A stretch of 64,000 nt of DNA. Source: Escherichia coli (GTDB lineage Bacteria; Pseudomonadota; Gammaproteobacteria; Enterobacterales; Enterobacteriaceae). The translations under genes were made by a program, and so were the position numbers. This document shows, piece after piece, positions 1-64,000 of this stretch (position 1 is its first letter; each line of letters begins with the position of its first letter). The DNA is taken from NCBI RefSeq assembly GCF_036507355.1, contig NZ_AP027877.1, one strand, 5' to 3'. The notes under the pieces were generated by a model. The model saw nothing but the letters and a program-made list of their open reading frames with translations, did not search any database and had not been told where the DNA came from.

Positions 1-338
1 CCGCTTTACCACATTATGGATGTTGCAAAACAAATGGAGAATAATTAATAACACGCCCTCTTAGCTCCAGTCTTAGCCTCCGTCTTATGACCTTAACAAA
101 GCACCCGACATAAATTCCTGTCGGGTTTGTCGTCATCATCATCTTCCCTTGCGAAAATCCTGGCATACGTGGTATGCGTCAGGGCATTAGCAATACCCTT
201 GATTATCAATAGCATAACCATAACCACTGAAAATTAAAAATTTCTATATATTTCATATTGTTAAATGATACTTAAATAAATTTCATCAGTAAATCATTGC
301 CATAGATAATCATTGGATGGCACAATCAATTTTCGCTA

Positions 339-2024
339 ATGATAACCATTCCCATTACGTTTTGTATGTTGATAGCAAAGTATCTCTGTCTGCTGAAGCC
401 CTTTTGGCTGCGTAAGAATAATAAAACTTCAGTGTTGTTAATCATTATTATCCTCGCCATGATCCTTGGCGTGGTTAAAATTCAGGTCTGGTTAAACGAC
501 TGGAATAATGATTTTTTCAATGCGCTAAGCCAGAAAGAAACCGATAAGCTTTGGCAGCTTGTCCTTTGGTTCCCTGCCCTGCTGGGGATCTTTGTATTAA
601 TATCCGTAAACAAAACATGGTTAATTAAACTGCTGACTATTCGCTGGCGCGAATGGTTAACAGATTACTACCTTAATCGCTGGTTTGCAGATAAAAACTA
701 CTACTTCACGCAGATCTACGGCGAGCATAAAAATACAGATAACCCTGACCAACGTATCGCTGAAGACATTCTCTTACTGATCAGCAAAACGCTCAGTCTT
801 TCATTTGGCTTCATCCAGTCACTTAGCATGCTGATCACCTTTACCGTTATTCTTTGGCAAAGCGCGGGTACGCTCTCATTCACTGTTGGTGGAACAGAAT
901 GGAATATCCAGGGGTATATGGTCTATACCGTCGTGCTCATTGTGATCGGTGGAACTTTATTTACCCATAAGGTGGGTAAACGTATTCGTCCGCTTAATGT
1001 GGAAAAACAACGTAGCGAAGCGACATTTCGAACTAATCTTGTGCAGCATAATAAACAGGCAGAACTGATTGCGCTAAGCAATGCTGAGTCTCTACAACGC
1101 CAGGAGTTGAGCGACAATTTTCACACCATTAAAGAGAACTGGCATCGTTTAATGAATCGTCAGCGGTGGCTTGATTACTGGCAGAATATTTATTCGCGTT
1201 CGCTTAGCGTTCTTCCGTACTTTCTGTTATTGCCGCAGTTTATTAGCGGACAGATCAATCTGGGCGGACTTATGAAATCGCGCCAGGCATTTATGCTGGT
1301 ATCGAACAATTTAAGCTGGTTTATTTATAAATATGATGAAATTGCTGAACTGGCTGCGGTTATCGATCGCTTGTATGAGTTCCATCAACTCACCGAACAG
1401 CGCCCTACGAATAAGCCTAAAAATTGCCAACATGCGGTACAAGTGGCTGACGCGAGTATTCGTACCCCTGATAATAAGATCATATTAGAGAACCTGAACT
1501 TTCATGTTCCGCCAGGCAAATGGCTATTACTGAAAGGTTACTCTGGTGCGGGAAAAACCACACTGCTTAAAACATTATCCCACTGCTGGCCGTGGTTTAA
1601 AGGTGATATTTCTTCTCCTGCCGACAGTTGGTATGTGTCACAAACACCGTTAATCAAAACCGGCTTACTGAAAGAGATTATTTGTAAAGCACTTCCTCTG
1701 CCCGTAGACGATAAATCGTTGAGCGAAATACTGCATCAGGTTGGTCTGGGGAAATTGGCTGCGCGTATTCATGACCACGATCGCTGGGGAGATATTCTTT
1801 CCAGCGGCGAAAAACAACGTATCGCCCTGGCACGATTAATTTTACGACGTCCGAAATGGATATTTCTTGACGAAACTACCTCTCATCTTGAGGAACAAGA
1901 GGCTATCCGCTTACTGCGTTTAGTGCGTGAAAAACTACCCACAAGCGGCGTCATTATGGTTACACATCAACCCGGTGTCTGGAACCTGGCCGATGATATT
2001 TGTGACATTAGCGCGGTTTTATAA
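339..2024 (+). CDS. yddA: ABC transporter, fused permease/ATPase (YddA)
   Basis: 561-aa ORF; hydrophobic N-terminal half, C-terminal Walker A (GYSGAGKT) and ABC signature (LSSGEKQR); matches recalled E. coli YddA. Confidence 0.9.
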   Translation: MITIPITFCMLIAKYLCLLKPFWLRKNNKTSVLLIIIILAMILGVVKIQVWLNDWNNDFFNALSQKETDKLWQLVLWFPALLGIFVLISVNKTWLIKLLTIRWREWLTDYYLNRWFADKNYYFTQIYGEHKNTDNPDQRIAEDILLLISKTLSLSFGFIQSLSMLITFTVILWQSAGTLSFTVGGTEWNIQGYMVYTVVLIVIGGTLFTHKVGKRIRPLNVEKQRSEATFRTNLVQHNKQAELIALSNAESLQRQELSDNFHTIKENWHRLMNRQRWLDYWQNIYSRSLSVLPYFLLLPQFISGQINLGGLMKSRQAFMLVSNNLSWFIYKYDEIAELAAVIDRLYEFHQLTEQRPTNKPKNCQHAVQVADASIRTPDNKIILENLNFHVPPGKWLLLKGYSGAGKTTLLKTLSHCWPWFKGDISSPADSWYVSQTPLIKTGLLKEIICKALPLPVDDKSLSEILHQVGLGKLAARIHDHDRWGDILSSGEKQRIALARLILRRPKWIFLDETTSHLEEQEAIRLLRLVREKLPTSGVIMVTHQPGVWNLADDICDISAVL

Positions 2025-2061
2025 AAACAATAAAAGCCCTGCTGTACGGAGATATAAATAA

Positions 2062-4434
2062 ATGAAGCGAGTTCTTATTCCTGGCGTCATTTTATGTGGC
2101 GCTGATGTGGCGCAGGCCGTCGATGACAAAAACATGTACATGCATTTTTTTGAAGAGATGACGGTCTATGCTCCTGTCCCTGTACCCGTAAACGGCAACA
2201 CGCATTACACCAGTGAAAGCATCGAGCGTTTACCGACCGGGAATGGCAATATCAGCGATCTGCTGAGAACCAACCCTGCGGTACGCATGGATTCAACGCA
2301 AAGTACCTCGTTGAACCAGGGAGATATTCGCCCGGAGAAAATCTCTATTCACGGTGCGTCGCCCTACCAGAATGCCTATTTGATTGATGGTATTAGTGCC
2401 ACTAATAACCTGAACCCAGCGAATGAGTCCGATGCCAGTAGTGCAACCAATATTAGCGGGATGTCACAGGGGTATTATCTTGATGTCAGCTTACTGGACA
2501 ATGTGACGCTTTATGACAGTTTTGTGCCGGTTGAATTCGGTCGCTTCAATGGCGGGGTAATTGATGCAAAGATCAAACGCTTCAACGCTGATGATAGCAG
2601 CGTGAAACTGGGTTATCGCACTACGCGTTCGGACTGGTTAACATCGCATATCGATGAGAATAACAAGAGCGCATTTAATCAAGGTTCTTCAGGAAGTACT
2701 TATTACTCTCCAGATTTTAAAAAGAACTTTTATACCTTGTCGTTTAATCAGGAACTCGCTGATAACTTTGGCGTTACCGCCGGTTTATCGCGCCGCCAGT
2801 CTGATATCACCCGTGCGGATTATGTTTCGAATGACGGCATTGTCGCCGGTCGGGCACAGTATAAAAACGTTATCGATACTGCATTGAGCAAATTTACCTG
2901 GTTTGCCAGCGACCGCTTTACCCACGATTTAACCTTAAAATATACCGGCTCCAGCCGTGATTATAATACCAGCACCTTCCCGCAGTCTGATCGCGAAATG
3001 GGTAATAAATCCTATGGTCTGGCATGGGATATGGATACGCAGCTCGCATGGGCCAAACTACGTACCACCGTTGGTTGGGATCATATTAGTGATTATACCC
3101 GTCACGATCATGACATCTGGTACACCGAACTTTCATGTACATATGGTGATATTACAGGGCGTTGCACCCGTGGCGGATTAGGACACATTTCCCAGGCTGT
3201 AGATAATTACACCTTCAAAACACGCCTGGACTGGCAAAAATTCGCCGTGGGTAATGTTTCGCATCAACCCTACTTCGGCGCGGAATACATCTATTCCGAT
3301 GCATGGACTGAACGCCATAACCAGTCTGAATCCTATGTGATTAATGCTGCCGGAAAGAAAACTAACCATACCATTTACCATAAAGGTAAAGGCAGCCTGG
3401 GAATTGACAACTACACACTGTATATGGCGGATCGCATTAGCTGGCGTAATGTGTCATTAATGCCCGGCGTGCGGTATGACTATGACAACTATCTGTCAAA
3501 CCACAATATCTCCCCGCGCTTTATGACGGAATGGGATATTTTTGCTGATCAAACCTCAATGATTACCGCAGGTTATAACCGTTACTATGGTGGGAATATT
3601 CTTGATATGGGATTACGTGATATCCGCAATAGCTGGACGGAATCGGTATCAGGCAATAAAACCCTGACGCGTTATCAGGATTTGAAAACGCCTTATAACG
3701 ATGAACTGGCAATGGGATTGCAGCAAAAAATCGGTAAGAACGTTATTGCGCGCGCAAACTATGTTTACCGTGAAGCGCATGATCAAATCAGCAAAAGCAG
3801 TCGTACCGACAGCGCGACTAAAACCACCATTACTGAATATAACAACGATGGCAAAACCAAAACGCATTCGTTCAACCTCAGTTTTGAGCTGGCCGAACCC
3901 CTGCATATCCGCCAGGTAGATATTAACCCACAAATTGTCTTTAGCTATATCAAGAGCAAGGGCAACTTGTCGTTAAACAATGGTTATGAGGAGAGCAATA
4001 CCGGTGATAATCAGGTGGTTTATAACGGTAATCTTGTCTCTTACGATAGCGTTCCAGTGGCAGATTTTAATAACCCATTAAAGATCTCCTTAAACATGGA
4101 TTTCACGCATCAACCGAGCGGGTTGGTGTGGGCGAATACGCTGGCCTGGCAAGAAGCGCGTAAAGCTCGCATTATCCTTGGTAAGACAAATGCGCAATAC
4201 ATCAGCGAATATTCAGATTACAAGCAGTATGTTGACGAAAAACTGGATAGCAGCCTGACCTGGGACACCCGCTTGTCCTGGACGCCACAATTTCTGAAAC
4301 AACAAAACCTGACGATCAGTGCCGATATTCTCAATGTACTGGATAGCAAAACCGCTGTTGATACAACGAATACCGGTGTGGCGACCTACGCCAGTGGCCG
4401 TACTTTCTGGCTTGATGTCAGCATGAAATTTTAA
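2062..4434 (+). CDS. yddB: TonB-dependent receptor-like outer membrane protein YddB
   Basis: 790-aa ORF, C-terminal aromatic residue (ends ...DVSMKF), beta-barrel-like composition; position between yddA and pqqL as in E. coli. Confidence 0.85.
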   Translation: MKRVLIPGVILCGADVAQAVDDKNMYMHFFEEMTVYAPVPVPVNGNTHYTSESIERLPTGNGNISDLLRTNPAVRMDSTQSTSLNQGDIRPEKISIHGASPYQNAYLIDGISATNNLNPANESDASSATNISGMSQGYYLDVSLLDNVTLYDSFVPVEFGRFNGGVIDAKIKRFNADDSSVKLGYRTTRSDWLTSHIDENNKSAFNQGSSGSTYYSPDFKKNFYTLSFNQELADNFGVTAGLSRRQSDITRADYVSNDGIVAGRAQYKNVIDTALSKFTWFASDRFTHDLTLKYTGSSRDYNTSTFPQSDREMGNKSYGLAWDMDTQLAWAKLRTTVGWDHISDYTRHDHDIWYTELSCTYGDITGRCTRGGLGHISQAVDNYTFKTRLDWQKFAVGNVSHQPYFGAEYIYSDAWTERHNQSESYVINAAGKKTNHTIYHKGKGSLGIDNYTLYMADRISWRNVSLMPGVRYDYDNYLSNHNISPRFMTEWDIFADQTSMITAGYNRYYGGNILDMGLRDIRNSWTESVSGNKTLTRYQDLKTPYNDELAMGLQQKIGKNVIARANYVYREAHDQISKSSRTDSATKTTITEYNNDGKTKTHSFNLSFELAEPLHIRQVDINPQIVFSYIKSKGNLSLNNGYEESNTGDNQVVYNGNLVSYDSVPVADFNNPLKISLNMDFTHQPSGLVWANTLAWQEARKARIILGKTNAQYISEYSDYKQYVDEKLDSSLTWDTRLSWTPQFLKQQNLTISADILNVLDSKTAVDTTNTGVATYASGRTFWLDVSMKF

Positions 4435-4478
4435 TAGTTCGGATTTTACTTAACCGGGTAAATTCGGCCGGTTTTCGC

Positions 4479-7274
4479 ATGGAGATAATTATGAGAAACC
4501 TCTGTTTCTTACTGACGTTAGTGGCAACTCTGTTGCTCCCCGGGCGGCTGATTGCCGCCGCCTTACCGCAGGATGAAAAGTTAATTACCGGGCAACTGGA
4601 CAATGGCTTGCGATATATGATTTATCCGCATGCTCATCCAAAGGATCAGGTAAATTTATGGCTGCAAATTCATACCGGTTCATTGCAGGAAGAAGACAAT
4701 GAGCGCGGCGTGGCTCATTTTGTAGAACATATGATGTTTAACGGCACAAAAACATGGCCGGGTAATAAAGTCATCGAAACATTTGAGTCAATGGGCCTGC
4801 GTTTTGGTCACGATGTTAATGCCTATACCAGCTATGACGAAACGGTGTATCAGGTGAGTTTGCCGACTACGCAGAAACAAAATCTGCAACAAGTGATGGC
4901 AATCTTCAGTGAATGGAGTAATGCCGCAACCTTTGAAAAACTCGAAGTAGACGCTGAACGCGGCGTAATTACTGAGGAATGGCGTGCCCATCAGGATGCG
5001 AAATGGCGCACCTCTCAGGCGCGCCGCCCTTTCCTGCTGGCAAATACCCGTAATTTAGACCGTGAACCTATCGGCCTGATGGATACTGTCGCCACGGTCA
5101 CACCGGCACAATTGCGCCAATTTTATCAACGCTGGTATCAACCAAATAATATGACCTTTATCGTGGTTGGCGATATCGACAGTAAAGAAGCGCTGGCGCT
5201 GATAAAGGATAATTTAAGTAAGCTTCCAGCTAACAAAGCAGCTGAAAATCGCGTCTGGCCGACAAAAGCCGAAAATCACCTGCGCTTTAATATCATTAAT
5301 GATAAAGAAAACCGGGTGAACGGCATCGCACTCTATTATCGCCTGCCAATGGTACAAGTGAACGATGAGCAAAGCTTTATCGAACAAGCTGAATGGAGCA
5401 TGTTAGTTCAGCTGTTCAATCAACGTCTGCAGGAACGCATACAGTCGGGCGAGTTGAAGACTATTTCTGGCGGCACTGCGCGCAGCGTTAAAATTGCACC
5501 CGATTATCAGTCGCTGTTTTTCCGTGTAAATGCACGAGACGATAATATGCAGGATGCTGCGAATGCATTAATGGCAGAGTTGGCAGCCATTGATCAGCAT
5601 GGTTTTTCTGCTGAAGAACTCGATGATGTCAAATCTACCCGCCTCACCTGGCTGAAAAATGCGGTTGATCAGCAAGCTGAACGTGATTTACGTATGCTGA
5701 CCAGTCGCCTGGCATCAAGCTCATTAAATAATACGCCGTTCTTGTCGCCGGAAGAGACATATCAACTTTCGAAACGTCTGTGGCAGCAAATTACCGTGCA
5801 AAGTCTGGCGGAAAAATGGCAGCAGTTAAGAAAGAACCAGGACGCATTTTGGGAGCAAATGGTAAACAATGAGCTTGCCGCCAAAAAAGCATTGTCTCCT
5901 GCGGCTATCCTGGCGCTGGAAAAAGAGTACGCCAACAAAAAGCTGGCGGCTTACATCTTCCCAGGCAGAAATTTATCGTTAACAGTAGACGCTGACCCAC
6001 AGGCGGAAATTAGCAGCAAAGAAACGCTGGCTGAGAATCTGACATCATTAACACTTTCCAATGGTGCCAAGGTTATTCTGGCAAAATCCGCGGGTGAAGA
6101 GCAAAAGCTACAAATTATTGCCGTATCGAATAAAGGCGATTTAAGTTTCCCTGCGCAGCAAAAATCACTTATCGCGCTGGCAAATAAAGCAGTTAGCGGA
6201 AGCGGCGTTGGCGAACTCTCCTCTTCCAGCCTGAAACGCTGGAGTGCGGAAAATTCGGTAACCATGAGCAGTAAAGTCAGTGGCATGAATACGTTGCTCT
6301 CCGTTAGCGCGCGGACTAATAACCCTGAACCTGGTTTTCAGTTGATTAACCAGCGAATCACCCACAGCACGATTAACGACAATATTTGGGCATCGCTACA
6401 AAATGCTCAAATTCAGGCGTTGAAAACGCTCGACCAGCGTCCAGCGGAGAAATTCGCCCAGCAGATGTATGAGACGCGCTATGCTGATGACCGCACGAAA
6501 TTACTGCAAGAAAATCAGATTGCACAGTTTACTGCCGCAGATGCGCTGGCTGCCGATCGCCAGTTGTTTTCATCTCCAGCGGATATCACGTTTGTCATTG
6601 TCGGTAATGTCGCAGAAGACAAACTCGTGGCGTTAATTACGCGTTACTTAGGCTCAATCAAACACTCTGATTCGCCATTAGCCGCAGGTAAACCATTAAC
6701 TCGCGCGACGGACAACGCATCGGTTACTGTAAAAGAACAAAATGAACCTGTGGCACAGGTTTCACAGTGGAAGCGTTATGATTCCCGGACACCTGTTAAT
6801 CTGGCGACGCGTATGGCGCTCGATGCTTTTAACGTCGCACTGGCAAAAGATCTACGCGTTAATATTCGTGAACAGGCATCTGGGGCATACAGCGTTTCTT
6901 CTCGCCTCTCGGTTGATCCTCAGGCTAAAGATATCAGTCATTTGCTGGCTTTTACTTGTCAACCAGAACGACATGATGAACTGTTAACGTTAGCGAATGA
7001 AGTGATGGTTAAGCGTCTGGCTAAAGGGATCAGTGAGCAAGAACTGAATGAATACCAGCAAAACGTTCAGCGCAGCCTCGATATCCAACAGCGTAGCGTT
7101 CAACAATTAGCGAACACTATTGTAAATAGTCTTATTCAATATGACGATCCTGCAGCATGGACTGAGCAGGAGCAATTGCTGAAACAAATGACGGTAGAGA
7201 ATGTTAACACTGCCGTTAAACAATATCTTTCTCATCCGGTAAATACTTATACCGGAGTATTATTGCCAAAATAA
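4479..7274 (+). CDS. pqqL: periplasmic M16-family zinc peptidase PqqL
   Basis: 931-aa ORF with signal peptide and inverted zinc-binding motif HFVEH (HxxEH) typical of pitrilysin/M16 peptidases. Confidence 0.9.
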   Translation: MEIIMRNLCFLLTLVATLLLPGRLIAAALPQDEKLITGQLDNGLRYMIYPHAHPKDQVNLWLQIHTGSLQEEDNERGVAHFVEHMMFNGTKTWPGNKVIETFESMGLRFGHDVNAYTSYDETVYQVSLPTTQKQNLQQVMAIFSEWSNAATFEKLEVDAERGVITEEWRAHQDAKWRTSQARRPFLLANTRNLDREPIGLMDTVATVTPAQLRQFYQRWYQPNNMTFIVVGDIDSKEALALIKDNLSKLPANKAAENRVWPTKAENHLRFNIINDKENRVNGIALYYRLPMVQVNDEQSFIEQAEWSMLVQLFNQRLQERIQSGELKTISGGTARSVKIAPDYQSLFFRVNARDDNMQDAANALMAELAAIDQHGFSAEELDDVKSTRLTWLKNAVDQQAERDLRMLTSRLASSSLNNTPFLSPEETYQLSKRLWQQITVQSLAEKWQQLRKNQDAFWEQMVNNELAAKKALSPAAILALEKEYANKKLAAYIFPGRNLSLTVDADPQAEISSKETLAENLTSLTLSNGAKVILAKSAGEEQKLQIIAVSNKGDLSFPAQQKSLIALANKAVSGSGVGELSSSSLKRWSAENSVTMSSKVSGMNTLLSVSARTNNPEPGFQLINQRITHSTINDNIWASLQNAQIQALKTLDQRPAEKFAQQMYETRYADDRTKLLQENQIAQFTAADALAADRQLFSSPADITFVIVGNVAEDKLVALITRYLGSIKHSDSPLAAGKPLTRATDNASVTVKEQNEPVAQVSQWKRYDSRTPVNLATRMALDAFNVALAKDLRVNIREQASGAYSVSSRLSVDPQAKDISHLLAFTCQPERHDELLTLANEVMVKRLAKGISEQELNEYQQNVQRSLDIQQRSVQQLANTIVNSLIQYDDPAAWTEQEQLLKQMTVENVNTAVKQYLSHPVNTYTGVLLPK

Positions 7275-7280
7275 TAACAG

Positions 7281-7310
7281 CCCCGTCAACACATCGTTGG
7301 CGGGGATTTT
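7281..7310 (+). terminator. putative intrinsic terminator after pqqL
   Basis: imperfect GC-rich hairpin (ccccgtcaac...gttggcgggg) followed by attttagc just after the pqqL stop. Confidence 0.35.
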
Positions 7311-7536
7311 AGCAATATTCGCTATTTTTATGTAATAATTTTATAAATGCGTTCAAAATAATAACCAAGTACTAATAGTGATATTTTAAGGTCTGATTTT
7401 TACGTGATAATTCAGGAGGCGCAGAAAGCGCATAAAAATAACAACATAAAACACCTTGCCACCACCCAAGAATTCTCTATTGCATTGTTTTTTAATGGAA
7501 AAATATTATTCCAACAACATCTCACGATAAATAACA

Positions 7537-7556
7537 TTAGGATTTTGTTATTTAAA
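7537..7556 (+). promoter_or_regulatory. GAD box (GadE/GadX-dependent activator site) upstream of gadB
   Basis: exact 20-mer ttaggattttgttatttaaa, which matches the GAD-box consensus as I recall it, about 80 bp upstream of the gadB start codon. Confidence 0.7.
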
Positions 7557-7635
7557 CCAGAGTCCTTTGCACTTGCTTACTTTATCGATAAATCCTACTT
7601 TTTTAATGCGATCCAATCATTTTAAGGAGTTTAAA

Positions 7636-9036
7636 ATGGATAAGAAGCAAGTAACGGATTTAAGGTCGGAACTACTCGATTCACGTTTTGGTGCGAAGTC
7701 TATTTCCACTATCGCAGAATCAAAACGTTTTCCGCTGCACGAAATGCGCGACGATGTCGCATTTCAGATTATCAATGATGAATTATATCTTGATGGCAAC
7801 GCTCGTCAGAACTTGGCCACTTTCTGCCAGACCTGGGACGACGAAAACGTCCACAAGTTGATGGATTTATCCATTAACAAAAACTGGATCGACAAAGAAG
7901 AATATCCGCAATCTGCAGCCATCGACCTGCGTTGCGTAAATATGGTTGCCGATCTGTGGCATGCGCCTGCGCCGAAAAATGGTCAGGCCGTTGGCACCAA
8001 CACCATTGGTTCTTCCGAGGCCTGTATGCTCGGCGGGATGGCGATGAAATGGCGTTGGCGCAAGCGTATGGAAGCTGCAGGCAAACCAACGAATAAACCA
8101 AACCTGGTGTGCGGTCCGGTGCAAATCTGCTGGCATAAATTCGCCCGCTACTGGGATGTGGAGCTGCGTGAGATCCCTATGCGCTCCGGTCAGTTGTTTA
8201 TGGATCCGAAACGCATGATTGAAGCCTGCGACGAAAATACCATCGGCGTGGTGCCGACTTTCGGCGTGACCTACACCGGTAACTATGAGTTCCCGCAACC
8301 GCTGCACGATGCGCTGGATAAATTCCAGGCCGACACCGGTATCGACATCGACATGCACATCGACGCCGCCAGCGGTGGCTTCCTGGCACCGTTCGTCGCC
8401 CCGGATATCGTCTGGGACTTCCGCCTGCCGCGTGTGAAATCGATCAGTGCTTCAGGCCATAAATTCGGTCTGGCTCCGCTGGGCTGCGGCTGGGTTATCT
8501 GGCGTGATGAAGAAGCGCTGCCGCAGGAACTGGTGTTCAACGTTGACTACCTCGGTGGTCAGATTGGTACTTTCGCCATCAACTTCTCCCGCCCGGCGGG
8601 TCAGGTAATTGCACAGTACTATGAATTCCTGCGCCTCGGTCGTGAAGGCTATACCAAAGTACAGAACGCCTCTTACCAGGTTGCCGCTTATCTGGCGGAT
8701 GAAATCGCCAAACTGGGGCCGTATGAGTTCATCTGTACCGGTCGCCCGGACGAAGGCATTCCGGCGGTTTGCTTCAAACTCAAAGATGGTGAAGATCCGG
8801 GATACACCCTGTATGACCTCTCTGAACGTCTGCGTCTGCGCGGCTGGCAGGTTCCGGCCTTCACTCTCGGCGGTGAAGCCACCGACATCGTGGTGATGCG
8901 CATTATGTGTCGTCGCGGCTTCGAAATGGACTTTGCTGAACTGTTGCTGGAAGACTACAAAGCCTCCCTGAAATATCTCAGCGATCACCCGAAACTGCAG
9001 GGTATTGCCCAACAGAACAGCTTTAAACATACCTGA
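7636..9036 (+). CDS. gadB: glutamate decarboxylase beta (PLP-dependent)
   Basis: protein begins [18 protein letters not shown]...; the ORF-track start at 7567 is an upstream extension; SD aaggag at 7624-7629 precedes ATG at 7636; 466 aa. Confidence 0.95.
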
Positions 9037-9056
9037 TAACGTTTAACGGTAACGGT

Positions 9057-9082
9057 GTCCCGAAACGAACCCGTTTCGGGAC
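9057..9082 (+). other. stem-loop in the gadB-gadC intergenic region
   Basis: perfect inverted repeat cccgaaacg / cgtttcggg with short loop; no T-tract, so more likely mRNA processing/stability element than terminator. Confidence 0.3.
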
Positions 9083-9191
9083 AATTTCCAAAGTCTGTTC
9101 ACTGGCATTAGCAACGGAAAATATTGTTCTGAATACGCTTCAGAACAAAACAGGTGCGGTTCCGACAGGAATACCGTTTTAGGGGGATAAT

Positions 9192-10727
9192 ATGGCTACA
9201 TCAGTACAGACAGGTAAAGCTAAGCAGCTCACATTACTCGGCTTTTTTGCCATAACGGCATCGATGGTAATGGCTGTTTATGAATACCCTACCTTCGCAA
9301 CATCGGGCTTTTCATTAGTCTTCTTCCTGCTATTAGGCGGGATTTTATGGTTTATTCCCGTGGGACTTTGTGCTGCGGAAATGGCCACCGTCGACGGCTG
9401 GGAAGAAGGTGGTGTCTTCACCTGGGTATCAAATACTCTGGGACCGAGATGGGGATTTGCAGCGATCTCATTTGGCTATCTGCAAATCGCCATTGGTTTT
9501 ATTCCGATGCTCTATTTCGTGTTAGGGGCACTCTCCTACATCCTGAAATGGCCAGCGCTGAATGAAGACCCCATTACCAAAACTATTGCAGCACTCATCA
9601 TTCTTTGGGCGCTGGCATTAACGCAGTTTGGTGGCACGAAATACACGGCGCGAATTGCTAAAGTTGGCTTCTTCGCCGGTATCCTGTTACCTGCATTTAT
9701 TTTGATCGCATTAGCGGCTATTTATCTGCACTCCGGTGCCCCCGTTGCTATCGAAATGGATTCGAAGACCTTCTTCCCTGACTTCTCTAAAGTGGGCACC
9801 CTGGTTGTATTTGTTGCCTTCATTTTGAGTTATATGGGCGTAGAAGCTTCCGCAACTCACGTCAATGAAATGAGCAACCCCGGGCGCGACTATCCACTGG
9901 CTATGTTACTGCTGATGGTGGCGGCAATCTGCTTAAGCTCTGTTGGCGGTTTGTCTATTGCGATGGTCATTCCGGGTAATGAAATCAACCTCTCCGCAGG
10001 GGTAATGCAAACCTTTACCGTTCTGATGTCCCATGTGGCACCGGAAATTGAGTGGACGGTTCGCGTGATCTCCGCACTGCTGTTGCTGGGTGTTCTGGCG
10101 GAAATCGCCTCCTGGATTGTTGGTCCTTCTCGCGGGATGTATGTCACAGCGCAGAAAAACCTGCTGCCAGCGGCATTCGCTAAAATGAACAAAAATGGCG
10201 TACCGGTAACGCTGGTCATTTCGCAGCTGGTGATTACTTCTATCGCGTTGATCATCCTCACCAATACCGGTGGCGGTAACAACATGTCCTTCCTGATCGC
10301 ACTGGCGCTGACGGTGGTGATTTATCTGTGTGCTTATTTCATGCTGTTTATTGGCTACATTGTGTTGGTTCTTAAACATCCTGACTTAAAACGCACATTT
10401 AATATCCCTGGTGGTAAAGGGGTGAAACTGGTCGTGGCTATTGTCGGTCTGCTGACTTCAATTATGGCGTTTATTGTTTCCTTCCTGCCGCCGGATAATA
10501 TCCAGGGTGACTCTACCGATATGTATGTTGAATTACTGGTCGTTAGTTTCCTGGTGGTACTTGCCCTGCCCTTTATTCTCTATGCTGTTCATGATCGTAA
10601 AGGCAAAGCGAATACCGGCGTCACTCTGGAGCCAATCAACAGTAAGAACGCACCAAAAGGTCACTTCTTCCTGCACCCGCGTGCACGTTCACCACACTAT
10701 ATTGTGATGAATGACAAGAAACACTAA
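9192..10727 (+). CDS. gadC: glutamate:GABA antiporter
   Basis: 511-aa polytopic membrane protein (APC family) immediately downstream of gadB; sequence matches recalled GadC. Confidence 0.95.
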
Positions 10728-10752
10728 CTATGTCTGAATGGTTATAAGATAA

Positions 10753-10780
10753 GGGAGCGATAATTCATCGCTCCCTTTTT
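10753..10780 (+). terminator. rho-independent terminator of gadBC
   Basis: hairpin gggagcga-(loop)-tcgctccc followed by ttttt. Confidence 0.7.
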
Positions 10781-10857
10781 CGTGCTTGCTGTCGTATTGA
10801 CTTAATCGGGATAAGTACGAGAATGAGCGCACATCTGTTTACCGGAAACCAGCACAT

Positions 10858-12177
10858 ATGGATATCTGCTCCCGAAACAAGAAATTAACGATTAGAAGAC
10901 CAGCGATACTGGTTGCACTGGCACTTTTACTGTGTAGTTGTAAAAGCACGCCTCCAGAGTCCATGGTGACACCACCAGCGGGTTCAAAGCCACCAGCCAC
11001 GACGCAACAATCGTCACAACCGATGCGTGGCATCTGGCTGGCCACGGTGTCTCGCCTCGACTGGCCACCGGTTTCCTCGGTTAACATTAGTAACCCCACC
11101 AGCCGGGCCCGTGTACAACAACAGGCGATGATCGACAAACTGGATCATCTGCAACGTCTCGGCATAAACACGGTCTTTTTCCAGGTCAAGCCGGACGGTA
11201 CCGCCCTGTGGCCATCGAAAATTTTGCCGTGGTCCGATCTTATGACCGGTAAGATTGGTGAAAATCCGGGTTACGATCCGCTGCAATTTATGCTCGACGA
11301 AGCCCACAAGCGTGGGATGAAAGTACACGCCTGGTTTAACCCCTATCGCGTATCGGTTAATACGAAGCCCGGTACTATCAGGGAACTGAATAGCACCCTG
11401 TCTCAACAACCGGCGAGCGTCTATGTGCAACACCGCGACTGGATCAGAACGTCCGGCGATCGCTTTGTCCTCGACCCGGGCATCCCTGAGGTTCAGGACT
11501 GGATCACATCAATAGTCGCAGAAGTGGTTTCCCGCTATCCGGTAGATGGCGTGCAGTTTGACGACTATTTCTATACTGAGTCACCGGGTTCACGGCTAAA
11601 TGATAACGAAACGTACCGCAAATACGGAGGCGCATTTGCGTCAAAAGCAGACTGGCGGCGCAACAATACTCAGCAGTTAATTGCAAAAGTATCGCACACC
11701 ATTAAAAGCATTAAGCCGGGAGTCGAATTTGGCGTTAGCCCGGCAGGCGTGTGGCGTAACCGATCACACGATCCGCTCGGCTCCGATACCCGAGGCGCGG
11801 CAGCCTATGACGAATCCTACGCTGACACTCGTCGATGGGTGGAACAAGGATTGCTGGATTACATTGCTCCCCAAATTTACTGGCCGTTCTCACGGAGTGC
11901 CGCGCGTTATGACGTGTTGGCAAAATGGTGGGCGGATGTCGTTAAACCGACCAGGACCCGCCTGTATATCGGTATCGCCTTCTATAAAGTGGGTGAACCT
12001 TCAAAGATAGAGCCAGACTGGATGATTAACGGCGGCGTACCGGAACTGAAAAAGCAGCTCGATCTTAACGATGCGGTACCAGAAATTAGCGGCACCATCT
12101 TGTTCCGTGAGGACTATCTGAATAAACCGCAGACTCAACAAGCGGTCAGCTATCTGCAAAGTCGTTGGGGCAGTTGA
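10858..12177 (+). CDS. yddW: outer-membrane lipoprotein glycoside hydrolase YddW (DigH)
   Basis: 439-aa ORF with lipobox (LLLCSC) and GH-like TIM-barrel composition; position between gadC and dosC. Confidence 0.85.
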   Translation: MDICSRNKKLTIRRPAILVALALLLCSCKSTPPESMVTPPAGSKPPATTQQSSQPMRGIWLATVSRLDWPPVSSVNISNPTSRARVQQQAMIDKLDHLQRLGINTVFFQVKPDGTALWPSKILPWSDLMTGKIGENPGYDPLQFMLDEAHKRGMKVHAWFNPYRVSVNTKPGTIRELNSTLSQQPASVYVQHRDWIRTSGDRFVLDPGIPEVQDWITSIVAEVVSRYPVDGVQFDDYFYTESPGSRLNDNETYRKYGGAFASKADWRRNNTQQLIAKVSHTIKSIKPGVEFGVSPAGVWRNRSHDPLGSDTRGAAAYDESYADTRRWVEQGLLDYIAPQIYWPFSRSAARYDVLAKWWADVVKPTRTRLYIGIAFYKVGEPSKIEPDWMINGGVPELKKQLDLNDAVPEISGTILFREDYLNKPQTQQAVSYLQSRWGS

Positions 12178-12553
12178 ACTCCCATTTTTACTTTGTAACA
12201 AGCCAGTGCTTTACCCACTGGCTTGTTACCCTCTTGAAATATCCCACTAGTAATCATGCTTACATAAGTCAAATTAACCACGCAATTAACGACACTTAGT
12301 TAAACAGCCATAATCCCCCTAATAAAAATGTATGAATATGAAAAACCATACGATATTCGCAGTCACCGAAAAATAATTACGATGGGCTATACTCTTCTGA
12401 AGAACAGTAGCGTAGATTGAAACTGTCCTAAGTCGCTTATTTCTTTTTAGTATATCTTCATATTTCAGGAGAATATGGTGCAGTTAGTCGATCTCGCACG
12501 TTGCGTTTCGTTTTGATTCCGTCTGATTTCCCAGCCTTATAAGGGTGTGAATT

Positions 12554-13936
12554 ATGGAGATGTATTTTAAAAGAATGAAAGATGAGTGGACCGGACTTGT
12601 CGAACAGGCAGATCCGCCCATTCGAGCTAAAGCCGCGGAAATTGCCGTTGCGCATGCTCATTATCTGAGTATTGAGTTTTATCGAATTGTCCGCATCGAC
12701 CCGCATGCCGAAGAATTCTTGAGTAATGAACAAGTTGAGCGGCAGTTGAAAAGTGCGATGGAACGCTGGATTATTAACGTGCTTTCTGCCCAGGTTGACG
12801 ATGTCGAAAGGCTAATACAAATCCAGCATACCGTCGCGGAAGTGCATGCCCGCATAGGAATTCCGGTAGAAATTGTCGAGATGGGGTTTCGGGTGCTGAA
12901 AAAGATCCTCTATCCGGTAATCTTCTCTTCGGATTATTCTGCCGCAGAAAAACTTCAGGTCTACCATTTCTCGATTAACAGTATTGATATCGCTATGGAA
13001 GTGATGACCCGCGCGTTTACCTTTAGTGACAGTAGTGCCTCAAAAGAAGATGAAAACTATCGTATCTTCTCGTTACTGGAAAACGCCGAAGAAGAAAAAG
13101 AACGGCAAATAGCCTCAATACTTTCATGGGAAATAGATATCATCTATAAAATCCTGCTGGATTCTGATTTAGGCAGTAGTTTGCCTTTAAGCCAGGCTGA
13201 TTTTGGCCTGTGGTTTAACCATAAAGGTCGACATTATTTCAGCGGCATTGCTGAAGTGGGCCATATCTCTCGTCTGATTCAGGATTTCGACGGTATTTTC
13301 AATCAAACCATGCGTAACACCAGGAATTTGAATAACAGAAGTCTGCGGGTGAAATTTCTATTACAGATAAGAAATACTGTATCGCAAATTATTACCTTGC
13401 TGCGTGAATTGTTTGAAGAAGTATCGCGCCACGAAGTCGGTATGGATGTACTGACGAAATTACTTAACCGCCGTTTCCTGCCGACTATCTTCAAACGCGA
13501 AATTGCCCATGCCAACCGGACCGGTACACCGCTGTCAGTGCTGATTATTGACGTTGATAAATTCAAAGAGATCAACGATACGTGGGGCCATAACACTGGT
13601 GATGAAATTCTGCGTAAAGTCTCTCAGGCCTTTTATGACAACGTCCGCAGTAGTGATTATGTTTTCCGCTACGGGGGCGATGAATTTATCATTGTTTTGA
13701 CTGAAGCTTCTGAAAACGAAACGTTACGTACCGCAGAACGTATTCGCAGTCGGGTGGAGAAAACCAAACTGAAAGCCGCAAACGGCGAAGATATTGCCCT
13801 CTCACTTTCCATCGGTGCCGCCATGTTTAATGGTCATCCTGACTATGAGCGCCTCATTCAAATAGCCGATGAAGCTCTGTATATCGCCAAAAGACGAGGT
13901 AGAAACCGTGTTGAACTCTGGAAAGCCAGTCTTTAG
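12554..13936 (+). CDS. dosC: globin-coupled diguanylate cyclase DosC
   Basis: 460-aa ORF; C-terminal GGDEF domain with RYGGDEF motif; N-terminal globin sensor region. Confidence 0.92.
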   Translation: MEMYFKRMKDEWTGLVEQADPPIRAKAAEIAVAHAHYLSIEFYRIVRIDPHAEEFLSNEQVERQLKSAMERWIINVLSAQVDDVERLIQIQHTVAEVHARIGIPVEIVEMGFRVLKKILYPVIFSSDYSAAEKLQVYHFSINSIDIAMEVMTRAFTFSDSSASKEDENYRIFSLLENAEEEKERQIASILSWEIDIIYKILLDSDLGSSLPLSQADFGLWFNHKGRHYFSGIAEVGHISRLIQDFDGIFNQTMRNTRNLNNRSLRVKFLLQIRNTVSQIITLLRELFEEVSRHEVGMDVLTKLLNRRFLPTIFKREIAHANRTGTPLSVLIIDVDKFKEINDTWGHNTGDEILRKVSQAFYDNVRSSDYVFRYGGDEFIIVLTEASENETLRTAERIRSRVEKTKLKAANGEDIALSLSIGAAMFNGHPDYERLIQIADEALYIAKRRGRNRVELWKASL

Positions 13937-13960
13937 ATGCGCCAGGATGCAGAGGTAATC

Positions 13961-16360
13961 ATGAAGCTAACCGATGCGGATAATGCCGCCGATGGCATTT
14001 TTTTCCCCGCCCTTGAGCAAAATATGATGGGTGCGGTGTTAATTAACGAAAATGATGAAGTGATGTTTTTCAACCCCGCCGCAGAGAAGCTCTGGGGGTA
14101 CAAACGTGAAGAAGTCATTGGCAATAACATTGATATGCTGATTCCGCGGGATTTGCGTCCTGCGCATCCTGAATACATTCGTCACAACCGTGAAGGCGGT
14201 AAAGCGCGCGTCGAGGGGATGAGTCGGGAGCTGCAGCTGGAGAAAAAAGACGGCAGTAAAATCTGGACCCGTTTTGCGCTATCGAAAGTGAGCGACGAGG
14301 GGAAAGTTTATTACCTGGCGCTGGTACGGGATGCCAGCGTAGAAATGGCGCAAAAAGAACAGACCAGACAATTGATTATTGCCGTTGACCATCTCGACCG
14401 ACCGGTGATTGTCCTCGATCCGGAACGCCATATTGTGCAGTGCAATCGCGCATTTACCGAAATGTTTGGTTACTGCATTAGCGAAGCCAGCGGTATGCAG
14501 CCCGATACACTCCTGAACATTCCTGAATTCCCTGCCGATAACCGCATTCGTTTACAACAGTTGCTATGGAAAACCGCCCGCGATCAGGACGAATTTCTGC
14601 TGTTGACGCGCACCGGTGAAAAAATCTGGATTAAAGCCTCTATCAGCCCGGTTTATGACGTGCTCGCGCATCTGCAGAACCTGGTAATGACTTTCTCGGA
14701 TATCACCGAAGAACGGCAGATCCGCCAGCTTGAAGGCAATATTCTCGCCGCCATGTGCAGCAGCCCGCCATTTCATGAAATGGGGGAAATCATTTGTCGT
14801 AACATCGAATCTGTTCTCAACGAATCGCATGTTTCGCTGTTCGCACTGCGCAACGGGATGCCGATACACTGGGCGTCATCTTCGCACGGTGCAGAAGTTC
14901 AAAATGCGCAAAGCTGGTCAGCGACCATTCGTCAGCGTGATGGCGCGCCTGCGGGGATCCTGCAAATTAAAACCTCGTCAGGAGCAGAAACCAGCGCCTT
15001 TATCGAACGCGTGGCAGATATCAGCCAGCATATGGCCGCGCTGGCGCTGGAACAGGAAAAAAGCCGTCAGCATATTGAACAACTCATCCAATTTGATCCG
15101 ATGACCGGTCTGCCAAATCGCAATAACCTGCACAATTACCTCGATGACCTGATCGACAAAGCCGTCTCTCCGGTGGTGTATCTCATCGGTGTTGACCATA
15201 TTCAGGATGTGATTGATAGCCTTGGCTATGCGTGGGCCGATCAGGCATTGCTGGAAGTGGTCAATCGCTTTCGTGAAAAACTCAAACCGGATCAGTATCT
15301 CTGTCGTATCGAAGGTACGCAGTTTGTCCTCGTGAGCCTGGAAAACGACGTCAGTAACATTACCCAAATCGCCGATGAGCTACGGAATGTGGTCAGCAAG
15401 CCGATAATGATTGACGATAAACCCTTCCCGCTTACCTTGAGTATTGGCATCAGCTACGACGTGGGTAAAAACCGCGATTACCTGCTCTCCACTGCTCACA
15501 ATGCAATGGATTATATTCGCAAGAATGGGGGTAACGGCTGGCAGTTCTTCAGCCCGGCGATGAACGAAATGGTAAAAGAGCGTTTGGTTTTAGGCGCAGC
15601 GCTGAAAGAAGCGATTAGCAATAACCAACTGAAACTGGTTTACCAGCCGCAAATCTTCGCAGAAACGGGTGAACTCTACGGCATCGAAGCCCTTGCTCGC
15701 TGGCACGATCCCCAGCATGGTCATGTGCCCCCTTCACGGTTTATTCCTCTCGCAGAAGAGATTGGTGAAATCGAAAATATTGGGCGCTGGGTCATCGCGG
15801 AAGCTTGCCGTCAGTTAGCAGAATGGCGTAGCCAGAATATTCATATCCCGGCGTTATCCGTGAACTTGTCGGCGCTGCACTTTCGCAGTAATCAACTGCC
15901 TAATCAGGTGTCTGATGCAATGCAAGCCTGGGGTATTGACGGCCACCAGCTGACGGTGGAAATCACAGAAAGCATGATGATGGAACACGATACCGAAATC
16001 TTTAAGCGCATTCAGATCCTGCGTGATATGGGCGTGGGTTTATCGGTAGATGATTTTGGCACGGGCTTTTCCGGATTATCCCGCTTAGTCAGTCTTCCGG
16101 TAACGGAAATCAAAATTGACAAAAGTTTTGTCGATCGTTGTCTGACGGAAAAACGCATCCTTGCCTTACTTGAAGCCATTACCAGCATTGGGCAAAGCCT
16201 CAATTTAACCGTCGTGGCGGAAGGCGTCGAAACCAAAGAGCAATTTGAGATGCTACGTAAGATCCACTGTCGCGTTATTCAGGGATATTTCTTTTCCCGC
16301 CCCCTACCCGCCGAAGAAATTCCATGCTGGATGAGCAGCGTGTTACCGCTGAAAACCTGA
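13961..16360 (+). CDS. dosP: heme-PAS c-di-GMP phosphodiesterase DosP
   Basis: protein begins MKLTDADNAADGIFFPALEQ...; ATG at 13961; PAS domains, degenerate GGDEF and EAL domain; 799 aa; dosC stop lies 22 nt upstream (operon). Confidence 0.92.
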   Translation: MKLTDADNAADGIFFPALEQNMMGAVLINENDEVMFFNPAAEKLWGYKREEVIGNNIDMLIPRDLRPAHPEYIRHNREGGKARVEGMSRELQLEKKDGSKIWTRFALSKVSDEGKVYYLALVRDASVEMAQKEQTRQLIIAVDHLDRPVIVLDPERHIVQCNRAFTEMFGYCISEASGMQPDTLLNIPEFPADNRIRLQQLLWKTARDQDEFLLLTRTGEKIWIKASISPVYDVLAHLQNLVMTFSDITEERQIRQLEGNILAAMCSSPPFHEMGEIICRNIESVLNESHVSLFALRNGMPIHWASSSHGAEVQNAQSWSATIRQRDGAPAGILQIKTSSGAETSAFIERVADISQHMAALALEQEKSRQHIEQLIQFDPMTGLPNRNNLHNYLDDLIDKAVSPVVYLIGVDHIQDVIDSLGYAWADQALLEVVNRFREKLKPDQYLCRIEGTQFVLVSLENDVSNITQIADELRNVVSKPIMIDDKPFPLTLSIGISYDVGKNRDYLLSTAHNAMDYIRKNGGNGWQFFSPAMNEMVKERLVLGAALKEAISNNQLKLVYQPQIFAETGELYGIEALARWHDPQHGHVPPSRFIPLAEEIGEIENIGRWVIAEACRQLAEWRSQNIHIPALSVNLSALHFRSNQLPNQVSDAMQAWGIDGHQLTVEITESMMMEHDTEIFKRIQILRDMGVGLSVDDFGTGFSGLSRLVSLPVTEIKIDKSFVDRCLTEKRILALLEAITSIGQSLNLTVVAEGVETKEQFEMLRKIHCRVIQGYFFSRPLPAEEIPCWMSSVLPLKT

Positions 16361-16373
16361 CAAATTCCTCTCG

Positions 16374-16392
16374 CCCGCACTCGCGGGTTTTC
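16374..16392 (+). terminator. putative terminator after dosP
   Basis: short hairpin cccgc-actc-gcggg followed by ttttc. Confidence 0.4.
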
Positions 16393-16556
16393 ATTTAACG
16401 TGACACTGTCACTTAAATACTGTGATTTCAGCTACGATTCCGGGAGATTCCTTCCTTAACTTCCCCTCTTGCACCAAAACTGCACTACGCTGCACAAATG
16501 TTGATCAAAAGTTAAAAAATATAACTTTAAGCCAGCATTCTGGCGCTTATCCCGGC

Positions 16557-16574
16557 ATGGCATGAGATCTGCAT
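16557..16574 (+). promoter_or_regulatory. candidate sigma-54 (-24/-12) promoter upstream of ddpX
   Basis: tGGcatgagatctGCat: GG-N10-GC spacing, close to TGGCAC-N5-TTGCA consensus, about 45 bp upstream of the ddpX ATG. Confidence 0.35.
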
Positions 16575-16617
16575 AAGCGGAAAGCGCAGCAATTTTTGTC
16601 TTATACAGGAACCGTTT

Positions 16618-17199
16618 ATGTCGGATACCACCGAACTGGTTGATTTAGCCGTGATCTTCCCTGATCTGGAGATCGAATTGAAATACGCCTGCGCTGATAA
16701 CATCACAGGTAAAGCTATTTACCAGCAAGCGCGTTGTCTGTTACACAAGGATGCGATTACCGCGCTGGCGAAAAGTATCAGTATCGCCCAGCTATCAGGC
16801 TTACAACTGGTGATTTACGATGCGTATCGCCCACAACAAGCACAGGCGATGTTGTGGCAAGCCTGCCCAGACCCGCAATATGTTGTTGATGTGACGGTCG
16901 GTTCTAATCACAGCCGTGGCACGGCGATCGATCTGACGCTTCGTGATGAGCACGGGAACATCCTGGATATGGGCGCAGAGTTCGATGAAATGCACGAGCG
17001 CTCCCATGCCTATCACCCTTCCGTCCCGCCCGCCGCTCAGCGCAATCGGCTGTTGCTGAATGCGATTATGACTGGTGGCGGTTTTGTCGGTATCTCCAGC
17101 GAATGGTGGCACTTCGAATTACCCCAGGCAGCGAGTTACCCTCTGCTCGCTGATCAATTCACCTGTTTTATATCCCCTGGCACACAGCACGTCAGTTAA
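16618..17199 (+). CDS. ddpX: D-Ala-D-Ala dipeptidase (VanX homolog)
   Basis: 193-aa ORF with VanX-like zinc-ligand region (SNHSRGTAIDLT...EWWHFE); first gene of the ddp operon. Confidence 0.92.
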   Translation: MSDTTELVDLAVIFPDLEIELKYACADNITGKAIYQQARCLLHKDAITALAKSISIAQLSGLQLVIYDAYRPQQAQAMLWQACPDPQYVVDVTVGSNHSRGTAIDLTLRDEHGNILDMGAEFDEMHERSHAYHPSVPPAAQRNRLLLNAIMTGGGFVGISSEWWHFELPQAASYPLLADQFTCFISPGTQHVS

Positions 17200-17212
17200 T
17201 CAGGAAACTGTC

Positions 17213-18763
17213 ATGAAGAGATCGATATCGTTTCGTCCCACATTGCTCGCGCTCGTCCTTGCCACAACTTTCCCGGTTGCGCACGCCGCCGTACCGAAAG
17301 ATATGCTGGTGATCGGTAAAGCTGCCGATCCACAAACCCTCGACCCGGCAGTGACAATTGATAATAACGACTGGACGGTGACCTACCCGTCTTATCAGCG
17401 ACTGGTTCAGTACATAACGGACGGTGATAAAGGCTCAACCGACGTTGAAGGCGATCTGGCAAGTAGCTGGAAAGCGTCTGACGATCAAAAAGAGTGGACG
17501 TTCACCCTGAAGGACAATGCTAAATTTGCCGATGGCACACCGGTCACTGCCGAAGCAGTAAAACTCTCTTTTGAGCGGCTACTAAAAATCGGCCAGGGGC
17601 CAGCAGAAGCATTTCCCAAAGATTTAAAGATTGATGCTCCCGACGAACATACGGTGAAGTTTACCCTTAGCCAACCATTCGCACCGTTCCTCTACACGCT
17701 GGCGAATGACGGTGCATCCATTATCAATCCGGCGGTCTTAAAGGAACATGCAGCGGATGATGCTCGCGGCTTCCTCGCGCAAAATACCGCCGGTTCCGGA
17801 CCATTTATGCTGAAAAGCTGGCAAAAAGGTCAGCAATTAGTTCTGGTGCCAAATCCGCATTACCCAGGCAATAAACCGAACTTCAAACGGGTATCGGTAA
17901 AAATTATTGGTGAAAGTGCCTCCCGTCGCCTGCAGCTCTCCCGTGGCGACATTGACATTGCCGATGCGCTGCCGGTGGATCAACTCAACGCCCTGAAGCA
18001 GGAAAATAAAGTCAATGTGGCAGAGTATCCGTCACTGCGCGTCACCTATCTGTATCTGAATAACAGCAAAGCGCCTCTTAATCAGGCGGATCTGCGTCGG
18101 GCCATTTCCTGGTCTACCGATTATCAGGGCATGGTTAACGGCATTCTGAGTGGTAACGGAAAACAGATGCGCGGCCCGATTCCGGAAGGCATGTGGGGCT
18201 ACGATGCGACGGCAATGCAATACAACCATGACGAAACGAAAGCCAAAGCCGAATGGGATAAAGTGAAGAGCAAACCCACCAGCCTGACGTTTCTCTACTC
18301 CGATAACGATCCGAACTGGGAGCCTATTGCTCTGGCGACACAATCCAGTCTCAACAAGCTGGGCATCAATGTGAAGCTGGAAAAGCTGGCGAACGCCACC
18401 ATGCGCGACAGAGTGGGTAAAGGTGATTACGACATTGCGATTGGCAACTGGAGTCCGGATTTTGCCGACCCGTATATGTTTATGAATTACTGGTTTGAGT
18501 CAGACAAAAAAGGTCTGCCGGGTAACCGCTCGTTCTATGAAAACAGTGAGGTCGATAAGTTACTGCGCAATGCGCTCGCGACCACCGACCAGACGCAGCG
18601 TACCCGAGACTACCAGCAGGCACAGAAAATCGTCATTGATGACGCTGCTTATGTGTACCTGTTCCAGAAAAACTACCAACTGGCGATGAACAAAGAGGTG
18701 AAAGGCTTTGTGTTCAATCCCATGCTGGAACAGGTCTTCAATATCAATACCATGAGTAAATAA
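17213..18763 (+). CDS. ddpA: D,D-dipeptide ABC transporter periplasmic binding protein
   Basis: true start MKRSISFRPTLLALVLATTFPVAHA (signal peptide), ATG at 17213; family 5 solute-binding protein; 516 aa. Confidence 0.92.
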   Translation: MKRSISFRPTLLALVLATTFPVAHAAVPKDMLVIGKAADPQTLDPAVTIDNNDWTVTYPSYQRLVQYITDGDKGSTDVEGDLASSWKASDDQKEWTFTLKDNAKFADGTPVTAEAVKLSFERLLKIGQGPAEAFPKDLKIDAPDEHTVKFTLSQPFAPFLYTLANDGASIINPAVLKEHAADDARGFLAQNTAGSGPFMLKSWQKGQQLVLVPNPHYPGNKPNFKRVSVKIIGESASRRLQLSRGDIDIADALPVDQLNALKQENKVNVAEYPSLRVTYLYLNNSKAPLNQADLRRAISWSTDYQGMVNGILSGNGKQMRGPIPEGMWGYDATAMQYNHDETKAKAEWDKVKSKPTSLTFLYSDNDPNWEPIALATQSSLNKLGINVKLEKLANATMRDRVGKGDYDIAIGNWSPDFADPYMFMNYWFESDKKGLPGNRSFYENSEVDKLLRNALATTDQTQRTRDYQQAQKIVIDDAAYVYLFQKNYQLAMNKEVKGFVFNPMLEQVFNINTMSK

Positions 18764-18764
18764 C

Positions 18765-19787
18765 GTGACCTTCTGGAGTATTTTACGCCAACGCTGCTGG
18801 GGGCTGGTGCTCGTGGTGGCGGGCGTCTGCGTGATTACGTTTATTATCTCGCACCTGATCCCTGGCGATCCGGCGCGGTTACTGGCGGGTGACCGCGCCA
18901 GCGATGCTATCGTGGATAATATTCGCCAGCAACTGGGACTGGACCAGCCACTGTACGTACAGTTTTACCGCTACGTCAGCGACCTGTTTCAGGGTGACCT
19001 GGGAACATCCATTCGTACCGGGCGTCCGGTGCTGGAAGAGTTGCGCATATTTTTCCCGGCGACGCTGGAACTGGCTTTTTGTGCCCTGCTGCTGGCACTC
19101 CTGATTGGCATCCCACTGGGCATACTCTCTGCAGTATGGCGAAATCGCTGGCTGGATCATCTGGTGCGAATAATGGCCATTACCGGAATCTCCACACCTG
19201 CGTTCTGGCTTGGGCTGGGCGTCATTGTGCTGTTTTATGGTCATCTGCAAATTCTTCCCGGCGGCGGAAGGCTTGATGACTGGCTGGATCCGCCAACGCA
19301 CGTTACCGGCTTTTATCTGCTCGATGCGTTGCTTGAAGGCAACGGTGAAGTCTTCTTCAATGCGTTGCAACATCTCATCTTACCGGCATTAACGCTGGCG
19401 TTTGTTCACCTGGGGATTGTCGCCCGCCAGATCCGCTCAGCGATGCTGGAACAATTGAATGAAGACTACATTCGTACCGCCCGGGCCAGCGGCTTGCCCG
19501 GCTGGTATATCGTTCTATGTTATGCGCTACCCAATGCGTTGATCCCATCGATTACCGTATTGGGGCTGGCGCTGGGCGATTTGTTGTATGGCGCAGTGCT
19601 CACCGAAACCGTTTTTGCCTGGCCCGGAATGGGGGCATGGGTAGTGACATCAATACAGGCGCTCGACTTCCCGGCAGTGATGGGATTTGCCGTCGTGGTT
19701 TCGTTTGCTTATGTGCTGGTCAACCTGGTGGTGGATTTGCTCTATTTGTGGATTGATCCGCGTATCGGACGTGGAGGTGGTGAATGA
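18765..19787 (+). CDS. ddpB: D,D-dipeptide ABC transporter permease
   Basis: 340-aa membrane ORF, GTG start; DppB-type permease. Confidence 0.9.
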   Translation: MTFWSILRQRCWGLVLVVAGVCVITFIISHLIPGDPARLLAGDRASDAIVDNIRQQLGLDQPLYVQFYRYVSDLFQGDLGTSIRTGRPVLEELRIFFPATLELAFCALLLALLIGIPLGILSAVWRNRWLDHLVRIMAITGISTPAFWLGLGVIVLFYGHLQILPGGGRLDDWLDPPTHVTGFYLLDALLEGNGEVFFNALQHLILPALTLAFVHLGIVARQIRSAMLEQLNEDYIRTARASGLPGWYIVLCYALPNALIPSITVLGLALGDLLYGAVLTETVFAWPGMGAWVVTSIQALDFPAVMGFAVVVSFAYVLVNLVVDLLYLWIDPRIGRGGGE

Positions 19788-20680
19788 TGCTAAGCGAGGA
19801 AACGTCCGCCGTACGCCCACAAAAACAAACGCGATTTAACGGTGCAAAACTGGTATGGATGCTGAAAGGCAGTCCGCTCACCGTGACCGGCGCAGTCATC
19901 ATTGTATTAATGCTATTGATGATGATTTTTTCACCGTGGCTTGCGACGCATGATCCCAACGCCATTGATTTAACCGCCCGCCTTTTGCCGCCTTCTGCGG
20001 CGCACTGGTTTGGCACCGATGAAGTGGGACGCGATCTGTTTAGCCGCGTACTGGTCGGCAGTCAGCAATCAATTCTCGCCGGATTAGTGGTGGTCGCCAT
20101 TGCGGGTATGATTGGTTCGCTACTCGGATGTCTATCCGGTGTGCTTGGCGGACGCGCAGACGCCATCATCATGCGCATCATGGACATTATGCTGTCGATT
20201 CCTTCGTTGGTACTGACAATGGCACTGGCTGCTGCTCTCGGGCCGAGTTTATTTAACGCCATGCTGGCGATTGCTATTGTGCGAATTCCCTTTTATGTGC
20301 GCCTGGCGCGGGGGCAAGCATTAGTTGTACGCCAGTATACCTATGTTCAGGCGGCGAAAACCTTTGGCGCGTCTCGTTGGCATCTGATCAGCTGGCATAT
20401 TTTACGTAACTCCCTGCCGCCGCTGATCGTGCAGGCATCGCTGGATATCGGTAGCGCGATTTTAATGGCCGCCACGTTGGGATTTATTGGCTTGGGTGCT
20501 CAACAACCGAGTGCTGAATGGGGCGCGATGGTAGCAAATGGTCGCAACTATGTACTCGATCAGTGGTGGTATTGCGCATTTCCGGGGGCAGCGATTTTGC
20601 TTACCGCCGTCGGGTTTAATCTCTTTGGTGATGGTATTCGCGATCTGCTTGACCCGAAAGCAGGAGGAAAGCAGTCATGA
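19784..20680 (+). CDS. ddpC: D,D-dipeptide ABC transporter permease
   Basis: 298-aa membrane ORF overlapping ddpB stop by 4 nt; DppC-type permease. Confidence 0.9.
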   Translation: MMLSEETSAVRPQKQTRFNGAKLVWMLKGSPLTVTGAVIIVLMLLMMIFSPWLATHDPNAIDLTARLLPPSAAHWFGTDEVGRDLFSRVLVGSQQSILAGLVVVAIAGMIGSLLGCLSGVLGGRADAIIMRIMDIMLSIPSLVLTMALAAALGPSLFNAMLAIAIVRIPFYVRLARGQALVVRQYTYVQAAKTFGASRWHLISWHILRNSLPPLIVQASLDIGSAILMAATLGFIGLGAQQPSAEWGAMVANGRNYVLDQWWYCAFPGAAILLTAVGFNLFGDGIRDLLDPKAGGKQS

Positions 20681-21663
20681 CCCAACCCGTTCTGGACATT
20701 CAACAACTGCATTTGAGTTTCCCCGGTTTTAACGGTGATGTTCACGCGCTCAACAATGTGTCCTTGCAGATTAACCGCGGTGAAATTGTCGGTCTGGTGG
20801 GAGAATCCGGCTCAGGTAAATCAGTCACCGCAATGCTGATTATGCGTCTGCTACCGACGGGCAGTTATTGCGTACATCGGGGGCAGATTTCCCTGCTGGG
20901 AGACGATGTTCTTAACGCGCGGGAAAAACAGCTTCGTCAGTGGCGCGGCGCACGAGTGGCGATGATCTTTCAGGAACCGATGACCGCCCTCAATCCGACA
21001 CGTCGAATAGGTCTTCAGATGATGGACGTGATCCGCCATCATCAACCAATAAGTCGTCGGGAAGCCAGAGCTAAAGCGATTACCCTGCTGGAAGAGATGC
21101 AAATCCCGGATGCCGTGGAAGTTATGTCGCGCTATCCGTTTGAGCTTTCAGGTGGTATGCGCCAGCGGGTAATGATTGCGCTGGCATTCTCCTGCGAGCC
21201 GCAATTGATTATTGCCGACGAACCGACTACGGCGCTGGACGTCACGGTACAGTTGCAGGTACTGCGTTTGCTTAAACATAAAGCCCGCGCCAGTGGAACT
21301 GCGGTACTGTTCATCAGCCATGATATGGCCGTGGTGTCGCAACTGTGCGATAGCGTTTACGTGATGTATGCCGGAAGCGTAATTGAAAGCGGCGTGACGG
21401 CAGACGTTATCCATCATCCCCGGCATCCGTATACCATTGGTTTGCTGCAATGCGCACCAGAACATGGAGTACCACGCCAGCCATTACCCGCCATTCCAGG
21501 GACGGTACCAAACCTCACCCATTTGCCTGACGGCTGCGCTTTTCGCGATCGTTGCTATGCGGCAGGTGCACAGTGTGAAAACGTCCCGGCGCTGACAGCG
21601 TGTGGTGACAACAACCAGCGCTGCGCCTGTTGGTATCCGCAGCAGGAGGTCATAAGTGTCTGA
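20677..21663 (+). CDS. ddpD: D,D-dipeptide ABC transporter ATPase
   Basis: Walker A GESGSGKS, signature LSGGMRQR. Confidence 0.9.
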   Translation: MTQPVLDIQQLHLSFPGFNGDVHALNNVSLQINRGEIVGLVGESGSGKSVTAMLIMRLLPTGSYCVHRGQISLLGDDVLNAREKQLRQWRGARVAMIFQEPMTALNPTRRIGLQMMDVIRHHQPISRREARAKAITLLEEMQIPDAVEVMSRYPFELSGGMRQRVMIALAFSCEPQLIIADEPTTALDVTVQLQVLRLLKHKARASGTAVLFISHDMAVVSQLCDSVYVMYAGSVIESGVTADVIHHPRHPYTIGLLQCAPEHGVPRQPLPAIPGTVPNLTHLPDGCAFRDRCYAAGAQCENVPALTACGDNNQRCACWYPQQEVISV

Positions 21664-22582
21664 CACGTTATTAACGTTACGCGACGTCCATATCAATTTC
21701 CCGGTCCGTAAAAACTGGCTTGGTAAAACTACGGAACATGTTCATGCGATTAATGGTATTGATTTACAGATCCGCCGTGGTGAAACCTTAGGGATCGTCG
21801 GCGAGTCAGGCTGCGGCAAAAGCACCCTCGCACAGCTTTTAATGGGTATGCTGCAACCGAGCCACGGGCAGTACATCCGTTCTGGCTCACAACGCATTAT
21901 GCAGATGGTGTTTCAGGACCCGCTCTCTTCGCTCAATCCGCGCTTACCGGTGTGGCGCATCATCACAGAACCGCTCTGGATAGCTAAGCATAGTAGTGAA
22001 CAACAGCGGCGAGCGTTGGCAGAGGAGCTGGCTGTGCAGGTGGGTATTCGTCCGGAGTATCTCGACCGCCTGTCTCATGCGTTCTCCGGCGGGCAGCGGC
22101 AACGCATCGCCATTGCCAGAGCACTCTCTTCGCAGCCTGACGTGATTGTGCTTGATGAGCCAACCTCTGCGCTGGATATCTCCGTGCAGGCGCAGATCCT
22201 CAATTTACTGGTAACGCTACAGGAAAATCACGGGCTGACTTATGTGCTGATTTCACACAATGTCTCGGTGATATGTCATATGAGCGATCGGGTGGCGGTG
22301 ATGTATCTCGGGCAGATTGTAGAACTGGGCGACGCGCAGCAGGTGCTGACGGCACCTGCACATCCATACACCCGATTATTGCTGGATTCCCTCCCCGCCA
22401 TTAATAAACCGCTGGAGGAAGAATGGGCATTACGTAAAACGGATCTGCCGGGAAACCGCACGTTGCCGCAAGGCTGTTTTTTCCGCGAACGTTGCCCCCT
22501 TGCAACCAGCGGATGCGAAGTCCGGCAATCATTAACGACGCGGGCTGACGGACGTGAGATCCGTTGCTGGCGGGCGCTGTAG
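21656..22582 (+). CDS. ddpF: D,D-dipeptide ABC transporter ATPase
   Basis: Walker A GESGCGKS, signature FSGGQRQR; GTG start overlapping ddpD. Confidence 0.9.
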   Translation: MSDTLLTLRDVHINFPVRKNWLGKTTEHVHAINGIDLQIRRGETLGIVGESGCGKSTLAQLLMGMLQPSHGQYIRSGSQRIMQMVFQDPLSSLNPRLPVWRIITEPLWIAKHSSEQQRRALAEELAVQVGIRPEYLDRLSHAFSGGQRQRIAIARALSSQPDVIVLDEPTSALDISVQAQILNLLVTLQENHGLTYVLISHNVSVICHMSDRVAVMYLGQIVELGDAQQVLTAPAHPYTRLLLDSLPAINKPLEEEWALRKTDLPGNRTLPQGCFFRERCPLATSGCEVRQSLTTRADGREIRCWRAL

Positions 22583-22618
22583 GACGCGGCATCCGGCTAT
22601 TGCATGTCTGCGGAAACG

Positions 22619-23509
22619 TTATGCGTCATAGGTTTTTTTTAACGTTTCCATCAACGCCTGCGCCGCAGTAGAAAGCTTATGGTGTGACGAACGCAGTACG
22701 CCTACTCGTCGCTCAATCACTGGATTATCCAGTTCCAGACACACTGCGCCCAGTTCGCTCATCTGCCTGCGGCACAGCGCAGGCACAGCGCTTCCTCCCA
22801 AACCGTTTGCCACCAGCCGCCCAACCGTAACCAGTTGATGGCTTTCCAGCGCCACTTCCAGTTGCGTTCCACTTTGTGCCAACTGCTCCTCCAGCATCAA
22901 CCTGACGGCTGACGGTCGCTGGAGGGTGATAAAATCGAGCGTCAGCAAATCCCGCCAACTCACGCGTTGCCGATTTGCCAGTCGTGAATCTGCTGGAACA
23001 ATAGCGACAAACCGATCCACGCCCAGTGGGGTAAAATGCACATGGCCGCAATAGTCAGGTTCAAAGGCAATACCCATCTCCACACGCCCTTCGCTCACCA
23101 TTTCGATCACCTGCTCATTCACCACATCGTGCACGGTGACATTAATCCCTGAATAACAATCGCGGAAGGTTTTCAGCACCGGAGGCAGAACGTTGGCTGC
23201 AAATGACGGCATCGCTGCCACCGAGACTTTGCCCCGCCTGAGCGTGAATCGCTGACGCATGGCCTCCTCAGTGTTATCCCAGTCAGCCAGCAAAGGCCGT
23301 GCCATCGACAATAGCGTTTCCCCCTCCTGGGTTAATGTCACTTTTCGCGTAGTACGCAGCAGTAAAGCGCCCCCTAAGGCATCTTCCAGTCCTTTAATGG
23401 CAAGACTTAGCGCAGGCTGCGACATATTCAGCCGTTCACTGGCATGGGCAAAGTTCAGAGTGTGAGCTACCGCTAAAAACGCGCGTAACTGTTTGATGCT
23501 CATTTTCAT
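22619..23509 (-). CDS. LysR-family transcriptional regulator, divergent from catabolic operon
   Basis: 296-aa ORF; N-terminal HTH (KQLRAFLAVAHTLNFAHASERLNMSQPALSLAIKGLE) and LysR substrate-binding region. Confidence 0.85.
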   Translation of the reverse strand: MKMSIKQLRAFLAVAHTLNFAHASERLNMSQPALSLAIKGLEDALGGALLLRTTRKVTLTQEGETLLSMARPLLADWDNTEEAMRQRFTLRRGKVSVAAMPSFAANVLPPVLKTFRDCYSGINVTVHDVVNEQVIEMVSEGRVEMGIAFEPDYCGHVHFTPLGVDRFVAIVPADSRLANRQRVSWRDLLTLDFITLQRPSAVRLMLEEQLAQSGTQLEVALESHQLVTVGRLVANGLGGSAVPALCRRQMSELGAVCLELDNPVIERRVGVLRSSHHKLSTAAQALMETLKKTYDA

Positions 23510-23650
23510 CTGGCACTCCGTTAACCTACTGAATACATTTAATTAACATTATATTGATAAATAATACAAATGAATGAGTCACAAATTTAAAATTAACAAA
23601 TCATTTTTTGCCCTTAATGATGTTGAAAAGGACAACTGGAGGGCAACTGT

Positions 23651-24358
23651 ATGGCTGGGTTGGATAAACGGGTCGCTACGTATCACGAGGCGCTTGAAGG
23701 ACTTACCAATGAGATGACGATTCTGGCAGGAGGTTTTGGCCTGTGCGGCATCCCGGAGAATCTGATTGCTGAAGTTCGCCACCGTGGAGTAACCGGATTA
23801 ACGGTGGTTTCCAATAACTGTGGCGTAGATGGTTTTGGACTGGGTGTACTACTGGAAAGCCGACAGATCCGTAAAGTCGTCGCTTCTTATGTTGGCGAGA
23901 ATGCTTTGTTTGAAAAACAGGTGCTTAACGGCGAACTGGAGGCGATTCTCACACCACAAGGAACCCTGGCAGAACAACTGCGCGCAGGCGGCGCGGGTAT
24001 CCCGGCGTTCTTTACTGCCACCGGTTACGGTACTCCCGTTGCCGAAGGGAAAGAAGTCCGCGAATTCAACGGTCGCCCGTACATCATGGAACAGGCTATC
24101 ACCGGTGATTTTGCCCTGGTCAAAGGCTGGAAAGCCGACTGGTACGGCAACGTGATTTATCGTCATACCGCGCAAAACTTCAACCCACTGATGGCGGCTG
24201 CCGGAAAAATCACCGTGGTGGAAGTGGAAGAAATAGTGCCACCTGGTGAACTAGATCCTGCCGCTATCCATACCCCGGGGATTTTTGTTAATCGCGTCAT
24301 TCAGGGGCAATTTGAAAAACGCATTGAACAACGCACCCTTAGCCGCAAAGGAGCCTGA
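23651..24358 (+). CDS. 3-oxoacid CoA-transferase subunit A (AtoD/ScoA-like)
   Basis: 235-aa ORF with CoA-transferase A-subunit signatures ([18 protein letters not shown]). Confidence 0.85.
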
Positions 24359-24360
24359 CC

Positions 24361-25017
24361 ATGTTAACCCGTGAACAAATGGCGATGCGAGTCGCCCGCG
24401 AATTGCGCGATGGCTATTACGTCAATCTCGGAATTGGTATCCCGACCCTGGTGGCAAACTACATTCCTGACGGGATGGATGTGATGTTGCAGTCAGAAAA
24501 CGGTTTGCTGGGAATGGGCGCATTTCCTACGGAAGACGAACTGGACGCCGACATGATTAATGCCGGTAAACAAACCGTTACCGCGCGGAAAGGCGCGGCA
24601 ATTTTCGATTCGGCGCAATCATTCGCCATGATCCGTGGCGGTCATGTGGATCTGACTGTACTTGGCGCATTTGAAGTGGATGTGAATGGCAACATTGCCT
24701 CATGGATGATCCCCGGCAAGATGGTTAAAGGCATGGGCGGTGCCATGGATCTGGTTGCCGGTGCCGAGAATATTATTGTGGTAATGACCCACGCCTCGAA
24801 ATCCGGCGAATCCAAACTGCTTCCTGACTGTACCCTTCCGTTGACCGGCGCCGGATGCATCAAACGCGTCTTAACCGACCTTGCTCTGCTGGAAATTGCT
24901 GACGGAGTTTTCATTCTGCGCGAGCGCGCGCCGGGAATCAGCGTTGCGGAAATCATCGCCAAAACCGCCGGTAAGTTGTTTGTGCCGGAACATGTCCCGG
25001 AAATGCAATTCAACTGA
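24361..25017 (+). CDS. 3-oxoacid CoA-transferase subunit B (AtoA/ScoB-like)
   Basis: 218-aa ORF; conserved SENG motif region (MLQSENGLLGMG) of B-subunits. Confidence 0.85.
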   Translation: MLTREQMAMRVARELRDGYYVNLGIGIPTLVANYIPDGMDVMLQSENGLLGMGAFPTEDELDADMINAGKQTVTARKGAAIFDSAQSFAMIRGGHVDLTVLGAFEVDVNGNIASWMIPGKMVKGMGGAMDLVAGAENIIVVMTHASKSGESKLLPDCTLPLTGAGCIKRVLTDLALLEIADGVFILRERAPGISVAEIIAKTAGKLFVPEHVPEMQFN

Positions 25018-25026
25018 GGAATCACG

Positions 25027-26232
25027 ATGCAGGACGTTGTTATTGTTGCCGCTACGCGCACGCCGATTGGCTGTTTTCATGGCGCTCTCGCCCCACTTTC
25101 TGCGGTTGATCTCGGTGCTGCCACCATTCGTTCGTTGCTGGAGAAAACAGCACTTGCAGCAGAACAGATCGACGAAGTGATTTTTGGTCAGGTCCTGATC
25201 GCCGGAAGCGGACAAAACCCGGCACGACAATCGGCGCTCAAAGCCGGGTTAAGCCACAATACACCCGCCGTTACCATCAACCTGGTATGTGGTTCCGGTC
25301 TGAAAGCCGTACACCAGGCAGTGCAGGCGATCCGTTGCGGTGATGCACAGATAATTATCGCAGGTGGCCAGGAAAGCATGAGCAACGCGCCCTATTTTAT
25401 TGATGGCGCACGGGCAGGTTTACGCCTCGGGCATACCAGCATGAAAGACAGCGTGGTGCATGACGGACTATGGGACGCTTTCAATGATTACCACATGGGC
25501 ATTACTGCAGAAAACCTGGCGCAAAAATATGCCATCAGTCGCGAGCGACAGGACACATTCGCGCTACGTTCTCAGCAAAAAGCCGCTGCCGCAATGGAAG
25601 CCGGGCGCTTTGCAGACGAAATTACTCCGGTCAGCGTACCACAAGGTAAAAAACCACCACGCAGGGTAAATACCGACGAACAACCACGTTCCGGGACGCA
25701 ACTGGAAAAACTAGCACAACTGAAACCGGCCTTTCTTCCGGGGGCGGGAAGCGTCACCGCAGGAAATGCTTCTTCCATCAATGATGGTGCCGCCGCAGTC
25801 ATGTTAATGCGTGCCAGCAAAGCTGCCGAACTTGGCCTCCCAGTGCTGGCTCGGGTGGCTGGTTATGCCGTTTCTGGCGTCGATCCTGCCTTTATGGGCA
25901 TTGGTCCGGTCGCCGCTACCCGCGAATGTCTTAAGCGTTGCGGATGGACGCTGGAAGATATTGATCTTATTGAAGCCAACGAGGCTTTCGCAGCGCAGGC
26001 GCTGGCTGTTGGCGACGAACTGAACTGGGATTGCGACAAAGTGAATGTTAACGGCGGCGCAATCGCACTTGGGCATCCTATTGGCGCTTCCGGTTGCCGC
26101 ATTCTGGTCACTCTCATTTATGAAATGGCGCGACGTAATGCGCAAAAAGGGCTGGCGACGCTGTGCGTCGGTGGCGGTCAGGGCGTGGCGCTGACACTGG
26201 AAAGAACCACAGGAGAACACCATGCAAACTGA
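25027..26232 (+). CDS. acetyl-CoA C-acetyltransferase (thiolase II)
   Basis: 401-aa ORF; thiolase motifs ([10 protein letters not shown] active-site Cys region; C-terminal CVGGGQGVA). Confidence 0.9.
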
Positions 26233-27145
26233 ACAATTTGCGGTACTGGGCGCCGGATTGATGGGCGTGGGGATTGCCACTCATTTCGCCCGCTTTGGTC
26301 ATGATATCTGGCTGTACGATACCGAGCAGAGCCGGATTGCAGAAATCCACGTAGTTGCAGGCGGAATTCTTGATGAGCTGATTAGCTGCGAACAGTTTAC
26401 TGCCCCGGAAAAAGAGAATGTGCTTAAACGTCTGCACGGCACGACTTCTCTTGCAGACATCGCCGACTCGCAACTACTGATTGAGGCGATCCCGGAGCGA
26501 CTTGAACTAAAACACGCATTATATACCGAGCTTGAAACGCTTATTTCTCCTGAGGCCATTGTCGCCAGCAATACCAGCGGTCTGCCGCCCGATGATCTGG
26601 CCGCGAAGATGCGCTACCCGCAACGACTGCTGATCGCCCATTTCTGGCATCCGCCGCACTTCATTCCACTCGTGGAGATTATCCCCGGCAGCGTTACCGA
26701 GCCAAAGCATTTGCACTGGCTGCAACACTTGCTTGTGTCACTGCAACTGGAAGCAGTGTTGCTGGATCGCGCTGCGCCAGGATTTGTCGGCAACCGTCTG
26801 CAATTTGCACTGTTGCGTGAAGCCCTGCATATCGTAAAAAGCGGCATCGCCAGTGCAGAAGTGGTGGATCAGGTGATGCGCGCCTCGCTTGGGCGACGTT
26901 ATGCCATGGTCGGCCCGCTGGAGGCCGCCGACATGACCGGACTTTCGACGGTGCAGGATATTTGTCGCCATCTGCTCCCTGAACTAGCGACTGGCAGCGA
27001 CATGATGTCATTAGTTGCCGAAAAAGTGGAACGTGGAGACATCGGCGTACGTAGCGGTCAGGGATTTTACTGCTGGGATGAATCGCGGAAGCAGTACATC
27101 CAGCAGCGTCGGGAACATCAACTTCGCTTCGCCCTTAAACCATAA
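26222..27145 (+). CDS. 3-hydroxyacyl-CoA dehydrogenase family protein
   Basis: 307-aa ORF; N-terminal Rossmann GxGxxG (LGAGLMGVG); overlaps thiolase stop. Confidence 0.8.
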
Positions 27146-27190
27146 CTTCTCTCGCTGTACCCACTATAACAACGATATTGAGGAGTCCCG

Positions 27191-28582
27191 ATGAGTGTAT
27201 TAATCGCCCTTGCCGCGCTTGGGCTGCTAATGCTGGCAGCCTATCGCGGATACAGCGTTATCCTTTTTGCCCCCATCGCAGCATTAGGCGCTGTTCTTGT
27301 CACCGATCCGGGGGCCGTTGGCCCAGCATTTACCGGCCTGTTCATGGAAAAAATGGTCGGCTTCGTGAAATTGTACTTCCCGGTGTTTCTGCTCGGGGCC
27401 GTGTTCGGAAAACTGATTGAACTTTCAGGATTTTCTCGTTCGATTGTCGCTGCTGCAATCAACATTCTCGGCCGGCGGCATGCGATTCCGGTGATTGTGC
27501 TGGTATGTGCATTACTCACCTATGGCGGAGTGTCGCTGTTTGTGGTGGCATTTGCCGTTTATCCGTTCGCGGCTGAACTGTTCCGCCAGAGTAACATCCC
27601 AAAACGACTTATACCGGCAACGGTGGCCCTGGGGGCATTCTCTTTTACTATGGACGCTCTGCCCAGCACGCCACAAATTCAGAACATTATTCCTACCAGT
27701 TTCTTTGGCACCAACGCCTGGGCCGCGCCGTGGCTGGGGCTTATTGGTTCACTGTTTATCATTGCCGTCGGGCTTATCTATCTGGAGCGGCAGCGTCGTA
27801 AAGCGCAGGCAAAAAATGAAGGTTACGGCACAGAGTTACTTAATGAACCTGAAACACCAGATAACATCAATTTACCGAACCCACTCATTGCGATTTCACC
27901 ATTGATTCTGGTGGGGCTGTTGAACTTGTTGTTTACCTGGTGGATCCCTGTTTGGTACGGTGCGAGCCACCAACTGGAGTTGCCGGGACTTGCCGCCCCG
28001 ATTACCACAGATGTCGCCAAAATCACCGCAATCTGGGCCGTCGAAGCTGCGCTCATTGCCGGAATTTTGCTGGTAGTGATTTTTGGATATCGCAATATTC
28101 ATGGAAGACTGGCAGAAGGAAGCCGTACAGCGGTGGGCGGCGCAATTCTGGCTGCGATGAACACCGCCTCAGAATATGGCTTCGGTGCGGTTATCGCCGC
28201 CCTACCCGGTTTTCTGGTGCTCTCAAAGGCGCTGGCCGCCATTCCTGATCCATTACTCAACGAAGCCATCAGCATCACCACACTTGCCGGAATTACCGGT
28301 TCAGCGTCCGGCGGGATGAGTATTGCTCTTGCGGCTATGTCCGACACTTTTATTGCCGCTGCGCACGCTGCCAATATTCCACTGGAAGTTTTTCACCGCG
28401 TGGCATCTATGGCCAGTGGCGGCATGGATACATTGCCCCATAACGGCGCTGTGATCACCCTGCTGGCAATTACTGGGCTGAGTCACCGTCAGGCTTACGG
28501 CGGCATCTTCGCAATTACGATCATTAAAAGTCTGGCCGTGCTGTTTATCATCGGCGTGTACTACACCACCGGCATTGTCTAA
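27191..28582 (+). CDS. GntP-family permease (probable 3-hydroxybutyrate/short-chain hydroxy-acid transporter)
   Basis: 463-aa polytopic membrane ORF with GntP-like organisation; operon context. Confidence 0.7.
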   Translation: MSVLIALAALGLLMLAAYRGYSVILFAPIAALGAVLVTDPGAVGPAFTGLFMEKMVGFVKLYFPVFLLGAVFGKLIELSGFSRSIVAAAINILGRRHAIPVIVLVCALLTYGGVSLFVVAFAVYPFAAELFRQSNIPKRLIPATVALGAFSFTMDALPSTPQIQNIIPTSFFGTNAWAAPWLGLIGSLFIIAVGLIYLERQRRKAQAKNEGYGTELLNEPETPDNINLPNPLIAISPLILVGLLNLLFTWWIPVWYGASHQLELPGLAAPITTDVAKITAIWAVEAALIAGILLVVIFGYRNIHGRLAEGSRTAVGGAILAAMNTASEYGFGAVIAALPGFLVLSKALAAIPDPLLNEAISITTLAGITGSASGGMSIALAAMSDTFIAAAHAANIPLEVFHRVASMASGGMDTLPHNGAVITLLAITGLSHRQAYGGIFAITIIKSLAVLFIIGVYYTTGIV

Positions 28583-28593
28583 GGAAAATCATC

Positions 28594-29364
28594 ATGAATT
28601 TACAAGGTAAAACTGCGCTGGTGACGGGGTCCACCAGCGGTATCGGACTCGGTATTGCTCAGACACTGGCAAACGCTGGCGCGCAAGTGATCCTCAACGG
28701 CTTCGGTGATGTTGACGCGGCAATCAATGCGGTTTCTCGTATGGGTAAAACGCCTGGCTATCATGAGGCAGACCTCAGCGATGAATCGCAAATTATCAAC
28801 ATGGTGGCCTACGCATGGCGGGAATTTGGCGGTGTGGACATTCTGGTGAATAACGCCGGGATCCAGTATGTCTCCCCGGTTGAATCTTTCCCTGTAGAAA
28901 AATGGAACGCCATTATCGCTATCAATCTCTCTTCTGTCTTTCACACCACGCGTCTGGCACTGCCAGAAATGCGCACTCGTAACTGGGGTCGGATCATTAA
29001 CATTGCCTCTGTGCATGGGCTGGTAGCGTCGAAAGACAAATCAGCTTATGTTGCGGCAAAACATGGCGTGGTGGGACTCACAAAGACCATTGCTCTGGAA
29101 ACTGCGCAGACCGGTATTACCTGCAACGCGCTCTGCCCTGGCTGGGTGCTGACGCCGCTGGTACAACAGCAGATTGATAAGCGCATTGCGCAAGGCGAAG
29201 ATGCGGAAAGCGCGCGTGACGCCTTACTGGCAGAAAAACAGCCTTCTCGTGAATTTGTGACTCCGCAACAACTGGGTGAACTGGCGCTGTTTCTCTGTTC
29301 GGATGCGGCAGCACAAGTGCGTGGGGTGGCGTGGAATATGGATGGCGGTTGGGTAGCGCAGTAA
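28594..29364 (+). CDS. 3-hydroxybutyrate dehydrogenase (SDR family)
   Basis: 256-aa ORF; SDR cofactor motif TGSTSGIG and YxxxK catalytic region; strong resemblance to BdhA-type enzymes. Confidence 0.85.
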   Translation: MNLQGKTALVTGSTSGIGLGIAQTLANAGAQVILNGFGDVDAAINAVSRMGKTPGYHEADLSDESQIINMVAYAWREFGGVDILVNNAGIQYVSPVESFPVEKWNAIIAINLSSVFHTTRLALPEMRTRNWGRIINIASVHGLVASKDKSAYVAAKHGVVGLTKTIALETAQTGITCNALCPGWVLTPLVQQQIDKRIAQGEDAESARDALLAEKQPSREFVTPQQLGELALFLCSDAAAQVRGVAWNMDGGWVAQ

Positions 29365-29370
29365 GTGTTC

Positions 29371-29392
29371 GCCGGATGACGCGTCATCCGGC
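29371..29392. terminator. 22-bp perfect palindrome (REP-like), bidirectional terminator between the dehydrogenase gene and osmC
   Basis: gccggatgacg|cgtcatccggc between convergent genes. Confidence 0.5.
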
Positions 29393-29398
29393 AATGCT

Positions 29399-29830
29399 TT
29401 ACGATTTCAACTGGTAATCCAGCGTAATTTCCGCTTTCAGTACCTGAGAGACCGGGCATCCTGCTTTTGCTTTCTGGATGATGCCGTCAAAGGTAGAGGC
29501 ATCAATACCCGGCACCGCAACTTCACTCTTCAGTGCGATTTTCGTAATCGCAAAACCGGCATCCACTTTATCCAGCGACACATCGGCGGTGGTATCAATC
29601 GATGTTGGCGTGAATCCCGCTTCCCCCAGCATTAATGAAAGCGCCATTGAGAAACATGCGGCATGCGCTGCGCCAATCAGTTCTTCAGGGTTGGTTCCTT
29701 TTTCGCCTTCAAAACGCGTGTTAAATCCATACGGCTGTTGGTTCAGCACGCCACTCTCGGTGGATACTGTTCCCTTCCCGCGTTTGATATCGCCTTCCCA
29801 GTGTGCCTGACCTTTCTTATGGATTGTCAT
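29399..29830 (-). CDS. osmC: osmotically inducible peroxiredoxin OsmC
   Basis: 143-aa ORF matching recalled OsmC (MTIHKKGQAHWEGDIKRGKG...). Confidence 0.95.
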   Translation of the reverse strand: MTIHKKGQAHWEGDIKRGKGTVSTESGVLNQQPYGFNTRFEGEKGTNPEELIGAAHAACFSMALSLMLGEAGFTPTSIDTTADVSLDKVDAGFAITKIALKSEVAVPGIDASTFDGIIQKAKAGCPVSQVLKAEITLDYQLKS

Positions 29831-30174
29831 TGTTGCTCTCCTGTGGGCTTAAAAAGGAAATTATAGACTACGTGAGAAACCGCACGAGGATAAGCAGGAT
29901 ATTCCGAATAAAATACGGCGAAAATATTACTTCTGCACTTAAATTAAATTCCCACAATAGATAACCGGAAATATATATCTCAAGAGAGATTGCATCAATA
30001 TTAATCAACTCATCACAATAATAATACCTATCAATATCATGGGTTTAAAATATAAAAATCATCAACCAGGACTAATCTTAACAACGAAGCGGCAAATATT
30101 TGCCATGCTGAATGTGCTTTATAAATCTGCGATCCGTAGCAGACACTATAAATACACAGACACGGAGAATCGCT

Positions 30175-30390
30175 ATGTTTACTTATTATCAGGCAGAAAA
30201 TTCAACAGCAGAACCCGCTCTGGTTAATGCCATTGAGCAAGGCCTTCGGGCAGAGCACGGTGTTGTCACTGAAGATGACATTCTCATGGAGCTGACCAAA
30301 TGGGTGGAAGCTTCTGATAACGACATCCTCAGTGATATCTACCAGCAAACGATCAATTATGTGGTCAGTGGCCAGCACCCTACGCTTTAA
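30175..30390 (+). CDS. bdm: biofilm-dependent modulation protein Bdm
   Basis: 71-aa protein MFTYYQAENSTAEPALVNAIEQGL...; SD ggag then ATG at 30175; ORF-track start at 30112 is an upstream extension. Confidence 0.85.
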   Translation: MFTYYQAENSTAEPALVNAIEQGLRAEHGVVTEDDILMELTKWVEASDNDILSDIYQQTINYVVSGQHPTL

Positions 30391-30491
30391 GGTGCTATGC
30401 TTGATCGGCAACCTAATTTAGGGGTTTAGCACGTGTTTCTTCGCTACGGCGATGTTGTCCTTAAAACTAGCAACAGGATTGAGGAGTTAAA

Positions 30492-30629
30492 ATGAAATCG
30501 AACCGTCAGGCACGTCATATTCTTGGACTGGACCATAAAATTTCTAACCAGCGCAAAATAGTTACCGAAGGTGACAAATCCAGCGTGGTAAATAACCCAA
30601 CAGGCAGAAAACGCCCCGCTGAAAAGTAA
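30492..30629 (+). CDS. sra: stationary-phase ribosome-associated protein Sra (RpsV)
   Basis: 45-aa [48 protein letters not shown] with SD gaggag upstream; below the 60-aa cut-off of the ORF track. Confidence 0.85.
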
Positions 30630-30785
30630 TTCATAACCATCAGTCCTCAATGACGATTAAACACCATTGCCTGCGCAATGGTGTTTTTGTTTTTATCTGC
30701 TTTATACTTGGGGCCGACGCCCTGGCGGTAAAGCAAAGACGATAAAAGCGTGCCAGGGATGGATATTCAAAAAAGAGTGAGTGAC

Positions 30786-32483
30786 ATGGAACCAAAAACA
30801 AAAAAACAGCGTTCGCTTTATATCCCTTACGCTGGCCCTGTACTGCTGGAATTTCCGTTGTTGAATAAAGGCAGTGCCTTCAGCATGGAAGAACGCCGTA
30901 ACTTCAACCTGCTGGGGTTACTGCCGGAAGTGGTCGAAACCATCGAAGAACAAGCGGAACGAGCATGGATCCAGTATCAGGGATTCAAAACCGAAATCGA
31001 CAAACACATCTACCTGCGTAACATCCAGGACACTAACGAAACCCTCTTCTACCGTCTGGTAAACAATCATCTTGATGAGATGATGCCTGTTATTTATACC
31101 CCAACCGTCGGCGCAGCCTGTGAGCGTTTTTCTGAGATCTACCGCCGTTCACGCGGCGTGTTTATCTCTTACCAGAACCGGCACAATATGGACGATATTC
31201 TGCAAAACGTACCAAACCATAATATCAAAGTGATTGTGGTGACTGACGGTGAACGTATTCTGGGGCTTGGTGACCAGGGCATCGGCGGGATGGGCATTCC
31301 GATCGGTAAACTTTCGCTCTATACCGCCTGTGGCGGCATCAGCCCGGCGTATACCCTTCCGGTGGTGCTGGATGTCGGAACGAACAACCAACAGTTGCTT
31401 AACGATCCGCTGTATATGGGCTGGCGTAATCCGCGTATCACTGACGACGAATACTATGAATTCGTTGATGAATTTATCCAGGCTGTGAAACAACGCTGGC
31501 CGGACGTGCTGTTGCAGTTTGAAGACTTTGCTCAAAAAAATGCGATGCCGTTACTTAACCGCTATCGCAATGAAATTTGTTCTTTTAACGATGACATTCA
31601 GGGCACTGCGGCAGTAACAGTCGGCACACTGATCGCAGCCAGCCGCGCAGCAGGTGGTCAGTTAAGCGAGAAAAAAATCGTCTTCCTTGGCGCAGGTTCA
31701 GCGGGATGCGGCATTGCCGAAATGATCATCGCCCAGACTCAGCGTGAAGGATTAAGCGAGGAAGCGGCGCGGCAGAAAGTCTTTATGGTTGATCGCTTTG
31801 GCCTGCTGACCGACAAGATGCCGAACCTGCTGCCTTTCCAGACTAAACTGGTGCAGAAGCGCGAAAACCTCAGTGACTGGGATACCGACAGCGATGTGCT
31901 GTCACTGCTGGATGTGGTGCGCAATGTAAAACCAGATATTCTGATTGGCGTCTCAGGACAGACCGGGCTGTTTACGGAAGAGATCATCCGTGAGATGCAT
32001 AAACACTGTCCGCGTCCGATCGTGATGCCGCTGTCTAACCCGACGTCACGCGTGGAAGCCACACCGCAGGACATTATCGCCTGGACCGAAGGTAACGCGC
32101 TGGTCGCCACGGGCAGCCCGTTTAATCCAGTGGTATGGAAAGATAAAATCTACCCTATCGCCCAGTGTAACAACGCCTTTATTTTCCCGGGCATCGGCCT
32201 GGGTGTTATTGCTTCCGGCGCGTCACGTATCACCGATGAGATGCTGATGTCGGCAAGTGAAACGCTTGCACAGTATTCGCCGCTGGTCCTGAACGGCGAA
32301 GGTCTGGTACTACCGGAACTAAAAGATATTCAGAAAGTCTCCCGCGCAATTGCGTTTGCGGTTGGCAAAATGGCGCAGCAGCAAGGCGTGGCGGTGAAAA
32401 CGTCTGCCGAAGCCCTGCAACAGGCCATTGACGATAATTTCTGGCAAGCCGAATACCGCGACTACCGCCGTACCTCCATCTAA
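30786..32483 (+). CDS. maeA: NAD-dependent malic enzyme
   Basis: 565-aa protein beginning [23 protein letters not shown]...; malic enzyme signature region. Confidence 0.95.
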
Positions 32484-32616
32484 GCCTGCGCCCGGTAGTG
32501 AAGGCTACCGGGCAATTTCCCTCTCCCTTTTTCAGATCTCATCCATACTGGGTAGTGGCGAATAAATCTCATTTGCCTCACCTGCTATGCAGAACATCAT
32601 CCGAAAAGGAGGAACT

Positions 32617-33627
32617 ATGAAGGCTGCAGTTGTTACGAAGGATCATCATGTTGACGTTACGGATAAAACACTGCGCTCACTGAAACATGGCGAAGCCCTG
32701 CTGAAAATGGAGTGTTGTGGTGTATGTCATACCGATCTTCATGTTAAGAATGGCGATTTTGGTGACAAAACCGGCGTAATTCTGGGCCATGAAGGCATCG
32801 GTGTGGTGGCAGAAGTTGGCCCAGGTGTCACCTCATTAAAACCAAGCGATCGTGCCAGCGTGGCGTGGTTTTACGAAGGATGCGGTCATTGCGAATACTG
32901 TAACAGTGGTAACGAAACGCTCTGCCGTTCAGTTAAAAATGCCGGATACAGCGTTGATGGCGGGATGGCGGAAGAGTGCATCGTGGTCGCCGATTACGCG
33001 GTAAAAGTGCCAGATGGTCTGGACTCGGCGGCGGCCAGCAGCATTACCTGTGCGGGGGTCACCACCTACAAAGCCGTTAAACTGTCAAAAATTCGTCCCG
33101 GTCAGTGGATTGCTATCTACGGTCTTGGCGGTCTGGGTAACCTCGCCCTGCAATACGCGAAGAATGTCTTTAACGCGAAAGTGATCGCCATTGATGTCAA
33201 TGATGAGCAGTTAAAACTGGCAACCGAAATGGGTGCAGATTTAGCGATTAACTCACGCACCGAAGACGCCGCCAAAATTGTGCAGGAGAAAACCGGTGGC
33301 GCTCACGCTGCGGTGGTAACAGCGGTAGCTAAAGCTGCGTTTAACTCGGCAGTTGATGCTGTCCGTGCAGGTGGGCGTGTTGTGGCTGTCGGTCTGCCGC
33401 CGGAGTCTATGAGCCTGGATATCCCACGCCTTGTGCTGGATGGCATTGAAGTGGTCGGTTCGCTGGTTGGCACGCGCCAGGATTTAACTGAAGCCTTCCA
33501 GTTTGCCGCCGAAGGTAAAGTGGTGCCGAAAGTCGCCCTGCGTCCGTTAGCGGACATCAACACCATCTTTACCGAGATGGAAGAAGGCAAAATCCGTGGC
33601 CGCATGGTGATTGATTTCCGCCGCTAA
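32617..33627 (+). CDS. adhP: zinc-dependent alcohol dehydrogenase, propanol-preferring
   Basis: 336-aa protein [14 protein letters not shown]...; Zn-ADH motifs GHEGIGVV and CGHCEYC; SD aaggagg upstream of ATG at 32617. Confidence 0.95.
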
Positions 33628-33636
33628 GAGGCCTTT

Positions 33637-44236: not shown

Positions 44237-45625
44237 ATGGCACTGCAAAATGAGAAAAATAGTCGTTATCTTTTACGCGACTGGAAACCAGAAAATCCGG
44301 CCTTCTGGGAAAATAAAGGAAAACATATTGCTCGAAGAAACCTCTGGATATCAGTCAGTTGTCTACTTCTTGCCTTCTGTGTCTGGATGCTATTTAGCGC
44401 AGTTACCGTTAATCTCAATAAAATCGGTTTTAATTTTACTACCGATCAACTCTTTTTATTAACCGCATTACCCTCCGTTTCTGGCGCATTATTGCGTGTT
44501 CCCTACTCCTTTATGGTACCTATATTCGGTGGACGCCGATGGACGGTTTTTAGTACTGCAATCCTGATTATTCCTTGCGTCTGGCTCGGAATTGCCGTGC
44601 AGAATCCGAATACTCCTTTTGGGATCTTTATCGTTATCGCTTTGCTATGCGGTTTTGCAGGTGCGAACTTTGCTTCGAGCATGGGCAATATCAGTTTCTT
44701 CTTTCCAAAAGCCAGGCAAGGGAGCGCTCTTGGGATTAATGGCGGATTAGGAAACTTAGGTGTAAGTGTGATGCAGCTGGTTGCACCGCTGGTCATTTTT
44801 GTACCCGTATTTGCCTTTCTCGGCGTCAATGGCGTCCCGCAGGCCGACGGTTCGGTGATGTCGCTGGCGAATGCCGCATGGATTTGGGTACCGCTACTGG
44901 CGATTGCCACGATCGCCGCCTGGTCAGGGATGAATGATATCGCCAGTTCACGCGCGTCAATTACCGACCAGCTCCCTGTCTTACAACGCCTGCATCTCTG
45001 GCTGCTGAGCCTGCTTTACCTTGCCACCTTCGGTTCGTTTATCGGTTTTTCTGCGGGTTTTGCCATGCTGGCAAAAACCCAGTTCCCGGATGTGAATATT
45101 CTGCGCCTGGCGTTCTTTGGCCCATTTATCGGTGCCATCGCGCGGTCGGTTGGTGGTGCTATTTCCGATAAATTCGGCGGCGTGCGGGTGACGTTGATCA
45201 ACTTTATTTTTATGGCGATTTTCAGCGCCCTGCTGTTCCTTACCTTACCGGGCACAGGCTCCGGTAATTTCATCGCCTTTTACGCCGTATTTATGGGGCT
45301 GTTTCTGACCGCGGGTCTGGGAAGTGGTTCTACTTTCCAGATGATCGCCGTCATCTTTCGCCAGATAACCATTTATCGGGTGAAGATGAAAGGCGGTAGT
45401 GATGAGCAAGCTCAGAGAGAAGCCGTCACCGAAACGGCGGCGGCTCTGGGCTTTATCTCAGCCATTGGCGCAGTGGGCGGCTTTTTTATTCCGCAGGCGT
45501 TTGGCATGTCGCTCAATATGACCGGCTCTCCGGTAGGCGCAATGAAAGTGTTTTTAATCTTCTACATCGTTTGTGTGCTACTGACCTGGCTGGTTTATGG
45601 TCGGCGGAAGTTCAGCCAAAAATAA
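44237..45625 (+). CDS. narU: nitrate/nitrite transporter (MFS, NarK family)
   Basis: 462-aa protein MALQNEKNSRYLLRDWKPENPAFWENKGK...; ORF-track start at 44177 is an upstream extension. Confidence 0.92.
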   Translation: MALQNEKNSRYLLRDWKPENPAFWENKGKHIARRNLWISVSCLLLAFCVWMLFSAVTVNLNKIGFNFTTDQLFLLTALPSVSGALLRVPYSFMVPIFGGRRWTVFSTAILIIPCVWLGIAVQNPNTPFGIFIVIALLCGFAGANFASSMGNISFFFPKARQGSALGINGGLGNLGVSVMQLVAPLVIFVPVFAFLGVNGVPQADGSVMSLANAAWIWVPLLAIATIAAWSGMNDIASSRASITDQLPVLQRLHLWLLSLLYLATFGSFIGFSAGFAMLAKTQFPDVNILRLAFFGPFIGAIARSVGGAISDKFGGVRVTLINFIFMAIFSALLFLTLPGTGSGNFIAFYAVFMGLFLTAGLGSGSTFQMIAVIFRQITIYRVKMKGGSDEQAQREAVTETAAALGFISAIGAVGGFFIPQAFGMSLNMTGSPVGAMKVFLIFYIVCVLLTWLVYGRRKFSQK

Positions 45626-45633
45626 GAGATCGA

Positions 45634-45680
45634 TGCCTGACACGTCTTATCAGGCTACAACCGTGTCGCATCCTACAAGG
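45634..45680. repeat. REP-like palindromic element in the narU-narZ intergenic region
   Basis: gatgcctgacacgtcttatcaggctaca...gcatcctaca resembles REP consensus (GCCTGATGCGACG...CGTCTTATCAGGCCTAC). Confidence 0.5.
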
Positions 45681-45719
45681 CATCAGATCCCAATTCATTC
45701 CTGGAGCAGGAGTTATGTC

Positions 45720-48700
45720 ATGAGTAAACTTTTGGATCGCTTTCGCTACTTCAAACAAAAGGGCGAAACCTTTGCCGATGGTCACGGACAGGTGATGCAT
45801 AGCAACCGCGACTGGGAGGACAGCTATCGCCAGCGTTGGCAGTTCGACAAAATCGTGCGTTCCACCCACGGTGTTAACTGTACAGGCTCCTGTAGCTGGA
45901 AAATCTACGTTAAAAATGGTCTGGTGACCTGGGAAATCCAACAGACCGACTACCCGCGCACTCGCCCTGACCTGCCCAATCATGAACCTCGCGGCTGCCC
46001 GCGTGGCGCAAGTTACTCCTGGTATCTTTACAGCGCTAACCGCCTGAAATACCCGCTCATTCGTAAACGACTGATTGAACTGTGGCGCGAAGCCCTCAAA
46101 CAACACAGCGATCCGGTACTGGCGTGGGCATCGATTATGAACGATCCGCAAAAGTGCCTGAGCTACAAACAAGTGCGTGGGCGCGGCGGGTTTATCCGCT
46201 CCAACTGGCAGGAACTAAACCAGCTGATTGCCGCCGCTAACGTCTGGACCATCAAAACCTACGGCCCGGATCGCGTTGCCGGTTTCTCGCCGATCCCGGC
46301 GATGTCGATGGTTTCTTACGCCGCCGGAACACGTTATCTGTCACTATTAGGTGGCACCTGTTTAAGCTTCTACGACTGGTATTGCGACCTGCCGCCCGCC
46401 TCGCCGATGACCTGGGGCGAGCAAACCGACGTACCGGAATCTGCCGACTGGTATAACTCCAGTTACATCATCGCCTGGGGGTCTAACGTACCGCAGACAC
46501 GTACGCCGGACGCCCATTTCTTTACCGAAGTACGCTACAAAGGCACTAAAACCATCGCCATTACCCCTGACTACTCTGAAGTGGCCAAATTGTGCGACCA
46601 GTGGCTGGCACCGAAACAAGGCACTGATAGCGCCCTGGCGATGGCAATGGGCCATGTGATTTTAAAAGAGTTTCATCTCAATAATCCCAGCGACTACTTT
46701 ATCAACTACTGCCGCCGCTATAGCGACATGCCGATGCTGGTAATGCTGGAACCTCGCGACGATGGTAGCTACGTACCCGGGCGCATGATCCGTGCGTCTG
46801 ACCTGGTAGATGGACTAGGCGAAAGCAATAATCCGCAGTGGAAAACCGTGGCGGTTAATACCGCAGGTGAATTGGTAGTGCCGAATGGTTCGATTGGTTT
46901 CCGCTGGGGAGAAAAAGGCAAATGGAATCTGGAATCCATTGCCGCCGGTAAGGAAACCGAATTGTCGTTAACCCTGCTCGGTCAACATGACGCCGTTGCA
47001 GGCGTGGCTTTCCCCTACTTTGGCGGCATCGAAAATCCGCATTTTCGCAGCGTAAAACACAATCCTGTCCTGGTGCGTCAATTACCCGTTAAAAACCTGA
47101 CATTAGCCGATGGCAGCACCTGTCCAGTGGTCAGCGTTTATGATTTGGTACTGGCGAATTACGGCCTCGATCGCGGGCTGGAAGATGAAAACAGCGCGAA
47201 AGATTACGCTGAAATCAAACCGTACACCCCAGCCTGGGGTGAGCAAATTACCGGCGTACCGCGCCAGTATATTGAAACCATCGCCCGCGAATTTGCCGAT
47301 ACCGCCCATAAAACGCATGGGCGCTCAATGATTATCCTCGGTGCTGGCGTCAACCACTGGTATCACATGGATATGAACTACCGTGGGATGATCAATATGC
47401 TGATCTTCTGCGGTTGTGTCGGGCAAAGCGGCGGCGGCTGGGCGCATTATGTCGGTCAGGAAAAACTGCGCCCACAAACCGGCTGGTTGCCGCTGGCCTT
47501 TGCGCTCGACTGGAACCGCCCACCGCGCCAGATGAACAGTACCTCGTTTTTCTACAATCATTCCAGCCAATGGCGCTATGAAAAAGTCTCTGCGCAGGAG
47601 TTACTTTCACCGCTCGCCGATGCCAGTAAGTACAGCGGTCATCTGATTGATTTCAACGTTCGCGCCGAACGTATGGGCTGGCTACCTTCTGCGCCGCAGC
47701 TGGGGCGTAACCCGCTCGGGATTAAAGCTGAAGCCGACAAGGCCGGATTATCCCCCACAGAATTTACCGCCCAGGCGCTGAAATCGGGCGATTTACGTAT
47801 GGCCTGCGAACAACCAGATAGCGGCAGCAATCATCCGCGTAATTTGTTTGTCTGGCGTTCTAACCTGCTTGGCTCCTCCGGCAAAGGCCACGAGTATATG
47901 CAGAAGTATCTGCTGGGGACCGAAAGCGGGATTCAGGGCGAGGAACTCGGTGCCAGCGACGGGCTCAAACCGGAAGAAGTCGAGTGGCAAACTGCGGCGA
48001 TTGAAGGCAAGCTCGACCTGCTGGTGACGCTCGACTTCCGCATGTCCAGTACCTGCCTGTTCTCCGATATCGTTCTGCCCACCGCCACCTGGTATGAAAA
48101 AGACGATATGAACACCTCGGATATGCATCCGTTTATTCATCCGCTATCTGCGGCGGTCGATCCGGCCTGGGAATCACGCAGCGATTGGGAAATCTACAAA
48201 GGTATTACCAAAGCATTTTCGCAAGTGTGTGTGGGTCATCTTGGCAAAGAAACCGACGTGGTATTGCAACCACTGCTGCACGACTCTCCGGCAGAGCTCT
48301 CACAGCCGTGTGAAGTGCTCGACTGGCGCAAAGGCGAATGCGATCTGATTCCAGGTAAAACCGCGCCGAATATTGTGGCGGTGGAGCGCGACTACCCTGC
48401 TACGTATGAACGCTTTACCTCGCTCGGGCCATTGATGGACAAACTTGGCAACGGCGGTAAAGGGATTTCGTGGAATACGCAGGATGAAATCGATTTCCTC
48501 GGTAAACTCAATTACACCAAGCGTGATGGCCCAGCGCAGGGGCGTCCGCTGATTGACACCGCCATTGACGCTTCAGAAGTGATTCTGGCACTGGCACCAG
48601 AAACCAACGGTCATGTTGCAGTTAAAGCGTGGCAGGCGCTGGGCGAGATCACCGGACGCGAACATACCCATCTGGCGCTGCACAAAGAGGACGAGAAGAT

Positions 48701-49460
48701 TCGCTTTCGCGATATTCAGGCGCAGCCGCGTAAAATTATCTCCAGCCCCACATGGTCCGGTCTGGAAAGCGATCACGTATCCTATAACGCGGGATACACC
48801 AACGTTCATGAGTTAATTCCGTGGCGCACGCTGTCGGGACGCCAGCAGCTCTATCAGGATCATCCGTGGATACGTGCTTTTGGTGAAAGCCTGGTGGCTT
48901 ATCGCCCGCCTATCGACACCCGTAGCGTCAGTGAGATGCGCCAGATCCCGCCAAACGGCTTCCCGGAAAAAGCACTTAACTTCCTGACGCCGCACCAGAA
49001 ATGGGGCATTCACTCAACCTACAGTGAAAACCTGCTAATGCTGACACTCTCTCGCGGTGGACCGATTGTCTGGATCAGCGAAACAGATGCCCGAGAATTG
49101 ACCATTGTCGATAACGACTGGGTGGAAGTGTTTAACGCCAACGGCGCGCTGACTGCCCGCGCGGTGGTCAGCCAACGTGTACCGCCGGGTATGACCATGA
49201 TGTATCACGCTCAGGAACGCATTATGAATATTCCTGGTTCGGAAGTAACTGGCATGCGCGGCGGTATTCATAACTCGGTCACCCGCGTTTGTCCGAAACC
49301 AACGCATATGATTGGCGGTTACGCACAGCTGGCCTGGGGCTTTAACTACTACGGCACCGTCGGCTCGAACCGCGACGAATTCATCATGATCCGCAAGATG
49401 AAGAACGTTAACTGGCTGGATGATGAAGGTCGCGATCAGGTACAGGAGGCGAAAAAATGA
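45720..49460 (+). CDS. narZ: respiratory nitrate reductase Z alpha subunit
   Basis: 1246-aa protein MSKLLDRFRYFKQKGETFADGHGQ...; Mo-bisMGD catalytic subunit; ORF-track start at 45597 is an extension. Confidence 0.95.
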   Translation: MSKLLDRFRYFKQKGETFADGHGQVMHSNRDWEDSYRQRWQFDKIVRSTHGVNCTGSCSWKIYVKNGLVTWEIQQTDYPRTRPDLPNHEPRGCPRGASYSWYLYSANRLKYPLIRKRLIELWREALKQHSDPVLAWASIMNDPQKCLSYKQVRGRGGFIRSNWQELNQLIAAANVWTIKTYGPDRVAGFSPIPAMSMVSYAAGTRYLSLLGGTCLSFYDWYCDLPPASPMTWGEQTDVPESADWYNSSYIIAWGSNVPQTRTPDAHFFTEVRYKGTKTIAITPDYSEVAKLCDQWLAPKQGTDSALAMAMGHVILKEFHLNNPSDYFINYCRRYSDMPMLVMLEPRDDGSYVPGRMIRASDLVDGLGESNNPQWKTVAVNTAGELVVPNGSIGFRWGEKGKWNLESIAAGKETELSLTLLGQHDAVAGVAFPYFGGIENPHFRSVKHNPVLVRQLPVKNLTLADGSTCPVVSVYDLVLANYGLDRGLEDENSAKDYAEIKPYTPAWGEQITGVPRQYIETIAREFADTAHKTHGRSMIILGAGVNHWYHMDMNYRGMINMLIFCGCVGQSGGGWAHYVGQEKLRPQTGWLPLAFALDWNRPPRQMNSTSFFYNHSSQWRYEKVSAQELLSPLADASKYSGHLIDFNVRAERMGWLPSAPQLGRNPLGIKAEADKAGLSPTEFTAQALKSGDLRMACEQPDSGSNHPRNLFVWRSNLLGSSGKGHEYMQKYLLGTESGIQGEELGASDGLKPEEVEWQTAAIEGKLDLLVTLDFRMSSTCLFSDIVLPTATWYEKDDMNTSDMHPFIHPLSAAVDPAWESRSDWEIYKGITKAFSQVCVGHLGKETDVVLQPLLHDSPAELSQPCEVLDWRKGECDLIPGKTAPNIVAVERDYPATYERFTSLGPLMDKLGNGGKGISWNTQDEIDFLGKLNYTKRDGPAQGRPLIDTAIDASEVILALAPETNGHVAVKAWQALGEITGREHTHLALHKEDEKIRFRDIQAQPRKIISSPTWSGLESDHVSYNAGYTNVHELIPWRTLSGRQQLYQDHPWIRAFGESLVAYRPPIDTRSVSEMRQIPPNGFPEKALNFLTPHQKWGIHSTYSENLLMLTLSRGGPIVWISETDARELTIVDNDWVEVFNANGALTARAVVSQRVPPGMTMMYHAQERIMNIPGSEVTGMRGGIHNSVTRVCPKPTHMIGGYAQLAWGFNYYGTVGSNRDEFIMIRKMKNVNWLDDEGRDQVQEAKK

Positions 49461-51001
49461 AAATCCGTTCGCAAGTCGGCATGGTGCTTAATCTCGATAA
49501 ATGTATCGGCTGCCATACCTGTTCGGTGACCTGTAAAAACGTCTGGACCGGACGCGAAGGCATGGAGTACGCATGGTTTAACAACGTCGAAACCAAACCG
49601 GGCATTGGTTATCCGAAAAACTGGGAAGATCAGGAAGAGTGGCAAGGCGGCTGGGTCCGCGATGTGAATGGCAAGATACGCCCGCGTCTGGGCAGCAAGA
49701 TGGGCGTAATAACCAAAATCTTCGCCAACCCGGTGGTACCGCAGATTGATGATTACTACGAACCTTTCACCTTCGACTACGAACATTTGCATAGCGCACC
49801 GGAAGGCAAACATATCCCTACTGCTCGCCCGCGTTCGCTGATTGACGGTAAGCGGATGGACAAAGTGATCTGGGGGCCAAACTGGGAAGAACTGCTGGGC
49901 GGCGAGTTTGAAAAACGTGCCCGCGACCGCAACTTCGAGGCCATGCAAAAGGAGATGTACGGGCAGTTTGAAAACACCTTCATGATGTACCTGCCGCGCC
50001 TGTGCGAACACTGCCTCAATCCCAGCTGCGTGGCGACCTGCCCAAGCGGCGCTATCTACAAACGCGAAGAAGACGGCATTGTGCTGATTGATCAGGATAA
50101 ATGCCGTGGCTGGCGTTTGTGCATTAGCGGTTGTCCGTACAAAAAAATCTACTTCAACTGGAAAAGCGGCAAGTCAGAAAAATGTATCTTCTGTTACCCA
50201 CGAATTGAGTCCGGTCAACCGACCGTGTGCTCAGAAACCTGCGTGGGTCGCATCCGGTATCTGGGCGTGCTGCTTTACGACGCCGACCGCATCGAGGAAG
50301 CGGCGAGCACCGAGCGCGAAGTTGACCTCTATGAACGCCAGTGCGAAGTGTTCCTCGATCCACACGATCCCTCAGTGATCGAGGAAGCCCTGAAACAAGG
50401 TATTCCACAAAATGTGATTGACGCTGCCCAGCGTTCGCCAGTCTACAAAATGGCGATGGACTGGAAACTGGCACTACCGTTGCACCCTGAATACCGCACC
50501 CTGCCGATGGTCTGGTACGTTCCTCCGCTGTCACCGATTCAGTCCTACGCAGATGCGGGCGGTTTGCCGAAAAGCGAAGGCGTGCTGCCCGCCATCGAAA
50601 GCCTGCGTATTCCGGTGCAATATCTCGCCAATATGTTGAGTGCCGGCGATACCGGTCCGGTACTGCGGGCGCTGAAACGGATGATGGCGATGCGCCACTA
50701 TATGCGTTCACAAACCGTGGAAGGCGTTACTGATACCCGTGCCATCGACGAAGTAGGCCTGAGCGTCGCCCAGGTCGAAGAAATGTATCGCTATCTCGCC
50801 ATTGCCAACTATGAAGATCGTTTTGTTATCCCGACCAGCCATCGGGAAATGGCGGGCGATGCCTTCGCAGAACGCAACGGCTGCGGTTTTACCTTTGGCG
50901 ACGGTTGCCACGGTTCGGACAGTAAATTCAACCTGTTCAACAGTAGCCGTATCGATGCCATCAACATCACCGAAGTGCGCGACAAAGCGGAGGGCGAATA
51001 A
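49457..51001 (+). CDS. narY: nitrate reductase Z beta subunit (Fe-S)
   Basis: 514-aa ORF with multiple Cys clusters (CIGCHTCSVTC, CEHCLNPSCVATCPSGA, etc.). Confidence 0.95.
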   Translation: MKIRSQVGMVLNLDKCIGCHTCSVTCKNVWTGREGMEYAWFNNVETKPGIGYPKNWEDQEEWQGGWVRDVNGKIRPRLGSKMGVITKIFANPVVPQIDDYYEPFTFDYEHLHSAPEGKHIPTARPRSLIDGKRMDKVIWGPNWEELLGGEFEKRARDRNFEAMQKEMYGQFENTFMMYLPRLCEHCLNPSCVATCPSGAIYKREEDGIVLIDQDKCRGWRLCISGCPYKKIYFNWKSGKSEKCIFCYPRIESGQPTVCSETCVGRIRYLGVLLYDADRIEEAASTEREVDLYERQCEVFLDPHDPSVIEEALKQGIPQNVIDAAQRSPVYKMAMDWKLALPLHPEYRTLPMVWYVPPLSPIQSYADAGGLPKSEGVLPAIESLRIPVQYLANMLSAGDTGPVLRALKRMMAMRHYMRSQTVEGVTDTRAIDEVGLSVAQVEEMYRYLAIANYEDRFVIPTSHREMAGDAFAERNGCGFTFGDGCHGSDSKFNLFNSSRIDAINITEVRDKAEGE

Positions 51002-51696
51002 TGCAGATCCTCAAAGTGATCGGCCTGTTGATGGAGTATCCGGACGAGCTGTTGTGGGAATGCAAGGAGGACGCGCTGGCGTTGATCCGCCGCGACGCGC
51101 CGATGCTTACGGATTTCACCCGCAACCTGCTTAACGCGCCGCTGCTGGATAAACAGGCCGAATGGTGCGAAGTGTTTGACCGCGGGCGCACCACGTCGCT
51201 GCTGCTGTTCGAACATGTTCATGCCGAGTCCCGCGATCGCGGCCAGGCAATGGTGGACCTGCTGGCGGAGTATGAAAAGGTCGGCCTGCAGCTGGATTGT
51301 CGGGAACTGCCCGATTATCTACCGCTGTATCTGGAGTATTTAAGCGTACTGCCTGACGATCAGGCGAAAGAAGGATTGCTCAATGTTGCGCCGATCCTCG
51401 CCCTGCTTGGCGGTCGCTTAAAACAACGCGAAGCTCCGTGGTATTCGTTGTTTGACGCCCTGCTGCATCTGGCGGGAAGCATACTTTCAAGTGACAGTGT
51501 CACAAAACAAGTGAATAGCGAGGAGCGCGATGACACCCGCCAGGCGCTGGATGCGGTGTGGGAAGAGGAACAGGTGAAGTTTATTGAAGATAACGCCACG
51601 GCGTGTGACAGCTCGCCGCTTAATCAATATCAGCGACGCTTTAGCCAGGATGTCGCGCCGCAATATGTCGACATCAGTGCGGGAGGTGGGAAATGA
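51001..51696 (+). CDS. narW: nitrate reductase Z assembly chaperone
   Basis: 231-aa ORF, NarJ/NarW family, overlaps narY stop. Confidence 0.9.
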
Positions 51697-52373
51697 TTCA
51701 GTATCTGAACGTCTTTTTTTACGATATCTACCCGTACATTTGTGCGACGGTGTTTTTCCTCGGCAGCTGGCTGCGCTACGACTACGGCCAGTACACCTGG
51801 CGCGCCTCCTCAAGTCAAATGCTCGATAAACGCGGGATGGTGATATGGTCGAATCTGTTCCATATTGGCATTTTGGGGATTTTCTTCGGGCACCTGTTCG
51901 GCATGTTAACGCCGCACTGGATGTACGCGTGGTTTTTGCCGGTGGCAGCGAAACAACTAATGGCGATGGTGCTCGGAGGCATTTGCGGTGTGTTGACGTT
52001 GATTGGTGGCGCAGGACTGCTGTGGCGCAGGCTGACAAATCAGCGCGTGCGTGCCACTTCCACTACGCCGGATATCATCATCATGAGCATTTTGCTGGTC
52101 CAGTGTCTGTTGGGGCTAAGCACCATACCGTTTTCAGCACAGTATCCTGATGGTAGCGAAATGATGAAGCTGGTGGGTTGGGCGCAAAGCATTGTCACTT
52201 TCCGTGGTGGATCGTCAGAGATGCTTAACGGTGTAGCGTTCGTCTTCCGCCTGCATCTGGTGTTGGGAATGACCATCTTCCTGCTCTTCCCGTTCACCCG
52301 ACTGGTGCATGTGTGGAGCGCCCCGTTTGAGTACTTTACTCGTCGGTATCAGATTGTGCGCTCGCGGCGATAA
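51693..52373 (+). CDS. narV: nitrate reductase Z gamma subunit (cytochrome b)
   Basis: 226-aa membrane ORF, NarI family. Confidence 0.9.
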
Positions 52374-52451
52374 TTTCACCCTGGCCGGATAGCCCTTCGC
52401 TCTCCGGCCACTTGCAGGCTATGATAGTTCTCCAGTCACAGGAGAACGTTA

Positions 52452-53345
52452 ATGAAACCGCAGGTTTACCACGTCGATGCTTTTACCTCTCAACCATTTC
52501 GCGGCAATTCTGCCGGTGTTGTTTTCCCCGCCGATAATCTTAGCGAAGCGCAAATGCAGCTTATCGCCCGCGAATTAGGTCATTCGGAAACTGCTTTTCT
52601 GCTGCACAGCGACGACAGCGATGTGCGCATCCGCTACTTTACGCCAACGGTTGAAGTTCCGATTTGTGGTCACGCGACAGTAGCTGCACACTATGTACGT
52701 GCGAAGGTGTTAGGTTTAGGAAATTGCACGGTCTGGCAAACATCGCTGGCAGGAAAACATCGCGTGACTATCGAAAAGCACCACGATGGTTATCGTATTT
52801 CGCTGGAACAAGGTACGCCGGGCTTTGAGCCACCGCTGGAGGGTGAAACACGTGCGGCGATTATCAACGCGCTTCATCTCACTGAGGACGATATTCTGCC
52901 AGGCTTGCCAATTCAGGTGGCAACAACAGGACACTCAAAAGTGATGATCCCGTTGAAACCAGAAGTGGATATCGACGCCCTTTCGCCTGATCTTGCTGCG
53001 CTGAGCGCTATCAGCAAACAGATTGGCTGCAATGGTTTCTTCCCGTTTCAGATCCGCCCTGGCAAAAACGAAACCGATGGTCGCATGTTCTCGCCTGCGA
53101 TTGGTATTGTGGAAGATCCGGTGACTGGCAATGCCAATGGCCCTATGGGTGCATGGTTGGTACATCACAACGTATTGCCCCACGATGGCAACGTGTTGCG
53201 TGTTAAAGGCCATCAGGGGCGCGCATTGGGGCGTGACGGCATGATTGAAGTGACGGTGACAATTCGTGATAACCAACCGGAAAAAGTCACCATTTCAGGC
53301 ACAGCGGTGATTTTGTTTCATGCCGAATGGGCAATTGAACTCTGA
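52452..53345 (+). CDS. yddE: PhzF-family isomerase YddE
   Basis: 297-aa ORF, PhzF-like (MKPQVYHVDAFTSQPFRGNSAGVVF...). Confidence 0.85.
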   Translation: MKPQVYHVDAFTSQPFRGNSAGVVFPADNLSEAQMQLIARELGHSETAFLLHSDDSDVRIRYFTPTVEVPICGHATVAAHYVRAKVLGLGNCTVWQTSLAGKHRVTIEKHHDGYRISLEQGTPGFEPPLEGETRAAIINALHLTEDDILPGLPIQVATTGHSKVMIPLKPEVDIDALSPDLAALSAISKQIGCNGFFPFQIRPGKNETDGRMFSPAIGIVEDPVTGNANGPMGAWLVHHNVLPHDGNVLRVKGHQGRALGRDGMIEVTVTIRDNQPEKVTISGTAVILFHAEWAIEL

Positions 53346-53351
53346 AACCGT

Positions 53352-53433
53352 TGTCTGATGCGCTTCGCCTGTCAGGTCTACAACCGGGCTAATGTATGCC
53401 GGATAAGGCGTTTACGCCGCATCCGGCAACCTG
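53352..53433. repeat. BIME: pair of REP elements between yddE and nhoA
   Basis: tgtctgatgcgcttcgcctgtcaggtctaca and gccggataaggcgtttacgccgcatccggca (classic REP palindromes) between convergent genes. Confidence 0.65.
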
Positions 53434-53440
53434 ACATAAA

Positions 53441-54286
53441 TTATTTTCCCGCCTCCGGGTGCGTATCAAACGCCGCCATCACCAGCGCTAACTCATCCAC
53501 GGTAAAGCCATGTTTCGCATCATCCACGCCCAGACCAAACTGTTCTTGCATCACGGCATATAACGACGCCACATCCGGTAGATTTCGCTGCTCCACCGCG
53601 TGCCCATTTTCATAATGGGTAAAATGAAAATTGGGCAGTGTCAGCTTGCCGCCGTCCGGTAAATGGCGGCACATCAGCAAATGATGGCGAAAATGCGACT
53701 GCGGCCAGTGCGCCGACCAGAAATTGCCCATCACATAATCGCTTTGTTGCTGCTCGCAGAGATCAAAACGGTACATCGACTGCCAGTGCTGATGATGATT
53801 AAACTGCAACACCCAATCATCACCCTCCTGCAACAACCGATACTCTCCGTGTGGCGTGGTCTGCACGAGATCGGGAACTAAACGAATCGGCGCGGTTAGC
53901 GTCTGCCCACCGAAACCGACATCAGCAATCCATTTTTCCTCTTCCAGTTCCACCAACAGCAAACGATGGGTGCGCGGCGGTAATGCTGGCGGATTTGATA
54001 ACACTACGCGCCCTAACAAGCTGCGAACGTTAAACCCCAGCTCGCGTAACACCCGCTCAAACACGCCATTCTGCTCAAAACAGTAACCGCCACGACGGGC
54101 TATCACCAGTTTCTCTTCCAGCGATTGATCATCAAGCTGTATTTCCCTCGGCAGCAAAACGTCAAGGTTTTCAAACGGAATGGTGCAATTGTGTTTCAGG
54201 TGCAATGCACGAAGCGTATCAATATTGACCGCAGCAGCTCCCGACCAGTTAATACGGGCAAAATAGTGATTCAGAATGGGCGTCAT
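53441..54286 (-). CDS. nhoA: N-hydroxyarylamine O-acetyltransferase
   Basis: 281-aa ORF; arylamine N-acetyltransferase catalytic Cys region RRGGYCFEQN. Confidence 0.9.
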   Translation of the reverse strand: MTPILNHYFARINWSGAAAVNIDTLRALHLKHNCTIPFENLDVLLPREIQLDDQSLEEKLVIARRGGYCFEQNGVFERVLRELGFNVRSLLGRVVLSNPPALPPRTHRLLLVELEEEKWIADVGFGGQTLTAPIRLVPDLVQTTPHGEYRLLQEGDDWVLQFNHHQHWQSMYRFDLCEQQQSDYVMGNFWSAHWPQSHFRHHLLMCRHLPDGGKLTLPNFHFTHYENGHAVEQRNLPDVASLYAVMQEQFGLGVDDAKHGFTVDELALVMAAFDTHPEAGK

Positions 54287-54458
54287 CAGGCGTTTCCCTT
54301 AGTGGTTTTCTCAACTTATAACCTGGAATAGACGCCGCACCGGCTATTTTGTGCGATCGCGGACATGCATCACGTTCGCAAATCGCCAATCCCGTTAATT
54401 TCGTTACTTATTGCGTTACGGACTACGCTTAAAAAAACCTTCTTCGCGAGGCGATACC

Positions 54459-55028
54459 ATGAGCCGATTCATCCCCATAGAATTACACCATGCCAGCCGT
54501 CTGTTAAATCATGGCCCAACTGTCTTGATCACCAGTTTCGATGAGCAATCCCAGCGGCGTAACATTATGGCTGCAGCCTGGTCAATGCCGGTGGAGTTTG
54601 AACCTCCACGCGTGGCGATTGTGGTAGATAAATCGACATGGACCAGGGAGTTGATTGAACATAACGGTAAATTTGGCATCGTTATCCCGGGCGTTGCAGC
54701 AACTAACTGGACGTGGGCGGTGGGAAGTGTGTCGGGGCGTGATGAAGATAAATTTAATTGCTATGGCATTCCGGTTGTGAGAGGCCCGGTATTTGGTTTG
54801 CCTCTGGTCGAGGAAAAATGTCTGGCGTGGATGGAGTGTCGATTGCTACCTGCGACTTCTGCGCAAGAAGAATACGACACGCTGTTTGGCGAAGTAGTAT
54901 CAGCAGCGGCAGACGCACGGGTATTTGTCGAAGGCCGCTGGCAGTTTGATGATGATAAGCTCAATACATTGCATCATTTAGGTGCTGGCACGTTTGTTAC
55001 TAGCGGCAAGCGTGTTACGGCGGGTTAA
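54459..55028 (+). CDS. yddH: flavin reductase-like protein YddH
   Basis: 189-aa protein MSRFIPIELHHASRLLNHGPTVLITS... Confidence 0.85.
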   Translation: MSRFIPIELHHASRLLNHGPTVLITSFDEQSQRRNIMAAAWSMPVEFEPPRVAIVVDKSTWTRELIEHNGKFGIVIPGVAATNWTWAVGSVSGRDEDKFNCYGIPVVRGPVFGLPLVEEKCLAWMECRLLPATSAQEEYDTLFGEVVSAAADARVFVEGRWQFDDDKLNTLHHLGAGTFVTSGKRVTAG

Positions 55029-55031
55029 GCA

Positions 55032-55259
55032 TTACATGCTGTAACCAGGTTTCTTTATCAAAGCCTCCATTTGGGGCGCGATTTCGGCATCCCAGATAGC
55101 TTGCCATGATTCTGGTTGAATCTGCTGTAGAGAAATGCTTATCGAGCTATCTTTACTGTTCAGATGGCGAATAATAACGTCGGTAATATCTGCAGCAAGT
55201 GCTGCTTTTTGTTGTTCGTCCAGTTCACGCGGAAAACATTTAATGTCGATGTGCGGCAT
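55032..55259 (-). CDS. pptA: tautomerase PptA (4-oxalocrotonate tautomerase family)
   Basis: 75-aa protein [33 protein letters not shown]... with catalytic Pro after initiator Met. Confidence 0.85.
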
Positions 55260-55626
55260 GATTGTGCTCCTTTTGAAAGATGTCAGTAAAATTAACACAC
55301 ATTGTGAATGTCGTGTGTCCGGTAATGCGTTTTTACGACAATAATGCCTGCTTGAAATTGTAGATATTTGCACTACACCCTTTTAAATAAAGCACCAACA
55401 AATCTTCAAATTGCAGGACATATTCTTCTGCCAATATACCATTAAGAAAACATCAAGTTCCCGGCTTGCCAATTTATTAACGCCCATTATAGACGCTGAA
55501 ACAAGCCACGGACAAAGAAGATGCCAAAATTACCGGCAATGCAGAAAAACTCAACGAACTGTTAGGTTAAATGGATAATTTTGAATTTTGGTTCAATATA
55601 GTGACACTATAAAATTACTTTGTATC

Positions 55627-55649
55627 GGGCAGGTGCCCTGCCCTTTTTT
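55627..55649 (+). terminator. intrinsic terminator-like hairpin in non-coding spacer
   Basis: gggcagg-tgc-cctgccc followed by tttttt. Confidence 0.5.
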
Positions 55650-55712
55650 AGTTAAAAAGGGCTGAAAGAAGAAATACGCATCATTCATGGAAAACTCGCC
55701 GCGATATGGTAA

Positions 55713-56015
55713 TTCGCGGCATGGCAATTAACTTGCCAGTCAGAGGATATTGTTGTCCGTTATGGTAGCGAAGATTTTGCCATCAAACTTTTTAATGCAA
55801 CATTGCCGGAAGCAGAGACGGTAGCAGCCAGAGTGAAACAAGAACTTAAACTGGCAGCTATCCCGCATCAGGCATCTGCTGTTAGTGCGTTCGTTACGGT
55901 TAGTCACGGGATTACCTGGTCTGCTCCCGCCAAAACGGCTGAACAAATTATTTCAGATGCCGACGCCGCGTTATACCGGGCGAAAGCAAGTGGGCGAAAT
56001 CGATGGGCTTTATAA
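55713..56015 (+). pseudogene. C-terminal fragment of a GGDEF-domain diguanylate cyclase (no start codon, N-terminus absent)
   Basis: open frame translating ...EDIVVRYGSEDFAIKLFNATLPEAETVAARVKQEL...DADAALYRAKASGRNRWAL: degenerate RYGGEEF-type motif and typical GGDEF C-terminal end, but only about 100 codons and no upstream ATG. Confidence 0.6.
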
Positions 56016-56078
56016 CTATTAGGGGACTGGCTAGATTACGTATCTTCGCTCTTAACAAGGACTGACGGCAGGGCAAGA

Positions 56079-56570
56079 TTACGAAAGCCCGCTCCCCGCA
56101 AGGACTGACGCCAGATAGTTTCTGTCCATGGCTGCTTTTCGCATCTTATGTCTTAACCCTGCCTTGAATACCTTATCATTCGTCAAAATATTAATAGCAA
56201 TGTGCCGTATCCCTGGAAATAATTCTGCTGCATTTCCTCTTCTTATTTTGCAGTCGTCTTCATTCATTACCACGTCCAGACGCCAGTGCAGCTTATTCTC
56301 CACGTGCCAGTGGTTTCGGATTGCTGTGGCGAACTTCTCTGCGGTTAAATCAGCAGAACTGATATAATATCTGACCGTCATTTCTGGCTCTTTCTTTTGT
56401 TCTGCTATTATGGACCGAAAGGAGACTGCCACGCATAATTTCTTCAGCCCTTTCCATTCAAACGTGAAATCAATAAGTTCATCAGGAACATCGCAAACAA
56501 TATGAAGACGGATTTCTTCTCTGCCGTGACTAAAATGCGAATTATTTAGTACAAAAAAAGCGGCGCACCT
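56079..56570 (-). pseudogene. ISAs1-family (H-repeat-associated) transposase, 3' remnant
   Basis: translation ...[78 protein letters not shown]... matches C-terminal part of YdcC/YhhI-type H-repeat proteins; upstream part missing (upper limit approximate). Confidence 0.7.
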
Positions 56571-56636
56571 TGTTCTTTCCCAGATTCCTAATATGGCAAC
56601 TTTAAGTTATCGCCGTCTATACTTATAGAAATTTCA

Positions 56637-57092
56637 TCAGGGGTGACATAAATAGAATTTTTTTTCATCCTCAATTGCCCATAACTGATTAATAAAAAAG
56701 TGTTTTTTATCATCTAATAACAAATCATCACATGTAGTAAAATTATTAATATCAAAAAAATCATCAGCACAATTAATTTTTAAATTTAAAAAATAAAGAA
56801 AAATATTATTGATTGATTTGAGTGTAAACCACTTGTCATTAACAAATTTATAGCCAGATGATTTTATAAAATAATAATTATCTCCTGGTATAAAGGCATA
56901 CATATCATTTAAGGTTATACTCAACAAAAAACTACGACCTGGTTTAATAGTATTCCAGCGTTCAGGATTCGTATTAATTTCAAAAGGACATGAACCACCT
57001 AAGTAGTCCAACGTGATATTCCCAGAGTTGATCCTGGATGGTTTTTTGCATATCGCATCATATTCATCTCCTTTTCCATCTTTTACTTTCAT
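56637..57092 (-). CDS. hypothetical protein, AT-rich; candidate immunity/accessory protein
   Basis: 151-aa ORF; start ATG overlaps stop of upstream ORF (ATGA); no recognisable domain. Confidence 0.4.
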   Translation of the reverse strand: MKVKDGKGDEYDAICKKPSRINSGNITLDYLGGSCPFEINTNPERWNTIKPGRSFLLSITLNDMYAFIPGDNYYFIKSSGYKFVNDKWFTLKSINNIFLYFLNLKINCADDFFDINNFTTCDDLLLDDKKHFFINQLWAIEDEKKFYLCHP

Positions 57093-57379
57093 AGGTAGAT
57101 AATATTTAGAAAAAAATACGTGGTAGAGCTATTGTTAGTAAAGGTTATGTTAGCAAAAATCCTGTTATTTTTTTTACTCATAGCTAATTGAGCATTGACA
57201 TCCGCTATATAATTTATATGATTACATTTTTTCTTACACTCATCATAATTTTCGATAGGATAAATTAATGGCCTTCCTTTGATATCTCTCTCAAGCCCAA
57301 ACCCGTATTTTTTTATTAAAACCATTTCATCCGCAGTCGATTGAAAGGAATAGAAAAATATAATATTTACGATTGTCAT
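57089..57379 (-). CDS. hypothetical small protein, candidate immunity protein for the upstream HExxH toxin
   Basis: 96-aa ORF directly downstream of the metallopeptidase-like gene; hydrophobic N-terminus; AT-rich. Confidence 0.35.
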   Translation of the reverse strand: MTIVNIIFFYSFQSTADEMVLIKKYGFGLERDIKGRPLIYPIENYDECKKKCNHINYIADVNAQLAMSKKNNRIFANITFTNNSSTTYFFLNIIYL

Positions 57380-57431
57380 TATTATGATTTTTTTATAGCT
57401 TGCAGCATTAATATATTTCTCGACTTATTAG

Positions 57432-58223
57432 TTAATGGAGAAGTGTTTTTTCTAATTCCGCTATTTTTTTCTTAACTGAATTGCTTAATATTTCATCATT
57501 AATCGAGTCTATCTCACTTTCAATTAATCTTATTTCAAAATATCTTTCTATGTTATATGCATTCTCAAATATTTGATCTTTTTGTTTAGAGATCAGTTTA
57601 GTTGCAATACGGATATGTTCGTCATATGAAACTTCATCCTCTTTGCACGTTGAATATTTATCAGTAGTTGTATAATCCTGTGACCACATACCACCTTTTT
57701 TATTATCCCCATAATACCACTGAATATGAGACATTTCATGACATAAAGTAGCAACATGAGAATCCTTTCCCGTTACTGGATTTTTTTTGCCATCTCTATA
57801 CTCAAATTTTGCGCCTATGTTAATTATATAGGGCATATCCTTACTTGGGCTGACGAATGCTGCAAATTCATTACAACCTGTATAATTTATAAAACTGCTC
57901 ATTGTTAAATCATTAGCTATAATCATTAATCTTCTCACGCCATCCATCATAAGAAATCTAGCATTCATGCGCCTACCTGTATTATGTCCATATTTTCTTA
58001 TATTAACTTCCTTATTTCCTTTAACACCAAAGATCTTACTGAAATAATATTCCTCCTGTGCTCCCCATCTCAAAAGATCATCTGCTCTTTTTATCAAAAC
58101 CAACTTTTGTGCCTTACGAGCCTTATCAATCATTATTTTAAAATGATCAGTTATTTTTTGCTCTTTCACACATTCTTCTGGCTCTGGCTTTGGTTGTCCA
58201 GAAGTTTGATTATTATCGTCCAT
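57432..58223 (-). CDS. HExxH zinc-metallopeptidase-like putative toxin (orphan effector module)
   Basis: ORF 57432..58280; likely start at Met20 (MDDNNQ..., 58223) with SD ggaagga upstream; motif ATLCHEMSHIQWYYGD (HExxH); very AT-rich; sits in T6SS cargo island. Confidence 0.55.
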   Translation of the reverse strand: MDDNNQTSGQPKPEPEECVKEQKITDHFKIMIDKARKAQKLVLIKRADDLLRWGAQEEYYFSKIFGVKGNKEVNIRKYGHNTGRRMNARFLMMDGVRRLMIIANDLTMSSFINYTGCNEFAAFVSPSKDMPYIINIGAKFEYRDGKKNPVTGKDSHVATLCHEMSHIQWYYGDNKKGGMWSQDYTTTDKYSTCKEDEVSYDEHIRIATKLISKQKDQIFENAYNIERYFEIRLIESEIDSINDEILSNSVKKKIAELEKTLLH

Positions 58224-58410
58224 AGTGTCCTTCCATTGAGAGAAAATCATCATTCGCAAATAGCAACTAAAAAGCAGCATTACTTGACCTTTCCCTGCAT
58301 AACAATATTTATAAAATAATACGTTTTATGATCTCACCTTGGGCTCCCAACAAGATAATTTCAGTTTTAAAGACTTTCACGAAAAAAATATAGAAATACC
58401 TCACCACCCT

Positions 58411-58701
58411 TCACTTACCAATTAATCTCACAGGAAATCCAACTTCCTTACCACAAATACAATCCCAAGTAACACCTCCCAAAATTTTTGATACTTTAGG
58501 CTGCAATGGCATTATTGACATTATAAATTTATCAAGTTCTTCGCTATATTTAATTCCCTTTATATTTCTTATTATTGATATTCTAGCAGTAAAGATAGCC
58601 GTCTCTCCATCTACACTAAAAGTGTAATTACAATTTTTTGTAATCTCATCAAATTCAACCGATAACAAATCAATATTATGGTTTGTAAACACTATGCCCA
58701 T
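58411..58701 (-). CDS. small protein, candidate cognate immunity protein
   Basis: 96-aa ORF whose start overlaps the 3' end of the effector gene by 26 nt; no signal peptide evident. Confidence 0.45.
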   Translation of the reverse strand: MGIVFTNHNIDLLSVEFDEITKNCNYTFSVDGETAIFTARISIIRNIKGIKYSEELDKFIMSIMPLQPKVSKILGGVTWDCICGKEVGFPVRLIGK

Positions 58702-60115
58702 TCCATACCTCCTTAAATTCCTGTTCAGTCATCAGATATCGACTCCCTTGATATGGATCATATATTATCACATTCCCAGCATCATCAACACCCTTAACAA
58801 GTACCCAATGCCCTACTTTACTTCCAGAATCCCACATCATTGCTCCCCATGAACCAGTATTACTGAGGGCATATAAACTAGATTCGCTCACTGCATTCCC
58901 TTCCCAGCCGACATCAAATTTATTAAGCTTGTTTGCCAGCGACGTCATAGATGTTAATTCTGTTCCAATTACATTTTGCGTGACAAAAATATACCTATCC
59001 CTAAGCAACATTTCCCCACAGGCCGCTCCACAGCCTGTTAAAGTCAATTGCTTTATTACATTTGAATCTAAAACCTCATCAAATACTGTCCAATTGCCAC
59101 CAGCACCACCTTCTAAAACTACCGGCTCTACAAATACTTTCCCAGAGATATTTTCTTCTGGTATTTTTGCGGGTATCATAAAGCCCCATAAAAAGCTGGC
59201 AAAATGCTCCAGAGCAATCTGATCACCATTATTTGCATCCATTATCATTTTTTTAAGTGCATCCCATGCTTGCCCATTTATCAATGAATCACTAATATTA
59301 AATAAAGCCTGTTCTTTTTCGTTTAAATTTATATTTGCCTGTTCACATAACCCATCTTCGCCTATCGGGCAAGCAACCGTTGCCGTTGCCGTATCTAACA
59401 GAGCATCGAATGTAACTAAGGCTAAATCCGCCACACCATGTAAAGTGGTGATTGCTCCATTCCCCATTTGAGTAAGTGTGTTCTCTACAAACCATTCTCT
59501 AATTTGAGATTTATCTCCTTCAATATCATTCCTGAGAGATTCTCTGATATTCTTTATTGAAAAAAACTCCCCCCATGATTGGTCAGGATCTTTTATTTGG
59601 AATAAATCATTTTTAACCTCAGGTGAAATATCTCCGTCAAAAATATTACCAACAGAGAGGAGATCCTTCAGAAGCAGTAAATCGTGTATTACTTCAGCAG
59701 TCCTTTCATAATTAAAAGTTCTATCAATGACAGAAATCATTGGTGATTTTATTTTGGTATATAATTTACCAAGGCAGTTATGGTTATTAATCCCAACAAC
59801 TGAACCATGATAAGCGACAGGTCTCCCCTCTATTGTTACAGTCGGACTTCCCGTTAAAATAACGCAGTCACCTGTTCCTTGAGATGTACCAGATATGACA
59901 CCTTTACCGGCATTACTTTGAGTTCCAGCAATCACTGAACCAACATTTAAAGCTCTGCATCCACGCGCCCATACCGTTGAACTGTACTGCCTTTCACTAT
60001 CTAAAGTCTGGTAACTGTCAAAAGGAACCTTGTCACCTCCTACTTCACATACATCTGGTGAAGAGCACACGACTTTAAATCTACATTCACCATCCCCGAT
60101 ATGATAGCTACCCAT
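58676..60115 (-). CDS. T6SS effector candidate: N-terminal PAAR-like (DUF4150-type) domain fused to C-terminal papain/C39-like cysteine peptidase domain
   Basis: 479-aa ORF; N-terminus contains SPDVC and GDCVILTGSPTVTIEGRPVAYHGS segments typical of PAAR-like domains; C-terminus has GCGAACGEML (candidate nucleophile Cys) and GHWVLVKGVDDAGNVIIYDPYQG (His/Asp), the order seen in Peptidase_C39-like/papain-fold domains. Confidence 0.6.
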   Translation of the reverse strand: MGSYHIGDGECRFKVVCSSPDVCEVGGDKVPFDSYQTLDSERQYSSTVWARGCRALNVGSVIAGTQSNAGKGVISGTSQGTGDCVILTGSPTVTIEGRPVAYHGSVVGINNHNCLGKLYTKIKSPMISVIDRTFNYERTAEVIHDLLLLKDLLSVGNIFDGDISPEVKNDLFQIKDPDQSWGEFFSIKNIRESLRNDIEGDKSQIREWFVENTLTQMGNGAITTLHGVADLALVTFDALLDTATATVACPIGEDGLCEQANINLNEKEQALFNISDSLINGQAWDALKKMIMDANNGDQIALEHFASFLWGFMIPAKIPEENISGKVFVEPVVLEGGAGGNWTVFDEVLDSNVIKQLTLTGCGAACGEMLLRDRYIFVTQNVIGTELTSMTSLANKLNKFDVGWEGNAVSESSLYALSNTGSWGAMMWDSGSKVGHWVLVKGVDDAGNVIIYDPYQGSRYLMTEQEFKEVWNGHSVYKP

Positions 60116-60698
60116 AATATTTTTTTCCTATACATTCAGGAATAATACAACTCAGCACTCCTTCTTTCATTCCAAAAAAATCAGGTATTGTCAATCTCCA
60201 GGTAAGGTATATTTCCTGTCGATTTAAATCGATAACCATTGTATCCGCAACAGGTAAGAACATATGAGATGTATTATGCTTGGTTTTTAATATAAGTACA
60301 GGTCGTATACCTGGCAATTTTGTCTTAACAACCTGTTCAAATTTAAAAAAACCTTCAAGAGTGATGTTTTCATCGCCAGAGAGAAACCCCGCGTATATCA
60401 TATCCGGATGAGCACTATTGTAGAACCTCTCATCAAAATCATCCGGCAAATAGGGATAGCGCTTTTCACGCCATACTTCATTGTAGGTTCCTGCATACTG
60501 GAGGCGACTTTTCCACCATCGAGATACAGGGCCAACGCCTTGAAAAAAGTCAGATTCCCCATTAAAAATGGTAGCGTTTTCTGACAAAGCAGAGCTGGTT
60601 ATTTGTGGGAGTTTATATTGACAACTTGTATTAAGTTGGGAAATATCAGGATAATATCCACAACCTACAGGGTTTGCTGAAAAAACCAATTTTCCCAT
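60108..60698 (-). CDS. hypothetical protein, possibly 5'-truncated adaptor (DUF2169-like) for the downstream PAAR-like effector
   Basis: 196-aa ORF between vgrG and the PAAR-like effector; frame stays open upstream of the annotated Met without a start; assignment by gene-order analogy only. Confidence 0.3.
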   Translation of the reverse strand: MGKLVFSANPVGCGYYPDISQLNTSCQYKLPQITSSALSENATIFNGESDFFQGVGPVSRWWKSRLQYAGTYNEVWREKRYPYLPDDFDERFYNSAHPDMIYAGFLSGDENITLEGFFKFEQVVKTKLPGIRPVLILKTKHNTSHMFLPVADTMVIDLNRQEIYLTWRLTIPDFFGMKEGVLSCIIPECIGKKYYG

Positions 60699-61517
60699 AC
60701 CATCTGGTTGCCAAATACCACCGTAAGCAAGCTCATAGCGTAGAGGAATATTAATAATTTTATCGTGAGATGCTGATCGTTCGCTACCACAATCTTCTGA
60801 TCATGACTGCCTTCCTTCTTACTCCCAACATTCACCGTCTGACCCACACCCACCGTAATTTTCTGGTTATTGGTTATGGTTTCCGTGTGGTCGTGTTTCA
60901 CCGTCGTCGTCCGGTCATTCAGCACCTCCGTATCCATGTTCTTCTGCGCATGGATATACACCTGCTCATTACTGGTGGCGTCTTCAAACCGCAGCTCGTT
61001 AAATCCGCTTCCTTTATAGGTTTTTGACCGGATGGTCATCTGCGTCTTCGTTCCCGGCAGGTCGCCCGGCGAACGGTTGTCCTCATGGTAGGTCCGCCCC
61101 ATGATTATCGGCTGGTCCGGGTCGCCGTTCAGAAAATCAACAATCACCTCCTGGCCCACCCGCGGTATCGCCAGGTTACCGAACCCCGGCCCCGCCCACG
61201 CCTGCGATACCCGCACCCAGCATGAACTCGCCTCCGTCATCCCGTGATAACGGTCCCAGTGGAACTTCACCCGTACCCGGCCATGTTCATCGCAGAAGAT
61301 TTCCTCTCCCGCAGGCCCGGTGACAATGGCACTCTGCGGCCCGTCCACCTTCGGTTTGCTTTGCAGCCGTGGACGCCACGTCCGGTCCGCCGGTATCACC
61401 TCTAACTGATTTCCCAGCGTGGTTCCTCTCCCTTGGCTGCCGTGCAGCGCCTGCGGCTGGTTTCCTGACAGAATGCTCTGTACCACCTGCCATTCACGGT
61501 TCAGCATCTTCTGCGGA
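60665..61517 (-). pseudogene. vgrG: vgrG (T6SS spike), distal part, downstream of IS insertion; 3' end abruptly AT-rich
   Basis: translation ...PQKMLNREWQVVQSILSGNQPQALHGSQGRGTTLGNQLEVIPADRTWRPRLQSKPKVDGPQSAIVTGPAGEEIFCDEHGRVRVKFHWDR... (gp5-like region); continues the reading frame of the proximal part across the insertion. Confidence 0.85.
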
Positions 61518-61560
61518 TGAGGTGTACTGGCAATAGCGGACACTACCATTTGTTCTTTTT

Positions 61561-62379
61561 TTAAGCAGCCATCTGATGATATTTTTCCCTGAAGGCTGCC
61601 GGGGAGATATTCCCCAGACGAGAGTGACGACGCTGACGATTGTAGAAAATCTCAATGTATTCCCGTATTACTGAGATGGCTTCATCCCGGTTATTAAAAC
61701 GATAGTGGCTCAGGCTCTCATTTTTCAGCGTTCCCCAGAAGCTTTCCATCGGAGCGTTGTCGTAACAGTTACCTTTACGCGACATTGATGTTTTCAGACC
61801 AAACTGCTCCTGTATGACCCGGTAATCGTATGCGCAGTACTGTGAACCTCGATCAGAGTGGTGGATTAGCCCGGCAGGTGGGCGCTGTCTCCTGAGCGCC
61901 ATAAACAGGGCTTTACCTGTCAGCTCTTTTGTCATGCGCTCTCCCATGGCGTAGCCGACAATTTCGCACGTATAAACATCTTTGATGCCAGCGAGGTACA
62001 ACCATCCCTCCTGTGTGGCAACATACGTCAGGTCCGCCACCCAGACCTGATTTGGTGCTGTAGGAGCGAACGTCTGGTTCAGCAGATTTGGCGCAACTGG
62101 CAGATTGTGGTTCGAGTTCGTAGTCGCTCTGAACTTGCGTTTCTGCTTACAGCGTAGCCTTAGCTCCTTACGAAGACGTGCCAGTCGGTCACGACCAACG
62201 ATGATGCCATTCTCTGCCAGCTCCGTCTGGAGCCGCCGGGTTCCATATGTTTCGCGAGTGCGGATATGTGCCACCTTAATCTCCAGTTTTAGCCGCTCAT
62301 CACTTTGTTTTCTGTCTGAGGGTTCATGCTGTACCCAGTTGTAATAACCGCTCCTGGATACACCAAATACCTGACACAT
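61561..62379 (-). CDS. IS3-family transposase OrfB (DDE integrase domain; expressed as OrfAB by -1 frameshift)
   Basis: 272-aa ORF with DDE-type region (...VWVADLTYV...HHSDRGSQY...CYDNAPMESFW...). Confidence 0.85.
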   Translation of the reverse strand: MCQVFGVSRSGYYNWVQHEPSDRKQSDERLKLEIKVAHIRTRETYGTRRLQTELAENGIIVGRDRLARLRKELRLRCKQKRKFRATTNSNHNLPVAPNLLNQTFAPTAPNQVWVADLTYVATQEGWLYLAGIKDVYTCEIVGYAMGERMTKELTGKALFMALRRQRPPAGLIHHSDRGSQYCAYDYRVIQEQFGLKTSMSRKGNCYDNAPMESFWGTLKNESLSHYRFNNRDEAISVIREYIEIFYNRQRRHSRLGNISPAAFREKYHQMAA

Positions 62380-62414
62380 CGCTTCAATGGGAAATTGTTG
62401 TCGCCATTGTTCGA

Positions 62415-62717
62415 TTAACGCGTATTTTTCAGCGACTCCTGTGCAAAATACGCTGTTGCTTTTTTTAATATATCTCGCTCAAGGCGAGCTTCATTTAACG
62501 CCTTACGCAGTTGCAGAATTTCAGATTCCAGTTCAGCCACCGTGCGGGAACCAGGAGTACCGAGCCCTTTTCTGGCGGCGGTAACCCATTGTCCTAAAGT
62601 GCCTTCAGGAAGAGATAATCGGGAAGCGCCTTCACTGATCGAAAGTTGATTTTCAAGAACCGTTCTGACAGCTTCGGCTTTGAACTCTTTAGAGTAACGT
62701 TGGGTTTTTCTGCTCAT
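62415..62717 (-). CDS. IS3-family transposase OrfA (HTH)
   Basis: 100-aa ORF MSRKTQRYSKEFKAEAVRTVLENQLSISEGASRLSLPEGTLGQW...; slippery heptamer at about 62449-62456 near its 3' end. Confidence 0.85.
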   Translation of the reverse strand: MSRKTQRYSKEFKAEAVRTVLENQLSISEGASRLSLPEGTLGQWVTAARKGLGTPGSRTVAELESEILQLRKALNEARLERDILKKATAYFAQESLKNTR

Positions 62718-62781
62718 TATTAGCTCCTTCTGATGCCATTCTATTTCAGGAAGGAGTGTCCGTTAAACTCAGGCTACCTCA

Positions 62782-63707
62782 GGATGCCCCGTCAGCGTAA
62801 ACCGCGTTCCCGGCCACAGCCTCGGCGAATTACTCTGCCCTGTGGCCTTTTCCGCATCACTGCGCAGGCTCTCCATCTGGTACAGCGTGAAATCCTTGCC
62901 GTGCTGCTCATCCTTGAACCTTCCCGGATAATCAAATATTTCATACTGCGCCAGCTGTCCGTTCAGGTTCTCACCCTGCTGCTCATACATCCCCGGCCAG
63001 TCCGGCACCTTAAACGTGTAATCCTGGCTCTGCACCGACGACGGGCGGACATGCGCCTCATAACGGAACATACTGAGACACTCCGTCTCCGCTCCTGCCG
63101 ATGTGTCCGGGTTAAACGGAAGCTCTCCCGCCTGTGACAGCCCCGCCACATCGTCGCACAGCGTCAGCTTCTGCTCCGGACTGTCCGCCGCAAACCGCTC
63201 AAAGAAGAAAATTCCCTCCTCCGCCCACAGCCGGGACAGAAACGCCAGGTCGCTTTCCCCGTACTGGACACAGAACTCCCGCGCCGGATGGTCCTCATAA
63301 AACAGCGGCGTCCACTCCGTGACGCCGTTCTCGTTCAGTAACGTGGCCGATATCGTCCGGATATCCTGCTGCTGGAAGATACGGAAGTTCTGCCGCAGCC
63401 CGCACCGCCATAACGGCGGCTCAATACGCAGGTGATAACGCATCTGCCAGCCGTTATTCTCCTGCATACCAAAACCCGCCACCACGCCGGTGACATAACG
63501 CTGCGCCACTGCGCCCTGCCAGATGGTCAGCGTCGCCTTCTTCTCCAGCAGCATCTCCGCCGTCTGCATAAAAGAGTCGCTGGCAACATCCACACTCATC
63601 ACAAACGGATATGACTGGCTCTGGATTAACCGGAAGCTCACCACTGCAAAGGTGTCCGGCTCCTGGCCGTCAACCTCCAGCGTAAAGCGAAGACCTTTTA
63701 ATGACAT
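62782..63707 (-). pseudogene. vgrG: vgrG (T6SS spike), proximal part (gp27-like), upstream of IS insertion
   Basis: MSLKGLRFTLEVDGQEPDTFAVVSFRLIQSQS... typical VgrG N-terminus; reading frame runs into the IS end (adds EVA then stop). Confidence 0.85.
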
Positions 63708-63726
63708 AAATACCTCTCAGACATAT

Positions 63727-64000: not shown

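Follow-up and report, generated by a model that had tools for sequence, protein, structure and literature searches.

An intact Cpe1-Cpi1 effector-immunity pair beside disrupted vgrG and DUF2169 adaptor genes in an Escherichia coli island

Two overlapping genes in a 64,000-nucleotide stretch of Escherichia coli DNA (GCF_036507355.1, NZ_AP027877.1; hereafter the window) almost certainly encode the E. coli type VI secretion system (T6SS) effector-immunity pair Cpe1-Cpi1, known also as XmtU/XmtV and Tsap, which is the best explanation of their 479-aa and 96-aa products by sequence comparison. The pair is already known: the protein, its structure, its targets, the immunity mechanism and an entry domain homologous to that of a contact-dependent inhibition toxin have all been published. 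The first-pass annotation of the window had regarded a PAAR-like domain carrying a C39-like toxin as an uncharacterised combination, a view that does not hold, as publications on it appeared in 2018 (XmtU/XmtV), 2023 (Tsap) and 2025 (Cpe1/Cpi1). The locus thus carries little weight as a discovery, and its value lies in the correct annotation of cpe1-cpi1 in an orphan vgrG island. It is also an example of the decay of a T6SS effector island, in which an IS600 element sits in the spike gene, a microhomology deletion has removed part of the adaptor gene and the toxin-immunity pair is intact.

Identity and domain architecture of the pair

The effector gene, cpe1 (xmtU, tsap), is an intact 479-aa ORF at 58676-60115 on the minus strand that encodes a PAAR-like domain, an entry domain and a C39 cysteine protease; the immunity gene, cpi1 (xmtV), lies at 58411-58701 on the same strand and encodes a protein of 96 aa. 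Both ORFs are located as they were first annotated. The start of cpi1 overlaps the end of cpe1 by 26 nt, and a Shine-Dalgarno-like AAGGAGG lies just upstream of it. The smaller gene had been proposed as an immunity candidate from this overlap, and the proposal is borne out by a PDB sequence search, in which the 96-aa protein was 100% identical to chain C, 'Cpi1', of PDB entry 9L5U. Residues 337-479 of the larger protein were likewise 100% identical to chain A of the same entry, the Cpe1 toxin domain of E. coli ATCC 11775. Complete identity to both chains makes the match far beyond chance. The structure and the names Cpe1 and Cpi1 derive from the work of Song et al. 2025 on ATCC 11775 (PMC12136450).

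Inspection of individual residues agrees with this assignment. All three catalytic residues are present in the window protein (C362, codon 59030-59032; H436, 58808-58810; D453, 58757-58759; minus strand), in the Cys, His, Asp order first recognised from the sequence, and C362 is required for toxicity in the published work (PMC12136450). A second cysteine, C366, is found within the catalytic-Cys motif. The six exosite residues L387, M390, A408, M426, W428 and V434 all occur at their published numbers, and the Cpi1 interface residues I47, M61, M64 and K72 are all found in the window protein. Compared with ATCC 11775, Cpi1 is identical at 96/96 positions and Cpe1 matches WP_000528852.1 at 471/479 positions (98.3% identity). 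The eight substitutions, at positions 3, 14, 28, 98, 197, 210, 276 and 294, all fall within residues 3-294 and leave the toxin domain unchanged; those in the PAAR-like domain are D28Y and R98K. At the codon level 14 differences are synonymous and 8 non-synonymous, and this excess of synonymous changes, together with the intact ORF, gives no sign of pseudogenisation of cpe1. By its sequence, the window protein belongs to the Cpe1 family on every feature tested, and it represents an allele of the type protein itself.

The domain architecture was defined with Pfam. Residues 15-115 (59771-60073, minus strand) match Tox-PAAR-like (DUF4150, PF13665) with an E-value of 1.9e-11, in agreement with the PAAR-like N-terminus that had been noted at first, and a weak PAAR_motif match covers residues 81-105. 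Residues 352-474 match Peptidase_C39 (PF03412) with an E-value of 1.2e-5 and a modest score of 25.6 bits. The C-terminal C39/papain-fold peptidase domain proposed earlier is thus supported by both Pfam and the identity to 9L5U chain A, but its size had been underestimated at about 110 aa, as the domain spans about 142 residues (338-479; 58679-59104, minus strand). No Pfam family matched the 96-aa Cpi1 even at an E-value of 10. Against NCBIfam release 20, no match was obtained for Cpe1, Cpi1, the product of the adaptor remnant or three downstream ORFs, which for Cpe1 and Cpi1 reflects the absence of curated models and is not evidence against the assignment. RefSeq already uses the names cpe1 and cpi1 in strain S88, and UniProt lists the immunity protein under the identifier CPI1_ECOU5.

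Two earlier names for the protein are found in the literature. XmtU/XmtV of the avian pathogenic E. coli (APEC) strain TW-XM was described as a PAAR and peptidase_C39 effector with its immunity protein, encoded in an hcp2B-vgrG2-DUF2169-xmtU-xmtV operon that is repressed by H-NS, and killing by XmtU needs Hcp2B and VgrG2 (Ma et al. 2018, PMC5874247). The complete genome of a duck isolate named 'ExPEC XM', which we infer to be TW-XM, has the gene order hcp-vgrG-DUF2169-effector-immunity and encodes WP_000528852.1 and WP_000513317.1, the accessions that it has in common with ATCC 11775. Tsap of ExPEC RS218 is encoded by a 1437-bp gene and consists of PAAR, middle and C39 parts, of which the C-terminal C39 part alone was toxic when expressed (2023, PMC10434152). 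The Tsap peptide WDALKKMIMDT corresponds, in its ATCC 11775 form, to residues 283-293 of the window protein, which here read WDALKKMIMDA, and residue 294 is an alanine in the window and a threonine in ATCC 11775.

Activity of the toxin domain and its inhibition by Cpi1

The biochemistry of the identical toxin domain has been reported by Song et al. 2025 (PMC12136450). Cpe1 cuts both of its targets in the ATPase domain, GyrB at G101|G102 and ParE at G97|G98, and cleavage halts topoisomerase function, chromosome segregation and growth. Both toxicity and the competitive advantage are lost in the C362A mutant. A hydrophobic exosite adjoins the active site and binds both substrate and immunity protein; Cpi1 leaves the active site uncovered, occupies this neighbouring hydrophobic surface and outcompetes the substrate, with a Kd for Cpe1 of 8.6 nM (~9 nM) compared with 343 nM (~340 nM) for the ATPase domain of ParE. 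The same study includes toxicity measurements in the presence and absence of the immunity gene, a Cys-to-Ala mutant and the crystal structure of the toxin-immunity complex.

[quoted passage not shown] In the mechanism that we propose, the N-terminal PAAR-like domain would sit on the VgrG tip with the assistance of the DUF2169 adaptor, as suggested by homology, and the C39/papain-fold domain, with its Cys362-His436-Asp453 triad, would cleave GyrB (G101-G102) and ParE (G97-G98) in the target cell, so that topoisomerase activity, chromosome segregation and growth would be halted. Cpi1, bound to the exosite beside the active site, would compete with the substrate.

Other activities can be envisaged for a domain of this fold. 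A papain-like fold is common to amidase effectors of the NlpC/P60 type, and amidases had been named as an alternative in the first-pass annotation; a periplasmic enzyme that degrades peptidoglycan in the manner of Tae-type T6SS effectors is nevertheless scarcely credible here, as the resemblance is a general one, the top Pfam family is C39 and not NlpC/P60, and Cpi1 has no signal peptide in its sequence. Moreover, in vitro cleavage of GyrB and ParE has been reported for the identical domain, as has toxicity upon cytoplasmic production (PMC12136450), which leaves the amidase alternative unnecessary and agrees with the cytoplasmic target that had been predicted. The Pfam match to Peptidase_C39 and the nearest reported structural relatives, ComA and LahT (PMC12136450), could also point to a housekeeping protease that matures the leader peptides of a bacteriocin or microcin ABC exporter. 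We consider this to have a negligible chance of being correct, given that neither Cpe1 nor its neighbours have transmembrane or ABC ATPase domains and that the C39 domain forms the C-terminus of a protein with a PAAR-like N-terminal domain and is encoded beside vgrG, DUF2169 and immunity genes. The work on Tsap peptides might suggest instead a membrane-disrupting toxin resembling an antimicrobial peptide, since synthetic cationic variants of WDALKKMIMDT kill bacteria by membrane damage (PMC10434152). Those peptides were engineered, however, and toxicity on expression was confined to the C-terminal C39 part (PMC10434152); with the loss of toxicity and competition in C362A (PMC12136450), a membrane-active peptide is extremely improbable. 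All three readings were rejected on the published biochemistry, the gene context and the loss of toxicity in C362A, and we retain the cytoplasmic GyrB/ParE protease.

The ABC-exporter C39 domains (ComA, 3K8U; LahT, 6MPZ) have the same fold, Cys-His-Asp triad and Gly-Gly preference as the toxin domain (PMC12136450), but they are the N-terminal domains of transporters that process the leaders of their own exported peptides, whereas the domain of Cpe1 is a C-terminal toxin directed against the topoisomerases of rivals.

Homology of the middle domain to the entry domain of StbD-CT

The region between the PAAR-like and toxin domains corresponds to an entry domain and linker (residues 189-337; 59105-59551, minus strand) that is homologous to StbD-CT. 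Neither this domain nor the damage to the neighbouring spike and adaptor genes had been noticed in the first-pass annotation. In a phmmer search, residues 189-477 aligned with StbD-CT (PDB 8SSK) with an E-value of 1.7e-81. StbD-CT and its immunity protein StbI, from Citrobacter rodentium DBS100 (8SSK, 8SSM), form a CdiA-type contact-dependent inhibition system, in which StbD-CT contains a YajC-dependent domain for entry into the cytoplasm with a Cys70-Cys77 disulfide and a flexible linker that its own peptidase cuts after Gly157-Gly158 under reducing conditions (bioRxiv 10.64898/2026.05.07.723447). In the 8SSK alignment, the Cys70-Cys77 pair and the cleavage site map to C249/C257 and G336-G337|A338 of Cpe1, respectively. 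According to the StbD study, the entry domain and the processing site are also found in Cpe1, which probably relies on YajC as well, and the PAAR-like domain of Cpe1 serves in loading onto the VgrG spike (bioRxiv 10.64898/2026.05.07.723447). By homology, the middle domain of Cpe1 may therefore use the inner-membrane protein YajC to reach the target cytoplasm, and the peptidase may be released through its own cleavage of the bond that follows Gly336-Gly337; both YajC dependence and self-cleavage have been demonstrated in StbD-CT only.

Cpe1 and StbD-CT have in common the entry domain joined to a C39 peptidase, the Cys pair of the entry domain, the GGAGG processing motif, the second cysteine near the active site (C366) and the GyrB/ParE targets. 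The immunity proteins Cpi1 and StbI are distant relatives (E-value of 6e-9). The two toxins differ in their delivery: StbD-CT is delivered on a CdiA filament through OmpF and has no PAAR-like domain, whereas Cpe1 is of the T6SS spike type.

Decay of the vgrG and DUF2169 adaptor genes

Upstream of cpe1, the lesions were defined by alignment to the corresponding loci of PapRG-04-4 and ATCC 11775. A canonical small PAAR gene (63726-64000, minus strand), cut by the end of the window, lies upstream of vgrG at the position of the 94-aa 'type VI secretion system PAAR protein' of PapRG-04-4. The vgrG gene itself is in two pieces on the minus strand, a 5' fragment at 62782-63707 (approximately codons 1-307; TIGR03361 profile positions 1-302, E-value of 4.4e-76) and a middle fragment at 60758-61517 (approximately codons 308-561 of 660; TIGR03361 VI_Rhs_Vgr, positions 298-513, E-value of 1.7e-99). 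Between them is a 1264-bp IS600 element (61518-62781, minus strand), recognised from its transposase ORFs and its match to annotated IS600, and flanked by a 3-bp GGA target duplication (61515-61517 and 62782-62784). A search for the ends of the element as inverted repeats returned no pair of 20 nt or longer, because the terminal repeats of IS600 are imperfect, and the ends were placed from the alignment with the uninterrupted locus together with the full-length, 99.9% identical match to annotated IS600 copies.

The second lesion is a deletion of 797 bp that has removed vgrG codons 562-660, the intergenic region and codons 1-130 of DUF2169. Its junction lies at 60758-60764 in a 7-bp microhomology, TTTTATC on the plus strand, and window positions 60764 and 60758 align to positions 12694 and 13491 of the PapRG-04-4 locus. 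What is left of the DUF2169 adaptor gene (60108-60764, minus strand; BLAST against PapRG-04-4 and ATCC 11775) has lost its native start, and the remaining ORF encodes 196 aa from an internal ATG that still belong to PF09937 by a precomputed match. The locus accordingly contains neither an intact cognate VgrG, which is interrupted by IS600 after approximately codon 307 and lacks codons 562-660, nor an intact DUF2169 adaptor, 130/348 codons of which are lost. The link of Cpe1 to a carrier consists of its own Tox-PAAR-like domain, the upstream vgrG fragments and the DUF2169 remnant, the carrier genes being disrupted. The exact Cpe1 allele is found together with the 196-aa DUF2169 remnant in several E. 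coli assemblies, and this recurrence indicates a feature of a lineage and not a sequencing artefact.

Predictions of transcription signals between 56000 and 61600 added little. Promoter-like sites numbered 30 compared with 19.8 ± 4.2 expected, a scan that the AT-rich DNA makes uninformative, and terminator predictions were at the level of chance.

The order vgrG-DUF2169-PAAR-like effector-immunity and the PAAR-like loading handle are common to this locus and to systems of the Tde2 type. Tde2 of Agrobacterium tumefaciens is a DUF4150 (PAAR-like) effector with a DUF2169 adaptor. It is a DNase, whereas the toxin in the window is a C39 protease, and in the window the adaptor and spike genes are truncated. 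The DUF2169 adaptor family is named in PMC10673891.

Consequences for delivery and immunity

With vgrG split and missing its 3' end, the 5' end of the adaptor gene gone and VgrG required for the delivery of XmtU, Cpe1 is, to judge from these 64 kb of the genome, probably stranded in this strain, in the sense that it could not be loaded from this locus, while Cpi1 stays useful. Cpi1 would still protect the cell against neighbours armed with Cpe1.

It is possible, but in our view unlikely, that the same Cpe1-Cpi1 pair is still an active weapon that is loaded on another VgrG with another DUF2169 adaptor encoded elsewhere, for example in the main T6SS cluster. Such use would be in keeping with the intact cpe1 ORF, its unchanged toxin domain and the excess of synonymous over non-synonymous differences, and also with the fact that several independent assemblies combine the decayed locus (the 196-aa DUF2169 remnant) with an intact cpe1. 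An E. coli genome may indeed contain several vgrG loci, the median being 2 places per genome, a figure inflated by 183 bp of IS600 in the query. However, inspection of the 50-64 kb part of the window revealed no T6SS core gene, and IS600 stands between cpe1 and the operon promoter upstream of vgrG. Loading in this class of effectors is determined by the VgrG C-terminus and by the adaptor, the very parts that have been lost here. In APEC, furthermore, inactivation of the adjacent VgrG2 abolished the activity of XmtU (PMC5874247). It is more doubtful still that the intact pair outlives its own spike and adaptor in another way, either with Cpe1 travelling on a non-cognate VgrG without DUF2169 or with the pair kept as an addiction-like, self-stabilising module. 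We therefore favour a stranded effector with a useful immunity gene.

Distribution and chromosomal site

The 1.7-kb cpe1-cpi1 pair was found at full length in 300/5426 complete E. coli genomes, always once and always on the chromosome. A first megablast search with 6 kb of the locus had made the pair appear rare, an impression that was rejected as IS600 and the deletion had broken the matches; the 1.7-kb query recovered the 300 genomes. In ATCC 11775, UTI89, S88 and similar strains the pair ends the main T6SS cluster and adjoins yafV, whereas in the window it occupies an island flanked by pptA and yncG. The baboon isolate PapRG-04-4 has the pair at the same site and retains the intact order PAAR, vgrG, DUF2169, cpe1, cpi1, M35-like gene, hypothetical gene and ISAs1 remnant. 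The pair of the window thus has the same length, architecture, 26-nt overlap and upstream order (vgrG, DUF2169) as Cpe1-Cpi1 of ATCC 11775, but differs from it in its orphan site at pptA-yncG, the IS600-split vgrG, the 797-bp deletion and the metallopeptidase module that follows cpi1. At the pptA-yncG site of O145:H28 strains, only a 111-aa C39 fragment and cpi1 are left, and this further decay fits the retention of immunity genes against the weapons of neighbours. The cpe1-cpi1 region has a G+C content of 35-39% between blocks of ~53%, a composition that is as expected for an acquired island.

Downstream module and island edge

Downstream of cpi1, a gene at 57432-58280 encodes an HExxH metallopeptidase-like protein, with a likely true start at Met20 that would give 263 aa. 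The protein has a weak match to Aspzincin_M35 and a C-H-E-x-S-H motif that is invariant across 16 homologues; a PDB sequence search with it found nothing. In Salmonella and Buttiauxella, the homologues directly follow a vgrG of ~800 codons with an 11-nt overlap and are themselves followed by a 266-276-aa protein with a signal-peptide-like N-terminus. In the window, the copy of this partner gene is broken by frameshifts into ORFs of 96 aa and 151 aa. By analogy, the module resembles the VgrG2b/M35(PAR) toxin-immunity modules described in PMC10673891 and may be of a similar kind. At the edge of the island are the remnant of a GGDEF gene (55560-56068) and an ISAs1 remnant (56079-56432).

A probable second effector gene downstream of cpi1

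Directly after cpi1, the gene for the 96-aa immunity protein, lies a gene on the minus strand (57432-58280) that encodes a protein of 263-282 aa with an HExxH motif, reading HEMSH. Pfam returned a weak match to Aspzincin_M35, and a sequence search of the PDB with this protein found no relative. Since the homologues in Salmonella and Buttiauxella lie directly 3' of the spike gene vgrG, with an overlap of 11 nt, the HEMSH protein probably represents a second effector, a metallopeptidase linked to VgrG, and it is likely a candidate of the VgrG2b/M35(PAR) kind. The same two genera carry, after the metallopeptidase gene, an intact gene for a protein of 266-276 aa with a signal-peptide-like N-terminus, and these homologues look like a periplasmic immunity protein of the metallopeptidase. 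Its counterpart in the window is split by frameshifts into ORFs of 96 aa and 151 aa (about 56591-57379, minus strand). Of this presumed toxin-immunity pair, the window carries an intact metallopeptidase gene but a disrupted immunity gene.

Disruption and decay of the locus

The vgrG gene of the window is interrupted by a complete IS600 of 1264 bp (61518-62781), flanked by a GGA target duplication. Its identity to copies from Shigella sonnei and from E. coli is 99.9%, and the element is characteristic of Shigella and of certain E. coli lineages. A 797-bp deletion, with its junction at a 7-bp microhomology, TTTTATC (60758-60764), joins the truncated vgrG to a truncated DUF2169 adaptor gene, and the same 196-aa DUF2169 remnant is also present in several public E. 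coli assemblies. The locus as a whole had no match in any of the 5426 complete E. coli genomes of the collection. At the same chromosomal site in O145:H28 strains, the effector gene cpe1 is reduced to a 111-aa C39 fragment and cpi1 is intact (8341-8941 of the comparison locus from RM9872); this locus is a more advanced stage of decay, with the immunity gene outlasting the toxin gene.

Island edge and other low-G+C DNA

Next to an ISAs1 fragment lies a 509-bp gene remnant (55560-56068), which encodes the C-terminal end of a protein with a GGDEF (diguanylate cyclase) domain. This segment is absent from the island of the baboon isolate PapRG-04-4 and occurs in roughly 427 of the complete E. coli genomes. 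A second block of low G+C content (32-36%) lies at 41000-44500, upstream of the narZ operon.

What the first reader, a model, noticed from the sequence alone, without database searches (positions are those of the whole stretch)
60108..60830. Abrupt composition switch and frame overlap at the vgrG 3' end: recombination junction between spike gene and cargo cassette
The GC-rich vgrG body changes to AT-rich sequence around 60.79-60.83 kb. The VgrG frame then runs about 40 codons through low-complexity hydrophobic sequence (…KLLIFLYAMSLLTVVFGNQMVWENWFFQQTL) to a stop. A second frame is open across the same region with no start codon until the Met at 60698, and encodes the 196-aa protein. This looks like a 5'-truncated adaptor gene (by position analogous to DUF2169 genes that precede DUF4150 effectors) recombined into the vgrG 3' variable region, shortening VgrG to about 590 aa.
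Basis: inference. Interest (0 to 1): 0.6.

Follow-up and report, generated by a model that had tools for sequence, protein, structure and literature searches.

The report
Deletion-fused, decayed T6SS spike–adaptor genes
An 0.8-kb deletion has joined the end of a type VI secretion spike gene (vgrG) to the middle of its chaperone gene (DUF2169), leaving two broken genes; this is ordinary gene decay in one E. coli lineage.

Summary
All genes here are on the minus strand.

- **The deletion.** Compared with intact E. coli loci (strains PapRG-04-4 and A30), the window lacks 802-803 bp. The missing DNA is the last 99 codons of vgrG, the 106-bp intergenic spacer and the first 130 codons of the DUF2169 chaperone gene.
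- **The junction.** The breakpoints share the 7-bp microhomology GATAAAA (window 60758-60764). Random breakpoint pairs reach 7 bp or more with P = 5e-4.
- **The consequences.** The deletion is out of frame. VgrG reads 30 nonsense codons of DUF2169 DNA before a stop. The DUF2169 frame has no start codon until internal Met153, which gives the 196-aa ORF. Its extended translation matches only positions 111-294 of the 294-position Pfam DUF2169 model.
- **A second lesion.** vgrG is also split by a 1264-bp IS3-family element (61518-62781, 3-bp target duplication).
- **The composition switch.** The GC drop is native to intact loci and was not created by the deletion.
- **Distribution.** The junction recurs in 10 of 10 independent assemblies checked that carry the 196-aa ORF. 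It is absent from 5,426 complete E. coli genomes, where 299 of the 300 that carry the gene are undisrupted at the one site tested.
- **What survives.** The downstream PAAR-like/C39-like effector and its putative immunity gene remain intact.

The parts
63726..64000 (-). PAAR gene upstream of vgrG; its first ~10 nt lie beyond the window end
   Evidence: Collinear at 97% with L012 20241-20525, annotated 'type VI secretion system PAAR protein'.
62782..63707 (-). vgrG 5' portion (codons 1 to ~309), ending at the IS insertion site. 62782-62784 (GGA) is one copy of the target-site duplication.
   Evidence: ORF; 97% identical to vgrG of L012 and L001; boundaries.
61518..62781 (-). 1264-bp IS3-family insertion sequence inside vgrG. 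orfA is 62415-62717 and orfB is 61561-62379. The ends are TG...CA and the 3-bp duplication GGA lies at 61515-61517 and 62782-62784.
   Evidence: Sequence at the boundaries compared with uninterrupted L012. NCBIfam NF033516 transpos_IS3 scores 336 bits for orfB against a cut-off of 160.
60765..61517 (-). vgrG 3' portion, corresponding to codons ~310-561 of the 660-aa intact protein. It covers the OB domain and the first part of the gp5-like beta-helix.
   Evidence: 92.5-93.3% nt identity to intact vgrG; protein alignment; domain map of the intact VgrG.
60758..60764 (-). Deletion junction: the single retained copy of the 7-bp microhomology GATAAAA. It is present once in vgrG and once in DUF2169 of intact loci.
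   Evidence: Three-way alignment; 803 bp separate the two copies in L012; P(>=7 bp) = 5e-4.
60665..60757 (-). Non-native VgrG tail: 30 codons plus stop, produced by reading DUF2169 DNA in the wrong frame
   Evidence: The DNA is 98.8% identical to the intact DUF2169 gene.
60108..60764 (-). 5'-truncated DUF2169 (T6SS chaperone/adaptor) gene remnant, corresponding to codons 131-348. The first possible start is internal Met153 at 60698, which gives the 196-aa ORF.
   Evidence: Pfam PF09937, HMM positions 111-294 of 294, E = 1.3e-45; alignment to the 348-aa homologue.
58676..60115 (-). Intact 479-aa effector with an N-terminal PAAR-like (DUF4150/PIPY) domain and a C-terminal peptidase-C39-like domain. 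Its start overlaps the DUF2169 stop.
   Evidence: Same length as the PapRG-04-4 protein and collinear with it, in a cargo block 98.8% identical at the nucleotide level. Precomputed Pfam PF13665, PF03412 (weak) and PF13529 (faint).
58411..58701 (-). 96-aa ORF overlapping the effector stop; putative cognate immunity gene (assigned by position only)
   Evidence: Conserved in L012, L013 and all lineage contigs. No family hit.

Best explanation
The ancestor carried an intact orphan T6SS module: PAAR, vgrG (about 660 aa), DUF2169 chaperone (348 aa), PAAR-like/C39-like effector, immunity gene. It sat in the yncG-pptA island. A single RecA-independent, microhomology-mediated deletion occurred between two GATAAAA heptamers and removed about 803 bp. 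The lost DNA comprises the last 99 codons of vgrG, the intergenic spacer with the DUF2169 ribosome-binding site and start codon, and DUF2169 codons 1-130. Because 803 is not a multiple of three, the result is not a fusion protein. VgrG ends in 30 nonsense residues and lacks the end of its beta-helix and its C-terminal tail. The DUF2169 frame is left without a start until Met153.

Shown here: the deletion, its endpoints, the frames, the domain truncation, and the recurrence of the junction in a lineage.

Inferred:
- Both products are non-functional. The DUF2169 fold is one continuous three-sheet double beta-sandwich, and about 40% of it is lost.
- PAAR and PAAR-like proteins cap the distal end of the VgrG beta-helix, which is gone.
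- The intact downstream effector therefore cannot be loaded by this locus.

A separate IS3-family insertion splits vgrG at about codon 310. The locus is a decaying vgrG island.
For: - **Collinearity.** Both flanks align up to the junction with intact loci: L001 6001-6762 and 7558-9158, L012 18540-19301 and 13050-17743.
- **Junction.** Base-level alignment shows the shared GATAAAA, with the 33 nt on the vgrG side identical to A30. Random breakpoints give 7 bp or more of microhomology at P = 5e-4.
- **VgrG.** Native sequence stops at K561 of 660. The breakpoint lies inside the second Gp5_trimer_C match, residues 545-603.
- **DUF2169.** The remnant matches HMM positions 111-294 only, against 7-294 in the intact homologue.
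- **Real, not artefact.** The junction 41-mer is present in 10 of 10 contigs from other samples. L002 runs 75 bp into the same IS and L004 starts exactly at the IS boundary.
- **Rare.** No complete E. coli genome holds the junction. 299 of 300 genomes carrying this gene lack the +T frameshift at the one 59-nt site tested.
- **Function from the literature.** DUF2169 is required for PAAR-like (PIPY) domains to form a spike complex with VgrG, and it has a single novel beta-sandwich fold (PMC11883445).
Against: - No pre-deletion ancestor with the same vgrG allele was found. A patch of about 135 nt just upstream of the junction (60790-60925) is about 20% divergent from every E. coli vgrG. The ancestral vgrG was therefore not identical to the intact comparators.
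- Loss of function is inferred, not tested.
- The remnant retains the region homologous to the PIPY-binding loop of the solved structure.
- The effector and immunity genes are still intact.
Confidence: 0.93

Rival explanations
1. Cassette exchange: an incoming cargo cassette carrying an already truncated adaptor recombined into the 3' variable region of a different resident vgrG. On this view the junction is a module boundary, not an internal deletion.
For: - vgrG loci are known to recombine within vgrG, and GC% shifts inside vgrG have been used as evidence for this (PMC8546570).
- The vgrG side (92.5%) and the cargo side (98.8%) differ in divergence from PapRG-04-4.
- A highly divergent patch abuts the junction.
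Against: - The two sides join at non-homologous positions that share only 7 bp. Homologous cassette exchange would give an in-register vgrG.
- The 33 nt of vgrG immediately before the junction are identical to the DUF2169-linked vgrG of A30.
- The best matches of the divergent patch are still the DUF2169-linked vgrG alleles.
- The product is out of frame.
Confidence: 0.04
2. Functional rearrangement. Either the 196-aa C-terminal half of DUF2169 is a working short chaperone, or a -1 slip on the A-AAA run at the junction yields a VgrG(1-561)-DUF2169(132-348) fusion that carries the effector.
For: - The remnant retains the region corresponding to the PIPY-binding loop, residues 195-232 of the solved homologue.
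- The DUF2169 frame is -1 relative to the VgrG frame. Lys codon AAA at the junction is preceded by A, so the tRNA could re-pair in the -1 frame (read directly from the sequence).
- The effector and immunity genes are intact.
Against: - vgrG is interrupted by an IS upstream.
- There is no Shine-Dalgarno-like sequence before ATG 60698.
- A four-A run is a very weak slippery site, with no evident stimulator.
- The DUF2169 fold is a single interleaved beta-sandwich, so a C-terminal half is unlikely to fold.
- 299 of 300 genomes with this gene lack the frameshift at the site tested.
Confidence: 0.02
3. Assembly or sequencing artefact: a collapsed or chimeric join in one assembly.
For: vgrG paralogues are repeats that confuse assemblers. 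Several short-read contigs break at about 60950.
Against: The identical junction 41-mer occurs in 10 independent contigs. They come from isolate assemblies, Logan read-set assemblies and ENA metagenome assemblies.
Confidence: 0.01

Closest known systems
vgrG - DUF2169 - DUF4150 (PAAR-like/PIPY) effector modules of T6SS, e.g. A. tumefaciens vgrG2-tap2 and V. parahaemolyticus VP1398/VP1415 (PMC11883445; PMC8546570)
   Same: Same gene order and families as the intact E. coli relatives: PAAR, VgrG, DUF2169, PAAR-like effector, small downstream ORF. The DUF2169 stop overlaps the effector start.
   Different: In the window the module is broken. VgrG lacks its last 99 residues and is split by an IS. 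DUF2169 lacks its first 130 codons and its start.
Intact homologous loci in E. coli PapRG-04-4 (NZ_CP049201.1) and A30 (NZ_CP028745.1), in the same yncG-pptA chromosomal site
   Same: The cargo is 97-98.8% identical. The chromosomal flanks match (narU..pptA on one side, yncG/ansP on the other). PapRG-04-4 has the same 479-aa effector.
   Different: They carry 802-803 bp more at the junction and have no IS in vgrG. They also have a different allele of the last ~135 nt of vgrG that the window retains before the junction.
Frameshifted DUF2169 in E. coli NRG 857C (CP001855 / NC_017634)
   Same: Independent inactivation of the same chaperone gene. The disruption lies within about 10 nt of the window's breakpoint, and the gene is split into 131-aa and 202-aa ORFs.
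   Different: The cause is a single extra T (CTT to CTTT), not a deletion. vgrG is intact there, and the module sits in the main T6SS cluster next to hcp and tssBC. It is found in 1 of 300 complete genomes.

Membership tests
DUF2169 T6SS accessory/chaperone protein (Pfam PF09937) | Match across the whole family model (about 294 positions) | tested here: not met
   Only HMM positions 111-294 are matched, beginning at the junction. The intact homologue matches 7-294. The window therefore holds a remnant of a member, not an intact member.
DUF2169 T6SS accessory/chaperone protein (Pfam PF09937) | Genetic linkage to vgrG upstream and a DUF4150/PIPY-domain gene downstream | tested here: met
   vgrG is immediately upstream. 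The downstream 479-aa protein carries PF13665 Tox-PAAR-like.
DUF2169 T6SS accessory/chaperone protein (Pfam PF09937) | Own start codon and N-terminal beta-sheets of the single-domain double beta-sandwich fold (PDB 8VTH) | tested here: not met
   No ATG, GTG or TTG before Met153. Residues 1-130 are deleted. Fold description from PMC11883445. 8VTH matches the intact homologue over residues 54-281.
VgrG/TssI spike protein | Continuous gp27-like (Phage_GPD), OB (Phage_base_V) and gp5-like beta-helix domains with a complete distal end for PAAR / PAAR-like capping | tested here: not met
   The intact relative has Phage_GPD at 34-328, Phage_base_V at 385-451, and Gp5_trimer_C at 468-542 and 545-603. 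The window copy is cut by the IS at about codon 310 and ends native sequence at residue 561.
PAAR-like (DUF4150/PIPY) polymorphic effector | N-terminal PF13665 domain with a C-terminal toxin domain, followed by a small immunity ORF | tested here: met
   PF13665 plus a weak Peptidase_C39 hit on the 479-aa protein (precomputed). The 96-aa ORF overlaps its stop. Toxin activity and immunity were not tested.
IS3-family insertion sequence | Two overlapping transposase ORFs, TG...CA termini and a 3-bp target duplication | tested here: met
   NF033516 scores 336 bits against a cut-off of 160 for orfB, and the orfA N-terminal part also matches. The element is 1264 bp with ends TGAGG...CCTCA and duplication GGA.

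The most novel reading that the evidence does not exclude
The locus may not be dead. On this reading, the lineage keeps the intact PAAR-like/C39-like effector and its immunity gene because the effector is still delivered in trans, by another VgrG and DUF2169 encoded elsewhere. Alternatively the 196-aa remnant, which retains the PIPY-binding loop region, still stabilises the effector. Deletion of the cognate spike end would then be a way to re-route or silence a toxin while keeping immunity.
Probability: 0.05. Interest if true: 0.35.

Novelty: already known. Interest (0 to 1): 0.12.

Why it matters
It matters little beyond annotation. The 294-aa and 196-aa 'hypothetical proteins' deposited for this genome (BED22488.1, BED22487.1) are fragments of two pseudogenes and should be annotated as such. 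The case is a clean example of a microhomology-mediated deletion plus an IS insertion eroding an orphan T6SS vgrG island while the toxin and putative immunity genes persist. It also shows that the GC drop inside vgrG is a standing feature of these modular loci, not a marker of this particular event.

Tried and rejected
- **Search for the junction elsewhere.** A GTDB species-representative scan with the junction 41-mer found nothing. No complete E. coli genome holds it. The lineage is simply not in those collections. It was found through exact-protein look-up instead.
- **Search for a pre-deletion ancestor.** I queried the large protein database with VgrG residues 443-561. Only short, partial VgrG fragments came back, the best at 90% identity, so this was uninformative.
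- **Mutational hotspot idea.** NRG 857C has a +T frameshift about 10 nt from the window's breakpoint, which suggested the site might be a hotspot. I rejected this as a general phenomenon, because only 1 of 300 complete genomes has it.
- **Other vgrG copies as a donor.** I looked in the window for another vgrG copy that could have donated the divergent patch and found none.
- **NCBIfam.** It gave no hits for the remnant, the effector or the small ORFs.
- **In-frame fusion.** My first estimate of 795 bp suggested a possible in-frame fusion. Counting one copy of the microhomology gives 802-803 bp, which is out of frame and agrees with the two observed frames.

Full report
**What is in the sequence.**

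All relevant genes lie on the minus strand. Reading from 64000 downwards:
- a PAAR gene, cut by the window end;
- a 312-aa ORF that is the N-terminal half of VgrG (62769-63707);
- two transposase ORFs (62415-62717 and 61561-62379);
- a 294-aa ORF that is the C-terminal part of VgrG (60665-61549);
- the 196-aa ORF of the finding (60108-60698), which overlaps the previous ORF by 34 nt;
- a 479-aa ORF (58676-60115);
- a 96-aa ORF (58411-58701).

The VgrG frame continues as ...DQHLTIK LLIFLYAMSLLTVVFGNQMVWENWFFQQTL* to a stop at 60665. A second frame is open from 60797 and reads ...HDKIINIPLRYELAYGGIWQPDGMGKLVF..., with no ATG, GTG or TTG before the Met at 60698. GC falls from about 0.6 to under 0.4 between roughly 61000 and 60750.

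**Intact relatives define the event.**

A megablast search of 60000-61560 against 5,426 complete E. coli genomes gave best hits in two pieces that span 2.3 kb rather than 1.5 kb. In strain A30 (L001) and strain PapRG-04-4 (L012) the same chromosomal site lies between pptA/ISAs1 and yncG/ansP. There it carries PAAR, vgrG (649 or 660 aa), DUF2169 (348 aa; 349 codons with the stop), a PAAR-like effector and a small ORF. PapRG-04-4 has the same 479-aa effector.

- Window 61519-60758 aligns to vgrG, and window 60764-59164 aligns to DUF2169 from its codon 131 onward and into the effector.
- The two alignments overlap by 7 nt. The base-level view shows CTCAC-GATAAAA-AATGACC in vgrG and TTACCA-GATAAAA-TTATTAAT in DUF2169, with one copy retained in the window at 60758-60764.
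- Relative to PapRG-04-4, 803 bp are missing (802 relative to A30). That is 99 vgrG codons plus the stop, 106 bp of spacer and 390 nt of DUF2169.
- Random breakpoint pairs, one in each gene, show 7 nt or more of microhomology with P = 5e-4. This is the signature of a microhomology-mediated, RecA-independent deletion.
- Because 803 is not divisible by three, each frame runs into the other gene's DNA out of register. That explains both the hydrophobic nonsense tail and the start-less open frame.

**Domain-level consequences.**

- The extended second-frame translation matches Pfam DUF2169 at E = 1.3e-45, but only model positions 111-294 of 294, starting at the residue encoded by the junction. The intact homologue matches positions 7-294.
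- After the IS is removed in silico, VgrG is 591 aa. It is native up to K561 of 660. In the intact protein the breakpoint lies inside the second Gp5_trimer_C repeat match (545-603), and all of 604-660 is lost.
- The one solved DUF2169 structure (8VTH; matched by the intact homologue) is a single fold. Three antiparallel sheets form two sandwiches that share one long sheet (PMC11883445). I infer that a protein lacking the first 130-152 residues is unlikely to fold.
- The same paper shows that PAAR-like (PIPY) domains need their cognate DUF2169 to form a functional spike with VgrG.
- From my own knowledge, not read here: the VgrG C-terminus determines effector and adaptor specificity and binds PAAR (Bondage et al. 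2016, PNAS). One search shows only that this title is cited in 92 held papers.
- I therefore infer that both genes are pseudogenes and that this locus can no longer load its effector.

**A second, independent lesion.**

Comparison with the uninterrupted vgrG shows a 1264-bp element at 61518-62781. It has TG...CA ends and a 3-bp duplication, GGA. Its ORFs match the IS3-family transposase model at 336 bits against a cut-off of 160.

**Is it real, and how common is it?**

- The exact 196-aa and 294-aa proteins exist in GenBank as hypothetical proteins BED22487.1 and BED22488.1 of an E. coli chromosome of 4.64 Mb.
- The 196-aa sequence occurs on 14 contigs. All 10 that were fetched came from isolate, Logan and ENA metagenome assemblies. 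All 10 contain the junction 41-mer and are 99.7-100% identical to the window.
- One of these contigs runs 75 bp into the same IS and another begins exactly at its boundary.
- The junction is therefore a genuine allele of a circulating lineage, not an artefact.
- It is absent from all 5,426 complete E. coli genomes and from GTDB species representatives.
- The 5' part of DUF2169 that is deleted here is present in 300 complete genomes. 299 of them lack the frameshift at the site tested.

**The composition switch.**

In the intact PapRG-04-4 locus, GC is 0.59 over the first 1500 nt of vgrG and 0.44 over the last 483 nt. It is 0.37 in DUF2169 and 0.39 in the effector, and the deleted segment itself is 0.37. 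The switch is therefore a standing property of the module: a conserved GC-rich spike core joined to an AT-rich variable C-terminus and cargo. That agrees with published views that recombination within vgrG swaps downstream modules (PMC8546570). The deletion removed DNA that was already AT-rich and merely sharpened the transition.

**Loose end.**

The roughly 135 nt of vgrG just upstream of the junction (about 60790-60925) differ by about 20% from every E. coli vgrG. The best match over 226 nt is 86%. Across 61120-60758, compared with PapRG-04-4, 25 differing codons are synonymous and 9 are non-synonymous. The 33 nt abutting the junction are identical to A30. This looks like an old allelic or gene-conversion patch that evolved under purifying selection, not decay. 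No intact carrier of this allele was found. This leaves a small residual probability that the vgrG partner was not a PapRG-04-4-like allele. The best matches of the patch are nevertheless the DUF2169-linked vgrG genes.

**Verdict.**

This is an ordinary microhomology-mediated deletion plus an IS insertion that pseudogenised a T6SS spike gene and its chaperone gene in one E. coli lineage. The effector and putative immunity genes were left intact. Nothing here departs from known biology, so interest is low.

Noticed in passing
window 61518-62781: A 1264-bp IS3-family element is inserted in vgrG at about codon 310, with the 3-bp target duplication GGA. It is the second, independent disruption of the spike gene. 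At least two other assemblies of the lineage share it (L002, L004).
   Followed up: yes
window 60790-60925: This patch of vgrG is about 20% divergent at the nucleotide level from every vgrG in 5,426 complete E. coli genomes. The best match over 226 nt is 86%. Differences from PapRG-04-4 across 61120-60758 are mostly synonymous (25 synonymous and 9 non-synonymous codons). The flanks are 95% or more identical, so this is probably an old gene-conversion or allelic mosaic. The donor was not found.
   Followed up: partly
L013 4946-4948 (E. coli NRG 857C, CP001855): The same DUF2169 gene is independently inactivated by one extra T (GAGCTT to GAGCTTT) about 10 nt upstream of the window's breakpoint. 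The gene is split into 131-aa and 202-aa ORFs. Only 1 of 300 complete genomes carries this change.
   Followed up: yes
L013 1-7306 versus window 58411-64000: The same vgrG - DUF2169 - PAAR-like/C39 - 96-aa module lies inside the main T6SS cluster (next to hcp and tssB/tssC) in NRG 857C. In the window, A30 and PapRG-04-4 it lies in an orphan island between yncG and pptA. The module is evidently mobile between sites.
   Followed up: partly
window 56637-58280: A very AT-rich block (GC 0.20-0.35) downstream of the first module holds three ORFs. One is an intact 282-aa ORF (57432-58280) with an HEMSH motif; its homologue in PapRG-04-4 is annotated 'peptidase M35' and is frameshifted there. The other two are small ORFs (57089-57379 and 56637-57092). 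This may be a second orphan effector-immunity set. No NCBIfam hits were found.
   Followed up: partly
window 56079-56432: A 117-aa ORF matches the C-terminal end of the ISAs1-family transposase model (NF033564, 101 bits). It is a remnant that bounds the island, as in PapRG-04-4 and A30.
   Followed up: partly
L001 10372-13395 (E. coli A30): The A30 island carries a second, 5'-truncated vgrG fragment followed by an M23 metallopeptidase gene. This is an array-like arrangement of displaced vgrG 3' ends with cargo. The fragment is 82% identical to window 61080-60761.
   Followed up: no
window ~60950 (contig starts of L003, L005-L009, L011): Seven independent short-read contigs begin within 6 nt of 60950. 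This implies that vgrG sequence upstream of this point is repeated elsewhere in those genomes, as other vgrG paralogues. The divergent patch downstream appears to be unique.
   Followed up: no

What the first reader, a model, noticed from the sequence alone, without database searches (positions are those of the whole stretch)
61515..62784. Recent IS3-family (IS600-like) insertion splitting vgrG, with intact 3-bp target-site duplication
A 1264-bp element with imperfect terminal inverted repeats, orfA/orfB and an A_AAA_AAG frameshift site interrupts vgrG. The VgrG reading frame is precisely restored if the element plus one copy of the flanking GGA repeat is removed (…LTGHP|QKMLNREW…). This indicates a simple, probably recent transposition that inactivates the spike gene; the distal vgrG fragment could still be translated from a start inside the IS end.
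Basis: seen in the sequence. Interest (0 to 1): 0.5.

Follow-up and report, generated by a model that had tools for sequence, protein, structure and literature searches.

The report
IS600 insertion in decaying vgrG gene
A well-known jumping gene (IS600) has landed in a type VI secretion spike gene of an E. coli strain, and an 802-bp deletion nearby has also damaged that gene, so this is ordinary stepwise gene decay.

Summary
Window 61518-62781 is a complete 1264-bp IS600 copy with its transposase on the minus strand. It is 99.9% identical to IS600 copies in E. coli and is flanked by a GGA duplication at 61515-61517 and 62782-62784. Removing the IS and one GGA gives a 60-nt site identical to the uninterrupted vgrG of E. 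coli A30 and PapRG-04-4. An independent draft assembly contains the same vgrG/IS600 junction, and three others break at it, so it is not an assembly artefact.

About 750 bp downstream, at 60758-60764, an ~802-bp deletion between 7-bp direct repeats (GATAAAA) has removed three things:
- the last 87-99 codons of vgrG;
- the intergenic spacer;
- the first 130 codons of the DUF2169 chaperone gene, leaving an out-of-frame fusion.

Excision would therefore give a 591-aa protein with a 33-aa nonsense tail, not a 648-660-aa VgrG. The IS-internal start for the distal fragment is only a mechanical ORF, with no Shine-Dalgarno sequence and no outward promoter-like site. The slippery run reads A_AAA_AAA_G in the orfA phase.

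Neither lesion occurs in 5,426 complete RefSeq E. coli genomes, but both recur in several near-identical draft assemblies, so they mark a lineage. This is a known element doing a known thing, and interest is low.

The parts
61518..62781 (-). Complete IS600 copy (1264 bp). The transposase reads on the minus strand, the same direction as vgrG.
   Evidence: The ends are TGAGGT...ACCTCA and the length is 1264 bp. It is 99.9% identical over its full length to PGAP-annotated IS600 copies, and 1,749 records hold a copy covering at least 80% of it. It differs by one nucleotide from the copy in L011. It is the only copy in the window.
61515..61517 (.). Target-site duplication, copy 1 (GGA on the plus strand, TCC in the vgrG sense).
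   Evidence: The empty sites in A30 and PapRG-04-4 carry a single GGA.
62782..62784 (.). Target-site duplication, copy 2 (GGA).
62755..62781 (-). Left terminal inverted repeat of IS600 (the orfA-proximal end).
   Evidence: The two ends were aligned, giving an imperfect match of about 19-20 of 27 nt.
61518..61544 (-). Right terminal inverted repeat of IS600 (the orfB-distal end).
62738..62766 (-). Promoter-like site (TTAACG-17-TAGAAT) inside the left IS end, upstream of orfA. It is a candidate transposase promoter.
   Evidence: It is the only sigma-70-like match in 60600-64000. It is a consensus match only, and the count does not exceed the shuffles.
62415..62717 (-). orfA (100 aa), the HTH DNA-binding protein of IS600.
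   Evidence: Pfam HTH_Tnp_1, E = 1.5e-20.
61561..62379 (-). orfB as delimited by its first ATG (272 aa), the DDE/integrase-core catalytic part. Its frame is open from the slippery site.
   Evidence: Pfam rve E = 3e-26 and HTH_21 E = 1.5e-13. It is in the -1 frame relative to orfA.
62459..62466 (-). Slippery run A7G (A_AAA_AAA_G in the orfA phase). A -1 shift here gives the 385-aa OrfAB transposase encoded by 61561-62717.
   Evidence: Frame analysis and the fusion translation are. PGAP annotates the identical-length CDS in L011 as a 'programmed frameshift'.
62417..62457 (-). Predicted RNA hairpin 2 nt downstream of the slippery run. It is a possible frameshift stimulator.
   Evidence: MFE fold, z = -2.1 against shuffles. 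The evidence is weak.
62769..63707 (-). vgrG 5' fragment: VgrG residues 1-309 plus 3 IS-encoded residues (EVA) and a stop inside the IS end.
   Evidence: Pfam Phage_GPD, profile positions 6-283 of 305, E = 2e-73. It is 97% identical to the A30 and PapRG VgrG.
60765..61517 (-). vgrG middle fragment (residues 310-558): the end of the gp27-like domain, the OB-fold and part of the gp5-like beta-helix.
   Evidence: Pfam Phage_base_V and Gp5_trimer_C (profile positions 1-96 of 112). It matches 238 of 249 residues of the intact alleles.
60758..60764 (-). Junction of an ~802-bp deletion. One copy of the 7-bp repeat GATAAAA (minus-strand sense) is left. In intact alleles the repeat occurs once in the vgrG 3' part and once in DUF2169.
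   Evidence: BLAST against L001 and L012 and the three-way alignment. No complete E. coli genome carries this junction.
60108..60764 (-). DUF2169 chaperone gene remnant. It lacks its first 130 codons, and the first ATG gives a 196-aa ORF (60108-60698).
   Evidence: Pfam DUF2169, profile positions 137-294 of 294 only.
60665..61549 (-). Mechanical 294-aa ORF: an ATG inside the IS right end, then VgrG residues 308-558, then a 33-aa out-of-frame tail. It is annotated 'hypothetical protein VEE46_22560' in GenBank.
   Evidence: There is no SD-like sequence in the 20 nt upstream and no outward promoter-like site.
58676..60115 (-). Intact cargo effector (479 aa): an N-terminal PAAR-like (DUF4150/PIPY) domain and a C-terminal peptidase C39-like domain.
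   Evidence: Pfam Tox-PAAR-like and Peptidase_C39. The exact protein is on record in E. coli.
58411..58701 (-). 96-aa ORF overlapping the effector's 3' end. It is a candidate immunity protein, inferred from its position only.
   Evidence: It is conserved next to the effector in all related loci. It has no Pfam match.
63722..64000 (-). Canonical PAAR gene upstream of vgrG, the first gene of the module. Its 5' end is cut by the window edge.
   Evidence: The translation shows two PAAR motifs. It corresponds to the 'type VI secretion system PAAR protein' in A30 and PapRG.

Best explanation
A complete, apparently functional copy of IS600 (IS3 family) transposed into codon 309/310 of an auxiliary vgrG gene. 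The gene sits in the ansP-yncG / pptA island of an E. coli chromosome, the locus that holds rhsE in K-12. The module there reads PAAR - vgrG - DUF2169 - PAAR-like/C39 effector - immunity candidate.

The insertion was a simple cut/copy-and-paste event that duplicated 3 bp (GGA). IS600 would make its transposase by -1 ribosomal slippage on an A7G run that joins orfA to orfB.

The same vgrG also carries an independent ~802-bp deletion between two 7-bp direct repeats (GATAAAA), typical of replication slippage or illegitimate recombination. It removes the VgrG needle tip and the N-terminal 130 residues of the DUF2169 chaperone. The module therefore has two independent lesions, and the effector and immunity-candidate genes are still intact. 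In this module the effector can no longer be mounted on a spike.

Shown: the element's identity, boundaries, target-site duplication and empty site; the deletion and its microhomology; and the presence of the left junction in an independent assembly. Inferred: loss of function of the module, the mechanism of the deletion, and the frameshift mechanism, which is taken from the sequence and from PGAP's annotation of identical copies.
For: IS identity:
- 99.9% over 1264 bp to IS600 copies.
- PGAP annotates the same CDS as a 'programmed frameshift'.
- One nucleotide (one amino acid, S277R) differs from the L011 copy, and there are no stops.
- Pfam HTH_Tnp_1, HTH_21 and rve.

Boundaries and empty site:
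- The excised sequence is identical over 60 nt to the empty sites in A30 and PapRG-04-4.
- The 25 listed rows of the 297 genomes that match the excised query show no break at the insertion site.

Not an artefact:
- L002 (GCA_905398585.1) runs 77 nt into the IS across the same junction.
- L003, L005 and L006 end at 61515-61519.

Deletion:
-.
- The best intact homologues cover only 95% of the restored ORF, so its tail is not VgrG.

Function of DUF2169: it is required for PIPY (DUF4150) effectors to form a spike complex with VgrG (PMC11883445).

IS600 target: a 3-nt target sequence was reported for an IS600 insertion in lacZ (PMC9397093).
Against: - Nothing contradicts the structural description.
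- Functional loss is inferred, not measured. Other vgrG or DUF2169 paralogues elsewhere in the genome, outside the window, might still deliver the effector.
- The right-hand junction (62781/62782) is seen only in the window itself. A scan of JGI metagenome contigs for it found nothing.
Confidence: 0.93

Rival explanations
1. The IS insertion is the single, recent inactivating event, and precise excision would regenerate a working spike gene.
For: The junction frame is restored exactly. The target-site duplication is intact. The IS differs from other copies by 1 nt. [quoted passage not shown]
Against: The 802-bp deletion removes 87-99 C-terminal VgrG residues and 130 N-terminal DUF2169 residues and shifts the frame. 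The excised allele would encode 591 aa with a 33-aa nonsense tail. All contigs that carry this exact effector also carry the deletion.
Confidence: 0.04
2. The IS placement is an assembly artefact, with a repeat collapsed or misjoined inside vgrG.
For: IS600 is multicopy in many E. coli genomes, with up to 43 places per genome. Such repeats often break or misjoin assemblies.
Against: The source is a 4.64-Mb single contig. An independent assembly (L002) reads through the left junction. Three others stop exactly at it, as expected for a true repeat boundary. The perfect 3-bp duplication and the exact empty site would not arise from a misjoin.
Confidence: 0.01
3. The insertion has been co-opted. 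Transcription from the IS, or through it, keeps the downstream effector and immunity genes expressed, and the IS-initiated 294-aa ORF is a real product.
For: The IS is co-oriented with the operon. No terminator-like site lies on the minus strand between orfB and the distal genes. An ATG lies 11 nt after the orfB stop codon and is in frame with vgrG. The effector and the immunity candidate are intact.
Against: There is no outward promoter-like site and no SD-like sequence. The 294-aa product lacks profile positions 6-283 of 305 of the gp27-like hub domain and also the needle tip. Any same-orientation IS600 insertion in this frame would create such an ORF by chance. There are no expression data.
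Confidence: 0.05

Closest known systems
IS600 (IS3 family, IS3 group), as found in Shigella and E. coli
   Same: The length is 1264 bp, with TG...CA ends and imperfect inverted repeats. orfA and orfB are joined by a -1 frameshift on an A-run, the transposase has a DDE (rve) domain, and the target duplication is 3 bp. The copy is 99.9% identical in nucleotides to PGAP-labelled copies.
   Different: One private nucleotide change (IS position 894, OrfAB S277R) separates it from every copy listed at 99.9%. Otherwise there is no difference, so it is a copy of the element and not a variant.
IS600 insertion in lacZ of STEC O121:H19, reversible by the IS-excision enhancer (PMC9397093)
   Same: The same IS interrupts a chromosomal gene with a 3-nt target repeat, and the insertion is fixed in a lineage.
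   Different: In lacZ, excision restores function. Here a second lesion makes excision insufficient. Whether iee is present in this genome is unknown, because it lies outside the window.
VgrG-DUF2169-PIPY (DUF4150) effector modules (Sachar et al. 2025, PMC11883445)
   Same: The gene order is vgrG, then DUF2169, then a PAAR-like effector, then a small downstream ORF. Intact versions of this exact module occur in E. coli A30 and PapRG-04-4.
   Different: In the window, vgrG is split by the IS. In addition, the vgrG 3' end and the DUF2169 5' end are deleted.
IS-driven pseudogenisation in E. coli/Shigella (Hawkey et al. 2020, PMC7373316)
   Same: A multicopy IS interrupts an accessory gene and further decay accompanies it. 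Only the title and abstract of this paper were seen.
   Different: This host is an E. coli with a single IS600 copy in 64 kb. It is not an IS-expanded Shigella genome.

Membership tests
IS3 family insertion sequence | Length about 1.2-1.55 kb with terminal inverted repeats ending 5'-TG...CA-3'. | tested here: met
   The element is 1264 bp with ends TGAGGT...ACCTCA and imperfect inverted repeats.
IS3 family insertion sequence | Two consecutive, partly overlapping ORFs, with orfB in the -1 frame and an A-rich slippery motif in the overlap. | tested here: met
   orfA is at IS positions 65-367 and orfB is in the -1 frame. The A7G run is at IS 316-323, and the fusion gives a 385-aa OrfAB without stops. 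Frameshifting itself was not assayed.
IS3 family insertion sequence | DDE transposase with an integrase-core (rve) domain, and an HTH domain in OrfA. | tested here: met
   Pfam rve 3e-26, HTH_21 1.5e-13 and HTH_Tnp_1 1.5e-20.
IS3 family insertion sequence | Short target-site duplication (3-5 bp; 3 bp for IS600). | tested here: met
   GGA lies on both sides and once in two empty sites. A 3-nt target for IS600 is stated in PMC9397093.
IS600 (same element, not merely the same family) | More than 95% nucleotide identity to the reference IS600. | tested here: met
   99.9% over the full length to copies that PGAP names 'IS3-like element IS600 family transposase'. The ISfinder entry itself could not be consulted.
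IS600 (same element, not merely the same family) | Transposition activity of this copy. | not testable with these tools
   The ORFs and ends are intact and there is one amino-acid change, S277R. Activity would need a mating-out or papillation assay.
VgrG / TssI spike protein | gp27-like hub domain (Phage_GPD), followed by an OB-fold (Phage_base_V) and a gp5-like beta-helix. | tested here: met
   The three domains are found, distributed over the two fragments. The fragments are 94-97% identical to annotated E. coli VgrG proteins.
VgrG / TssI spike protein | Continuous full-length ORF, about 640-660 aa in this subfamily, including the C-terminal needle tip. | tested here: not met
   The gene is split at codon 309/310 by the IS and truncated after residue 558 by the deletion. 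Intact alleles are 648 and 660 aa. It is therefore a pseudogene, not a functional member.
DUF2169 T6SS chaperone | Full DUF2169 domain (Pfam PF09937, 294 profile positions). | tested here: not met
   Only profile positions 137-294 remain, and 130 N-terminal codons are deleted.

The most novel reading that the evidence does not exclude
The split might mimic the two-polypeptide phage T4 arrangement (gp27 plus gp5). The N-terminal 312-aa hub fragment and an IS-initiated C-terminal fragment would be made separately and would reassemble into a working, or dominant-negative, spike. Alternatively, the IS600 insertion might act as a reversible excision switch on this effector module. Neither reading is strictly excluded, because there are no expression or genome-wide data.
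Probability: 0.02. Interest if true: 0.55.

Novelty: already known. Interest (0 to 1): 0.1.

Why it matters
The finding matters little beyond annotation.
- It shows that this auxiliary T6SS module should be annotated as a two-hit pseudogene cluster (vgrG and DUF2169) with a retained effector gene and candidate immunity gene.
- The GenBank 'hypothetical proteins' VEE46_22550 and VEE46_22560 are gene remnants.
- The IS600 junction and the deletion junction are absent from 5,426 complete E. coli genomes. They are therefore convenient lineage markers for this poorly represented E. coli clone.
- The case is also a caution for in-silico excision tests. A frame restored at the junction does not show that the gene is restored.

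Tried and rejected
- Exact-protein look-ups for the 312-aa N-terminal fragment and for the 591-aa in-silico excised VgrG found nothing on record. No deletion-only allele was identified.
- Members of the 90% cluster of the 294-aa ORF were read to find an IS-only allele, meaning the prefix MVVSAIASTPHP followed by an intact C-terminus. None had it. The order of the two lesions therefore stays unresolved.
- A homology search with the excised protein gave only cluster representatives at 97% identity or less. None was 591 aa.
- Searches of the complete E. coli genomes for the IS-containing junction and for the deletion junction gave 0 genomes each.
- A scan of JGI metagenome contigs for the right-hand junction gave 0 hits.
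- Literature searches for an explicit 'IS600 target site duplication' statement failed twice. The 3-nt target was then found in PMC9397093.
- I first suspected Shigella as the source because of IS600. I rejected this because the proteins are on record as E. coli (BED22486-8).
- I considered an IS-mediated adjacent deletion and rejected it. The deletion junction lies about 750 bp from the IS end and has its own 7-bp microhomology.
Full report
**What is in the sequence**

Reading 59,500-64,000 and listing the ORFs shows everything on the minus strand:
- a 312-aa ORF (62769-63707) ending ...RFTLTGHPEVA*;
- two transposase ORFs (62415-62717 and 61561-62379);
- a 294-aa ORF (60665-61549) that begins MVVSAIASTPHPQKMLNREW...

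The element between the two vgrG parts spans exactly 61518-62781, which is 1264 bp. Its ends are TGAGGT...ACCTCA with imperfect inverted repeats. GGA lies directly outside each end, at 61515-61517 and 62782-62784. The finding's coordinates (61515-62784) are therefore the IS plus both copies of the duplication.

**Identity of the element**

- The 1264 bp match E. coli copies that PGAP annotates as 'IS3-like element IS600 family transposase' at 99.9% over their full length. In total, 1,749 records hold a copy covering at least 80% of it.
- In one such record the CDS is flagged 'programmed frameshift' and has the same length as here.
- Against that copy the window's IS differs at one nucleotide (IS position 894). 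This changes OrfAB residue 277 from S to R, and there are no stops.
- Pfam finds HTH_Tnp_1 in orfA, and HTH_21 plus rve (also rve_2 and rve_3) in orfB.
- orfB is in the -1 frame relative to orfA. The overlap contains an A7G run at IS 316-323 (window 62459-62466).
- In the orfA phase the codons are TTA AAA AAA GCA.
- A hairpin is predicted 2 nt downstream, with z = -2.1. This is weak evidence.
- The only sigma-70-like site in 60,600-64,000 lies in the left IS end, upstream of orfA.

**Is it a true simple insertion?**

Deleting the IS and one GGA gives ...CTTCTGCGGATGCCCCGTC.... This is identical over 60 nt to the uninterrupted vgrG of E. coli A30 (L001) and PapRG-04-4 (L012), each of which has a single GGA. 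The frame at the junction reads ...LTGHP|QKMLNREW....

The BLAST pieces overlap by 5 nt rather than 3. This is because the terminal CA of the IS happens to match the CA that precedes TCC in the target. Other IS600 copies also end in CCTCA, so the duplication is 3 bp. That fits the 3-nt IS600 target reported for the lacZ insertion in O121:H19 (PMC9397093).

**Is it an assembly artefact?**

Nine related contigs carry the identical 479-aa effector, and they come from independent assemblies and sequencing runs.
- L002 (GCA_905398585.1) aligns in one piece from window 61594 to 50676. It therefore reads 77 nt into the IS across the same junction.
- L003, L005 and L006 end at 61515-61519, exactly at the repeat boundary.
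- The window itself comes from a 4.64-Mb E. coli contig (BED22486-BED22488).

The insertion is real and is shared by a clone whose flanks are 99.84-100% identical. No place in any of the 5,426 complete RefSeq E. coli genomes covers the IS-containing junction.

The excised sequence maps to other E. coli genomes in two pieces that span about 3,295 bp in those genomes, against 2,493 bp of query. Alignment to A30 and PapRG-04-4 places an ~802-bp deletion at window 60758-60764.

The 7-bp sequence GATAAAA occurs once in the vgrG 3' region and once inside DUF2169 in intact alleles. The window keeps a single copy at the junction. This is the signature of slippage or illegitimate recombination between short direct repeats. 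The junction lies about 750 bp from the IS end, so it is not an IS-adjacent deletion.

The consequences are as follows:
- VgrG matches intact alleles up to ...VVANDQHLTIK (residue 558) and then runs 33 codons out of frame through DUF2169 sequence to a stop at 60665.
- Intact alleles are 648 aa (A30) and 660 aa (PapRG), so 87-99 C-terminal residues are missing.
- DUF2169 is 348 aa when intact. It has lost its first 130 codons, and only Pfam profile positions 137-294 of 294 remain.

The homology search agrees. Intact homologues cover 95% of the 591-aa 'restored' ORF, and none of the listed proteins is 591 aa. No complete E. coli genome has the deletion junction. All nine related contigs align across it.

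**Context**

The locus lies between pptA/ydcC and yncG/ansP. To my knowledge this is the position of rhsE in K-12. The intact module in A30 and PapRG-04-4 is PAAR - vgrG - DUF2169 - PAAR-like effector - small ORF.

In the window:
- The upstream PAAR gene (63722 to beyond 64000) is cut by the window edge.
- The effector (58676-60115; Tox-PAAR-like plus Peptidase_C39) is intact.
- The overlapping 96-aa ORF is also intact.

DUF2169 proteins are required for PIPY/DUF4150 ('PAAR-like') effectors to form a spike complex with VgrG (PMC11883445). Removing the IS would therefore not give a working module. Loss of function is my inference. Paralogues elsewhere in the genome cannot be assessed from the window.

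**The suggested translation of the distal fragment**

- The ATG at 61549 lies 11 nt after the orfB stop codon. The upstream sequence (GCTGCTTAAAAAAAGAACAA) has no GGAG or GAGG-like Shine-Dalgarno motif.
- No promoter-like site points outward.
- The product would lack most of the gp27-like hub, because Phage_GPD profile positions 6-283 of 305 sit in the other fragment. It would also lack the needle tip.
- The ORF exists and was annotated as a hypothetical protein in GenBank. I treat it as a by-product of the insertion frame.

**Order and age of the two lesions**

I looked for deletion-only and IS-only alleles by exact protein look-up, by reading cluster members and by homology search. I found none, so the order is unresolved.

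A relatively recent origin is supported by the following:
- the intact target-site duplication;
- the near-identity of the IS to other copies;
- the absence of further stops in either vgrG fragment;
- the restriction of both junctions to one clone.

Even so, this is a lineage-level state, not a single-isolate event.

**Verdict**

This is a copy of a known IS doing a known thing in a known kind of gene, plus a second ordinary lesion. Novelty is 'already known' and interest is low.

Noticed in passing
window 1-60200 (core genes yddA...dosP...fdnGHI...narUZYWV): Core chromosomal DNA is at best 98.2-99.1% identical to any of 5,426 complete RefSeq E. coli genomes. The closest genomes include baboon and deer isolates. 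The host lineage is poorly represented among finished genomes.
   Followed up: partly
window 55560-56432: About 510 bp is extra relative to PapRG-04-4. It is a GGDEF-domain gene remnant (ORF 55803-56015, plus strand) next to a truncated ISAs1/ydcC (H-repeat) transposase (56079-56432, minus strand). The same arrangement over at least 80% of the probe occurs in only two complete genomes. In the one examined (OkiPb01695) the locus carries an Rhs element. This suggests past cargo swapping at this island.
   Followed up: partly
window 35650-38697 (-): fdnG appears as two ORFs (803 and 195 aa) in the mechanical ORF list. The break is the in-frame TGA at 38110-38112 (ARV*HGP), which is the selenocysteine codon and not a pseudogene lesion.
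   Followed up: yes
window 56637-58280 (-): Downstream of the effector/immunity pair lie an M35-peptidase-like ORF and two small ORFs of 96 and 151 aa with no Pfam match tested. The M35-like ORF is 282 aa here and 263 aa in most E. coli, and the PapRG-04-4 copy is annotated as frameshifted. These may be a second, orphan effector/immunity set.
   Followed up: no
window 61888 (IS position 894): This IS600 copy carries a nucleotide (A, giving OrfAB R277 instead of S) that the compared L011 copy lacks. No copy was listed above 99.9%, so the change may be private. It may be a lineage-specific IS600 variant, or a mutation acquired after insertion.
   Followed up: partly
window 60758-61519 versus 62782-64000: The vgrG middle part is only 92.8-93.6% identical in nucleotides to A30 and PapRG, while the 5' part is 97.1% identical. 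This is consistent with mosaic recombination among vgrG paralogues. Several draft contigs break at about 60950 inside this region.
   Followed up: no
window 41333-43914 (+): Two large ORFs (421 and 424 aa) lie next to an ompC-like porin gene. They correspond to 'leucine-rich repeat domain-containing protein' genes that are fragmented in PapRG-04-4.
   Followed up: no
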